A stretch of 64,000 bases of DNA from Podarcis pityusensis (lineage: Eukaryota), in assembly GCA_964106645.2 (NCBI GenBank), contig OZ067041.1. The stretch is one strand, 5' to 3'. Under the pieces are notes generated by a model. That model did not search any database, had not been told where the DNA came from, and saw only the letters and a list, made by a program, of their open reading frames with translations. The translations under genes were made by a program, and so were the position numbers. The stretch's first letter is position 1. Every line of letters starts with the position of its first letter. Positions 1-64,000 of the stretch are shown here, piece after piece.

Positions 1-665
1 AGTTTAAATGTTAATGGGCAAATTTTGGCCACAACTTTATTGAATACACAAATTTGACTGGTAATGACTTAGGCATTGGTATCAAAACTATATCTGGCTC
101 CTGCCCTACCCTGCAGGAAGCCTGTAAGGGTAACAACCAGCAGGGAGATCTCCGTCAGTGTATATTGACTGGTGCTCACCCCTGGGGTTCCCAGGGGTCC
201 TGGCATGGACCTAGCCCCTCTCAGGGTGAGATCCAGACCCCTGGATTCCTTTAACAGAATACCCTATTCATTGGAGGGGCAGGTGGTGGCCGCACCTCCC
301 CTCCCCACATTCCCCTAAACCAATGACTAACTGCCAAACCTTACAAAGTTGTGATGATTGCTAAGAGGTAGGCAAAAACCAAGTGGCCACAGACAATCTG
401 CCACATTGGGAAAAATTCCTACCCGGCCCCCATTCCCAAAGAGGTGACCAACCAAAGTCCAAAGCAAGGCCAAACACGACCTAATTAACGGGTGGGTGAG
501 CGGGTGTTCGGCAGCATGAAGCAAAAGGAGGTCCCTACATCGTGCTGCCAAATAGATACTCCCAACCCCCAACCTTTGCCACGATGCCAATTGGCTAAAG
601 GCTGGTAGCATAACTGTGGCAACACCGGCTTGGGGCGGGGCAAGCCCCACCCACAAGCCGGTAGG
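1..665 (-). mobile_element. LTR-like / DIRS-Ngaro-type terminal-repeat fragment (truncated by window edge)
   Basis: GC-rich block with GC box 632-640, CCAAT 587-594, TATA-like 550-558 and AATAAA 36-41 in order on - strand; family is inference. Confidence 0.4.
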
Positions 666-3600
666 GGAAGAGTTTCAGGGGCCAAGCACAACATGGATCC
701 TCTGTTAGGAGGATCCAACTTGCCAAGCATCTTTAGATTGCCCCTGGTACCAGCAAATCTGCAGCAGGAAGGTAAAGAGGAAAGAGGCAGGTTATGCTGA
801 GAAAGGCAGGTGAGTTGAACAGGTGAATTATGTCCAGAGCCAGCTTCAGAGTCCAGCTTCAAAAACAAGGTCTCCCACTGATCAGAACATCTTCTACTAA
901 AAAGAAAGGGGGGGGGGGAGTTAAAAACATCACAGCAGAATGAGAAGCAACTTCATGTGGATTTAGTAATACCATATTATTCAAATACAAACACTTTAAT
1001 TATTAGTACAATTATCACGAGTTTCATCTGAGTGGCTGTAAAGAAAATAAATAAATGAGTGTACACATACATATGTGCCTTAAAGTTATTCTCTGTTCTG
1101 TTGAACCAGGGCACAGCTAGGGTGTATTAAGTAGAAAACCCCAAGGCTGAGAAGAGCTTGTGTGCCACTTTTGACTAGACCATTGGTTAACCTTTAGCTT
1201 CATGTTTAGAGAGAGTGTGTCCCATCCTAGGTTTCAAGTTATGCTTCAAGATCTCCGTGAAGCCACAGATACCACCAGTTTGAGACTGCTGGAACATTCT
1301 TAAGAGACTTCTGCTTAGACAGAACTCTGGCTGTCTGCCAATACTGATCCTATAATTTACAGCTGCAGGGTCCATGAGATCAAATGGGGGCGGGGGAAAG
1401 CATCTATTACAGAAACAACTAAATGGGTCTCAGCCTCACATTTTATAGCATATTAAATATATGGAGTGGAACTAATGCCAAAAAATAGACATTTTCTACT
1501 TAGAACGGTAAAGCTGTCAGAATTTTAATAGTTTGGCGCACAATTGCCTTCAGGAAATACTGTAATATGTAGGGCTTTTTCCTTGATAAAGGCATACCAC
1601 TTAAACCAACAAGTAAAACAGTGTTTCATTTGCTCCTTCAGCATAATACCAATTTGCTGGTTGAAAAACCATTTATCGTGTATTGATCCAGGTAATTAGA
1701 CTTCTGCATTTCTTCTGGAAATCTGTGAAAACTAAAATGCTGACTCTGTTTTAGTCAGATGTGCAAATAAACTTTGATACAGTACTAATGTATGCTCTCA
1801 GGTCTGAAGAGCTCTGTTCTTTGTGGATTCTTTCAGAGCTCACTTTATCTGTGATTGCATTAAATTGGAAGTGTGACACTTTAGGTTATAGGTGATAGAT
1901 GCATACTGCTCAGAATGGGTTTACACATCAATGTACATTATTTGATTTATCTGTATTTATATACCACCCAACTTTATCAACCCCTAACTAGGATGTGCCT
2001 CTTCTGGGATGTGCTCCTGGGTGAGTTACGTGACCCACACCTTGCTTTTGCCCTGGGTTAATGTGAATTTTGCTGAGGAAAGGCACTGTGTGTATGAGAC
2101 TGTGGGACCTGCACAATAACAAGGAAAGGGAAGGGATTGTTACAGTATTTGATAAGAGGCTGAGAAGATGATCATGAGGTGAAGCCATAAGACGTTTGGT
2201 AGAGATAACTTTGAGAATATTCTGAGTCAAAATATGTTTACGAGATAGTGGGACAAATCACAAGGACAGTGCTTAAACTTTCCCCCTGATTTTTATTTTT
2301 TATTTTGCAAACAAGGAGAGTGGAATAGTTCCCACCTCTTAGCAACACAGAAAGGTCTGGCCCCACCTCTGATTGATTAATATTAATTAATTATATACCA
2401 CTTAATGCCAAGACAGGCTTCCAAGCCATTTACAAAAACCATGTGTAAAATCCTTAAAACATTCAACTCTGAACATAGCTTAAAACATGCAGCAAAACAA
2501 TAATCTTGCAACAGAGTAACTAGGACAGGGTACTTGGATCAAGAGATCAAGAGAATTCAATATCAGAAGTTCAGAATTAGTGAGTTGGAGTATACACTTT
2601 CTGCCTCTCTTCTCAGGGGAGTGATGGATAGAAAAAGTTCTCCAGGCCCTTTGTAGTGGTTGATATGAAGTACTTTGAAACTCAGAAGGGGCTAGACTGA
2701 TTTAACTTTTAAATAGGTAGACTAGAAGGGAGCTTTGGATAAGAGGAAAGCTTGGCTTCATTTGTTTCTTATCTTTTTAATTTTACATGGCTGTACTGTT
2801 TATTTTTACAAAGTTGTTTATTATCCTTATTGTTTTATCATTTCTTTATCACCCATTCTTCTTTGCATTTATAGTATTCCTCCTATTTTATTAAGCAGAT
2901 ATATAATTATTTCTCTACTACCCCTCGTGTTTTAAGTTTAGTTCACATGAGTTACCGTTTTAAGTGTATGGTCTTTTATTAGTGACTCAGCTGTGCCCAT
3001 GGAGAATAGTTTTGAACCCAGATTCATTTGCTGGAAAAGATCGCCAGTGAGAGATCTCCTACCATAAAACCTGTGTCTCATGCGCTTAAGGGAATCTTAA
3101 ATTCTGGATGCTCAGGCAAGATGTTCTTAAGTTCTGATTCTCTGGATGTAGTTAGGTAGGACATTTGTGTACTTAGAAAAAATATATTGGTAATATATCT
3201 CCCCAGGGGATCTTGTACTGTTTTAAATAGTCACTCCCTGACTCACCAAGTCATATATGGTAGCTTACAAAGAATTTGATCAACCTCCTTGTTTTGCTTC
3301 CTACCTGAGACCACCGAAAGTGTGTGTTCTCAGGCACCAGGCAGGTTACTATACCTGGTTGGTCATTAGAATTCAGCTTTATGGGTCACATATTGTGCAG
3401 GCTTGGCAAAAGATAACCAGCTAGAGGGATGAAAGACCAGCATAAATGTTGAAGCAGAAAGATGTTTCTTAGCGGAAAAGAAGCTATTAGTTTCCATATA
3501 TTTATCTTACTAATGAATACAGAGTACAATTATGAAATTATGCTGCGGCAGTAGTTTTTGAAGAGACATAATGTAATGTGATTTATCCTAAAATGCAGAT

Positions 3601-4390
3601 TAGAGCCCATCGATGGAACAAAAAAGAAAAAGAAAAAAAGGGTATGGTTCAGTGAAACATCAATAATACTTAATGCAATTCAGCACAAGATTGGCTTCTG
3701 AATCGGATCAAAGTTCTGACAACATAATAGGAAAGGATGATTGCTAATCATATGATACATCATGGATGGGTCAAAATGCTACCCTAGAGATCTGTTCTTT
3801 CTATTTATCGGCTCACATCTTGCATTTTCTGTGGCATGTTAGCTCTCAAGCTGAAATTGTGTGTGACGTTTAGGTAGTCAGGACCACTTGTAGGATGAAT
3901 AAAATAACTTTGGTACATTAACAGAGATATCAATGAATTTGTTATCATCATTTTCAGCAGCTGTGACAATCTGTTGCCTATTATGTAGCATTTGAGGGTG
4001 TGGCTGTTAATTAAAAAAATGTCAAGTTGGTCTTTACTCCTATTATTCCCTTCAGGTTTTTCCTCTATTGGTCTCTTCATTTCCTGATCTTCCAGGAATT
4101 CTCATACATCCCTCTTCTTTAAAACTCATGGGCATTTGTCAACATCACTCTTTGCCTCTCCAACAAAACTCTCCGGTTTCTTATCCTTCATGGTTCTCTT
4201 TAATTCCCTTTTGAAGCTGTCCAGATTGGTGGCAAAAATCACACTCCCTCTGGTAGAGAATTCCTTGGTTTAACTAAGTGCTGTGTGAAGTAGTCCTTCC
4301 TCCTATTTGTCCTCATTCTTCCACCATACATTTTCATTGGAAAAATGGCTTCTAAGTATTATATGAGAAAGAGAGAAAGACTTCTATCTA

Positions 4391-4616
4391 CAGTGGTACC
4401 TCGGGTTAAGAACTTAATTTGTTCTGGAGGTCCGTTCTTAACCTGAAACTGTTCTTAACCTGAGGCACCACTTTAGCTAATGGGGCCTCCCGCTGCTGCC
4501 ACGCTGCCGCCGCACGATTTCTGTTCTCATCCTGAAGCAAAGTTCTTAAGATGAGGTACTTTTTCTGGGTTAGCTGAGTCTGTAACCTGAAGTCTCTGTA
4601 ACCCGAGGTACCACTG
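4391..4616. mobile_element. Tc1/mariner-type MITE
   Basis: TIR cagtggtacctcgggtta / taacccgaggtaccactg with TA on both sides. Confidence 0.9.
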
Positions 4617-4988
4617 TACTTCTATACACCATGCATAATTCTGTCATGTTCCCACAGTTTACTTACATTTTAAAAATAAGTTTAAAAGTCTCAGTGATTG
4701 TAGCCTTTTCTTATTGAGAAGTTGCTGCAGCCACTTGATAATTTTTACCGCTCTATTCCAGCTCTGTAGCATTTTTTTTAAAATAACCAGACTTATAGGC
4801 AGTCTTTCAAATGTGGTCACACTAGATTTGTATAAAGGCATTTTGATAACGGTATTTTTAGTTACACAGTCAGACAATGGTTTGATGTTTTCATCAAGTT
4901 GTCCACCATAACCTCAGATCCCATTGTCATTTATGTGGTTAGGATTCTTTTTGCTCTAATGTAAATCACTTTCTACTTGGACTTACAT

Positions 4989-5228
4989 AGTGGTACCTCA
5001 GTTTACAAACTTAATCCATTCTGGAAGTCCGTTCTGAAACCAAAACCATTCTGAAACTGAGGCGCGCTTTCCCTAATGAGGCCTCCCACTGACGGTGCCC
5101 TTCCACTGTTTGGATTCCGTTCTTAGACCGAGGTAAAGTTCGCAACCCGGGATACTACTTCCGGTTTTCTGGAGTTCGTAAACTGAATAGTTCGTAAACA
5201 GGGCTGTTCTTAAATCGAGGTACCACTG
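4989..5228. mobile_element. Tc1/mariner-type MITE (related subfamily)
   Basis: agtggtacctc ... gaggtaccactg|ta termini. Confidence 0.82.
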
Positions 5229-5941
5229 TACTTAGACTTTATGTGCATACTTTATACTTATACTGAATTATATTTACTATGCTTATCATGCAGTTTTGTG
5301 AGTTTCATTTAAGAGTTCCTTGCAATCCCCTTTTCTTTTAAGAACATTGAACAATTGAGGGATCATGAACAAATATGGATATCATTCTGTTCCCCCAGAA
5401 CTACTGATAATTTATCAATGTTTAAAAAGCACTGGTCCTATACAGATCCTTGGAGGACCCCACTGTTCACATCTCTCCTTGATGCAGTCTGTCCATATAT
5501 TCTTATTTCTGTTATTTCTGATCCATACGAGGACCTCTTCTCTTATCCCATTCCTGTTGGCCTTATCTGGTACCAGATATGCTTTCTCCTTGTGGAGCTG
5601 GAAAGTATTTTTATTCAATTCATTCATGAAAGCCAGCAAGGAATAAATGCATGCCTACCTTCATCCAATATTGCATGCTTTTGATATGCTATTTGTTGGA
5701 TATTTCACAGACGATGTGGTAGGTATAAAGCTTTCTGGTCTAAATTATATTTTCATGGGAAAATACAAAAATAAATAAAACAAGGATGATGCTGTGATTC
5801 TTTCAGTAGGCTGAGTCCACATCTGAGTTTGCAATTTGTTTCTTGTTTTCCTTAAACTATTCGGATCACCTTGTTTCTGTGTCTTAACTTTATACTATAT
5901 TGTTAAACAGGGTGTTTATTATATTAATATAGATATGTTAT

Positions 5942-5968
5942 TATATATATATTTATCATATTAAACAT

Positions 5969-6003
<35 letters not shown>

Positions 6004-6019
6004 ATATATATATATATAT
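5942..6019. repeat. Compound (TA)n/(CA)n microsatellite
   Basis: Visible directly. Confidence 0.9.
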
Positions 6020-7448
6020 GGGTGTTAGATAAATGTGAATTTGGTTTCTAACAAATGTACATCTGGTTCCTTTGTCTGGATGCCATAACTCATGACCACA
6101 GCCTAGGGTTGCATATGATTTTGTGTTGCAGAATTGGGACCACACATGCGGCACTGAAAAGTTGACCAGTTCTGCCATATATGGTAGGGCTAAACATGTG
6201 CTTGGGCGTGAGGTACAAGCAGTGATGTGCACATATCTCTGAATCAGAATATTCAACCCATGAATTAGATTTCTATCACACTGTCCACTTAATCCAGTAA
6301 AGTCAGATTAAAATGATCCAACAATTTAGAACTATGTGACATAATCAAAACCCAAACCTGGCAATTAAAAGGCAGCAAGAAGTGGCAGTGGCAGAAGTGG
6401 CCAAAACAAAACAAAAAATAATGGTTAAGTGATCAAGTTATAGTGCAATTCTATGCATGTATTATTGGAAGTAAACCCCATTAAGTTCAGCAGGACTTGT
6501 GTTACATTCAGACAGCACTTTATTGTTTCCCTGACATTTCCTTACCTGATAATTTCAATCTTTTATGTGATATTTCACATGACATAAAAGCCACTTTTGG
6601 AAATCTGGTGGAGGTTTAGCACTTATTTCCATACTAATTGTTGTTGTTTTTTATTCTGTTTGCAACCCCATTAACTCGCAAGCCTGATAACTTGGAAAGC
6701 TGAGTTTTGTATTGTAGTTCCATGTGATGAAAAGTGGGGCAATATCCCAGCAAGAGTTCTTCCCCACTGTTCAAAATTCAGCTTGACATGGCAGTATGTC
6801 AATCTAAAAGCCACAGTTCCATAATGCAGCTGGTACTGCAGTGTAAAAGGAACATTAGAAATTGGGATAGAAACTCTAGCCTTATAATCAGTAAAACTAA
6901 CACAACAAACCTCACATTTGAATGCAGCCTTGCTTCCAGCCCATAACCATGTGTATTAGCCTAGCAAAGAAGTTTTGAGAAAGGCACTGAAAATATTGTA
7001 AGGTGGGGGATGACATATCTACCTAGGCAAGGAGTTATATAGGCTGGGAGCCATCACAGAGCAGGTCCCCTTCCACATTCTTACTGGACGTACTGCAGAA
7101 AAAGGGAAGATATACAGCATAACCTTATCAGATGTGCTCAGAGATAGAGCAGCCTAAAATGGAAGAACGAGGACCTTTAAGTATTCTGTCCTCAAGCCTG
7201 GTAGACTTCAGTAGTGCCAGCAAGCACTTTGATTGGAGTCCAAAAACTTACTGGTATCTAGTGCAGTTGGTACAGCAAAGGTGTCACATGTCCCAAGGAC
7301 CAGCCCACTTAGTGCTCTTGCTGCTAGCTGAAGTTTCTGAAAGCTTCTCTATAGCAGCCTCACATAGAGCACATTGCAGTAGCAGTCCATTCTTGAAGTA
7401 ACTATGGAGCAATGTAGTGTAGATAGATATTCTTTTCAGAGTCCTTAG

Positions 7449-7592
7449 CAGGGTTTTTTTTTCTTTTCATATCTGGAACTCGCCAGAGTTCAGTTCCAGC
7501 ACCTCTCAGGTGGGTACCATTGCCATTATAAGAGAACAAGAGAGATGTTCATGGTGAGTTCTGGCACTTCTTTTTCTAGAAAAATAGCACTG
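7449..7592. mobile_element. hAT-like MITE remnant
   Basis: cagggttttttttt ... ctagaaaaatagcactg imperfect termini. Confidence 0.45.
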
Positions 7593-7755
7593 GTCGTTTG
7601 GAAACCATAGTTTGGAAACCATAGCTATGTCTGCTAGGAACCTGTGTGAGCATTGGGTTTATACGCTTCACCCTCTCATAATTTTTCACAGTCACAAGGA
7701 GAGGATTAGAAACATTCATTTCTACTTTTGAACAAATCACAGTTTCTGGTTACTG

Positions 7756-7870
7756 GTGCTGGTTTTAGCCTTTAAAGCCCTAAACGGTTTGGGCCAAGGA
7801 TACCTGAAAGACCACTTTCATCCATATGAGCCTCACCAGATGCTCAGTTCAACATCCGAGGTCCTGCTGT
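7756..7870 (+). mobile_element. L2-type LINE ORF2 C-terminal fragment
   Basis: VLVLAFKALNGLGQGYLKDH motif typical of the L2 ORF2 3' region; similar fragment at ~51400-51480. Confidence 0.65.
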
Positions 7871-8922
7871 CTGGCCAATCAATAAACCAAATATTTATAT
7901 GTTTATATTCTTACATTTTTAGCCTACGTTCCTTCCATTTTGTAATCCAAGACAGCATTCATGTGCTTCCCAAAGACAGTCTTTCATCTATTCACTGACC
8001 AGAGCCAGAACTGCTTAGCTTCAGCAATGTGGTGGCCTCATGATTCTTCAGCTCAGACCTTGGGCAGGCACCTTACACAGGGCATTCTCAATGGTGTCCC
8101 CATACCTTTGAACCCTCTCCCCATTTCTGTTTTTTGTAACTTAAAAGGTTTTGCAAGAACAAACCATGCTTTAGATCCTCAGGGGTGTATTAGAAAAGTA
8201 TTTAAAACATGAATACTGGGGAAACTGGTTTGTTCTAGTTAAACCATAGTTTGTGCAAATCACAGCTCTCTGAATTCATAATGGAGGACTGTAGTTTGTT
8301 TAAAAGCTGAAAGGATACTTCCATTGAAACTCACTCCATTTAAGCGTCTGATGAGGTCCTTTCCAGTTCCATTTTAACAGCACCAGTATCAGCATTTTGA
8401 TGTTCAAGTTACACTTGTCTCAGGACCTATCATGTGACATTTGCTCAGGAGACAGCTTTTGCTCATCAATCTCTGTAGTTGGATAGGAGCAGAGCAGTTA
8501 GGGTAGAGAGGATCAATGGCGGAAAGGTGTCATTTTCATGTCATTCCATTTCTTTCATTTTCCACAAAAAATGTTCATGGCTCCCACAAAAAATAATAAT
8601 AATGAAAATATATTCATGATTCATTGATTCCCCCCCCCCTTTTAGTCTGCTCTTGTGGGTTGTAACCTTCATGGATATTGTACCCATTGCGTCTCAAAAG
8701 TTATCCTATCAGATTCTTACATTTTTAAGGCACATAACATTTTTGAGTTGTTTATTAATTTTTCAATCATTAGCATGGAATTCTGGGAAAAGTTAAATAA
8801 AGGATGGTGCGAGAGTAGGGGAATGTAACCCTGATGTCATTCATATGCTGTTTTGCTATGAAATAAGTCTCCATTAACCTATAACTACATGTCTCTGTAT
8901 TGGTGTGTGGTTGTTTTTTTAG

Positions 8923-9235
8923 GGCAAAAGATATGTTATGGTGATTCAACACACCCCTGCTACAAGATAGCCTATTTCCAAGACTTGTCCAGACGTCTGG
9001 GATTCCAGGAGGCTCGCCTGGCCTGTGAAATAGATGGCGGAGTACTCCTCAGCCTCGAAAGTGAAACAGAGCAAAAGTTAATAGAAAACATGCTGCAGAA
9101 CCTCACAAAATCAGGCCTCGGCATTTCTGACGGGGACTTTTGGATCGGGCTATGGAGAAGTGGTGAGGGACAAACCACATCAAGTGCCTGCCCTGATCTT
9201 TACAAGTGGACAGATGGAAGCAATTCACTCTTCAG
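8923..9235 (+). CDS. CHODL: Chondrolectin exon 2 (C-type lectin, N-part)
   Basis: ttttttag|G..TTCAG|gtaaa; GQKICYGDSTHPCYKIAYFQDLSRRLGFQEARLACE...DFWIGLWR...; phase 1-2. Confidence 0.96.
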
Positions 9236-9254
9236 GTAAATATTTTGTGTCATT

Positions 9255-9281
9255 TGCTGCTGCTGCTGCTGCTGCTGCTGC
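9255..9281. repeat. (TGC)n microsatellite ~20 nt into CHODL intron 2
   Basis: Visible directly. Confidence 0.9.
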
Positions 9282-9572
9282 AAACAGAGACCAAAAGGGG
9301 ATTTGGGGCTGCTAGGCAGACTTGATATTGCCCTGGGGCCCCATAATACCGGAAGAGAAAATGGATCCTGTGAAATAAGAATAATGAACTATGTATTAGT
9401 AGTTTATAAAGAAAGAAATGTTTACTAGTGAAATACCCACCAAATGCTGGCAGCATGTATGGAAATGTGACTAAGTGGGTGGATAAATGCTAATCTCAAT
9501 TTTCTCTGTTTTTGTCTCACTTTCCCCATTTCTCTGCTCCATCACTGAATCTAGCATAGTATTATTTATATC

Positions 9573-9708
9573 CAGGGTAGTCAACATGCTGTCCTTCAGA
9601 TGATGTTAAACTGCAGCTCCCAGCTTCCTTAGCCATTGACTATGTAGGCTGAAGATGATGGGAATTGTAGTCCAACAACATTTGAAGGCACCATGTTGGC
9701 TACCTCTG
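9573..9708. mobile_element. Short palindromic hAT-like MITE
   Basis: cagggtagtcaacatg ... catgttggctacctctg; related degenerate copies at ~12760-12888 and ~32032-32158. Confidence 0.65.
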
Positions 9709-9923
9709 GTCTTCATAGGCATACAGTGGTTTTCCAAAGCTTCAGAATGAAGTATTTCTCAGTCCTTGCTGGGAATTGAACCTTGGATGCTTTGCCTGCA
9801 GAGAATGTGCTTTACCACTGAGCTACTCCTGCTCCTTTTTTTAGATCCAGCAAAGCAAAAACGGACTCACAAGCAATAATAGTTTTCAAACTAATTTTTA
9901 CTGTAATTTGTGTATTGTTATAG

Positions 9924-10081
9924 AAATTGGTATACAGATGAGCCTTCCTGTGGCAGCGAAGCTTGTGTTGTGATGTATCATCAACCAACTGCAAATCCTG
10001 GCTTGGGAGGGCCTTACCTTTACCAATGGAATGATGACAGATGCAACATGAAGCACAATTTTATCTGCAAATATGGTCCAG
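9924..10081 (+). CDS. CHODL: Chondrolectin exon 3 (C-type lectin, EPS/WND motifs)
   Basis: tag|A AAT TGG...CCA G|gtagg; NWYTDEPSCGSEACVVMYHQPTANPGLGGPYLYQWNDDRCNMKHNFICKYGP; phase 2-1. Confidence 0.96.
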
Positions 10082-10676
10082 GTAGGAAATGCTGAAGATG
10101 AGCTTCAGATGTTATGTGTGATTTCTGGTTGACTTTTCAAACCCTTGAAGTCCTGGTGACTTTACCCTAGTGCAGACCATGTATCTCATTAACACAAGTG
10201 AAATTCACAGTTTAGTTGGATTAGTGTATAGAAGCAAGATAAAATGTAAACCAGGGGGGTACTATGTTATTCTGTTACTAAGAGGCAACATCACCCTGCT
10301 TCAAATTTTAATAGAGGGCCTAGATTTTAGCAGAAGTTAAACTAATCATTACACACTATTTTATTTTCTGCCTCAAGCATAGGATCTTGCATTAACTATC
10401 CATACAGTAGTATACATATCTCCTTATAAATAAATTTCATTGAGTTCAATGAGACTTATTCCAAGGGAAGTAGGTATAGAATTGCAACTCTAATTAAGTA
10501 CTTCTTAAGATGCTACAGGATGTATTGTGTCCTTAAGTACAAAAATGTATCCCACTGAACACAATTGTCAACATATGGTTTTAAGTATCTGAAAAGCTGC
10601 TTATTTAAATTTAGGATTGCCTGAAAAATGTAAACAACCTATTCCTCCCTGCCTTGTTTATATATTATTTTAACAG

Positions 10677-10724
10677 ATGACATCCTAGAAAAAGAATTAG
10701 GAGACAGAGCAGATCCAGATTATG
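10677..10724 (+). CDS. CHODL: Candidate 48-nt symmetric CHODL stalk exon (DDILEKELGDRADPDY)
   Basis: tattttaacag|AT...TATG|gtaaga; phase 1-1, open, in frame between exons 3 and 4. Confidence 0.75.
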
Positions 10725-11109
10725 GTAAGAAACGTTTGGATTGAGTTGCAGTGGTAAAGCAATAGAATCTCATCCATCATTTCCAAAAGCAAAACAATCC
10801 ATAGATTGGAAAAGCAGAGTAGCCATGGAACAGCTGAACAATGAATCCTGTAGAGAATAATAGTTACCATGTATGTTTTTATAAGTGAATGGATACATTT
10901 TGGAATATTTCAGTTTGTAACCCTTATTCCAGATGTTATCCCTATGTTACAGTAAAGTCCTTAGACGAGTTTATCACCTACACGTATTCATGTTCAAAAC
11001 TGATTAATCCTGTTGCCTTTGGAGCTTTTGCAAAGTGCAGTAATATGTGCAGATGTCCCAACACAGGAATTCAATTTTGTTTTCTTAAAATATGTAATTA
11101 CTTTCACAG

Positions 11110-11193
11110 AAGCCCAGCCAACGGTGCCAGCAGGGAAGCCTCACGATTCAAGCAAGCCAGAAGATCATTTTCCGGTGGTTGTTACTGAAACTG
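11110..11193 (+). CDS. CHODL: Chondrolectin stalk exon (mammalian exon 4)
   Basis: ctttcacag|AA GCC...ACT G|gtaat; EAQPTVPAGKPHDSSKPEDHFPVVVTET. Confidence 0.92.
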
Positions 11194-12332
11194 GTAATTG
11201 ATGCATATGATTCTGATATCTGAGTAATATTTAAATATAAAGCATAGACTGCAGACATGCAAACCCCACTTATTCATCATATGAATAAACTGGCTGTACT
11301 CCCAGAAACTAAAATGAACCTGAGCTCTGGGATTTTAAAAAGAAGAAGAATTCAAGATGTCGTTGCTGCAGGGCAAATAGCTCTACTTGGGTTTTTAAGG
11401 GGAAATGCTTTTTGTCAAGGATAGACATCACATCGCAAACAGCCAGAGTCAATATGCCAAGTATTTTCTCCCACAGTTTCCTCTCATTCTTACTTCAGAG
11501 CCACACACAGTGAATGAATTGCAGGGGGTTCTGCATGTTCAAGTCTTAATCTAGTCCATTAAGCTTAATGGACCGCAGAATAACTAATTAAAAAAAAAAA
11601 TGATCTAACAAAACATTTGGTTAATGAACAAGTTTTGGAAAGTCAGGTTTTTGCTAAAGTTCTGCACCTTCCCAATCAGGTTCTTGTTTTGTATGTTTGG
11701 CTTTTATAAATGGTGGCTGGTGAGGTTGTTTGCTGAGTACAACTGCCTACAGCTATGATGCTGAAGTAGGGGGCATGCATTTTCCCCTACATTGTTAGGT
11801 AGTGCTGGAGGTGGGGTACTATTGAAGCAACCTGCACCCGTGCTGGGTTGACCATCTGGTTACCAATCATACATGGGACTGGGTTCAGCACTCCCTGCTT
11901 CCACTGCTACCACTCAACACAGAAAGGAAATGATGAGAACCAAAAGCCCTGGCCAGGAGTGAAGATAAACCTTGGGTCACTCTCAAAACTTTTGCAGTTG
12001 TACTTTATGTGGAAAGGTCTTTAGAGGTGGGCAAGTTGTCTTTCAGGAAAGCTTTACTGCCATGACCAGTTTTTTCACTGAGGCCTTGAAAGAGCCTCAG
12101 GGTGGTGTTCTGCAGTCTACAGTTTTAAAATTGGAAGAGTAGAGTCCGTAAGGTTGGACACCTCTTGGGTTGTAAGATTTCATGGACTAGATCACGCTAG
12201 TTCATATGTGTGAGCCATTGGCTTAAGAGATCTCTGATTGTTGTGATTAACTGGTGCAGTACAAGAGAATTTGTGCAAGCAGAGCCCATGATTTCAATCC
12301 AAATACAATAATGAAACCCCTTTTTTTTGTAG

Positions 12333-12435
12333 GTTTAATTCCCAATTTAATTTATGTTGTTATACCTACTATACCACTGCTGTTGTTGATATTAGTGGCT
12401 TTCGGGACTTGCTGTTTCCAGATGCTGCATAAAAG
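12333..12435 (+). CDS. CHODL: Chondrolectin transmembrane exon
   Basis: tttttgtag|GT TTA...AAA AG|gtaac; GLIPNLIYVVIPTIPLLLLILVAFGTCCFQMLHK; phase 1-2. Confidence 0.96.
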
Positions 12436-13110
12436 GTAACTATTATGACTGGAGAGAAAGAGTGTCTTGGAACTTAAGCTCATGTATTATAAAATTAATC
12501 CTTCCAACTGACTCATATTCAAGGCCATTCCACACACAAAGCAAGGCCATTCTCATTTGCACTTGAAAATGAATATTATTCCAGTGTTATGCCTTGACTA
12601 AAATGGCAGGAAGTCCACATTTAATAATGTAGCCATATCGTCAAATATATAATGTGTTCAACATTATTAGCAGGTATATTGAGTTTGCAAAACCTTTTGT
12701 TCTAAGTAAGTTAATGCTGCTCTCATGCTAGTGTAAAGAACTCGTTGCTTTTGTAGATTAGTCATGGGGAACCTTGGCCTTCCAAATGTTATTGGACTAC
12801 ATTTTGCATTTTTGTTGCTTTTTGGCCATGCTGCCTGGGGCCAATAAGAGTCTATCAACATCTGGATGGCTGCTGCTTCCACACACCTGTTGTATAGTAT
12901 AGAAACTAGAAAACTAACATTTAAACCCAATGCCTAAGCAAACAGCCTTTAGATGGAAGAAAAGGTCCTTGTTGTGTACTTGATTACAATGCAAAACTGA
13001 ACTTACTACTTTTTCTACCCTGCTATCTACCCTGCTTTCTGTTATCAAAAGGATCACAGGAACAGGCTGTTTTTTAGGGCTGAATCAGCTGAAACACTTT
13101 CTTTGACACA

Positions 13111-13279
13111 GGCTGTGTACCCACCAAACACTGAAAGTACATGACACCACCTGAAGAATCCTGGGAACTGTAGCTTAACCCATCACAGAGCTACAATTCC
13201 AGTACCCTCAGCAAACCAAAGTCCCCAGGGTTCTATGGGGGAAAGTAATGTGCTTTAAATGTATGATGTGCACACAACC
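13111..13279. mobile_element. Palindromic Harbinger-like MITE
   Basis: ggctgtgtacccaccaaaca ... tgtatgatgtgcacacaacc imperfect TIR; core related to 57760-58057. Confidence 0.55.
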
Positions 13280-13782
13280 ACAGTACGTAGTCTTGGAATA
13301 TTGTGGGCACTGTTCTCTCTGCACTGCAAGTGAGGGCTTGCTACCTATGCAGAAGAAAGAGCAATGGCAGGAACAGAAGGATTTGATCCCATGCTGAGCT
13401 TTGTCCTCATCCTCATAAAGTTTAGTCAGTCTTACATCATCCCCATTTCCTTAACCAATCGGCTGCAGTCAATGATGTGGAGCTGAAGTGGGCTGGGAAA
13501 ACAACACAGGCATATCTGACTGAAAGTTGCAAGGAGAGGTAGGAGTTGACGCACAAATGCCATTTCAGCAGCAAACTTATGTCAAGAACACACCAAGTTC
13601 TGCTCCAACAGGATGCTCTATTGCTCTTGCTCTCAAAGGAAGAAAAAGTTATGATGGTCCCCCTGGTAGTGCTAAAACCAAAGTAAGGCACGAGAAGCAT
13701 CCACACCAAGCATTTCTCCTGTGCTTTATGGCAAACCAGCAACTCATTCATGCTTAGTGGCTTTCCCTTTCCTTTCTTCTAG

Positions 13783-13900
13783 GGAAGCAAGGAGAAACTG
13801 CTTCAATGACTCATCTCCATTATCATCTGAATGCCTTGCAGAAAGTTTAGATTCTAACTTGGTATATTTCTCAGTTTCTATGATTGTATTTTTAAGGTAG
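13783..13900 (+). CDS. CHODL: Alternative CHODL terminal exon (REARRNCFNDSSPLSSECLAESLDSNLVYFSVSMIVFLR*)
   Basis: Strong polypyrimidine acceptor ctttccctttcctttcttctag|G, phase 2 as required after the TM exon; peptide resembles the alternative C-terminus I recall for mouse Chodl. Confidence 0.7.
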
Positions 13901-14941
13901 AGCTAGGGATCCTGGCAACTCCTGTGATCTACAGAACGCTCTTCCAAGAAACTTTGGACAGGGACAGAATCTCCTCACCAGGGCTCGGTTGGCTTCATTT
14001 AGTTTGGTGGCCTTGAAATTATGTTGATCTATATCTATGGATATAGTTCAATCTATGCACTTGGTTCAGAACATATTTTTGCTACCTTTGTTCAGATGAC
14101 ATCCCACTCAAAGTGTCCTTTAAAAGCAGCAGTACTGGATTGGGAGTAACTTTTCCTTGCTTCATTCCATGGCACTGTGGCAAATTCTGAAGGTTTGGCA
14201 CAATGTGGTTGGGATCAATTGTGCTTTTATTATCAGATTGTTCCTAGCCCAACCCATGCATCTCAGACGACTAACAGTTGTATGGGAAGGACTCAAATGT
14301 ATTGCTAGGCTTTTAGCTGCAGTGCCTTTGAATGGAGCCATAGAAAAGAAGCTTCCACATTATGGATGTAGTGCCCTTAGGTTAGCTGAGAAATAAATGC
14401 ACACTGCAAAACTGGTTTCAAAGTATAACACTGCTAATGGTGGATTGAAGAAGGAAAGCCACTGGGCTGATTCAACAGCTATGGCTATTAACTACCATTA
14501 GGAATTTTTGACTCAATACAAAGAAGCTATAGATCAGGTAATGAATTAATGTACTGTAAGATAAATATGTAAAGTACCACACGAAGCTTACTGGATCTAA
14601 GCTTTAGACTTTAAGGTTTGCCTGAGGGTGGGCATAGATTTTGAGGATCATATAGATGATAGATCTGTGAGAAAGCACAGCATTGATAGGCTCATCTTGT
14701 ATACTTCCTTACCAAGAAAAACATCCTGTCGAGTGTGAGGTCACTTTCCAGCTGCTTAAGTGCATAATCTTTTTACAGTAGGCCAACCAAGCAACATTAG
14801 TAGCAGAGACCATTTGGAAAGCCTTTACAATTGTTTATTGTGCACCGTCACCCATCTTTCATTGCATACTTACATGAACATATGAAAGGAATAGATGAAT
14901 AATAAATGCATGTATATACAATTGTGTTTCTAATTTTCCAG

Positions 14942-15026
14942 TAAAGGAAGAACAAAAACCAGTCCGGACCAGTCTACGCTATGGATTTCTAAGAATGCAC
15001 GGAAAGACAGCAGCATGGAGGTATAG
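14942..15026 (+). CDS. CHODL: Chondrolectin canonical last coding exon
   Basis: ttttccag|T AAA GGA...GTA TAG; SKGRTKTSPDQSTLWISKNARKDSSMEV*. Confidence 0.95.
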
Positions 15027-15834
15027 AGATAAGACTGAAAAGAAAGCAGGAATAACACTTTTCCATTCAGGATCTATTATAATGTCATGTCAGATATTAG
15101 CTTGGAATGGCTTGGAATTGCAATGGATCAGCAAAATGAACTGGAAGCTCCCCCTTGAGGCAATTGTTCAGATCATTTTTATATGCAATGTTTGATTTTG
15201 AATTCAGTAGCAAAACATGGCACTCCAAAAGAAAAAAAAGAATGCATTTATTTTGCTATGGAAAATGACTCTGCTACAGATAGTAATGAGATGGAAAGAG
15301 CATTTGGAATATATATGGAAAAATGTCTACTGTATATGTCACTTCTAAACAGTCATTTCTAGTTTAAATTTTAACTCCCTCCTTGTTAGTTTCTCATACG
15401 TTGTATTGTCTCTTATTAATGGGTGTACTGTAAATTCAGTTAATATAAATTTACAGTGTAACAAAATAATTTATCTTTGCATAAAAATTTGATAAAAATA
15501 TTGACTGTAGGATTATTTATTTGAAAAAGGAGGTGATTTTACTGTTGTTCTTTGACTTACATTACTAAAGACAATTGGCAACGCTGTGCTATTCTGCAAG
15601 GATAAACTTCAAAACCATGGGGAAACAAACTGATGAACTGTAATGAGTACACTTTGGTAGCAAAAAGGGTATTTTGATATGCTTGTCCAGGGGCAACTTG
15701 AGTCATTCTGCCCATGGCAAGTTATTCATTCAGTCCTTGGAAACAAACAAAAAAAAAAGGGTGGGGGTGGGGGTGGGAAGGCAAAGATTGCTGTGCCAAG
15801 TAACTAGATTTTAAGAACAATTGTTGATGATCTA

Positions 15835-15844
15835 AATAAATAAA
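15835..15844 (+). promoter_or_regulatory. Candidate CHODL poly(A) signal (overlapping AATAAATAAA)
   Basis: Two overlapping AATAAA about 0.8 kb after the stop; usage not demonstrable from sequence. Confidence 0.4.
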
Positions 15845-16401
15845 TTGTCCCCACCTGTGTTCTGCTATGTCAGGAAAGTCAGAAATGTCCAGGGTCTAGT
15901 ATAAAGAAGCCAGTCACTGGCACAGGGGGAACATTTTGTCTCCTTGTTTTGGTGTTTTTCCTCTTTCCTGCACTGGGAGAGAGAAGACACTGTCCCAGTG
16001 CATCACAGTTTCTAGGTCACTGATCCTTTCAAGACCCTGGGAAGCACAACTGCTATTCAAAGGCAGTGGCAGTTGAGGGTGGGATATATGTGGCAATTGA
16101 GAAGAAGCTTATATGAACAGCTTCTTACAGTGCAGTATCAGAAAAGCACAACTACAGTCATTCTAATGATCCAACACCAATGGAGGTTGTTTAGGTATAT
16201 CCTTGCAGTAAGGAAGTGAAGCTGTGTGGCATTTTGACCTTCAGAAATGGATGGCTCTGCCAAAGTTGCCTGTTCCAGGAACATTTTTTTGACAGCTGAA
16301 ATCTCTGCTTCTACCTCAGCATCTTAAATAATACTTCAGGACTGAGATTTCCAGTAACCAAAATCAACAGAAGGAAGGCTTACTTGCAGCGTCTTCAGTA
16401 C

Positions 16402-16407
16402 TTTATT
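16402..16407 (-). promoter_or_regulatory. Candidate TMPRSS15 poly(A) signal
   Basis: AATAAA on - strand about 0.54 kb after the stop. Confidence 0.35.
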
Positions 16408-16940
16408 TGTGATGAGAAAGGCACAACGAAAGTTAAGCAGAGAGAGCAGGCATGAACAATATTCAGTACTACAAAAATACATTTTAAAGACTATGATTCC
16501 TTCATTGCAGGGGGTTAGCTTAAATGTCTCTTGGGGTACCTTCCAACTCTACAATTCTATGATGCTATGGTATACATGTCACAGTTGATGTTTCAGGGTA
16601 AAGAGGTGCATTTATAGCATACAGTGATCGATGAAGATGCAAGACACTTCTACCTCAGGAGAGAGTTCTACCATTTAGGGGCTGCCATGGAGAACGCTAT
16701 CTCCCGGGGTACCGTTCTTTGCACTTCTGAATGTAGTGCCCTTCTCTGCTGATCTTGTAGTCCTAACGGGACACTGTTGTCCTGTTAAGTTTCCCCAGGA
16801 CATACTTATTGTGGGGGGTGGAAACACAGGGGGAGAAGAGGCAGTGGAAGTTCTTCTGAACAAGTGGAAATCCTTGTAGTAATGGAGTGGCTTTGTTGAA
16901 CATAACCCTCTAGTTTTCCATATATATATATTAAATGGTG

Positions 16941-17114
<174 letters not shown>

Positions 17115-17672
17115 TTACATACATTTGTTTTTAATTGGAGACAAAACACTATGTAAAGCTAAAATGGGATTTGCTATGGCCTTCAGCATTCACTGAGATG
17201 CCTGTCAGTTATATGCAGTATTAACAGAACCCTCTGCATGAGCTTCTACTTTAAGCTAAATTCTTTGAGCCAGCATGAAAGTTGTGTCAGAAGGGTTTTT
17301 GTAAGCATTGGAGAAATAGACATTGCCTTTCTTAGACGGCAGAATATCTTTAGAAACAATCTGAGGATGACAGCAGCCCATGGCCTGCAATGCTATCAGT
17401 AGTTGCTTTGTATTCCCTTGGAGGTGACAGAGCCTAGAGGTTGTTGTTTCTCTAAATAAATTCAAGTATGCTAAGGTCATAAATGAGAAGAATTGAAAGC
17501 AGTATGATAATGATGATGTTGATAATGATGCTGTCCTTAAAGAAAGCTCCCTAGTTAAGTAATGCTTTTTCCATATATCAGTTATGAAATTATGATATAG
17601 AACATTTAGCACCATAAGTAATGATCAGAGAATTAAAAAATGTGCCTAATAATAATAATAATTTATTATTTA

Positions 17673-17885
<213 letters not shown>

Positions 17886-18157
17886 TTAAACATATGCATT
17901 GAATGAGCCTGATGCATAATGTAAAACAAGTTCTTCAAGCAATATTTTCATTCATTCTAACATTGCTCGTTTCCAACGGACAGTTTATAGATGCCTTATA
18001 CTGCCTGTGTTACCGTGCTAATAAATCCAGTGAAGTCTATGAGCAGCTAGCTTTCCATAATGAGTAGGGAGCTTCATAACTGCTGCAGGAAACAATGTAT
18101 ATCAGGTATTTTCTGCTGCAAACACATGAAGTGTGAAAGAAAAATATGCATGTGTAT

Positions 18158-18183
18158 ACACACACACACACACACACACACAC
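18158..18183. repeat. (CA)n microsatellite
   Basis: Visible directly. Confidence 0.9.
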
Positions 18184-20278
18184 CCCTATTTTAAATACCT
18201 ACATTTGGGAAACCTGAATAATTCATTTATAATTACTTATGTCTGTACATTTGGGGTTGCAGCAAGACTCTTAGAAAGTCAACAAGATGAGCTTGTAGCA
18301 GATGTGTACATTAGCATAGCTGTGATAATGCACAGACTGGCTTAAAGTTTGGACTAACATAGCCAGGTGGTCAGTCATCTCCTTTTAGTTGTTAAAAACA
18401 AAGATTGTCACAACTATTGACATTCACACAACTTGGGTGGTGTTCAGCTATGCTGTGATTCCTGCCTTACAGGGGATTGTACTAAATGACCTCGAGATCC
18501 GTCCCAACTCTTCAATTCTCTGATTCACATAGAATCTTAGACCCATTGAAATTAATTAACATGTTAGGACTGAATGGGGTGTCAAAAGAAATGCATTCAT
18601 TGTTGGCTTCCATTTTAGCTTCCATTTTACCTTCCATGGAAATGAGGTTGCTAGCTGGTCCCAGCTGCATCTCTGAGCCTTGGTAAAGGGTACCCCCCCC
18701 CGCCAAATGTTTGGGTCCTTACATGATTGCTCAACCTAAGTAGGTTTTGGTGCAGTCAGTACCTAGATGGGAGAGTGCCTGAGAACCTATGCCTCTTTGA
18801 GTTCCATGATCGAATACAAATGTATTAGATGAAATACTAATGTTCTATTAAACTACAAATAAGTAAGATATTTAAAGCCATAAAATTGTAAGAATGAAAC
18901 GCTAAGACTAAATCTAGCTGAATCCTAAGATCAGTTTTCCACAAGAATCTATGAAATTTGAAAGGGGGGTGGGCGAGAAATCACATTTAAATTTGTAGGC
19001 TGTTAACTGAAACTAAACTATTTTAAAACTGGCAAATTTATGTTGGTTGCACTACCAAAAGCATTCCATTTAATACTGCATAAAAATTTAGCCAAAATAT
19101 TTCTCTATAGAACAATGAAAATCATATTTAACTTTTTGCAACTCACAAATAATTCCTAAAGGATAACTGAATATCTGTTTGAAAATGTGTGACACATTCA
19201 AAACAGATTTATTGCGGCACAAGCTTTTGTAGACTAGAGCTGCCCTCAATTTATGGTTTTTATTGTTTGTAAACATCTATGTGTTTGCCAAATGAGGAGG
19301 ATACTTGATGCATCGAATGAAATAGGCTCAGGTCCATAAAAGCTAATGCGACAACAACTCAGCTAGTATTTTTAAAGTGCCAGAAAACTCTTTGCTGATT
19401 TATTGGTATCTTTAAATATAGCCCCTTGTTTATACATATAATTGAAAGCATAGGCTAGAACAGAGGACCTGTGGGCACATTTGCAAACCAGAGAAACTGT
19501 TGTGGGCACCCCTCCTGCAACCAAGCACACAGCACCACCTCTTCCATTGTCTACAATAAAATGCTTCTTTCAGGATGAACCTCAGTGGAGAGAGATACCT
19601 TGTGAATGACAGGGAGGGTCTTTGTAGGCACATGTGCATCTGCCGGTGAACCATGGTCTAGAAGCAGAGGCCAACATACAAACCAACATATCAGAATGGA
19701 AAAAATAACTTTCTTCTCCATGGAGCAACTTGATGGGATTGGTAGGCATTCGTGAGAAATGAGGCCTTATGTATTTGCATCATGTATTGATTTTCCTGAT
19801 TTCCTTAACCCTGGCCTTGACTGCATTCTGTCCTTTTTAACTGGTGCAGATCTATGCATATTGGTTGCAATGTGCATTACTTATTCAGGGCTAAACCACA
19901 TGCCATGCATTATTGAAAAGCAGTCACCTTGATCTGCTAATTTGATTGGAGCAGGTGGCTAAATTACTAATTCCTTGCACAACATTTTCCAGATAAAAAT
20001 ATCCACACCCAACCTGTTGTTTGCCCCACAGAGTAAAAAAAGGGCTTATCTTTTCTTCTTATGGCCCACACTTTGGTCCAACAGCTCTCCTGGGTGGGGG
20101 GGTATAATTTGTTCCATTGCAGCTAGTGCTATGACAGTTAAAAGAAAAATATTTTTCTGCATAGCAACATATATTTACTTCAAGTACCTTGTATTGATTG
20201 CATCATGAAAATACCAAAACACAGAGACAAAAAAACACAGAGAAAAAGTTCTGCTCTGGATTTTAATAGGGCCTTTTA

Positions 20279-20434
<156 letters not shown>

Positions 20435-20579
20435 TTATGTCCATTTTGTGATGTCATTATACAAGCAGCTCCTCCACAGCAATGAGTCCAGAATGCATCC
20501 ATTACTCAGGTCTATTTTATTATTTTTTTGGAAACATGTAGTATCTTAACTTTCCAAAGTTATTCCAGATTTGACTCTA

Positions 20580-20816
<237 letters not shown>

Positions 20817-21180
20817 TTACAAGGAATATTCTGAGTCAGAATCAACTGTGATCAAATAACAAATCTGAACAATTTGTGACATGTAATTTCTGTTAATTTC
20901 TACTTTTACACCACTTTGCACAATGTCTCAATCATTTGAATGCAGCTGGACCATGCAATGGGCTCTTACTGTATCATTTGAAATTGGTATGGAGGTCTGA
21001 CAGTATTGTTGATATAAACCAGAGCATGCCAAATTTTTACAAGATTCCCACATATTAAAATTGGAGAGACATATTATTTTAACACAAAAATTACACACAG
21101 CCTGAAAACTGAATAAGCAATCTGTTTGCTACTGTGAGAAAGGTAATCTAATATTGTGTCCTGCATACCACCCAAAACTT

Positions 21181-21783
21181 TGTGGGATGTAACATAAGCA
21201 GTCAAGTACAACATTTCCTGTCTGCTCAGAGTGGACACACGGGGATGGTACTCCAGCCAGGAGGACTTCCTGTCACACCTGGTCTGGAGCATCCTCCCCC
21301 TGTCTGTGACCAGGTAGATGGATGTGATCACGTGAGACCCTTTTAAAAGGGTCAGTCATGCAGCCATCTTCCTCTTTGACTCTTTTGCTGCTCTCTTCTG
21401 ATACTGATGCTTTTGCTGTCTGCTGGCTCTCAGCCATGAGCCCAATCCTCATATGGGATGAACTCAATCTCTATTCTGTAACTACAAGCCTGCCTTCAGG
21501 GAGCCAACTGTGAACTGAATGTGAGAAAATTTCTTATTACTTTTAAAAGAAGACTGTTGTGCCTTTATTCTTTTTAAGAGGGATAAAAGGGGAAATTACC
21601 AGGAATAACCCAATCTGGACAAAGCCAGATTGGATTGCTTAAGTAAAGAGATTCATACAAATATACCAACTAGCTGCCTGCAATACACTGGGGAATGTAC
21701 TCTGCTACTGACTCACTAGCGTGAGTGAGGAAGGATAATATTTAATCAATATATCCTCTCCTACTATCCACAACATTCCCACA
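21181..21783 (+). mobile_element. Solo-LTR-like element
   Basis: tgtggga ... tcccaca inverted ends (TG..CA); TATA-like ttttaaaa 21341-21348 followed by a pyrimidine-rich R-like tract; TSD not convincing. Confidence 0.5.
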
Positions 21784-21929
21784 AGCCTTCCCTCGGTCAG
21801 TTGATATTGGGACTATATTTTCCTTAATTGTATGAACTACAGTATGAACTGGACCAGTATATGACAGTGTAGTTCTACACCTTCCTGGGGATACCTCTGC
21901 CCATATTTGGTACCCATCTTTCTACCAGA

Positions 21930-22460
21930 TGTCAGGGACTGGCAGGGTTCCACTGAATGTGTGATGGAGGAAGGGGGCATAGAGGCTGACCCAGGAGAGA
22001 GGGCAGTGATTTATGAATTTTGGTGCCACCCGCAAGGCAGGAGCCAGGATTGAAGCAGTAAGAACTGGAGGAGGGGGACAGGGCATGTCAGAAATGGAGG
22101 TAAGAGGCAGTTTGGGTGAGGGACCTGATCTCTCCTGCCCCACTGCCCCCAATGGGAGCTTGTATAAAAAAAGCACAGGGACAACTTTCATGTCTCAGGT
22201 TGTGTCTGCGCACTCTGTCAGACAAGGCTACACAAACTGGGGTGGTGGTGGTCAGAGTGGCTTGGTCCCACAGTTGCTTCAACTACTTCACCCAGCACAA
22301 ACCTGGGAAAGTTAATGCTAGCTACGTAGACGCTAGAAGTATGCGTGCGTTTCTATCTGGTGCGCTGTAATTGTGTGCTTTTGTCAATAAAGAATTTACT
22401 ATCGGCTGCTTGTCTTCCTTGGCTGGGTGTGCACAGGACACCATGTCTGGTTTTACCACA
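21930..22460 (+). mobile_element. Solo-LTR-like element (Gypsy-like)
   Basis: Starts tgtcagggactgg; TATAAAA 22163-22169; AATAAA 22386-22391; ends ..CA at 22440 or 22460 (uncertain). Confidence 0.55.
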
Positions 22461-25146
22461 TAGTGAGGGATGATCCAACAGGGTGGCTTAATTTTTCAAG
22501 TCACACTTCAGCTTCCGCCAAGGAACTATGGTGCCTGGGGATACCTTTATGGAATACACCAAAATGTTTGTACATTGCTTTCATATTTAAGCAGCTTTTC
22601 AGATGAATTTAGATTATTTGTGAATAAAGAAAAATAGGTTTGATAGTTACAGACTTTAATTTAACCTGACTTACCACTGCCTGTATTTTGTGTCTCATAG
22701 CACTGGGAAGTGGGGTGTCATCAAAGAGGTAAGGATAACTGATGCACTTATTTCACTGCAGAGACATGATCACCTTCTAGCCCAGGACTATCTATTATGC
22801 AGCTTTGAGAAAAGAGGGGTCTTTTTATAGCAGCCAAAGGAAGAGGGCTCAGGAGTATATTATTGTGCTTTTATGACAAAGACTAAATGACAGCTTGGTC
22901 AGTGACAAATGGGGTGCTTGCTAATACCACTTACACTGCAGAGTGTAATTCATTGCTCTAGTGGTCAAACACGAATACCTTGGCTTATTTTGCCTTACAT
23001 GGATGGGTTGTATACTGGGCTGTGAAGCTGAATCTACCTTTAGAAGATATGAGGTCATTTCTTAATGACACCACTGGCAACATGTTGGATGAGTAATGCA
23101 GATACTCAAGTGATTCTAAATAACGTGGGAACATTTAGCCTGGTATAGCATATTTCATGTAGATAACTTTACATTAATCACTTGTTACTTGCTTATATCC
23201 CCTATTGTAACGGATGAGATATAAGGTTGCAAGTAAATTGAAGAATCATCAAACTGGATTCCATTTTTAGAAGTGAAGAGCTTTGACTGTATTAGATACA
23301 TTACAATAAATATGTTCACATTCTGATATACTGTACAAAGTTTTAGTAATATGTAATCTGATCAACACTGATTAAAAAAAATGAACTGAAATGAAAAATA
23401 ATCAGCAAAATGTTAACTATATGTTAATAATTTATATATATTTACATATGCACACACACAAATACATAAATACTAGAAGGAAATGCCTGGCACTGCCCAA
23501 GTATTTTTGGAAACCAAGAAATATTGTGATTTTTAAATGAATAGTGTTGAGTTTCTGCTTGTGATGCCAAAAACTGGGTGAAGTCAATCCACTGATTGTC
23601 TCCAAAGAACCTAATTTTGACTCCACACACACTTTCCCTTTACACCAAGATGACAATGCAGTTGCTTCTAATACTACCTTAGCAGTCTTTTATATCTCCT
23701 CCAAAACCATTAACAACTCATTAACACATCAGCTCATAGTGATTTCGGCCCCAGAGTGTAACTGTCAATAAAACAGACCTTGATAGAGGCAGCTAAAATA
23801 TCTAAAAGATTGAGAGACCTACATGATGTTGTGGAAGTATGCTATGTAAGTTTGCCTAGTTTTTGTTTTTTTTAAAAAAAACCATTCAATATGCCAGCAT
23901 ATCCTTAATTGCTAAGAAAAAGTTCTATGTTATTGTTAGAACAGTATGAATAAATACAACTGAGTAAGAATTGCCCAGAAGATCTTCATAACATTAATAA
24001 ATCTAGATGGAAAAAATCAAGAATTATAACTGATTATGGCTATTTTCAATCAACCTTTGGGAAATCTGCCAGAAGAATTTACACACTTCTTTTGTCTATA
24101 TAGCAGAACAATCTGTCTCTATGTATGTGCAACAGTGCTTTTTTGTATAGTTCTTAAATGAGCATTACACCAAGATGCCTGATAAAACCTGATTGAAAGA
24201 GGGGGCTGAATGTATATAATTCATTTTCACTAGAAAGACATTTTGGCACCTGAGGCGAACTACAAAATGGCACCTTCCCACAAGGGATGAAGTGGTGAAT
24301 GAATTTCTGCATTAGGAAAAAGGGGAGAATAAAAATCTACATTGGTGGGGAATCCAATCAACCTTACCCAAAGGCTGTCATGGGTGTGGGTGTGGGTGTG
24401 GGGAAAGGGCCCACTGAATCACACCAGGCAGGTGAAGATTCCAGGAGACCCCAGAGGGACATCTTCACCATTTCTTCCCTAGGGAAGGGAGGAAATCAGT
24501 AGTGTCTCCTATACACCAAGAGGCTGCTGGTAGCAAGGTGGAGGATCCAGCTGTAGCTATTGTTGCTGGAGCAGCAAGAGTGGGCCAGCCCTGACTAGAG
24601 CTAAGCTTCATCCCAGGAAACACAGCATGCAACAAGGATAATGAGCCCTTTGCAGCACCAGGATTAAATGTTGATATAATGAAATGATATAACATGAAAT
24701 TTCATATGATCCCTAACCCTGATCATTTATGTTGCTGAGTTTGAAGATTTGTCAGTTTCAAGGTCTAGGGCACCCCCCACTCCACCCCCAATGATCTAAG
24801 ATCAGAGTGACATGGGCTAAAACAGGTAATGGGGTCCTACATTGCGTCATGGCCATTTCCCCCAAGCCACATCAACCTGCTCTATACCTGATGCCATATG
24901 ACATCAAGTGTGGGACAAGTAAAGGCTGCAAAGAAATCTTTGGGAGCCTCAAAGTGCATTTTTGATATTACCCAGCAAGAAGGGCTGTTTTTGGTGTCAA
25001 AAACCTAGCCCGGCTGGATTTATGCAGGAGCTCTCAATCTGAGCTTCTGCAGTTGATTTCTGCATAGAGTGGTGCTGAGTTTTGACAGGAATATTGCAGC
25101 CCCAGCTTGAATTCAAGCCATGGCTGCAAAGATCCATCCTTTGCAA

Positions 25147-25292
25147 GCCCAGTTTAGCTCAGCTGGTAGAGCAGGAGACTCTTAATCTCAGGGTCATGGG
25201 TTTGAGCCCCACATCGGGCAAAAGAGTCATGCATTGCAGGGGGTTGGACTAGATGTCCCTTGTGGTTCCTTTCAGCTCTATGTTTCTATGAA
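25147..25292 (+). mobile_element. tRNA-Lys(CTT)-derived SINE with CR1-type 3' tail
   Basis: gcccagtttagctcagctggtagagc...ctcttaa...gtttgagccccacatcgggca head; tail gggttggactagatg...ttctatg; tail-only copies near 16500-16570, 18460-18530 and 50600-50680. Confidence 0.82.
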
Positions 25293-25432
25293 ATTAAAGC
25301 TGGGGTTACAAAGAATGAAGAATCAGGCGTGTACCTGACAAAAGTGGCCCCTGAAAGATGGGTCAGATTCATGTATCCACTCAACCCTGATTTTATGTTA
25401 GCTTATGGCTCTCCCCGAAATGGCAAATCAAA

Positions 25433-25566
25433 CACCATAGCTCAGTTGTAGAGCACTAACCTCTATGTGCAAAAGGTCCCAGGCTCATGCCCTGCTATGT
25501 CCCCATAGGGTTCGGAAAGACCCCTGTTTGAAACCTAGAGAACCACAGCCAGTCAGCGTTGACAAT
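25433..25566 (+). mobile_element. tRNA-derived squamate SINE (degenerate)
   Basis: A-box tagctcagttgtagagc, B-box-like region, body gccagtcagcgttgacaat. Confidence 0.6.
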
Positions 25567-25851
25567 TTGTTTATCTATTGAAAGTATTTTTATACCTCCT
25601 TTTATTTGAAATCACAATGCAACATAAAACAACATGCTAAAATTACAATAAAACAACAACATAAACAGAATCTAAATTAAGAAACAGCATCATACAGAAG
25701 CCAAGGAATGCTAAGTAAGATGCACCAATGGTCTGACTTGGTATAAAACAACTTCCTAAATTCCTAATTCCTGCTAAGCTATCAGAAGTAAAAATATTAT
25801 GACAACAAAGAACCAGGTACATATTACAAATTAAGGATAGAATTAAGCTTA

Positions 25852-26046
<195 letters not shown>

Positions 26047-26496
26047 TTAAAGTTAAATCCATGTCATTTGTGGGGCTCCAAATCTAGAAGGAAGTATAAT
26101 GACTTTCCAAAGTGTTGGAATTTCATTTGAGATTGCCTTCTTTATGAACAGTTTATGATCTCCAGAATTACCCAGAGCTACATTATTTGAGTTTACTATA
26201 CAGACAGATGTCAGAGACAGATACTTGGGGCAACTGCCCATAGTGGAAATCCCTTCTCTTAGAGCCTTCACATAGCATGAAGATGGATATTTTCTGGAAA
26301 CACTTAAAGATTATTTTATTTGTGCTGCCTTTTGATGTCCTAACTTAAGCTAGGATTTACAATACATTTTGCTCCTGTGAAATCTATTTTATACATGTTA
26401 AATATAAACAACCATATTGTTACATATAATATAGTAAGAGAAAATGTACGTGGTGCAGGCATTATGTGTTAAACTTTTGAATGTTCATACACTCAC

Positions 26497-26546
26497 GTTT
26501 ATTGTTGCATTGCAGGTGAATCACTGAATTATTGAGACAACTTGCC
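26497..26546 (-). CDS. TMPRSS15: Enteropeptidase exon 20 (SRCR end)
   Basis: ttctag|G GCA AGT TGT...AAA C|gtgag; ASCLNNSVIHLQCNNK; 50 nt, phase 2-1. Confidence 0.9.
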
Positions 26547-27245
26547 CTAGAATGAGAACACAGTAATTGTATTTAAGCTGTTTAGCGAAAACAGATTTTC
26601 ATTACCTGTTGGAACACCATAAGGTTAGTGACATGGTGCTTCTCACCAGATAAATTTAATTTTTTTTGTTTAAAATATGCAAGTATCTTTAAGGATTATG
26701 TAAAGTCTACACGGCATAATCTACAAAAAAGCCACCCCAAACCCTGTACTTCCTTAATCATTAGTATTAGGAAGTATGCACATTTTACAATAGTCTATAG
26801 ACTCTCAGTACTCTAGTAAGAAAACAGTATTGCTTTCTTATATGTTTACACAGTCATTTGCCACTAGAGATCAGTGTGACCAAAGATTTAAAAATGTTAG
26901 CTTGCTAGGAAGTAATACCTACATAGATATAACTCTGCTCTGTCAGGACTATCTTAGCTTTGCTCAGAAGACTGAGAGATATTTGGTCAAGAAAAAAAGA
27001 AGATAGATTCCAGAGCAGTAAAAGACCACAGATCAAAACAACTCTATTATTTCTGTGATCCAGGGGCTTGAAGAATATTTCATTAGCCTGCAATTCATCT
27101 GAGCCCCAGAAGCTGTGACTGTGCCATTAGTTAACACATCACAAATCAGTAAATATCAACAAGCATCATGGATAAAAATGTGCAGATAAATAGAAGACAA
27201 CTGCACAAATGGAAAAAAAAGAATGCACACAGTGAGAGACTAGGG

Positions 27246-27554
27246 CAGGGGTAGGCAACCCAAGGCCCAGGGGCCGGATGTGGCCCAATCGCCTTCTCAA
27301 TCCGGCCCGTGGATGGTCTGGGAATAAGCGTGTTTTTAGATGAGTAGAATGTGTCATTTTATTTAAAATGCATCTTTGGGTGATTTGTGGATCCTGCCTG
27401 GTGTTTTTGAATGAGTAGAATGTGTCCTTTTATTTAAAAGGCATCTCTGGGTTATTTGTGGGGCATAGGAATTTTTTCAAAATATAGTCCAGCCCACCAC
27501 ATGGTCTGAGGGATGGTGGACCAGCCCACAGCTGAAAAAGGTTGCTGACCCCTG
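27246..27554. mobile_element. hAT-type non-autonomous DNA transposon
   Basis: TIR caggggtaggcaacc / ggttgctgacccctg; 8-bp TSD gactaggg / gactaagg; internal ~70-bp tandem duplication. Confidence 0.88.
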
Positions 27555-28250
27555 GACTAAGGGCTTCTGCCCCTGCTTGCATTGCTTGCCAAGGCTGCCT
27601 CCTCCAACCAACCCCTTACTCTATTGCCAACCCGCTGCTCACCCAGGTAATCCCCTAGAACTTCCCACCTGATGCAACTAGTACTATTGGCCCTGGGAAC
27701 TCCCCTCTCGCCCTATCCCCAACCATATGCCCTCAACCCAGGCCATAGCCCTCACTGGCTTTGCTTCACACACTGCTTGTGAGGAGAGTGGTATAAAAGG
27801 AAGATGAAAGGCAAAGTCAACAGGGTCAAATCTCCAGAGGACTTGGAGGTTGTTCAAAATCACAGTAAGCTCAGGTAGAATGTATACAGCAGTTCAAGAG
27901 GTACCACTAGAGCCAAGAAGATACCACAATAGTTAACAAGAAGAAGAAAAGGTAGCTGTTAGAGGCAAGAAGGCTTCCTTCAGGAAATGGAAGTCCTGAC
28001 CACATGGGAAGAAAAAGGAAGATTAACTTTGACAGAAGAGGTGCAAGGAAAAAATAATGGATGTAACCCCCCTCCACTATACCATTGGAACTGACCTGCA
28101 GATTCTGCATAAGCCCTCTCCTAATGCAACTAGCATGATCCTTTTTTTATAAAAGATGAGAGGATCAGATGACAAGCTGAATTTAAAGAAAAAATAATGT
28201 GCCCTAAGCACAACTGCAGTTGTTCATCATCATAAGTTAAGAATACTTAC

Positions 28251-28346
28251 TTGGGTGTTAGTATTAAACTGTTGTTGACTGCTTTTGTAACTTCCACAAA
28301 AAGTCCTGCCCGATCAAATAATACAGGATACGATCTATTCATACTT
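28251..28346 (-). CDS. TMPRSS15: Enteropeptidase exon 19 (SRCR)
   Basis: ttgtag|A AGT...CCC AA|gtaag; SMNRSYPVLFDRAGLFVEVTKAVNNSLILTP; phase 2-2. Confidence 0.88.
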
Positions 28347-31338
28347 CTACAAAGGAAAACAATGCTTGGAATATATTCTTTAAAATAATAATAATAAACC
28401 TTCTAGAAACAATTATGCCAAGTGCCTTATTAATATAGCAGTGGCTTTAAGAAAATGTCTGATGGATTTCTTTCTTCCTCTTCCTCAAGGAATCTTCCCT
28501 TTACAGATACATGTCACACAACATCTGTGATGTATGGAGAAATGTGTCCAGTAAATTGAGCAGTCAGAATACGACAGCCAACAATTCCTGTGATCACAAT
28601 GGTACTTTGGCCAGCCAAGGGCAAAAAGTGCTATACCTATCACAGTGTTGTACTGTTTCTGGAATGGGACTACACATGAACTTGCCAGACACAACCCATT
28701 TGAGAAAAGGGAATCAATCCACTTACCTTCTTCCTTTCCCTCCCCAAAATGAGGGATTAGTGGCATCAATACTGACAGTGCCAAATTGTACAGTTTTCAT
28801 CAGCAACCAGTGATGATAGTAAAATTCATTACGTATTCTGAAAATTTTCAGTTAGGAAGGATGCTCTACATAGACCAATGCACTCCCTGGTTTCATTCCA
28901 ACTATATCAAATGATGTATTATTATTATTATTTTACTGTACTTGACTGTAGTAAACAGCTACAGTCACATATAATCTGTGGATGTAAGCATTACACATGA
29001 AATCTTGAGCTTCTATACCTAAAGCAGGCTTTGGGGACTAGAGCAAGAAAGTATAGTGCATATTTTCTCCATGAAAGCTAGAATATTTTTTCCTGAACTC
29101 CATTCCATTTTATAAATCCTAGCATGTTTTAATTTAGGTGAGTAGGAGAGAAGGTTAATGTCTAACCCTTAGGACTTTCATTTTACTTACCATTGACTTA
29201 AATAACATTTAATTTTAGAAGTTCTGTATGACGGTTCAAACGTGATTTGCTCTTGTGTATTGTGGTGGCAATACCCAGTAGGACTCTTCATGCCCATTGT
29301 GATAAAATATTGAGGAAATGAAAATATAGGCCAAATATCAGCAGAGCTCTAGAATGCAAGGCTAAACATGCAGAAGTCATTGGGCGATTGGCAGAATATC
29401 CTGGAAGCTGAAAACTAGGCTGGCTAACACTAGTGTGGAAATACAGCTGGAGAACAATCCCACACTTGGCAGGAAGATGGACTAAGTGACCTAGCAGGTC
29501 TTTTCTATCTGCAGTTTCTTTGATTGTATGATTGACTTTGCTCTTGCCACTTTACCAAAGTGCTTGGAAGCAGCAGGATATGCGCAGAGGTTTGAGGGTC
29601 TGGCGGAATACAATACATCCATTATAAAAAGAATACAACATAGTCATCTTCCCCCAAAATTTCAAGCAACGGGGATGCTGTTGGCAGTTAGCTGAAGCAA
29701 CACACTGTGCTAAAGACGGCCCTAAACCACTCTTTCTGTTAAGCTGGTCAGTTTTACACACTGTTCCTCAAGTCATTATCAAGAAGGATGATGCTGAGCA
29801 CATGCCCAGCCCCTCTGATTTACTTCTCCTTGTCACCATGGGAAGACCAGACATTTCCAATTTGATCAGCAGTTAGTCTTTTTCCTCAGGAAAAGGCTAG
29901 GTAAAAAGTGAATTTCCTCATAAATCTCAACTGAAAAAAATGAACTCCTTTAAAAGATCTGCCTGCTCCACAAGCTGTTTTAGCTGCTCAGTTCAGTGCT
30001 ATCTCCAGTTCAGTGCAAGAGAGAAAAAAGCTAAAGTGCATTGCTTGCAAGTCTATTAGCTACTGGACAATGCTCAGGAGGACATCACTGGCATCAAATG
30101 GCAACTCCCTTTGCTCATGCCCATGCAGTTTTTCAAATATTAGGGTGGTATTCAGCTATATTTTATTCAGAGTAGAGCCATTGAAATGAATGAGCATGGC
30201 TTAGGGAGCAAGCCAGATCCAAGATCTGCCAGGATGTGACTTAGGATCCATCATACCATGCAGCTAGGGACCTAGGCTGAATCTTAACTCTACTCAATCA
30301 CATTGCCTGACACCCTGGCAGAAGTGAGGCCAGCAAAAAGGATGGAGTAATTCAAACCACACAATGGAAGTTAATAGAGAGGGCCCAGTCCTCAGAAATC
30401 TGGTCCTAGCTTGCCCTAATGCCCCACACCACTCTGAAAGAGCACTTGGGTAGGGGTGCAGCAGGGGCCTTGTGAACACTCCAGGGAACATATTTCACAA
30501 ACACTGGGCACTCTGAACACATTCCCAATGAAGTGCAAATGGGGAAGAAACAAAATTGTCATGCTAACATCTCTTTCCCAAGCTTTTTCTCCCCACAGGA
30601 ATGCACCAGCAGTAGCAGCTGCAATTTGGAGATCCAGTAACAGCAGCAACTGCCCACAAGGAGCAGCAGCCACAGAAAGCAAGGTCAGTTCAGCTAGGGG
30701 GATCTTCAACAGAAGACCAGGCAACAACCCCATTCCCAGTGAGGAGGGTTGCCTGCTAGTGTATCTCACCAAACATGGTTGCCATTGCTCCTCTTAGGGA
30801 AAGCCTCTCTGGCCACAGCAGCCCCACTGGTATCCTAAGAATAGGTCCCTCCTCTCCCAACTGGTCACAGCTGATGCCACACACAGCTGTGTGCCTGACA
30901 GGTGCTCCTGCCAAGCAATGGTGTTGCAAGTGTCTTGCTGCTACTGCTGCTGTGAAAATCATTGTCCTTAGCAGCCTACCCTACTTGGCTTAATGGCAAG
31001 GACTGGAATGATACCTACAAGAACATTTGAGGCTGCCCACCCAGATGGCCATGGTGCAAAGCCTGTCTCAGGATGAGGTGATCCTCGGTCCAATCCTGTC
31101 AATGGAAACCTTCTGTGGGGTGGATTTCCTAAGAGGTGAATGGCCCTGCAGAGGAGATGGTATATAGAGGGAGAGCTGGGCCTCTGAGAGGCTGGCAGCT
31201 ACAGGATGGAAGGGCAGCATCCTTCATGCTGATAGCACCCTTAAGATTAAGATGATGATGGTGATGATATCATCAGTTGTATGTTATAGCATTCTGTACT
31301 CTTCTTTAAAATAGTGCTACTAATAGATGCTGGTAATA

Positions 31339-31715
31339 CAGTGGTGCCCCACAAGACAAATGCCTCGCAAGACGAAAAACTCGCTAGACGAAAGGGTTTT
31401 GCGTTTTTTGAGTCGTTCCGCAAGACGAATTTCCCTATGGGCTTGCTTCGCAAGACGAAACGTCTTGCGAGTTCTTGCGAGTTTGTTTCCTTTTTCTTAA
31501 AGCCGCTAAGCCGTTAATAGCCGCTAAGCCGTTAATAGCCGCTAAGCCGCTAATAGCCGCTAAGCCGTTAATAGCCGCTAAGCCGTTAATAGCCGCTAAG
31601 CCGCTAATAGCCGCTAAGCCGCTAAGCCGCTAATAGCCGTGCTTCGCAAGACGAAAAATCCGCAAGACGAAGAGACTTGCGGAACGGATTAATTTCGTCT
31701 TGCGAGGCACCACTG
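31339..31715. mobile_element. Tc1/mariner-type MITE with internal minisatellite
   Basis: ta|cagtggtgccccacaagac ... gtcttgcgaggcaccactg|ta; subterminal gcaagacgaa repeats. Confidence 0.88.
31501..31639. repeat. Minisatellite of agccgcta / agccg(t/c)taat units
   Basis: Directly visible tandem array inside the MITE. Confidence 0.92.
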
Positions 31716-32290
31716 TACTCCATTTAAGAAGATGTCTTCTAAAACTAAAGAAAGAAGGCAGAGTGCATTGGCCAATGCAGGTTTTCTGAACGATTCAGCA
31801 TTTGTTATGAAAGTTTCGTTTATTTGTGGACTTTGCGGAACTAAATCAGCTATACTTCACAACACATTCAAGAGGGTGCCAGTCTTAGGGCCCTTCCTGC
31901 ATCCCTGCTCTTTCTCAAAGCAGTGTCATAAGCTGCCCACTGCCCTTTCCGAGAAGTGCCTTAGTGGAAGAACAAAAATATAAATATATAACCTCATAGT
32001 ATTGATCCACTAAAAATGATGCTCTCTATTAAGGATGGGAAACCTACGGCCCTCCAGATATAACTGGACTTCAGCTATTGTCATCCCTGATGATTCAGCT
32101 ACAGCTGATGGGAACTGGAGCTGAACAACATCTGGCGAGCCATAGGTTCCCTATTCTTTATCTACATTTTATTGGATAATCACACATGTATGTATACTGT
32201 CCTTTGCAAAGTTGGCCAATCTTCTACCAGATATAGCTATTATGAAGCATATACAGTCTGAAACAAAATGAATTAAACAGCCTTACTTAC

Positions 32291-32423
32291 CCAAGTCCCA
32301 ACCAGTGACAGACACTGCTTGACAATTGTTCAGCCCACTCATCTGCACAAGCTGTGTACCATTCATTCTCAACCTTGAACTGGACCAATCCATTGAAGCT
32401 GAGAGAACCATTGACCAAGCGCA
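32291..32423 (-). CDS. TMPRSS15: Enteropeptidase exon 18 (SRCR start)
   Basis: caacag|TG CGC TTG...CTT GG|gtaag; VRLVNGSLSFNGLVQFKVENEWYTACADEWAEQLSSSVCHWLGLG. Confidence 0.94.
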
Positions 32424-32617
32424 CTGTTGACAAAGTAAATAGACTCAGAAGTAAACTTCTAACAGTGCACTATAGATTGTAGGATATTTCCACTCATGAA
32501 GAGGAGGCATGGGCTCAACTTAAGGCATCCTAGCCAAGAATGGGAAAAGGGAACTAAGACTTGTGCTAAGACTTCTCCCTAATTTAGGTGTTTAGAAAGC
32601 TACTCTGAAGCCAGCCA

Positions 32618-32619
<2 letters not shown>

Positions 32620-32653
<34 letters not shown>
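32620..32653. repeat. (TG)n microsatellite
   Basis: Visible directly. Confidence 0.9.
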
Positions 32654-32656
<3 letters not shown>

Positions 32657-32867
32657 AGTTTGGGTCCTGAAGCAAACACCATTGCAATCATGAACCCATT
32701 ACCTGTAACCCAAACAGGGTGGCTGTACCATGGTTAACTCCTGAATGGCCAGTAAAAAGCTTTCATCTATCAGTTTCTTGCAACTGTATGTTGCTTAGCA
32801 TCCCTTAGGTATATCTGTGGATGGTATGATAAGTACACTGTTAGAGGAAACATATGGACAGACGATT

Positions 32868-34121
32868 TTACGAATGCCTTGACCAATAAAAGAGGAACAG
32901 ATCAGTAGGGGGTAACAAAGTAGCAGGTTGAGAGATTATCAGGGCATTTGATGGAGACGCCTTGTGGGACGTGGAGTGCCTGCTCTCCTCTCTCATCGGC
33001 ATAGAGGGGTCCCCTTGCGATAGGAGTCTTTGTTTGAGTAGATCCAATCTATCGAGAATAGCCTGCTGTTCTTCTGAAGGGAGTTTTCCATAAGAGAAGA
33101 TAAGATTTCTCTCTTCAGGGATATTCCAATCTCCGCTTGCAATTGGATCATTCCTCAGTGTAGCTAGATGGGCACTTGAGGTCGCAGATGGAACAGGGGG
33201 TACCCGGCTAGGTGTTTTCCCCTTTATTATAGGAACAGAAGGAGGAAACGAGCGTTCATTGCCGGTTAAGATATTGGCAAAAAGAGGTTTAACACTCGTG
33301 TCCTTAAAGACTCTTGTTGTTACAATCTTCCAGGGTGCCAGCCGATCTTTCTGTCTTGCAAGGAGATGTGGGATCCTTGCAGACTGGAAGGAGAGCATAA
33401 ATTTCCTTGGCCAGGGCGTGGCAATTAGGGGTACTACAGATATAAGATCTATCTGGAAAAAAGGAATATTTAACAAATCACGTAGGTACCCTTTAGCCAT
33501 CCTCAGGTTATTCCACCTAAGTCTGGGGGCGTCACGGGAAAAAATGGCTAGACATATTTTATTAGGTTGAAAAATCAAGGATTGCCTATTCCTTTGGGGC
33601 AGTGGCGGCCTGCATCTTGAGCTCTTAAGGTGAGATTTCTGGTCAGGTTGTCTCTTTAAGGCACTTACAAGCTGCGCAGGAGATTGATGCAAATTAGATA
33701 GCTCAGTTGAGGAAGGTAGATGAGCTAGAAGGGCCCGTGAAAGTTTATTCAATGACAAAGAAATCCCCTCCAATTCCTTGAAAATGAAGCTTAAAGTCCT
33801 GATTACCAGTTGTATTTGATCAGGTACTAATTCATGGGCAGTTTGCCCTAATGCGTCCCGTTTCAATGACGGAGGTGTAATTAGAGTGTCAGGGAGGAGG
33901 GCTTCCCTATGGCTTCCATCCCCCGCTGGATCAGCTAGCTTTTCCGGCTCTCCTTGATCATACAGAGGCCAAAAGCGGTTGTATGTTTCGACCGCAGAAA
34001 CAAGAAAGGTCACTGCAGTAGCAAAGTACATGCAAATAAAGTATTTCATATTGCACTTTAGGGATAGGTGTTCAGTTAACCATAACCACAGCCATAATTT
34101 TATGGGAGTAAAACTGAGCAA
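32868..34121 (-). mobile_element. Open 417-codon frame, probable non-LTR retrotransposon ORF1-like fragment in TMPRSS15 intron 17
   Basis: By far the longest ORF in the window; CpG-richer than its flanks; VETYNRFWPL (NRF-x-x-L motif common in LINE ORF1p), a heptad-like helix, then an RRM-like segment; no RT/EN, poly(A) or clear TSD seen. Confidence 0.6.
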
Positions 34122-35873
34122 ATAAATACTTGTATTATTCAGATTTTAAACCTTCTATAGAAATTACTGTCAACATTTGCAGGTTCATATTTGTTAAAAA
34201 ATAATAAAGTATAGTTTTTTTAAAATAAGCTTCTGCTACAAAAAGTAGACTACGGATAAAAAATGTCGTCTTCTTTAAATATAGCAAGATAAGATGTATT
34301 AGGAGCTGTATTTTGCCTTTGGACACATATACCACTAATGATACCTGCCAACAGATGTCTAAGAGTTTCACTACTAACAGTTATGATTTATCTAACATAA
34401 GCCAAGGAAATACGTGTCTCCAAATCTAAACATCCACCCACAGAAACGATTGTGTCAGACAGCTCTTTGTCTGTGAGAGCAATTTCGTTTTTTTTTAAAA
34501 ACAGACCCTAGCATCATTTTAACATCAGTTCTGCATATAAATTGGTGCACAGAGACCATTATTTCTGTTTTATGAGAAACAGAGCTATGTATGGAACATT
34601 TAATTTTGGAAATAACTACCTCCACAGATGGTACTGTGACAACAGCTGTCATAGTTGTCAAAGTAACCCGCATATGTGTTGCAAAAGAGTTGAAATGGTG
34701 CTCCCCCGCAGCTGTTTTATGCTCCTGTCAAACACTTTTATCAGGCTTACACTTGATCCTAAACTCGTTTGCTTGAAAGTGAGCTTGAGAATTTAGTCCT
34801 AAGCATGCTTTTTAAACAAACATTGAAGTGAATAAATAGGACGTTGCAGAGGCAGTAAATCTACAGCTCCTACGTGTATATACATTCTGGTTCAAGATAC
34901 TAGGCTGCAAGTCTCAGTCCTCAATAGTTTCTTCTTTCAGTTCAGTGGAAACAGAGCTGCACAAGGAGTCTAAGGGATATCATGTACTGAAGTCCCTTTA
35001 CCACTAAAATGAACAGAGCTCACAAAAGATCATGTGTATTCTCTGGCCCAGGGCATACTAATTCAGAGAGGGTATGTGCATAGATACTGAGCATACAGAG
35101 CTCAGAGTACATTTGGCTCCTCACTCTGTGGCCTCAGTCTGCTTTAAATATTGTATGTGTATAGATACAGCAGTATGTAACATGGTTTACATTTTGGTCG
35201 AGAATCTTGGCCTGTGTGAAAGTTTCAGTAAGGTCAGTGGAATGAAGCCTATTAAATATAAACCAGTGGGTAGATTGTTCCCATGGAGATAAAGCAGCTT
35301 GTACTGCTTCACATGCCAAAAAAAAGCCCTTCACCTACCAGAAAAGTAGATGTGCAAGCAGGGCATATCTACTATGAAACAAGTACATCTTTCCAAATGT
35401 ACACTTGCCTACTTGTGCCATCCAGTTTGGTTGTTGTTATAATTCCTTTGCTTGATCCTATAATCCACTCTACAGGTATAAGAGCTCAGGAGTTATAGCA
35501 CTTGTCCAGTGAAAGCAAAAATTCCATAAAGAAGTGTTAGGATGACTTAGTTTTCTAACTAGTGATCTCTGTAAACAGAGTTCTTAGTTCTTCACATTTT
35601 TTTGAGAGAGAGATTAGTACAGGAAAGGCGTGGTGATGTCACCGTCAAACAAGATAAAGTAACTGCTACAGAAGATCAAGGATAGGCATATTGTTCATTA
35701 CACTTAGGTAAGAAAGCTGGGATAGTAAAGCAAAGTTTTTAACATCTACTTTCCTTCCTGAAGATATTCTATATATGACAATTTCTTATTGAATTTGTTT
35801 TTTTACTTATTCAATAATGTCACATGTATTAGAAGTGGGTAGCTTGTTTTTCGTTTTTGAAATAAAGATTTAC

Positions 35874-35984
35874 CACAGTCTGATTCATCAGAATTATCTT
35901 TACAGTGCTGTGATTGATCACAAAGGTAAACCAGCGGGATGCATTCTCTACTTCCACACTGATAATAATTGGGACCACAGGGAT
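35874..35984 (-). CDS. TMPRSS15: Enteropeptidase exon 17 (LDLA2)
   Basis: ttacag|AT CCC TGT...TGT G|gtaaa; DPCGPNYYQCGSRECIPLVYLCDQSQHCKDNSDESDC. Confidence 0.95.
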
Positions 35985-36796
35985 CTGTAAAATAAAAATA
36001 TGTATCATATTTTTCATCTAAATGTAGCATTTTAATTATTGTACTGAACTCGAATTCTACATAATGTTAATAAACACAATCTGAATCCATTTTATCTTTA
36101 GAAACTTGAGGCAATTTTCTGGTCTCTCATGTGTAAGGGCATTCTTGCAACTCCTGCAAGAAGGACTTACAGTTCAAAAGGGCTTAGTTAACCTCTTCTT
36201 GTGAAGAGATACTAGGTTACCCTGATAACCAACATTAGTCCAACAGCCACTTCTTTGTTCCTCCATCTGTCATCAGAAGAAGGTGATTTGCAGTGGGGAA
36301 AGAGCAGGGAGGATGCTTAACCCTTTTCTTCATACTATTTCCTCTCTGGAAGCCCATGCTTTCTTAGACCCATGTTTTTAAGGGAAACACAGCCTGGCAT
36401 CCCACAGGAAACAGAAGTGTATGGGGTTGACAAGGAATCTCAGGGGAAAGTGAAAAGAGGGCAATTCCACCCCCCACCCCCACCCACTGGTTCTCTGCAG
36501 CAAATCATCCCTGCTGAGCTTCTTTGGAGTACAGAATTAGCCATTTGGCTAATGATAGGCAGAATAACTGAAAGTTAGTGTGTAAGATGTAGATTAGCCC
36601 AACAGAGGTCCTGATAAATGTGAATTACATTTGAAGGCTTTAGCCTTATACACTGTAATAGAGGAAGCTCCATTAAATCCAATGAAACTAACTTCTAAGT
36701 AGAAATGCATAGGATTGCACTGAAACAAATCTTTGTTCACAGTTTCATGTGCCCTTTTAAAATGTTTGATTAAAAATGTGTAAGTGTGAATCTCAC

Positions 36797-36937
36797 CTGG
36801 CATGCCTAAATTGTATCCTGTAGTGAAATTGGCTGCAAATCCTTTCTTAGTTACAGAATCGTCAGTAATGAAGAGTACAGTCATCTGATGAGTCGTAGAG
36901 AATATATCTGGCACCGGGGACTTTCCTGTATATACAG
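36797..36937 (-). CDS. TMPRSS15: Enteropeptidase exon 16 (CUB2)
   Basis: tag|CT GTA...CCA G|gtgag; AVYTGKSPVPDIFSTTHQMTVLFITDDSVTKKGFAANFTTGYNLGMP. Confidence 0.95.
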
Positions 36938-37784
36938 CTACCCATAGAGAAAACAGAAATAAAATATAGGTCAAATGCTTTCTGCTTAGAAATTGTGTGA
37001 AGTGTTGATATACATAAAAATAAGAAGAAAAAACCCAACCCCATAACTTTATGAGTGAAAAAAATGCCATTGTCCTTCATCTATATCTAGGGGAAACAGT
37101 TTTTCAAGACTAGTCTAGAAAAATTATCCTGAATTCTTTCAATATGTTTCATCTACATATATTGGTGAATTCTGCCCAAACTGGAATTTGTGGGGAAATG
37201 TACCTGAAACAGGACCAACATTTGTAATCTATTAGCAGTTCTGGTTCAAGCAAGTTGTGGGTTCACTACTAGAATCTGCCACATATGCATGGAAGTCTCT
37301 CTACCACATTGTGGTACAACATGCTACAATGGTGCTACAACAATACCTGACACACTGAAAGCCTTACTACACAGAAACCTATGGAGCATCATGGGATAAA
37401 CGGCATTTCAGAGTCCAGAATGACCTCTCTGTAATTCTTTTAACTATATCAGCCAATTTGGAAGTTTCAGTGAAATCCGTGTGAAAAGCCCACCAAATTG
37501 TTTCCGGAGTAGAACCTGCCCACTTCTAGTTTCACCTGCATTGTTGCAGCTAGTGTTATTGATGTTATATTTTTAACTCTAGCAAGGATAAACCATCAAA
37601 ATATTATCTCATGCTCAGCTCAGTGAAATTGTCACAAATGTACTATAAGCAACTTTCATGGTGTATTTTTTTAAAAAAAACCTCACTAACTAACTAAGGT
37701 CGCCTGTGTTTTCCAGAAAATATGAAATACTGCTCAACCACACACAGTATTCTAATTCTGCATAAATTTGTGGATTATACTTGC

Positions 37785-37910
37785 CTAAAAATAAAGAACC
37801 AGTTCCTGTGCCATCTCTGATTTCTACAACGTCATTAATATTTTCCAGATCAAGGTACTGGAAATGAAGTTGGATATTTTTTCCTTTCTCTGCATTTAAA
37901 TACCATACAC
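37785..37910 (-). CDS. TMPRSS15: Enteropeptidase exon 15 (CUB2), GC donor
   Basis: cctag|GT GTA TGG...TTA G|gcaagt; CVWYLNAEKGKNIQLHFQYLDLENINDVVEIRDGTGTGSLFL. Confidence 0.93.
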
Positions 37911-38991
37911 CTAGGAAATAAAAGACAGAGAAAAACAGTCCCTTTGTTTTACAGATATACTAGAGGTTTGATTTATCAACATCTCCACATAGAGAGATAT
38001 GAGTAGCAGCTTAAGCAAAGAGGCAGACATAACAACATTCTCTTCCAGTCTGAGAATGAATATAAAACCAATTCCTGCCTCATGTGAAGTCACTCTGGCA
38101 TGTCACTTCTTCCATTTATGCTCTGCCTTTCAGTATGAACATCTTTGAACATCAATACATCCTACAATCATTTACTTGGAATTATCTGACTGTGTTCTAT
38201 GTAATACAGAGAGACACAATCAAAACTGCATTTTGATTTTTTTTGGAAATTGCACCTTTTGCTGCAGGCTGTGGGCAAATGGAACCATAAATAAAGAGCA
38301 ATGTTATTTCACACTAGGGACAGGGAAGAAATTTGATTCAGTTTGCATTCAGAGGCAATCATGCCTAATTCATACTTTCTGTTACAATGAGAACCAAAAC
38401 ACAGGAATGCTTGAAATTCATACTTTTCTTAATTGTGCGATACAGTTCTCCAGTCAAGCAGTGTCTACAAAAATGCATATATCCTGTGTAAGTACACATA
38501 AAAATGAATATTTTAGTGAAAATAGCAAACAAAATGCACTTTATTAGGGAAACTGTTTGCAAAAATATGTGCATCAGTCAAAACTGCGTACAAAAATGTG
38601 TTTATTAGAAAAATAAATGCTCATAATTATTATTAGTTTTAAAATAGCAAATTACTGCAGAAATGTGGGGAGGAGTTTAAGACTGGAAGAATGAGAAACT
38701 GAGAGAACTGAAATTAACAGTCCAGTCCACCCCTATTCCACACCAAATAAAAGAGGGAATGCAACCATTTTAGTGCAGTGTTTAAGCACAGTGTACCTTT
38801 CTAGGCTTCTAGTAGGTTCACAAGATTCTCCTCATGTATAAGCACTGTTCATGACCACATACCATATTCAATCCAGTCTAATAACAGTTTATGATGTAAA
38901 TTGCTTAACAGAATTTTGTTGATTAAGTGGTATATAAATGTTGTATATAAACAAACAAACATTTATTAAGTTCTGAAGTTACAGTACTTAC

Positions 38992-39081
38992 AAGAAGCTA
39001 TGTTGGGGTAATTATTTGGATAATTCATGGAACTAAATGTAGTGTTTGGTTCCCACAGGTCAAATGGTCCACCGCAGTCAG
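38992..39081 (-). CDS. TMPRSS15: Enteropeptidase exon 14 (CUB2 start)
   Basis: ttcag|CT GAC TGC...TCT T|gtaag; DCGGPFDLWEPNTTFSSMNYPNNYPNIAS. Confidence 0.95.
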
Positions 39082-39180
39082 CTGAAAGGGGGAAAATTAT
39101 AAAGAAATGACAATCCATTTATTTATTGACTAGTGTACATCAATACAGTTGTTTACTTGGCTGAAAATTTAGCAGCTGTG

Positions 39181-41329
39181 GACTTCCGGGGTGGCGCCAT
39201 CGGCAATGGTGGACTCCCTCTGAACAGGAGGGACTAGCTCCGCGGGAAACGGGTCTTCTCCGCTACGGCGAAGTGGGGACCCTTTTAAAAATCACAGGTG
39301 GATGAAGCCTGTGACCATGGGACTCGGCGGGCACCTTTAGCGCCCCCCCCAACTCGCTAAGGAACCCACTAACGGGCTCCGAAGTGAAGAGGGGGAAGTG
39401 GCGCGGTGCTGTGAGTCAATTGCTATTTCCGTGGAGCAAAGCTGCACAGCCGTTGCCGGAGAGTGCTGCCTTTTTCCTGGGACAATTTGGACTCTAAAAT
39501 AAGCACCCGTGAGTACTTAGACTTTGAACAACTGGACATTAGATAAGGACTTGCGAGCAGAAAGGAATTGGATTTTAAAAACCTATTTTAATTTGGTACG
39601 GAACAGGAAGGTCTAAACAGGAAGTCAGCCTTCCGTTCTTCTGTAGACAGAATAAAGCAAAGACAACGTAAACTAGAGCTTAGAAAATCGCCTTTAAAGG
39701 ATTGGATTTCATCATTTAAAATTGTGGAACCCCCCTTCGACAGCAGGAGAAGGAGGGGGATCTTTTCTGGACTGTTTAAAGTGAGTTTAAAGTAAAGTAA
39801 CTTTCCTCCGTCCTGATCCTGGAGCGGGGTGTCAGGACTGACATTTGAAGTTCATTGACCAGAGACAAGCATTTTGACAGATAGCTAAAAGAAGAGAAAC
39901 ATAGCGATTCCACTGCTTCCCTTCGCATCTTTAAGCAACAAATATTGACAAAGTATCTCAAAAAGGGAAATTTTGTTGCAAGAACAAATAGAAGTTTTCC
40001 CCCTAGAGGGAGACTGTGTAACTGTAACTAACTCCAGAGAGCCGGCAGCTGTTACAGATAACAATCGTGGGAACAGGCATTCGACCTTGCAGGACAATGT
40101 ATTCAGAAGCTTTGTTGTGTGCTTTCTATAAAACAAATGCCCTACTGGAACAATTACATGAAAAGGTGAATTGGATGGCGACTTCGACTAGAAATTTTCA
40201 ACAGGCAGTGGGAAATTTTGAACAGACAGTGGGAAAATATGTGGAGCCCACTCAGGAATTAAATCAGGAGTGTGTCCTGACAGAACAGGCCCAACAGGAA
40301 TATGAGTTTTTGGATTTGATAAATGAACTTGGAAAAAGCCAGATTTGGAAAGAAAAAGTTTGGTTTGGCTTGGAAATGGGGGGCTGGATTGACCCCCCTA
40401 TGCTGGGATGTTTGGACTTTTCAAATCTGACAATGGGCCGTGAGATGTTTGGGATTGGGGGGGCTCTTAATTTCAGAGGGTCTTTGAAACATGCTTTTAA
40501 ATACCATATGGAACTCAGTGTTGAATATGGAAAAGGGGCTGATCTGTCGAGAAGGGTTAAAAATATTGCCAAGCTGGAGTTACCACGAGCAGGAGACAAG
40601 GGAAAATACAGTTACAAATATGAAGAAGAGCTGCGGAAGGGACATGGAAGAGACTTGAAGGCCTCGGATATAAGGCTGCCAGGTTAATGGGCTAGATTGA
40701 TGGGATAATAAGGACTGACAAAACCCGGAACCAGGAGGAAGGGACGTTGGATGAAGATTGGATTTGTTTGTATTTCCTCTTTCTACCATTAGAACTGTTT
40801 TATAAAATTGATGAATGTTAGAAAAATGTTGGAATGAAACTACTTGGCTTTAGTAAAGATGTTTAAAGAATTATGAAAGAATATTATGGTTATGAGAAGT
40901 TGATAAGGATAAGATTTAAGTTTTAAGCTTTAAGGTTTATTTTATTATAGAAAGATAAGATTAAAACAGTTTAGGGTAATGTAATGACAGAATATTGTGA
41001 AATATGGAAAGGATTTGCTGGGATAATTAATAACTAGGATACAAAGAAAGGGAGGAGGAGGAGGTCAAAGAAAGAAGGTAATGACAGTTGAGGATATGAG
41101 AATAATGAATTTGTTTTTAAATGTTTTTTAATTGTGTGTGATGTATTTTTGTATTTTTTTTCTTTTTGTCACTTTTTCTTATTTTTGAATTTGTATTCAT
41201 ACGGTTGGAAGGGGTTTGTTTTCTTTTCTTTTTCTACTTTGTTAATTATTTTTATTTTGTATTTTCTACTGCTTTTATTTTATTTGGTAACACTTTGAAA
41301 ATTTCAATAAATATCTTATATAAAAAAAA
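39181..41329 (+). mobile_element. Full-length 2.15-kb non-autonomous L1-type retroelement (HAL1-like) with single ORF
   Basis: 18-bp TSD gaaaatttagcagctgtg (39163-39180) / gaaaatttagaagctgtg (41330-41347); CpG-rich 5' end gacttccgg; AATAAA 41306-41311; A8 tail 41322-41329. Confidence 0.88.
40097..40687 (+). CDS. 196-aa ORF of the 2.15-kb retroelement (coiled-coil-like N-terminus, unknown C-domain)
   Basis: acaATG start; open to TAA; Q/E-rich heptad-like region; sits between a long 5' leader and an AT-rich 3' UTR. Confidence 0.55.
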   Translation: MYSEALLCAFYKTNALLEQLHEKVNWMATSTRNFQQAVGNFEQTVGKYVEPTQELNQECVLTEQAQQEYEFLDLINELGKSQIWKEKVWFGLEMGGWIDPPMLGCLDFSNLTMGREMFGIGGALNFRGSLKHAFKYHMELSVEYGKGADLSRRVKNIAKLELPRAGDKGKYSYKYEEELRKGHGRDLKASDIRLPG

Positions 41330-44300
41330 GAAAATTTAGAAGCTGTGCTCCAACCTTGCTCCCTCTTCCATGTAATGCTGTTTGGACATATCCTTATCTC
41401 ATCCTTAGAAAGAGGATATGCACCATACATTGCTGTGCACTTGCTCCAAATGTGTGCATTCACACAGGCACAGGATACATGCTTGCATTCATTCATTCAA
41501 ATGACAAAAGCCCCATGCTTTCGAGAGCCTTTGGTTTCTAAAACTATAACTGGATTAAGATATTCCAAAGTGGTGGAATTTCAAGAGTGGTGTTGCTAAC
41601 AGAGACACACTGGCTTTTGGAACTCTTGGGTTGGTGTCCATTCTTGCACTTCTTAAACACCGAACACAAAGAGATTTTTGGAGAGTGGCGTTGCTGACCT
41701 GGCTGCTTTCTGAATTCCAGGACATATCTTGCTGAGATAAGCTTAGTCTTATGACTTGTAAACTCCCGCTTTGGATTTCTGTGCTCCTCCTCATCTACTG
41801 ATCCTTGACTGGCAAAATCTTGACTGAGGAGAACTGCCTCCCTTTTGAACTTTCCCTGATGCACAGGAACCTTGCCGTTGTTAGCTTTCCACTGCACCAC
41901 TTCAATGCCCCTCCTTTCCCTTGAACTCTAAAGCATCACAGCCTTCTGGACATTGCAGTCATCTCAATTCTTATCCTCCCTCTACCTTTCTTTTCTCTGA
42001 GAAAGCCTTCAATGTATAATTTCCCAAGTACCTTACAAGGACATCCCAGTATCTAGACTAATTCCTTAACTGACACACTCTGACCTGTGCATTTTTGTAA
42101 ATGTCTCCAAACCCAGCTCTACCAGATGGATAGTGACCTCTCTTCCAGCTGAATAATGCCAGGCAGAAAAAGGACTGCACTAGACCTAGCCTCCCTCTTG
42201 TGTTTGAGAAGGGCTTATTCCTGAACACAGGAAAGCATTTTTGGATTTACGTACCCCAAGTAAACAGGGCAAAATATTATTTTGGGCTCAATAAGTCCTT
42301 TTGGCTAAGACATTCTAATAAAAAATAAGCAAACATTTCTCAAGGGGCTAAGAAACACAACATTGTATTTATAATAAAATCAGCAATGTCACAATCCTGT
42401 CTACTGATTTAAAATCAAAACTGGGGATTGCTAACCCCTGCCCTGGAAAATGGATTAGGTGTCCACACTAATTGTTCTGTCCTTGCTAGACACCACAGAG
42501 TTTGGGGGCAGCGGCAGCAAAAGGGAAATTAAAACAGACACAGAGCTGGTTGGGCAGAGAGGTTTAAATATCTTCACTCAGCCGAGGGCCCTGGAGATGT
42601 TTAATTACACAGAAAGAACTTGGGAAGTTCAAAAAGTAGTCTGTTTATCTTAAGATGGTTTTTATGGTCCTACAAAAAAAAAAAATGTTGAAGGAAAGAA
42701 ATGTCATGGGCATTAATGAGCCTGGCAAAATTACTAAGCCTCTCTAATATCTATAATACATACTAAGTAGAAGATGTATTCTTAAATAATGAAGACCCAA
42801 GTTTTAGAATAAAGTATAATTTTATGCTGAACACCTCACCAGGCAATGTATCTTTTATTCTTTGTCTAACAAGATATATTAACAGCTGTCTAGGTACAGA
42901 TGGCTTGAAAGAAGCACTTACAGGATCAGCTATTATAATTATAATGATACCATTAAATCTAATGATAATTTGACTACTCTGTGTGGAACAGATCTTCCTC
43001 TATAATATTGCTTCATGCATCCTCTTATACTATGCTATTAGATATACTAATCATACAGCGGCAGAATAAGCATTCAATGGAGAAAGGTTGAGAGCTACAT
43101 ATTTAAAGAAAGAAGCCTCACTCTGGACTGTCTGCCCTAATAACCTTCAAATGTCAAGTCACAAGGTGGTGGGGCAAAGCTCTGTTTTTAGTACTTCGGG
43201 GGTTGCTGCTGAAGATCAGTATGCTTAGCTGTACAACAGGCAGCTTGTGTATCTGTTTCAAAATAATTTGTTTTCTCTAAGAGAAGTTGAGAAGTACCAG
43301 TGAATTAATGTGTTTAAATATTCCATAATTGCAAGGGGTCCAAATAAGAAAACTTTTTTGGGGGGGGAGGGCATGGAAAAAGAGAGAAATAAACTTGGTT
43401 TTCTATTTCATGTTATTGATTAGTGGACTTTAACATCAAAGAACATCCAGTCACCTGGGTTCTTAGGAAAACTGTCACCACATAGAGAGAGCAATACAAT
43501 GGATATGTATGGGTAGGAGGGGGACAATCTGTGAGTCGCAAAGCTGCCACTACTTCCTATGTCCTGCTGGTTAGCTGCGGCCAGGGTGGGAGGAGATATT
43601 GTATCCTCTGGGTCTCTCCACTCCTAAATTGATTGCAATAGGAGGGGATTAATTACGCCTGCTCTGAGTTGGTATAATTAGGGGACCCGTCTGGGACTAT
43701 GGTGGGGGAATGAAGGGGCTTAGGATCCAGCAGATCCACTGTATCCCCACCTGGAGTGCCCTGTTTTCACCCCCCAATGGGACATGACCACCAGGTGGAG
43801 TTTTCTATTGCTGCACCAGGGGACCTATGGTGATGGACTTCTGGGCACTGGAGAGATACATCAGCAGCATCTTGCTGTGCCTCAGCCACCTTCCCTTGGA
43901 GCACAGGATTGTTCTCACAGTTTATTAACTGAATTACTCCCCCCACCCCCATTTTCTAGGACAGAGTAAGATATGTGTCAGGACATTCTTTTTTTGTTCT
44001 CATATGCCAAATGCACAAGATCACACCCTTGTATGTGGCACTAAACAGAAAAACTACAACTCCCGAGTGACATATTAATAATCATTTACACAGCAGACTC
44101 ATAATTCACCTACCTGTGTCATACTCTTGACATGAAGTAGATCTATCTATGGCTGCCAAGTGTTTGTGAAGGGCAGTAAGCTAAAGTTCTAATGATATTG
44201 TAGTTACCATTGTTACCAGCTACTGTTGCTACTGCTGTTTAATCACTGCTGAGGATAACACAGTAATAAGGGATATTCTAGGTACGTGCATTTGATTCTA

Positions 44301-45539
44301 ATATATGGCATCCCAATGAGAATACACCCTTATTAAAAAAAAATTTTTTAAAAAATTATACAAATCCCACCATTTTTTCTATGCATTTGTGGCACATTGA
44401 GGCTGAAAGATGGCAGCACTATGGAATCAATATTTGTTTTACATTGAGTTTAAACACTATTTGCATGTATCACATATTTCAATTTGGCAGAACAACTGGA
44501 TATATAAGCCACATGGGAAACCTGACAACAAGCATAATTTAAGCAGCTCTTGGTTAATGTCCTCCATGGCTAGGGCTATAGAGACCAAGGTTATTTGAAC
44601 TGTTTACACATGGATTGGTCTCCCCATATTGAGACATATGGTGTTAAGTGAAGTGTACTCATACAAACAGCCCCAAACTTGTCTGAACAGAATGCTCTCT
44701 TACATCTACTGAAAGTTTAAAGAAATTTGGAGCGTGGTCCTGTGAAGACTGCGCCTTGATTGCCTGTCAATTTTTTTGTTCTATGAACTGCTGGGTGCTA
44801 CAATAAAGAATAGACTTGTTTTCATTTTTCAGTGTTGGCCAATCTATATGGTTTTCTAGTTGACTGAATTGCCACATCCAGAGATAGCAAAAGATGTACA
44901 ATAGAAAGAAGCTACACATCAAGTGACATAAATTTAATGAAGATATTGATAGAACTAGAGTCAGGGGAAAACCTCAAGTGAAGTCCATTCTCAACAGATA
45001 TAAATCACTGGCATTTTGTTTTGGAGCAGGTTTTTAAGGCTGGATAACAAGATGAGGAAAATAGTGTCTCTCTGTGTGTGATCTGATGATTTAAACAGAA
45101 TCATAGAAGCAAAGTCAAAACTTGAGCTTGGCCAAAATTTGATTGTGTATGATTTCATGAATAGGAAACATAGTTCTATTTGCAAAAATAATGTAGAAAA
45201 ATACTTCTGCTTTTATCTTGAAATGTACTTTCAAGATTGTTCATGGCTTCCAAGCCATCAGACTGGAAGATACATCACTTTTCTATGTTTATTTCTATGT
45301 TTATTTTGAAATTGCGAGGTGATCCAAAACTAAATAAAGGGGTAAGAAAATGTCAGGTATCATTGTATGTGCACAGTAAATTACTTAGGAACAAAAATAA
45401 ATTCCCAACCAGATGCATGCTGAATGGATCTTCAGTGTCTGTGGCCACCCAGAAAAGCCATATTGGATCTATAGATGGAAACTCACTGGAAATGTCATCT
45501 GACTTCAGTGTTAAGAATTATTACGAAAACAGAATCTCA

Positions 45540-45690
45540 AGAATGACAAGGCCACACAGTAAATTTGGAACACTGTGTAAATGGAGCAGCTTCCTTTTGA
45601 GGAAAAGGCTAAGGCACTTAAGCATTTAGTCTGGGGAAACAGCTGAAGATGGAACATGTTAGAGGTTTATAGAACTATGTAAAATGAAAA
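45540..45690 (+). mobile_element. Degenerate CR1 ORF2 3' fragment
   Basis: ttttgaggaaaaggctaagg...tttagtctgg...gaggtttataga resembles the CR1 YEERL..LGLFSLE..R.RGD..EVYK region. Confidence 0.45.
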
Positions 45691-47823
45691 TGAATAAGAG
45701 AAAGATTACAGATGCTGCCTAGTGGGGCTGGTTGGGCAAAGGATGGGGCATTTAAGAGCAGGGGTAGGAAAAGCCATAGGTCACAGTAGGTACAGCAACC
45801 CCACCTTCTCTCTCACACACACAAATTTACATGGAGTTTAAGCAATGGGAAGAGAAGAAAGAGCAAGGCAAAAGGCTGGGAAGGGTGTGGTGAAGAGTGC
45901 AAGCACGACCTGCCTTTATGTTCAGTAGGCGGACCAGAGTGAAGACTGGTCCACCCAGTAGACCATACCCGTCTTTCTCAGAAGGGAACTGCAGCAGCAG
46001 CAATGCGAATAGTTGAAAGCATTTTGAATGAATTCTGATTGGTTCAGCGACACACTCAAGAGTAACATTGTGGGGAACATTTTGAAGCAGACTAGCTGTG
46101 GAAATTAGTTTGCAATGGACTCTTTTCTGCAAATAGCAGCAAATAATTATGGGTGGTGTCCAGCTATATAGTTTTGTTACTGCAAGGACATTTTGTGTGC
46201 AATGGAACTTCCATCCCCTATCATGTCCCCATGTAGAACAGAATCTGAAAAAAGAGCGATAGATATTAGTGATATATTAAAAGATGGCAAGGGTGTCCCC
46301 TTCCAATGATTTTAAACACCATGCCCTGTTTTAAAATTTCACTAATATCCATCCTTTTTAAAAAAATCATATATTTCACATCTGGAAACGGGAATATTAC
46401 AGCAACGTGTAAAAGACGGCCGCTCCAATTCCTTTAAAATCACTGATGCTTTGCTATTGTCTCCAGTGAGTGCTGCATTACAGCTAATGTCTATTGGAGT
46501 AGACTGAGGTAGGCTCAGGTCCTTTTTGTCTGTTGTTTTTGGCAGAACAGATTTAATAATATCAGTAGCATTATAAAAATGTGACAAGTTGAAAGATTGA
46601 ATTTGATGGTATTCAAGATTTCTGATAGCTCTACAGGGAAAACAATTTTCAGCATGCTTTAGCAGAAGGAGGAATATAATAAAACTAGACGTATTAGCCA
46701 TCTTTCCCTGGCCGGAGTTAGTATAGAATACGCTATTATTTCATTATGTGAAGCAATCTGATCCTGCCTCAGAACCTCATTAACAGTTTCATAAGCATGT
46801 ATGGCTGACCCTTTATCCTTTCCACCATTGTTATTATTTGTCAGTTCACTGAATGTTCATGAGATATAGGTTAGTGTTTCTCTCTGAAATGGACAGAAAT
46901 TACTCATGTGCATCATCAACTCTGTGTCTTTCAGCATCTAACACAGCAACAGCAGCAAAATTGGAAAATATGTGAATTTAATTAAGACATCCTTATTTCC
47001 CCCCTGCCCACGAAAGTCATATCCTATCAATGCTTTTGCTGAGATTTCCAGTGAACATCAAGTTGTCACATAATGCAATTAATGGGATTTTACATTAGTG
47101 ATGATCTGCAAAGTGATGCCATGGATGAATTTGCATCAGTGTGTGACGTTAGTAGGAAGTCTGGATTTTAATAGGTTACAGTTAATTTGGGGATGCATTA
47201 GAAATATTACACTTTCGTCTTAAGGCCTACAGATAACTTCCAGTTCAGTACATTGGCACCACATAGTGAAATATCCCTCCTTGCTCAAAAACTGGCTTCT
47301 GTGTGGCATAAATCAAATAGCCCTACTATTTCCCCCATTATCTGCCATGCCAGAGGGTTGAGGGCTAGCATGGCACTAGCTAGTTGTTTGGAGTCAAGGG
47401 CTCAAATGTGCTAAATTAGCACAGCCAGTCCCCAAAGAAAGTCCTGGGCAGACATGCCATTCAAAATTTAAAATAGTGGAACAGTAGAGCATTATAACCC
47501 CTTGCACCGCATAATTGTACAGTGCAGAGGAGAGCTATAGTGCAGCAATGCTGATAAGAGTCCAGCCCTGGCAGTGCTAAATCCTTAATTCCCACCTTGA
47601 CTGGCTGCAGCAAGCAAAACAGCCAGTAGGAAAGAAAGAGATAACATAGGAATGGCGGGTGAAAGGATGTTATTCCTTCTTCAGATATTATGCCTCTAGC
47701 TTTGCTTTGTTTTTCTGTCATCAGTTGTTCCACTTACTACTGATAGCCCCCTCCAAGAATACAACATAGTAATCCAACCTATAATGAAATGCTTCTGTGA
47801 TCACAGAAAACAATAATACTTAC

Positions 47824-47965
47824 TGGGCAGCTGAGGGGTCGTAGGGACTGTGGGGACCAAAGTAGGCTCTGGATAAACAGTTTCATTGCAGCCTCCATTT
47901 GTCAGACCAATATCATCAAGGGCAATGCCATCCCATCCTGGTCTTTTAAATGCATCAAAAGCAAC
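47824..47965 (-). CDS. TMPRSS15: Enteropeptidase exon 13 (MAM end, Pro/Thr linker)
   Basis: taaag|GTT GCT...CCC A|gtaag; VAFDAFKRPGWDGIALDDIGLTNGGCNETVYPEPTLVPTVPTTPQLP. Confidence 0.94.
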
Positions 47966-49009
47966 CTTTAAAAAAAATATCACATAAAATGTTATACATA
48001 CCGTTTCATTTTAGATTTTACTTATTTATTTTACTTATTCTACTTATTTACATATCATTTATATATCACTATTCATAAAAAGATATAAGAGCTATCATAT
48101 ATAAAACCATACAACACAGACACATTTTTAAAATTAGACACACATGGGAATAAAAACCATGGGATGATTCAGTGATGGGGCTTGCTTCCTAGACATGTAT
48201 GGGATTCCACTGTTATAGAAGGAATCTTTCTACATTTCTAATTTTAATAAGCAGAAATGTGAGCAGTCATCTATGTGAACCTTTTAATGGCTTTACAAGG
48301 AATTCTACCTCCCCTAAAAGGAATTACTACACATTCAGATTCTCAAAACATCTCTAGCCATTTTTGCTAGCGACATTGTTAGTGGATGGAAAGATGACAT
48401 ATGAATACAGTAGAACTTATGGACCGAATCCATTTTTCAGTACAGGAAAGCTGAAGGAACAATTCTTCAATAGAAAGGTTCTGTTGATTTATTGGACATG
48501 TTAGGCCAATAATTTATAAACTAGATCTAAGCACGTTCTCTTTGGAAGCCAAGTTTGACAATGTACGTAAGCATAACCAAGTCCTAGAATTGCTGTTTTG
48601 GAATCTAAAGGTCCCTGGTGTGAGTCCCAAAAGAAATTGGGGAGGGGGAGAGACTTCATATTGCATTCCTATATGAAGTACTTCAAGTAAAGCAAGTAAA
48701 TTTCAGTTGTAGATATATTTTATCACTCTAGACAAGGGTTCTTAACTGGTGACAAAGCTGTCTAGCCCAAGACAGAGAGAATTTTCAGTGTTCCAACATA
48801 ATCATAATAATTTCTTCTGTCAAAAACATACAGTCTGCTCATACTAACTAGTCTTGTGTGCTGTAACCATTTTTTGGCAGACTGTAATGATAAAAGTATT
48901 CTTTTTGCAGATACGAAGATTGGGATAGAAGATTGGGAATGGTCATAAAGGCCCACTGAACTCAGTGACTTGACTACATTCTTTACTGATGATAGATAGC
49001 TTGACATAC

Positions 49010-49160
49010 TTTAAAATTAGATGTTTCATTTAGTGTTATTTGCCCATAGTTCCAGTTATTTCCATAATTTCCTTCTTTCTGGAAAACTGTCCTTTCAGTG
49101 TTCTGATCATACGTGATGGTAATGCTCAAACGATACACATTAATACCATACATGTGATAC
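49010..49160 (-). CDS. TMPRSS15: Enteropeptidase exon 12 (MAM)
   Basis: ttcag|G TAT CAC ATG...TTT AAA|gtatg; YHMYGINVYRLSITITYDQNTERTVFQKEGNYGNNWNYGQITLNETSNFK. Confidence 0.94.
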
Positions 49161-49403
49161 CTGAATTGGAAAATGAGAGGTAATTATTTATTGTGGCATA
49201 TTAAATTGAAATCCATTTGGTATCCACTAGCACAGCAGACTTCAGCTTGTGCAGTGAGCTTTTCCTCCCCTCTGCAGCCCCTCGTGGACCCTCAAAATCT
49301 GTTCCAGAGGGTCGGGAGATTCTCTGGAACAGATTTTGAGGATGTGTGGAGGGAGGAGAGAGAACTGACTTTGCTATTAGTACATATGGTATGTTCACAA
49401 TAC

Positions 49404-49509
49404 CAGAAACTTAGGCAGAACACATCTGAAGAGGGGACTAAGGATAAGCTTAAGAGTCGAACTCTCACAAGTCTGCCTCCAGACATCATTGGTGTTGAAA
49501 TGTAATAGC
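49404..49509 (-). CDS. TMPRSS15: Enteropeptidase exon 11 (MAM)
   Basis: ttgcag|GC TAT...TTC TG|gtatt; GYYISTPMMSGGRLVRVRLLSLSLVPSSDVFCLSFW. Confidence 0.93.
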
Positions 49510-50149
49510 CTGCAAGACAGATAATAATATATATTAGTTAATTATTAACTCCTTGTTCCACCAACTACCTAAGGAAGTACACTTGCTAATTTGCTGCCCT
49601 GAACAATGGAATATACACTGAATAAATAATAATAATATAATTTATACGATTATTAGTTGCTGTAGTTTTATAAAAAGAGACACACATAGTCCACTGGCTC
49701 TCATATAGATGCCTAAGCATGATGGATCACTGGGCTGAGGGGAAAGGTCCAAGGAGCCCATGTTTTGTAGCCCCAGGCCTGACAAGCTAAAACTCTTAGT
49801 TTTTAGAGCAGACATTGTTTCCTTTGCTAAATACAAACATTCATTATTTTGCAGATATAACCAAAAAAAGGGGGGGTCATTGTTAACTCACATGAACAAT
49901 AAATATAATCCATCAGTTCTGACCTAAATATTGATTTTAATATATGCATTCCATTGGTCCAAATAGGTATCCAAATGAGATTGATGATTATAAGATATAT
50001 TGTCAAGTGCACAAAGAGTAGTGAGATCTTCAAGAGGGGAAATTATCCCTCCTGCCTTGCAAGACATTTCTATTTTATTTTGCAAAAATACATTGGTAAA
50101 AAAAGAAAATTCAAATCAATTCATGTTTTGCTCATATCTTAATTCTTAC

Positions 50150-50299
50150 CTGATAAATTGCCAAATGTATGATCAAAGTTAGGGCCAGATGTAATAGGGA
50201 ATGTGGGACCACTAATTCTTGCCCATTCATCATCGTCATCTAAATCTTGAATCCAGTAGCAAAAGCCATCTTCAAAAGTGCAGCTAAGTTTCTGACTGT
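50150..50299 (-). CDS. TMPRSS15: Enteropeptidase exon 10 (MAM start)
   Basis: cttcaag|AC AGT CAG...TCA G|gtaag; DSQKLSCTFEDGFCYWIQDLDDDDEWA...GPNFDHTFGNLS (AAG acceptor is the only nearby phase-1 option). Confidence 0.9.
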
Positions 50300-50744
50300 C
50301 TTGAAGCGAAATGTGAATAAATTAATGAAACGAAATTTAATAAATTAACTCAATGGACTGTGAGCAATGACATTCCACCATGAACTGATTTATTATAGTC
50401 TTTTCATATCACAAGCAAAGTGACTGTGTTGAAAGTGCTTCCCATCCAACCTTAAAATACATCACCCAACTGTTAGCTTCTATGAACCTTGGCATGGTTT
50501 TCTGTAGATACTCCACACACACTTATTTTCTGTACTAGTTTCATGGTAGGTTTAATGGCCTTTCCCCATTCTCAAAGCACTAAACATGAGTACTATTTCC
50601 CTCAACCGGCATTAGGGGATTGGTGTTCGACTGGATGACCCTTGGAGTCCATTCTCACTCTGCAATTCTAGGATTCTCGATATACAGTAAGCCTGTAATG
50701 CAGATGCAAATCTCCCTCCCATCTCTGTTCTAATATTCAACCAT

Positions 50745-51041
50745 GGACTTATCCACACTTACATTTCCTCTGCTTGTTCTAGGCATGGTCCACGCTTTAA
50801 AGCTCTACGTCCGAGCACCCCACCCTTTTTTGCTCCAGAGCCTTTCCCCGCAAAACTCCACTCTTTAAAGCTCAGTTGGAACAAATGGCAATCCGTGGAA
50901 AAGCCAAATTGATATTTGCTCTGATGGAGCCCTCAAAAAGCAGGTTTTTGTGGGGAAAGCTCAGGGGCAAAAATACCCTCATGCTCAGACACAGAGCTGG
51001 GTTGGAAAAGAGTGGGGGGAAAGGTAAGTGTGGCTAAGCCC
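50745..51041. mobile_element. Palindromic Harbinger-like MITE
   Basis: TIR ggacttatccacacttac / gtaagtgtggctaagccc; internal self-complementarity. Confidence 0.7.
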
Positions 51042-52394
51042 TAGACCCCTCTGCAAAGGAAGACAGAAATGCCTAGGCAACTGGACAACTCTCCCTCTCT
51101 TCAAGATCAGTGCAGCAACTTGTATCTTTTAGGACTGTAAGGTTTGTTAATATCCACAGAAGAAATGAATATAAAAGATACAGGTCTTTGTTTTCAGGGC
51201 CAGAGGATATTTGCTTCAAAATAACACATGATATTACAACTCAGCAGTGGTTCTTATGCATGAATGCCTATATTTAGTTTGAACCGTGTGTGTTCCAACA
51301 GGGTATCTATTTATATGAAGAAAGAAGACTCAACTGAAAGCACTAAATGTCTTCTTAATGAATTTGTGTTTTTGTTTTTGTTTTGTACAACATGCTGGGC
51401 ACAGTTGTTACCAGCTCTGACTTTTAAAGCCCTAAACAGGCTGTAACCCAGTTATCTTAGGGATCACTTGCAACCATACCAGACTACCCATTTCATGAAA
51501 GCTATGCCAGATGCCCTGATGTGATGCCTGCAGCCAAGCACAAGAATCAGGGCCTCCTGCCTATCATGCTTCTGCCTATCATGCTTTTCAATTTTGGAGG
51601 AATTTAAAAGAATTTAAAAGAGCTGTCAATGCACATTTAAAAAAATGCCATTTGGAGAGTAGAGCGTGATGCTGGATGCTGGTTTGAAGTAACTGGATAT
51701 TGTCCTAAAATGTGCTACGGAAATTTCTTAAACAAAGAAATATATTCTTGCATGCCACTAGTCAGACATTTCAATCAATTTAATTTATTTTTCCCCAAAC
51801 CACGGGGTACTAACATCTAGGAAAAAAGTAACATAATATAGTAATTATCAAGGTGAAATGGGAATTAGATGGGAAATCATCTTCTTTAATCTGTAAATCC
51901 TGTTAATTATGTATGTTCCTGGGTAACATCTCTAGGTATGGATACATTTTCCCAATTTTGATTTATTTATTTTTTTAAAAAAGTCTAAAGAGTTCAAAGC
52001 TGAAATACAAGTAAGCAGCCTTGATGATACAGCACCTCTGGTATCTATAAGCAGCAAAAAGGGTAATGATATCAGGCCTGACCAATATAGAAAGGGATAA
52101 TTATTCATGGGATGTTTGGACAAGTTAAGTGGATAACAACACATTGTTACATTAGCACTTCAAAATGGATTTGATAAAAGAGTACAGTGTCTGTAGCATA
52201 AGGCTATAGACACAATGTAAGACTAACATTTATGGGAGCTGATTTAATACATCCACTGCAAGTCACATGTGAAATCAGGTGCGTTTGTCTCCATATCAGA
52301 GCAATGTCACAGTTTTGCTAGCTGTGACTAGATCTCCTCCCACCACATATACTAACAATGTGATATTTAAACAGAAGTTAGAAAGACTACTTAC

Positions 52395-52532
52395 CTGTCA
52401 GTTCACTTGTGCTAAATGCGGTGTAGGTTGCATTAAAGCCATTATAATTTTCAGCGTAATCTGTAACAAATTCTACAGTGGCTTTATTAGAAAATATGTA
52501 AATTGTACCAGGATCAGAACCTGAAAGAAAAC
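52395..52532 (-). CDS. TMPRSS15: Enteropeptidase exon 9 (CUB1 end)
   Basis: ttgtag|GT TTT...ACA G|gtaag; GFLSGSDPGTIYIFSNKATVEFVTDYAENYNGFNATYTAFSTSELT; a second in-frame acceptor would start the exon at 52520. Confidence 0.9.
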
Positions 52533-53444
52533 CTACAAAGGAAGAGATGGCAAAGATATCTAAAGGGTATAATGCCGCATACATGCAAATAATCCAAATC
52601 AGTAGTCTTCAGTTTACAGAAAAGTGAGCCCAAACACTTATGCTTTTTCTACTATTATCCATTTGTATACCTAAAAATGAATGGAGTTGCTCATATTCAA
52701 GCATCAAGCTGTGAGCAAGATTACAATTTGCCATTGAATTTTTTTCTGCCCTCATAAGAGTTTGAAGTATTATCCTAGAATATATCGGATTATCCTCTAG
52801 AATCTCATGATGAAAATAGACAGCAATTTATAATTAGAATTAGAAACACCACTGACTTGTAACTTCATGGAAAACAAACAAATCATTTATATGACATTCA
52901 CATGAAGAGTTCAGCATTATTGTGGCCACTGGTTCCCCATGGCTTTGGGCATATCGTAGTGATTGACTTCTGCATAATCAGAACCTCAATTAGCAGAGGC
53001 TTTGCATGTGGTTAGAAGTGCAACCTGGAATGCTTTTAAGCAGAGATCCTGCAACAAGTGTTGTGCTTTCATCCGCAGGAAAAGCCATAAGCTGGACATT
53101 GCATTTATTATAATAGCAATTCTTACTTCTCTTAGAACTTTTGGAAAATGCAAATGGGACACATAACAAAGGTGTGATCAACTGAACTGACTAGCACATT
53201 TGCAATGGCCACAATGAAATTGTTGAAAGGAATGTACACAAGGTGCTATCTCCTCCATTCAGCTGAATGGGGAAGCCTGCTCATGAAAAAAAAATCCCTG
53301 CGTATCTTGAAACACAAAACTCTGGATGAAGAGCATCATTCTCACCACATGGGATTATTATAAAACATTGCATTGTAAAAAGAAAAAGGTGCCTGGTTGC
53401 TGTAAGTATCACAGATTTAAAACAGTATTAAAAAGGTGTCTTAC

Positions 53445-53554
53445 CTCTTAAAATCTTTCCTGGGCCTACACCTTCATAAATACTTAGTGTGTCTGCATAC
53501 TGTTGTGTATCAAAAGCACTGAAATTCAGCTTAATAGACAGTTCTTGATTTACA
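53445..53554 (-). CDS. TMPRSS15: Enteropeptidase exon 8 (CUB1)
   Basis: ttctag|T GTA AAT...AGA G|gtaag; VNQELSIKLNFSAFDTQQYADTLSIYEGVGPGKILR. Confidence 0.94.
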
Positions 53555-56500
53555 CTAGAAGGGGCAAAATATTCTGTTAATAGCTGCGTGGTTGCTGAAT
53601 GCAGTAGACATAATACACAGAAATGTGAGGACATATCTTGAATCAAATCCCCTCCACCCAGCCCGCAGCAATTTTACTTTGTATTGCAAGCTAAGTGCTG
53701 GAAAAATGCTGCTCATGTAAAGGGTATTGGAGCTCTGTCCAGATGTTCAAATAGTTGCTTGCACATTTTATTTACTTACTTTATTGCTTTCCACCCCACC
53801 TTTATTCCCAAAGGTGCTCCTTGAATTGTATCCAAGAGAAGCAATTCAGGGATAGTTATATTTTGAAAATTACACACTTCATTTATTTATATTTAGGAAA
53901 GTATTTATATACTGCCCAATCATAAAATACCAGAGTGTTGTACAGCAATATGAGCACATTAAAAAACATTTAAAACTGTGCAAAATGATGATTGAAATGA
54001 CTGGCTAGTGGCTACTCAAGAAAATGTTAAACAACTACATAGGCCTGGTGGGATAAAACAATATTCAACTTGTTTGAAAGTCAGTGTCTGCTGAATCTCT
54101 GTTGGAAGAGTGTTTCAAAACATGGGGCTGGAGACTGAATGCTCAACTTCTGATTGAGGCCAGTTGGGCCTCTGTAGCATGGCGGACAAGTGGTTGACAT
54201 CCCATTCTAAACAGACTAATTTTGAAGCAAGTCCTAACGAATTCTATGAGCCACCTAATTTAGGATTGCAGTCTGAATCTGAATCCTGTTTAACTAAACT
54301 TTCTCTGTCCCCCCCCCCCCAAGTTTGTGCAAATCTAAGTATAAGTTGCTGATTTGTATAACAAATAAATATAAGCATTAATTGTGCATTATCTGCTCTG
54401 AAAGTTCATGGCAATTTTTAAATTATTTGTTGGAGAGTATTGTTTAGATTATATTTTGTCAACTTGGAATTTAAGGCAATGAATTTAAGAAATCTGGTAA
54501 TACTATGGCCACTTCACACATTACCACGTTAGCAAGTGTGCTACATATGATGACAATGTATCCTGTAAAATGGGAGAAGATTGCAAATTTATTTGAGCAA
54601 TGCATGCATCCTGGGTGGAGCTGGTCTATACAAAGTATATATGCAATGTACGCAGAGTTTTTAAAACAGGATACATTTTATCATTATACCTAGGAACTTG
54701 CACTACATCCATTATGTAACATGAAATGGAACTATACACACACACCCCTTTATTTTAGAGACATGCACGTTCAGAAAATGACATAAATCTGCTCCAGGAT
54801 GTCATGTATCCCAATCTTCTGGAGCAGATTTTGGGGGTGTATGAGGGCCATAGGGGAAAATTCAGTTATGCAAGTGGAACTCTGTAGCATGAACAGAACA
54901 ACAGTGCTGGAAACAATGCATAGTAATTTTTGTAAATAAACAGTAGCATCATCTCAGAAACAGTCCTCATTTCCATTGTCATTTCCTCCTCCTTTTAGAA
55001 ACTAGAAAATGTGGAATACTCAGGATGTGAATACAAACTTCAAACTGGCAAACTGTTTTGAATTTACTAAATTACCTCCCCCCCCCCCCCCGGTTGCAGT
55101 TCCCAAAAGGAATTGCAGTATTTGACCACAACCATTTCAACATGCTTGTCAGAATCAATTTGGAAAGTGCAGTAGAGCACATTTTTAATGCAAGCTGTAA
55201 TCCTTTCTATTTATTCTTTTGTTAGCACTTGCGTAGATAGAAGAAGCATAGAAAATTATATCTGACAATAAGAAAGCTCAAGGAAAACGCTGAGAAAAGT
55301 AACTCAGTAAGGCATATTTGGCTAATTTAATATGATAGGGTAATTTGACAACAATCAAGTTATTTTTCTACATTTATTAAAAAGAATAACAATATTATAT
55401 ATTTCTGTTCAGGAAAGAAGCACAAAATTGGATGAGGAAATGGAAAATCTTCATAAAAGCTTAAGTCAGAAGAAAGCAACAAAACAAAACAAAACCCTAA
55501 CAGATCATCTTTGTCCTGCTTCTGATTTACTTTTGAATCACTGACAACAGCACGTGCAGGAGTTCAACATGTTTATATCATCATTCAAGGACAGGAAGCG
55601 TTTGAGTAATTTGTTGAATCCTTCCACAAATATCCCACATGCCACTCAGCTCCTTCAAAATACTGTATACCCCTCCAGTTTGGCTGGAGAAGAGGACTGG
55701 GGTGGAAGGGGAAGAAAACACCTAGGATATTTCATCCTATATCCTGAGCTTGTGCTTGTTTTCCCCACCCCTCAGGTATTTAGCTGGGAGATTGAGACCT
55801 AAGGGACTCTCATCCATCAGCCAATATTGGCCCTATATTGGAAAAAAACATATCCCTCCGCTGCAAACAAGACAAGCAACAGCTGTACTTTGGAGATCTA
55901 TGTTCATCAGTAAGCCTCCCCACCCCCTGACCTATGAGGTGCTCCTAGAGATGTGTCAGTAGTCTCTGATGGTGACAACAGTTGATAGTTAGGTTATTAA
56001 GGAAAGAAAAGGAAGTCATTTGTTGCATGAAACAATGTTAATTGACTGATGCATAGAAGCAGGTAAACTGGATGCAACCCACCCTGAGGTTATGCATCAA
56101 GACCAAGGCCGGCCCAAGACATTTTGACGCCTGAGGTGACCACAAGATGCCTTCCTGCCAGAGAAGAAGGCGTGAGTGAAGATTTACACCAGGAACCAGG
56201 GAGAGTGTGTGCGTACATATGTGTTGTGATCTACATTGGAAACAAGGTTGGGAGGAGACCAGCAGCACCTCCTATTCACCTGTTCACTACTGCAGAGGTG
56301 CAGGGCTGCTGAGGAAGTAGCAAATCTGGCCTCCAAGGAGTGCACTGCAGCTGTCGCTTGGAGGCCAGATATGTTGCCACTGTAGATTCTGCTGCACAAG
56401 GCAGTTGCCTCACCTTGTCTCAGAGATGGGCTGTCCCTGATCAAAACAAGGAGGGAAGCTGGGCACGTTGCAGACAGTGGGCTGCTCAGTGATGGCTCAG

Positions 56501-57035
56501 TGCCTGTGGGAATCACCTTGAGGAGGAGACAACACAGAAAATGGCCCCTCTGGGGTTTCCCCTTCTGTGATGCCATTGGGGGCCAAGAATTGCACCCCCA
56601 TGAAGTTTGCAGATAGGTGGAGGAATGATCCCGAGTGAAAGAGACCTCCGGGTATAGGTTAGTATAAAAATTCAATAAATAATAATAAATAATAAAAGAC
56701 AGGGGAGTGAAGATATTCCAGGGTGAGAAATGCAGAGGGAAGAAAGGCCCCTAGGTGAGAGCAGAGAGGGCATATTTCCTAATGTTTTATTTATTGTTTA
56801 TGACTACTTTTATGTTGTAGTTATTTTTTAATGTTGCAAGTCGCCTTGAGCATGGTTTGTACTATGGAAAGGTGGCATCTAAATAAAATTATATACCGTA
56901 TGTATGTAAATAACTTATTGGTGCATATTATGCCCCGCATTAACTGGAGTGTATAAAAAACATTGTTGAGAAAAAAGTGTTTGCATTTTATCTGCAAATA
57001 CAGTCTAGTTGATAAAATGTTGTCAAGTGACTTAC

Positions 57036-57144
57036 TGTATAATCCATCGGCAAGCAAGGTTTGAAATATATGGCTCTGGATAATGAATAGAGTGGAAAGA
57101 TCCAGTGGAGCCAGTCAAAATAAATTTTCCATCACAGGATGTAG
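57036..57144 (-). CDS. TMPRSS15: Enteropeptidase exon 7 (CUB1 start)
   Basis: ttacag|CT ACA...ATA CA|gtaag; ATSCDGKFILTGSTGSFHSIHYPEPYISNLACRWII. Confidence 0.94.
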
Positions 57145-57759
57145 CTGTAAATAAATAATAATTATCTTTTCAAGAAATTCAGTCTCAGAAAGAGATTGCT
57201 CCAGTCCTTGATTATAAAGAACAATTGTACTTTGTTTTCCAACTATATTGTCTCAGTAACACATTATGGGAAGAGGAAAAGCTTCACAGCTTGAGATAAA
57301 TTTGATTATATTAGCAGACAGAATATAGATTTGGTATTCCTCATTTTATTTTTACTGTCTTGAAGGGGCTAGGTTTCTTGTTTCCAGGGCTCCCCCTTAT
57401 ACATTAAATTGATTTCTGGAGCAGGAAAAATTACCTCACAAGTCAGCTGCAACCATTATTCTAAGACAGCAATAGTAATTCATCCACTGCTGCAGTTAGA
57501 GTCTTCTTTCTGGACATGCCTCAACTATCACTGGCACCATTGCAAGGTCTGGTTAGATAGAACTCGGTATACTAGAGACATGGAGCTCATTCTTATGAAG
57601 GGCCAGCCATACCTTTAGCCACAGTCACAGAGTCATGTCAGGCAGCAGATGGTGGGAAGTGGTGTGGTATTCGAGAGAACTGTTTTTGTGCCACTTGCTC
57701 TGCTCTAGCTTTCTATCCTTAAATTCAGTAGGAGATGCTATTCCATCACTACAGTTGAT

Positions 57760-58057
57760 GACCCCATCTGCACTATACATTTAAAGCCGTATCATACCAC
57801 TTTACACAGGCATAGCTTTCCTCAAAGAACCCTGGAAACTGTACATTGTTCAAGGTGCCACAATGCCCAGAGTTTCCTGGGAAGGGTAACTGACTGGCAA
57901 AGCACTCTGAGCTCTGTAGTTCAGTGAGGGGCATGGGGTCTCCTAAATAATAGCTCTCAGTGCCCTTAACAAACTACACTTCCCAGGCTTCCTTGGGGAA
58001 AGCCATGACTGTTTAAAGCATTTGATAATGCTTTGAATGTATAGTGCAGATGGCGCC
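57760..58057. mobile_element. Palindromic Harbinger-like MITE
   Basis: ccatctgcactatacatttaaagc ... gctttgaatgtatagtgcagatgg long TIR. Confidence 0.78.
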
Positions 58058-61000
58058 TTAGATTCAACTAATCTAATAGAATGGGGGAGAGTGCCATCTT
58101 GTCTTTTGCCTCAGACAGCAAAAATCCTCGTGCTAGCCTTGTGCCCATGAGGTAAATCCTTGTGTTGTGAATGTGAAGAAATACAAATCTGGTCACTTTT
58201 CTCCCCCAAGGGAGACCAATCTCTGGCCAAATGAGTTCAAATGCTCAGAGCATATTTTGTTTTCGCTTCTTTGTTGACTCATTACAGCAATCCAAGCACA
58301 TTTTCTTGAATTTGTCCTTAGGATAATGAGGAAGGGTGTACATGTCTTCACAGCCAATCCATGATAACCAAGATATTTTGTTGACAGGTAGTTTCAGATA
58401 CAATATTACCCCTCTTCAGGCATTAGTAAATGGTGACAGTAAACATGCAAGGGAAGGCATTGGGGATGAGTGTGCTAGCATTAGTCATTTCGCCCCTCAC
58501 TGTTTTCATAGCCTTCATGGAAGATGACAATTTGAAGCTGACACTCTTTGGTATCCATGGGGGCTCCCCCCACATTTTACAACCCTGATTTTGTGTCTAC
58601 GTTCACTGTTTAACAATGCCTGCAGAGGGTGATTAGTATAAATAGTATATAGCTGTTCAAATTTGTTGTGTTTAGACTTAGCTGACATCTCTGTCTTACA
58701 GTCATACAATCCACCACTTCTTTTAAATAAAGTAACAACTTAATAATAATAAAAAACACTTTAGATTTCCCATATACCTCTGTCCTCTTTTAACAAAAAA
58801 ATCTTTTAGTACCATGACTACTTCTACTATGATTACTACCTGAATTTCAGTATAGGACATGGTTCTCACTTTCTGAAGTTGAATGGGGACAATGGTAGAG
58901 TCACTTCATTGCATGGCGATTTTATCATTAAAACTAGGGGACAGAGGGTTGCAGTGTCACCTGTTGTCTGCATTTCAGCTGAGAAGCTAATTGATTTCAC
59001 TGAACTCTGACAGCATCAGGAAGAAACTGTTAGAATTACGCCCTTCCTGTGCTGTGGCTTTATACCTCTAGCATATGCGGAACTCAGTAGCACTAAAGGG
59101 AATTTTAATGGGGACCGGATAGTGTTGGACATAGGTTCTTTTGTGGACAAGAGTAGTTATAAAATGACTATAAATCCTGTTGTAAATTTTTCCAAACTTC
59201 ACAGGCATCTATTATGGAAGAGGTACTGCCCCTTTGGTAATGGGAACCAAGTGAAAAATCACAGACCTGGAAAACTTGGCCTGCATTCTGACAGTGTAAG
59301 TGGCTTGGTTCACCTCTTGATGGTCTTTCTGCTAACTCTGCTAGAAGAACTAAAGCCTGGCAGAACTCTTCCTCACTTCCAACTATAAGACCATAAAAAT
59401 AATGGTCAAAATGTCACACTGTTATCCCAACAGAAACCTATTCTCCTAAATTTTGTGGAGGGCAGGTTTTATCTACTTTTATTATTATCATCACCACATT
59501 TATATAACACCTTTGCTCCATGTTGCCAAAGGTAATATACCCACTTTTCTTTCTATTCATTTTATCATCACAACTATCCTGCAAAGTAGTTTAGGTTGAG
59601 AGATAGTGCATGGCACAAGGTCACCCACTGGTCTTCACAGGTGAGTGTGACTTTTAATCCTGCTCTCCCAGGTCCTAATTGAATACTCTAACTGCTGCAC
59701 CATGCTGGTTCCTTTAGGGAAACAATGAGCTGAAACAAACACTTTGGCTATGTAGTATGTTAGCATCTTATGCACATTTAACTTGTGCCATTTCAACCAT
59801 CTGTGGCTGAAGGCAGGCTGGTTGAAATTCTCTTGGGGTTACCTGCTGCAGAATGACCTTAAAAGCTCTTTTCACATCAGGTAACTCAGCTCAGGGGGCA
59901 AGGCCCGCTCTGACTCCCAGTTCTAGGATGCTCTCGCGAGATCTTGAGGGGCAATCTGAGTTCCAGTATGTGAACGTTCTTAGGCTTCCAGAGCCAGTGT
60001 GCTGAGATGGCCTTGCCTGGCAAACAAGTCAGTGAGCTTTAAAAGCTCTTTTCATGCCAGTTGAACCAAGCAGACCAGGCACAAAAACAGCTTTAAGCTA
60101 TTTGCCTGGTTTGCAGGGCACCCAAGCCCATTCAGCTTGCAAGATGTCCTTGAAAAATCTCGCTGGGTCATTTGAGCTCCCATGAGATCTTCTGAAAGCA
60201 TCTCTTGCCTTCCAGATCCAGCATGCTGAATGGGCAGAGAGCTTAAATGCTCCTTATGCACCAGGTATCCCCAAGTGGACCAAATGCCCCCCCAAGCTTT
60301 TAAACTTTCTGTCTTGCTTGCAGGGCAGGGCCCACTCAGCACACAGGATCTGGCAGTACTGAGGATTCTCTCTCCCCCCGCCCCCTCACATTCTAGCTGC
60401 TGGGTGGCTCCAAGTGTTTGATTATAGGTAATTTTCATGTATAAGCAGAACCCTTTGAACCAAATCCCCGCATAAGATGGGACCATACTGTATATGTATT
60501 GTGATGCAACATTTCAACAAATAAAAATAAGACATCCAAAGCTTTTGTACACTGAGTAATAGCAATAGTCCAATAACGTCTCCGACTGGCAGTAGCTCAC
60601 TCTGGCTCAGAGCTATTGGGTTTATTGAACTAGAAAGCTCAGAGGTTTATCACTGAACTGCATACATGCTAAGCATACCACGGGGATATAGAGCTAAGCT
60701 TAATTTTTCAATTCTATGCATATGGATTTTTCACAGAGTCCCACTAAGCTGAAAGCTGAATTCTATAGGTAGGAAATAGGGGAAAAAAAATCCTTGTGTA
60801 TTGGCTTAACATCTTTCAATGTTCCTACACTTGAGGCTGTGATATATTAATCTTGCATCTACATTGTTGACATACTAGGAAAGAGACTGTATTCATAATT
60901 GCTCCCTTGATGGTTTGTGAAGTTTTGTTTTAAATGTCAGGAAAAGAAATGGGTTAAATGAGCAGCTTGTGTACATGCTAGCTTCTTAACATCTTAATAT

Positions 61001-61385
61001 TAACACCAATGCTCTTGCTATATTGTCAACAGCAGAAACCTGAAATTTGAAAGAACAAAACAAATATAAATATTGAACATAAGCACCCATAGAGAAACAT
61101 GATATTGGAACTGGGGAATAATATTTGATCGCATGTAACTAGAATACTTCCTTAAGGCACTTCCTGTAAAGTTTTCCCTTCAGGGGCATCAACATGAGTT
61201 TGGACATAAGTGAACTATCTCATAACCTTTGTTTGTGTAAGCAAAATACAGCTCTGGGTTATGTGAATATGCTCAGAGTAGTTGTAGTGGCAGAAGGTGA
61301 AGGTGTGCTTAACCAGCTGTGTTAGGTACAAAGATTGAAGAATCAGATAGAAATACTACTACAAATAGTAGTAGTAGTAGTAGTA

Positions 61386-61586
61386 CAGTGGTACCTTGGG
61401 TTACATACGCTTCAGGTTACAGACTCCGCTAACCCAGAAATAGTACACCTCGGGTTAAGAACTTTGCTTCAGGATGAGAACATAAATTGCGCGGCAGCAG
61501 CGCAGGAGCAGTGGGAGGCCCCATTAGCTAAAGTGGTGCTTTAGGACCTCCAGAACAAATTAAGTACGTAACCAGAGGTACCACTG
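61386..61586. mobile_element. Tc1/mariner-type MITE (same family as 4391-4616, opposite orientation, internally deleted) inserted in a (GTA)n run
   Basis: ta|cagtggtaccttggg ... agaggtaccactg|ta; the internal sequence is the reverse complement of the 4391 copy. Confidence 0.88.
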
Positions 61587-62040
61587 TAGTAGTAATTCCC
61601 TGTCCAACTGGACCACTCTTGTTGGTTGGTTTGTTTAAAAAAATCCTGATCTCCACTGCTTTTTTTCCAGAAGGGGAAAAGAGACCTTCTATCATTTTCT
61701 TTACAACAGAAAAGCAGTTGTGGGAGCAGGGATTTTGACCGAGAAAATCATCTGCAGTGAAACAGTCAAGCATCTTTCTACCACTCTCTCATTCAAATTT
61801 CTAGCCCTTCCCTGGTTGTAATAACTAATAACAACCACCGCTAGACTGTTCATGCGTCTCCCATGCCTTCGCTAGTTTGGTGCTTAAAGTCCCAACTGCT
61901 GAAATGTGATTTATTTCCCCACCTTATCTGAATGCTCTGTTGTTGGCCTCCTGATATTGAAATCTCAACACAAACAGTCATCATACAGTTTCAAGAAAAC
62001 AACCCAACTATCCACCATAGACTGGCTTGCACATGAAGGT

Positions 62041-62224
62041 AGGAACATAGGAAGCTGGCTAATGCTGAGTAGGAGCATCTAGTTCAGAACTGGCTACACT
62101 GACTGACAGTGGCTCTCCAGGATTTCAGGCAAAATGTTTTCCCAGCCTTACCTGGAGATGCCAGGGATTGAACTTGAGACTTTTTATATGCAAGGCAGAT
62201 GATCTACCATTGATCTATGGGCCT
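62041..62224 (-). mobile_element. tRNA-derived squamate SINE
   Basis: - strand B-box gttcaatccc, tail cttcctatgttcct; related copies at ~9721-9829 and ~63365-63530. Confidence 0.7.
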
Positions 62225-62999
62225 TTCCCTTAAGAATGGGCTGGGAAACGGGAGGTAGACTTATAAGGTAGAACAGACTACACAAGGAATTATATTTCTT
62301 AATCTTTCCCTGAAAATCAACACGAAAGCAGAAAAACACACACAGTAGTGACTGAACTGGGCTACACCAAAACCATCCCCAATCTTGCCACCCAAAACAC
62401 CTCATCTGTGCCAATACTACAACTAGAATACCAATGGTGGGGTGGCAAGGGCAGCAGAGGCCTCCATGCTTATAAAATGGAGGCATCAACCGGAGACCTC
62501 CTTCTCCTCCTGTGGATCCACATGCTATCATATAGTCTCCAAGATGTCTTCCATGGAAGACCATCTCATCTTACATATGCAGCCCGGCTTTTCACTTCTA
62601 TTTCTGTCTATTGTAGCCTCTGTCTGAAAGGAACCAGACCAGACTGAGGATATGAATACAATATGAATTTAGAGCAGTGAAAGCTGGATCTTTGTTTCAA
62701 AGCAACACCATATCTTAGCCTTTTAGTTGGCATAAAACAGCTATTCATGGTTAATTGCATAAATCTTTTTGTAGTCAGAATATTGCTTTTCTGTAGTATT
62801 TCACGTATAATTTCTTTATCATTATTCTTTTATTTTAAAAACTGGTAACTCAAGTTGCAAGAATTTCTTTCCCCTGGTGGGTTAAAGAAATAATATTGTA
62901 TTACCTTCCACATATTGTATTACCTTCCACACAACACTGCATGATGTTGAGAGAGTCTGTAAAGGGTCAGAAGTTAATTGAAGGAACTCAAATTCTTAC

Positions 63000-63119
63000 C
63001 ACATGTTTTTTCATTTTCATCAGAACCATCTGGGCAGTTTGGTATTCCATCACAAAATGATTCTCTTCTTATGCAGCTTATACCATCAGCACAAAGCTCA
63101 TCAAGAGGTAAGCATTCTA
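63000..63119 (-). CDS. TMPRSS15: Enteropeptidase exon 6 (LDLA1)
   Basis: ttttag|TA GAA TGC...TGT G|gtaag; ECLPLDELCADGISCIRRESFCDGIPNCPDGSDENEKTC; TAGTAG acceptor makes the start 63119 or 63116. Confidence 0.92.
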
Positions 63120-64000
63120 CTAAAATAAGTTTTTAAAAGGAAGATGACATTATTCAGAAAGTTGCTTTGATCATACACAGTTTGTTGTTTAGATTGTGCA
63201 CCAGTTAGAGATTTTTGAAATATTAAGTTACATATCAAGCTTTAAAATAAGTAAATAAATATAGCAAGGGTGGTCTGGGATGCCCAATCCAAAATACAGT
63301 ATTGACAGTGTTCTCTATACTTCCAGTGCAAACTTTACAGTGTACAAACCTGGAGCAAAAGGCAGACATGCATTCTTCTCCCAGATGTGCTACTCTAGTC
63401 TTTCCAATAAGATTGCTAACTGGCCCTTTAACAGCAGTTTGGTTCTGCAGCAATCAGGAGGTTAAAATGTTTAGCTGTGAAGGATTGAACCTAGGACTAC
63501 ATCAGTTTTACCCCTGAGTTACAAGCCCTCCATCCACTTAAGAGAACTTTGTGCCTTCATACTATTCTGTGAGCCCAATATTACCAGTGTCAGAGACTGA
63601 TTAGAAGTTCTGAGATACTTCAAGTAAAGGCATAATAAATCCTGTGAAAATAATCAGTAGTAGTCTGCAAAAACTCAAAGAGCTTGAGTTTTATTGACGC
63701 TAGAAACTGTGCTTATAAAGGACAAGTGTAAGTCCTTTTGGAATTAAACTTCAGAAAACTAAACCACAACGCCATCTACTGGGAAAAGAAAATGTGCTTT
63801 CTTCCATTACTGATTCTCTTTCCAAGTCCGAATAACAAGCATATCCAATCATCAACCTTTTTAAGCACAAATGTTCCTTACTTGTTCCTAATATCCACTA
63901 ATTGGTACAGACACTGGTTACTGAAATAAGTGTATATTAGTGTAATGTGGCAGAAAGTGCTGCTCATAATTTGAACACAACCTTTTAAAGCCTTATCTGC

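Follow-up and report, generated by a model that had tools for sequence, protein, structure and literature searches.

A half-L1 retroelement family in the lizard Podarcis pityusensis that encodes only a shortened ORF1 protein

HAL1 of mammals is a non-autonomous derivative of L1 (PMC5753468, PMC5786205, PMC13756887, PMC8535693). In the available excerpts of these papers it combines 5' and 3' parts of L1 with an ORF1-derived protein alone, and copies often bear a promoter; the lizard element described here shares this design. It also resembles HeT-A and Ag-Sponge, which encode one ORF1/Gag-type protein and no reverse transcriptase (RT), and for which multimerization with a partner protein is proposed; HAL1-type proteins are likewise proposed to multimerize with the protein of the autonomous partner (excerpts of PMC5786205). 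HeT-A and Ag-Sponge, however, come from the Jockey and CR1 clades, whereas the lizard element comes from L1 and shows no telomere or site specificity. A third likeness is to truncated ORF1p and to L1TD1, coiled-coil derivatives of ORF1p with shown or proposed interference with ORF1p trimers (excerpts of PMC5605252 and PMC4161310). Those truncated proteins come from dead loci and L1TD1 is a host gene, whereas in the lizard selection acts on a truncated protein that a mobile element encodes. Both the HAL1 type and the multimer idea are thus known in print, and the available text of the literature on HAL1 or lizard elements mentions no lizard HAL1, although supplementary repeat consensus files could hold the family. 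As to why half-L1s retain ORF1, multimerisation with the partner's protein is, for HAL1 and in these excerpts, a proposal rather than a demonstrated fact.

The window (the whole analysed stretch of contig OZ067041.1, 64,000 nt) contains one such element of 2,149 nt. A preliminary description had called it complete, with an 18-bp target-site duplication (TSD), a CpG-rich 5' end starting gacttccgg, a leader of about 0.9 kb, a single intact ORF, a T-rich 3' UTR with AATAAA and an A tail, and no room for ORF2; all of this was borne out. The TSD copies, GAAAATTTAG(C/A)AGCTGTG, are identical at 17 of 18 positions, and the first base of the element is 39181. The CpG observed/expected ratio is 0.74 in the first 200 nt of the element versus 0.19 across the window. 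The leader measures 916 nt, the ORF (40097-40687, 196 aa) was recovered at the same coordinates, and AATAAA lies at 41306-41311 in the T-rich 3' end. The features, all on the + strand, are:

39163..39180, +, 5' TSD (sequence read-out; empty site in run X9)
39181..40096, +, L1-derived 5' UTR with CpG-rich start, GACTTCCGG...GCGCCAT...AATGG (similarity to L1 copy L146)
40097..40687, +, 196-aa ORF1p remnant: coiled coil, first part of the RRM, partial CTD
40097..40243, +, N-terminal helix, residues 1-49, coiled coil (AlphaFold2; omega 0.33)
40660..40690, +, ORF1/ORF2 deletion junction (lineage comparison, genome pattern count)
40682..40821, +, decayed last ~140 nt of L1 ORF2, out of frame (L146 match, junction read-out)
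40822..41321, +, L1-derived 3' UTR with G-rich and T-rich tracts and AATAAA (L1 comparison)
41322..41329, +, poly(A) tail remnant, A8 (sequence read-out)
41330..41347, +, 3' TSD (sequence read-out)

The ORF begins at an internal methionine of ORF1, ends in RDL(R/K)ASDIRLPG and takes its stop codon from the out-of-frame ORF2 piece at the junction. The 5' UTR is likely to hold an internal Pol II promoter.

By alignment, the element arose through internal deletion from this lizard's own L1. The ORF and the two ends each align to L1 copies L146 and L157: element positions 1-739 match L146 at 67% identity (E 1e-82), and 1503-2006 match L146 5733-6199 at 64% (E 3e-36). The start motif is also present in autonomous L1 copies. 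The element is of HAL1 type because it places a shortened ORF1 and the final ~140 nt of ORF2 between the L1 5' and 3' UTRs, all of the same genome, with an ORF1p-derived protein and neither ORF2 nor RT. The parent L1 is about 6.2 kb long, its CpG-rich 5' UTR measures about 0.95 kb, and hardly any spacer separates its ORFs. In L157, ORF2 is intact and encodes 1,246 aa that include RT and endonuclease. In length, CpG-rich 5' UTR and near-absent spacer the parent L1 resembles anole L1 clade 1 as excerpted from PMC5381506, a placement with lizard L1 clade 1 made on anatomy alone. Mobilisation in trans by L1 ORF2p is most likely, given the TSDs, the poly(A), the shared 3' end and the ORF2-intact L1 in the genome.

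The ORF ends in GGY TRA in all 16 lineage representatives, preceded by CCN in 15 of them, and the stop position is identical in all 16. From this single shared junction arose many co-existing lineages, those sampled showing 24-78% protein identity to the studied copy; their subfamilies are nested, and the base of the 5' UTR tree is unresolved. Such a radiation of one junction, in a lacertid, is unlike mammalian HAL1 as described in the excerpts. A processed pseudogene of a spliced host gene, the alternative named in the preliminary description, was rejected, as the sequence maps on L1 and nested subfamilies are present. Reading L1 copy L095 as a three-ORF L1 was also rejected; the element is an insertion there with a 17-bp TSD.

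The studied element is a recent member of a lizard retroelement family with thousands of copies, found on most large contigs of the genome and mostly full length. All 40 genome matches scored were 94-100% identical, and 39 covered nearly all 2,149 nt. In a sample of 40 copies, 31 retained the promoter. By script, a TSD of at least 13 bp was found in 27 of 30 fetched copies, one of 6 bp in a single copy and none in two. With their own TSDs and poly(A), hallmarks of TPRT, these copies show that the element was amplified as a unit by retrotransposition, in keeping with the multi-copy, RT-less, protein-coding and non-autonomous nature first proposed for it. Exact matches to the ORF1/ORF2 junction pattern occurred at at least 2,960 loci (control pattern 0), versus 4,366 matches of a parent-L1 3' pattern. 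In one contig from run X9 (organism C, related), 39162 is directly followed by 41330; the 2,167 nt absent from it amount to the element and a single TSD, so that it represents the empty site. In run X8, by comparison, a contig spans the 5' junction in its filled state. Read depth over the element was thousands of times that of the flank, a figure that is no copy number. Short contigs in runs X1 and X5, whose RNA origin is guessed, were mostly 90-95% alike.

The coiled-coil-like N-half seen at first held up: AlphaFold2 predicted a helix at residues 2-49, and the coil aligned to L1 ORF1p. The C-half, in which no L1 ORF1p RRM or CTD had been recognised, is by profile comparison a decayed RRM/CTD. 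The alignment of the remnant with the genome's L1 ORF1p spans 213 columns (HH probability 99.7, E 8e-27) and shows two internal deletions: 42 residues of the RRM (L157 200-241), corresponding to three predicted strands and a helix, and 17 residues of the CTD. The lizard L1 ORF1p itself corresponds to human ORF1p, both in a profile comparison (E 1.4e-5) and in fold. Pfam gave no domain in the element protein and no Transposase_22 in the lizard L1 ORF1p, and this blindness to both proteins explains the earlier doubt over the C-half. A PF02994 search of the genome gave no match anywhere, with controls equally silent, and so carries no information. Also absent is the basic N-terminal stretch of about 47 residues, and net charge ranges from -15 to +2 in 11 HAL1 proteins versus +6 to +12 in three L1 ORF1p. 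Measured against a canonical L1 ORF1p (coiled coil, complete RRM, complete CTD), only the coil is kept; the lack of the N-terminus and of parts of the RRM and CTD may set this remnant apart from mammalian HAL1 proteins. The arginine aligned to the human ARREWG motif, which we take to be R261, is missing in 17 of 17 aligned proteins, and a WEFPQ-like motif persists as LE(F/L)PR. Confident prediction is confined to residues 1-49 (block pLDDT 65-91); residues 50-188 stayed below 50 with a shallow alignment.

Selection on the ORF was examined in 40 copies picked by DNA similarity, separating singletons from shared variants. Omega was 0.91 for 107 singleton changes (p 0.67) and 0.41 for 39 shared variants (p 0.014); with CpG sites removed the values were 0.89 and 0.32 (p 0.005). 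The ORF is thus conserved among copies and kept by selection during transposition, reportedly a HAL1 trait according to Bao and Jurka in 2010. Between lineages omega was 0.49-0.50 (p 3e-10 to 3e-11; 5 and 6 pairs), as against 0.80-1.55 in the five alternative frames; 6 of 22 lineage pairs, which share lineages, were indistinguishable from 1 at p 0.05, including G-J (1.02), D-G (0.80) and B-J (0.67). By region, omega was 0.33 in the first 40 columns (p 2e-6), 0.74 in the RRM remnant (p 0.22), 0.40 in the CTD remnant and 0.30 at the C-end. In the parent L1 ORF1 it was 0.21 overall and 0.18 in the RRM, so that selection on the HAL1 ORF is about half as strong. These values show purifying selection on source elements, clearest in the N-terminal coiled coil, with an RRM remnant indistinguishable from neutral. 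A first control, copies against their own family majority, gave omega 0.37-0.50; it counts shared variants repeatedly, and protein score had guided the choice of families B and C. A model artefact behind these values was rejected by the singleton test (omega about 0.9). Indels in multiples of three (9/15 in the ORF versus 17/117 in the UTR) form a circular test because the ORFs were chosen open.

A second, independent half-L1 family has other breakpoints; its coil is kept, and RRM and CTD are wholly absent. In this coil, 19 shared variants gave omega 0.32 (p 0.037). For the ORF2-derived part, singletons gave omega 0.41, for which we have no explanation. The two families form a natural deletion series in which the coil is kept and all or part of the RRM/CTD is lost, and they allow a domain-by-domain map of selection.

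Our favoured reading, by a little better than even chances, is of a half-L1 from the lizard's L1 clade with only a shortened ORF1 protein, most likely copied by ORF2p in trans, whose coil likely tethers its own mRNA into ORF1p trimers. The selection on the protein likely reflects docking of its coiled-coil end on intact L1 proteins, whose machinery the element would thereby borrow. By established L1 biology, transcription would start from the L1 5' UTR, and L1 ORF2p would reverse-transcribe the half-L1 RNA at the poly(A) tail. The shortened protein is predicted to have lost RNA binding; its nascent coil would co-assemble with L1 ORF1p and carry its own mRNA into L1 particles, to ORF2p. A complex prediction with two L1 coils and one HAL1 chain, in which alignments were not used, scored 0.45 against 0.00 for the best of three controls; the runs shared at least 78% of contacts, with partner pLDDT of 61-64. 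In benchmarking, 51 of 78 solved pairs and 2 of 108 mismatched pairs attained the score mark, but passing scores of 0.60 or less came from only 5 of the 78 solved pairs and from all 4 passing mismatches. The prediction weakly supports co-assembly, and resemblance to the solved ORF1p trimer or to a cousin of it may account for the score. In excerpts of PMC10588031, heterotrimers of different ORF1p coils arise only on co-expression, hybrid trimers are expected to be inert, and a proteome-wide study is cited that found no co-translational assembly across mRNAs; in those of PMC10202459, co-expressed ORF1p puncta mix little. Constraint on the CTD remnant and C-end is left unexplained by a coil-only tether.

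More tentatively, and with the odds somewhat against it, lizard L1s may have been parasitised repeatedly and over the long term by minimal elements needing just an RNA-binding-free coiled-coil tether; splicing into L1 ORF1p trimers during translation, it would defeat L1 cis preference. If true, this would offer a natural setting in which to study the workings of cis preference and to ask whether such parasites drive coiled-coil evolution in ORF1p.

That the protein acts as in classical HAL1, homotrimerising, binding or chaperoning its own RNA via a remodelled C-half and recruiting ORF2p, seems unlikely. The low omega of CTD remnant and C-end and the persisting LE(F/L)PR motif speak for it, and R261A human ORF1p still brings RNA into condensates (excerpts of PMC10202459). 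However, the RRM core is deleted and its remnant near neutral, the basic N-terminus and the ARREWG arginine are gone from neutral to acidic proteins, no confident fold extends past residue 49 in the shallow alignment, and the second family has neither RRM nor CTD.

Alternatively, translation alone might matter: an open frame up to the conserved junction would hold the mRNA at ribosomes or stabilise it near ORF2p, the amino acids would be largely incidental, and the C-end could be an RNA signal or a pausing peptide. The frame stays open in proteins down to 24-30% identity, the stop position is common to all representatives, and synonymous sites are conserved at the C-end: 9 of 56 four-fold sites differ there versus 61 of 143 elsewhere (p 5e-4, non-independent pairs), so that the constraint there may be on RNA or come from recombination. 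A hairpin across the stop, however, was 96% paired with no two-sided change, no covariation and no significant stability, z being -1.5 to +0.7 (the L146 control was placed off the equivalent stretch). The omega of 0.33 in the N-terminal coil, despite high synonymous divergence, requires protein-level selection and makes this explanation decidedly improbable. A 2A-like reading of the C-end was dropped because its spacing differs from the 2A consensus.

Very improbable is a mainly dominant-negative protein that poisons L1 ORF1p trimers, freeing ORF2p for half-L1 RNA or limiting host damage by L1: truncated human ORF1p (N-terminus plus coiled coil) suppresses L1 in trans (excerpts of PMC5605252) and most sampled copies keep the promoter, but selection acts on source lineages and not on inserted copies, and a diffusible product would equally help frame-broken copies, so that the ORF would not be kept intact in cis.

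In the databases, the only matches of the predicted protein were unnamed entries and a Podarcis lilfordi 'hypothetical protein'. As the ORF is annotated as a host protein in P. lilfordi and the family is large, lacertid repeat and gene annotation are affected.

The half-L1 (HAL1) element at 39163..41347 of the window is real. Its anatomy was found as given in the preliminary description, with an 18 bp target site duplication (TSD, one mismatch), a CpG-rich start, a leader of 916 nt, an ORF of 196 codons (40097-40687), AATAAA and an A8 tail. An empty site in relatives had been proposed as a check; it was present in a DNA run of another organism, and the filled 5' junction in a second DNA run. 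The copy lies antisense inside an intron of a gene, presumably enteropeptidase-like, of which the following exons were identified (CUB by Pfam, the others by eye):

63132, minus strand: LDLa-like exon
37076-36597, minus strand: CUB exon
17885, minus strand: trypsin-like exon

On the same strand, a stop-free stretch of 425 codons (window 34145-32871) gave no Pfam match and is probably part of another repeat.

The genome search suggested in the preliminary description revealed a multi-copy family: 6,157 candidates were obtained, all 40 scored were 94-100% identical, and 27 of 30 fetched copies had a TSD of at least 13 bp. The ORF was intact in 34/40 copies and contained a stop in 6/40. The host is a lacertid resembling Podarcis, as two of its loci match at 100% a relative of the protein that is named in P. 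lilfordi. When three distant homologues served as queries, more lineages turned up in the same genome, of equal layout where ends were found (1.9-2.25 kb); their proteins are 24-78% identical to that of the window copy. The half-L1 junction pattern had at least 2,960 exact matches in the genome (control 0) and the parent-L1 ORF2 pattern, other deletion derivatives counted in, at least 4,366; as lower bounds the two counts do not permit strict comparison. Among 40 half-L1 copies taken by position along contig C1 (the first 42 matches minus two already fetched), 31 kept the 5' end and 20 an ORF of at least 185 aa, compared with 6/20 L1 3' ends retaining at least 2 kb, or 7/21 when the skipped full-length L1 (L157) was added (p 0.002). 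Part of this difference could stem from selection against long L1 insertions. Half-L1 copies were scattered across most large contigs. Contig C19 (38 Mb) bears a large share of the L1 ORF1 matches listed; L1 accumulation there is the expectation for a W-like, repeat-accumulating chromosome.

For the origin of the element, twenty L1 loci were fetched, among them L157, with an intact ORF2 of 1,246 aa containing RT and endonuclease domains. The comparison of the element's ends with host L1, also proposed earlier, gave matches for the 5' UTR (67% over 768 columns, E 1e-82) and the 3' part (64% over 524 columns, E 3e-36). The C-terminal half of the protein had been described as having no recognisable L1 ORF1p RRM/CTD; however, the family profile aligned to that of L1 ORF1p with a probability of 99.7, and lizard L1 ORF1p resembles human ORF1p by profile and by fold. 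Numbered along L157 ORF1p, the protein runs from residue 47 to 322 plus a glycine, with 200-241 and about 283-299 missing; its end is an out-of-frame joint of ORF1 to the ORF2 end. A single origin is the simplest reading of these sequences, since the ORF1|ORF2 junction is common to 16/16 lineage representatives and a fully supported branch separates 35 half-L1 proteins from 8 L1 ORF1p (midpoint rooting, with a long branch for one L1 row). Two copies, L076 and L080, have ORFs 97.5% identical and first 300 nt just 80% identical, which suggests promoter exchange between copies.

The element works like mammalian HAL1, sharing all features tested, whereas in the domain test its protein differed from canonical L1 ORF1p. 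No lizard HAL1 was found in a search of the literature. The deleted RRM stretch corresponds to three predicted strands and a helix, the basic N-terminus of L1 ORF1p is missing, and the half-L1 proteins have a net charge between -15 and +2, against +6 to +12 for L1 ORF1p. RNA binding has thus presumably been lost; a rival reading is a remodelled trimer that binds RNA. AlphaFold2 was confident for helix 2-49 only; because the alignment held 17 sequences and mean pLDDT was 47, the missing fold beyond it argues only weakly for a real absence.

In the mechanism that we propose as most likely, the L1 promoter would give rise to an mRNA that is translated, the coil of the half-L1 protein would enter L1 ORF1p trimers while still nascent, and ORF2p would copy the half-L1 RNA starting at the poly(A) tail. 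In complex prediction, two L1 coils with a HAL1 chain scored 0.45 (best control 0.00), which faintly favours co-assembly; resemblance to the solved trimer may lie behind the score. PMC10588031 describes heterotrimers of co-expressed human ORF1p variants but expects such hybrids to be inert.

The selection test on the ORF among copies, likewise proposed earlier, gave neutral singletons (mostly post-insertion) and shared variants, mostly from source elements, that were depleted in amino-acid changes. Such a contrast is what a product acting in favour of its own mRNA should leave behind. Between half-L1 lineages omega was about 0.5, which was not so in other frames, versus 0.21 for L1 ORF1 (two pairs of single copies); 6/22 lineage pairs lacked significant constraint. 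By region, the N-terminal coil and the C-end had the lowest omega, and the RRM remnant was not significant. Part of the C-end signal may be RNA-level or due to recombination, because synonymous sites are conserved there as well; the same stretch of L1, just 42 codons, had an omega of 0.75. Synonymous positions of the last codons (GCC TCG, CCA, GGT; window 40655-40690) are nearly invariant across deep lineages, and a hairpin looked for there found no support. A rival to co-assembly is a role by translation alone, or as an RNA signal. Another is a dominant-negative role of the half-L1 protein.

The 20 sampled L1 3' ends included two members (L243, L248) of a second half-L1 family, which is independent of that in the window:

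L243:4707-7010 (G000:C1:2632256-2634559), and L254-L267: second half-L1 family

It is about 2.4 kb long, with at least 40 scored copies and TSDs. Its ORF of 269 aa, present in 9/15 fetched copies, fuses the ORF1 coil in frame to an ORF2 fragment (L157 ORF2 residues about 750-880); shared variants in the coil had an omega of 0.32. The value of these elements lies in cis selection mapped on an ORF1p minus part of its RNA-binding domains, together with repeated origin. One further deletion product in that sample (L234:4828-6694) joins the 5' UTR and ORF1 coil to the ORF2 C-terminus.

Four local duplicates with shared flanks (L161-L164, G000:C2:125.62-125.71 Mb) all have an intact ORF. Their protein is 78-82% identical to that of the window's family, and of the codon changes on their own branch 25 are nonsynonymous and 16 synonymous; they may represent a minor source lineage, or else a copy that was retained. 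Finally, an apparent three-ORF L1 (L095) proved mere mimicry, being a half-L1 copy (L095:1679-3584), flanked by a 17-bp TSD, that had inserted into an older L1 near the end of its ORF1.
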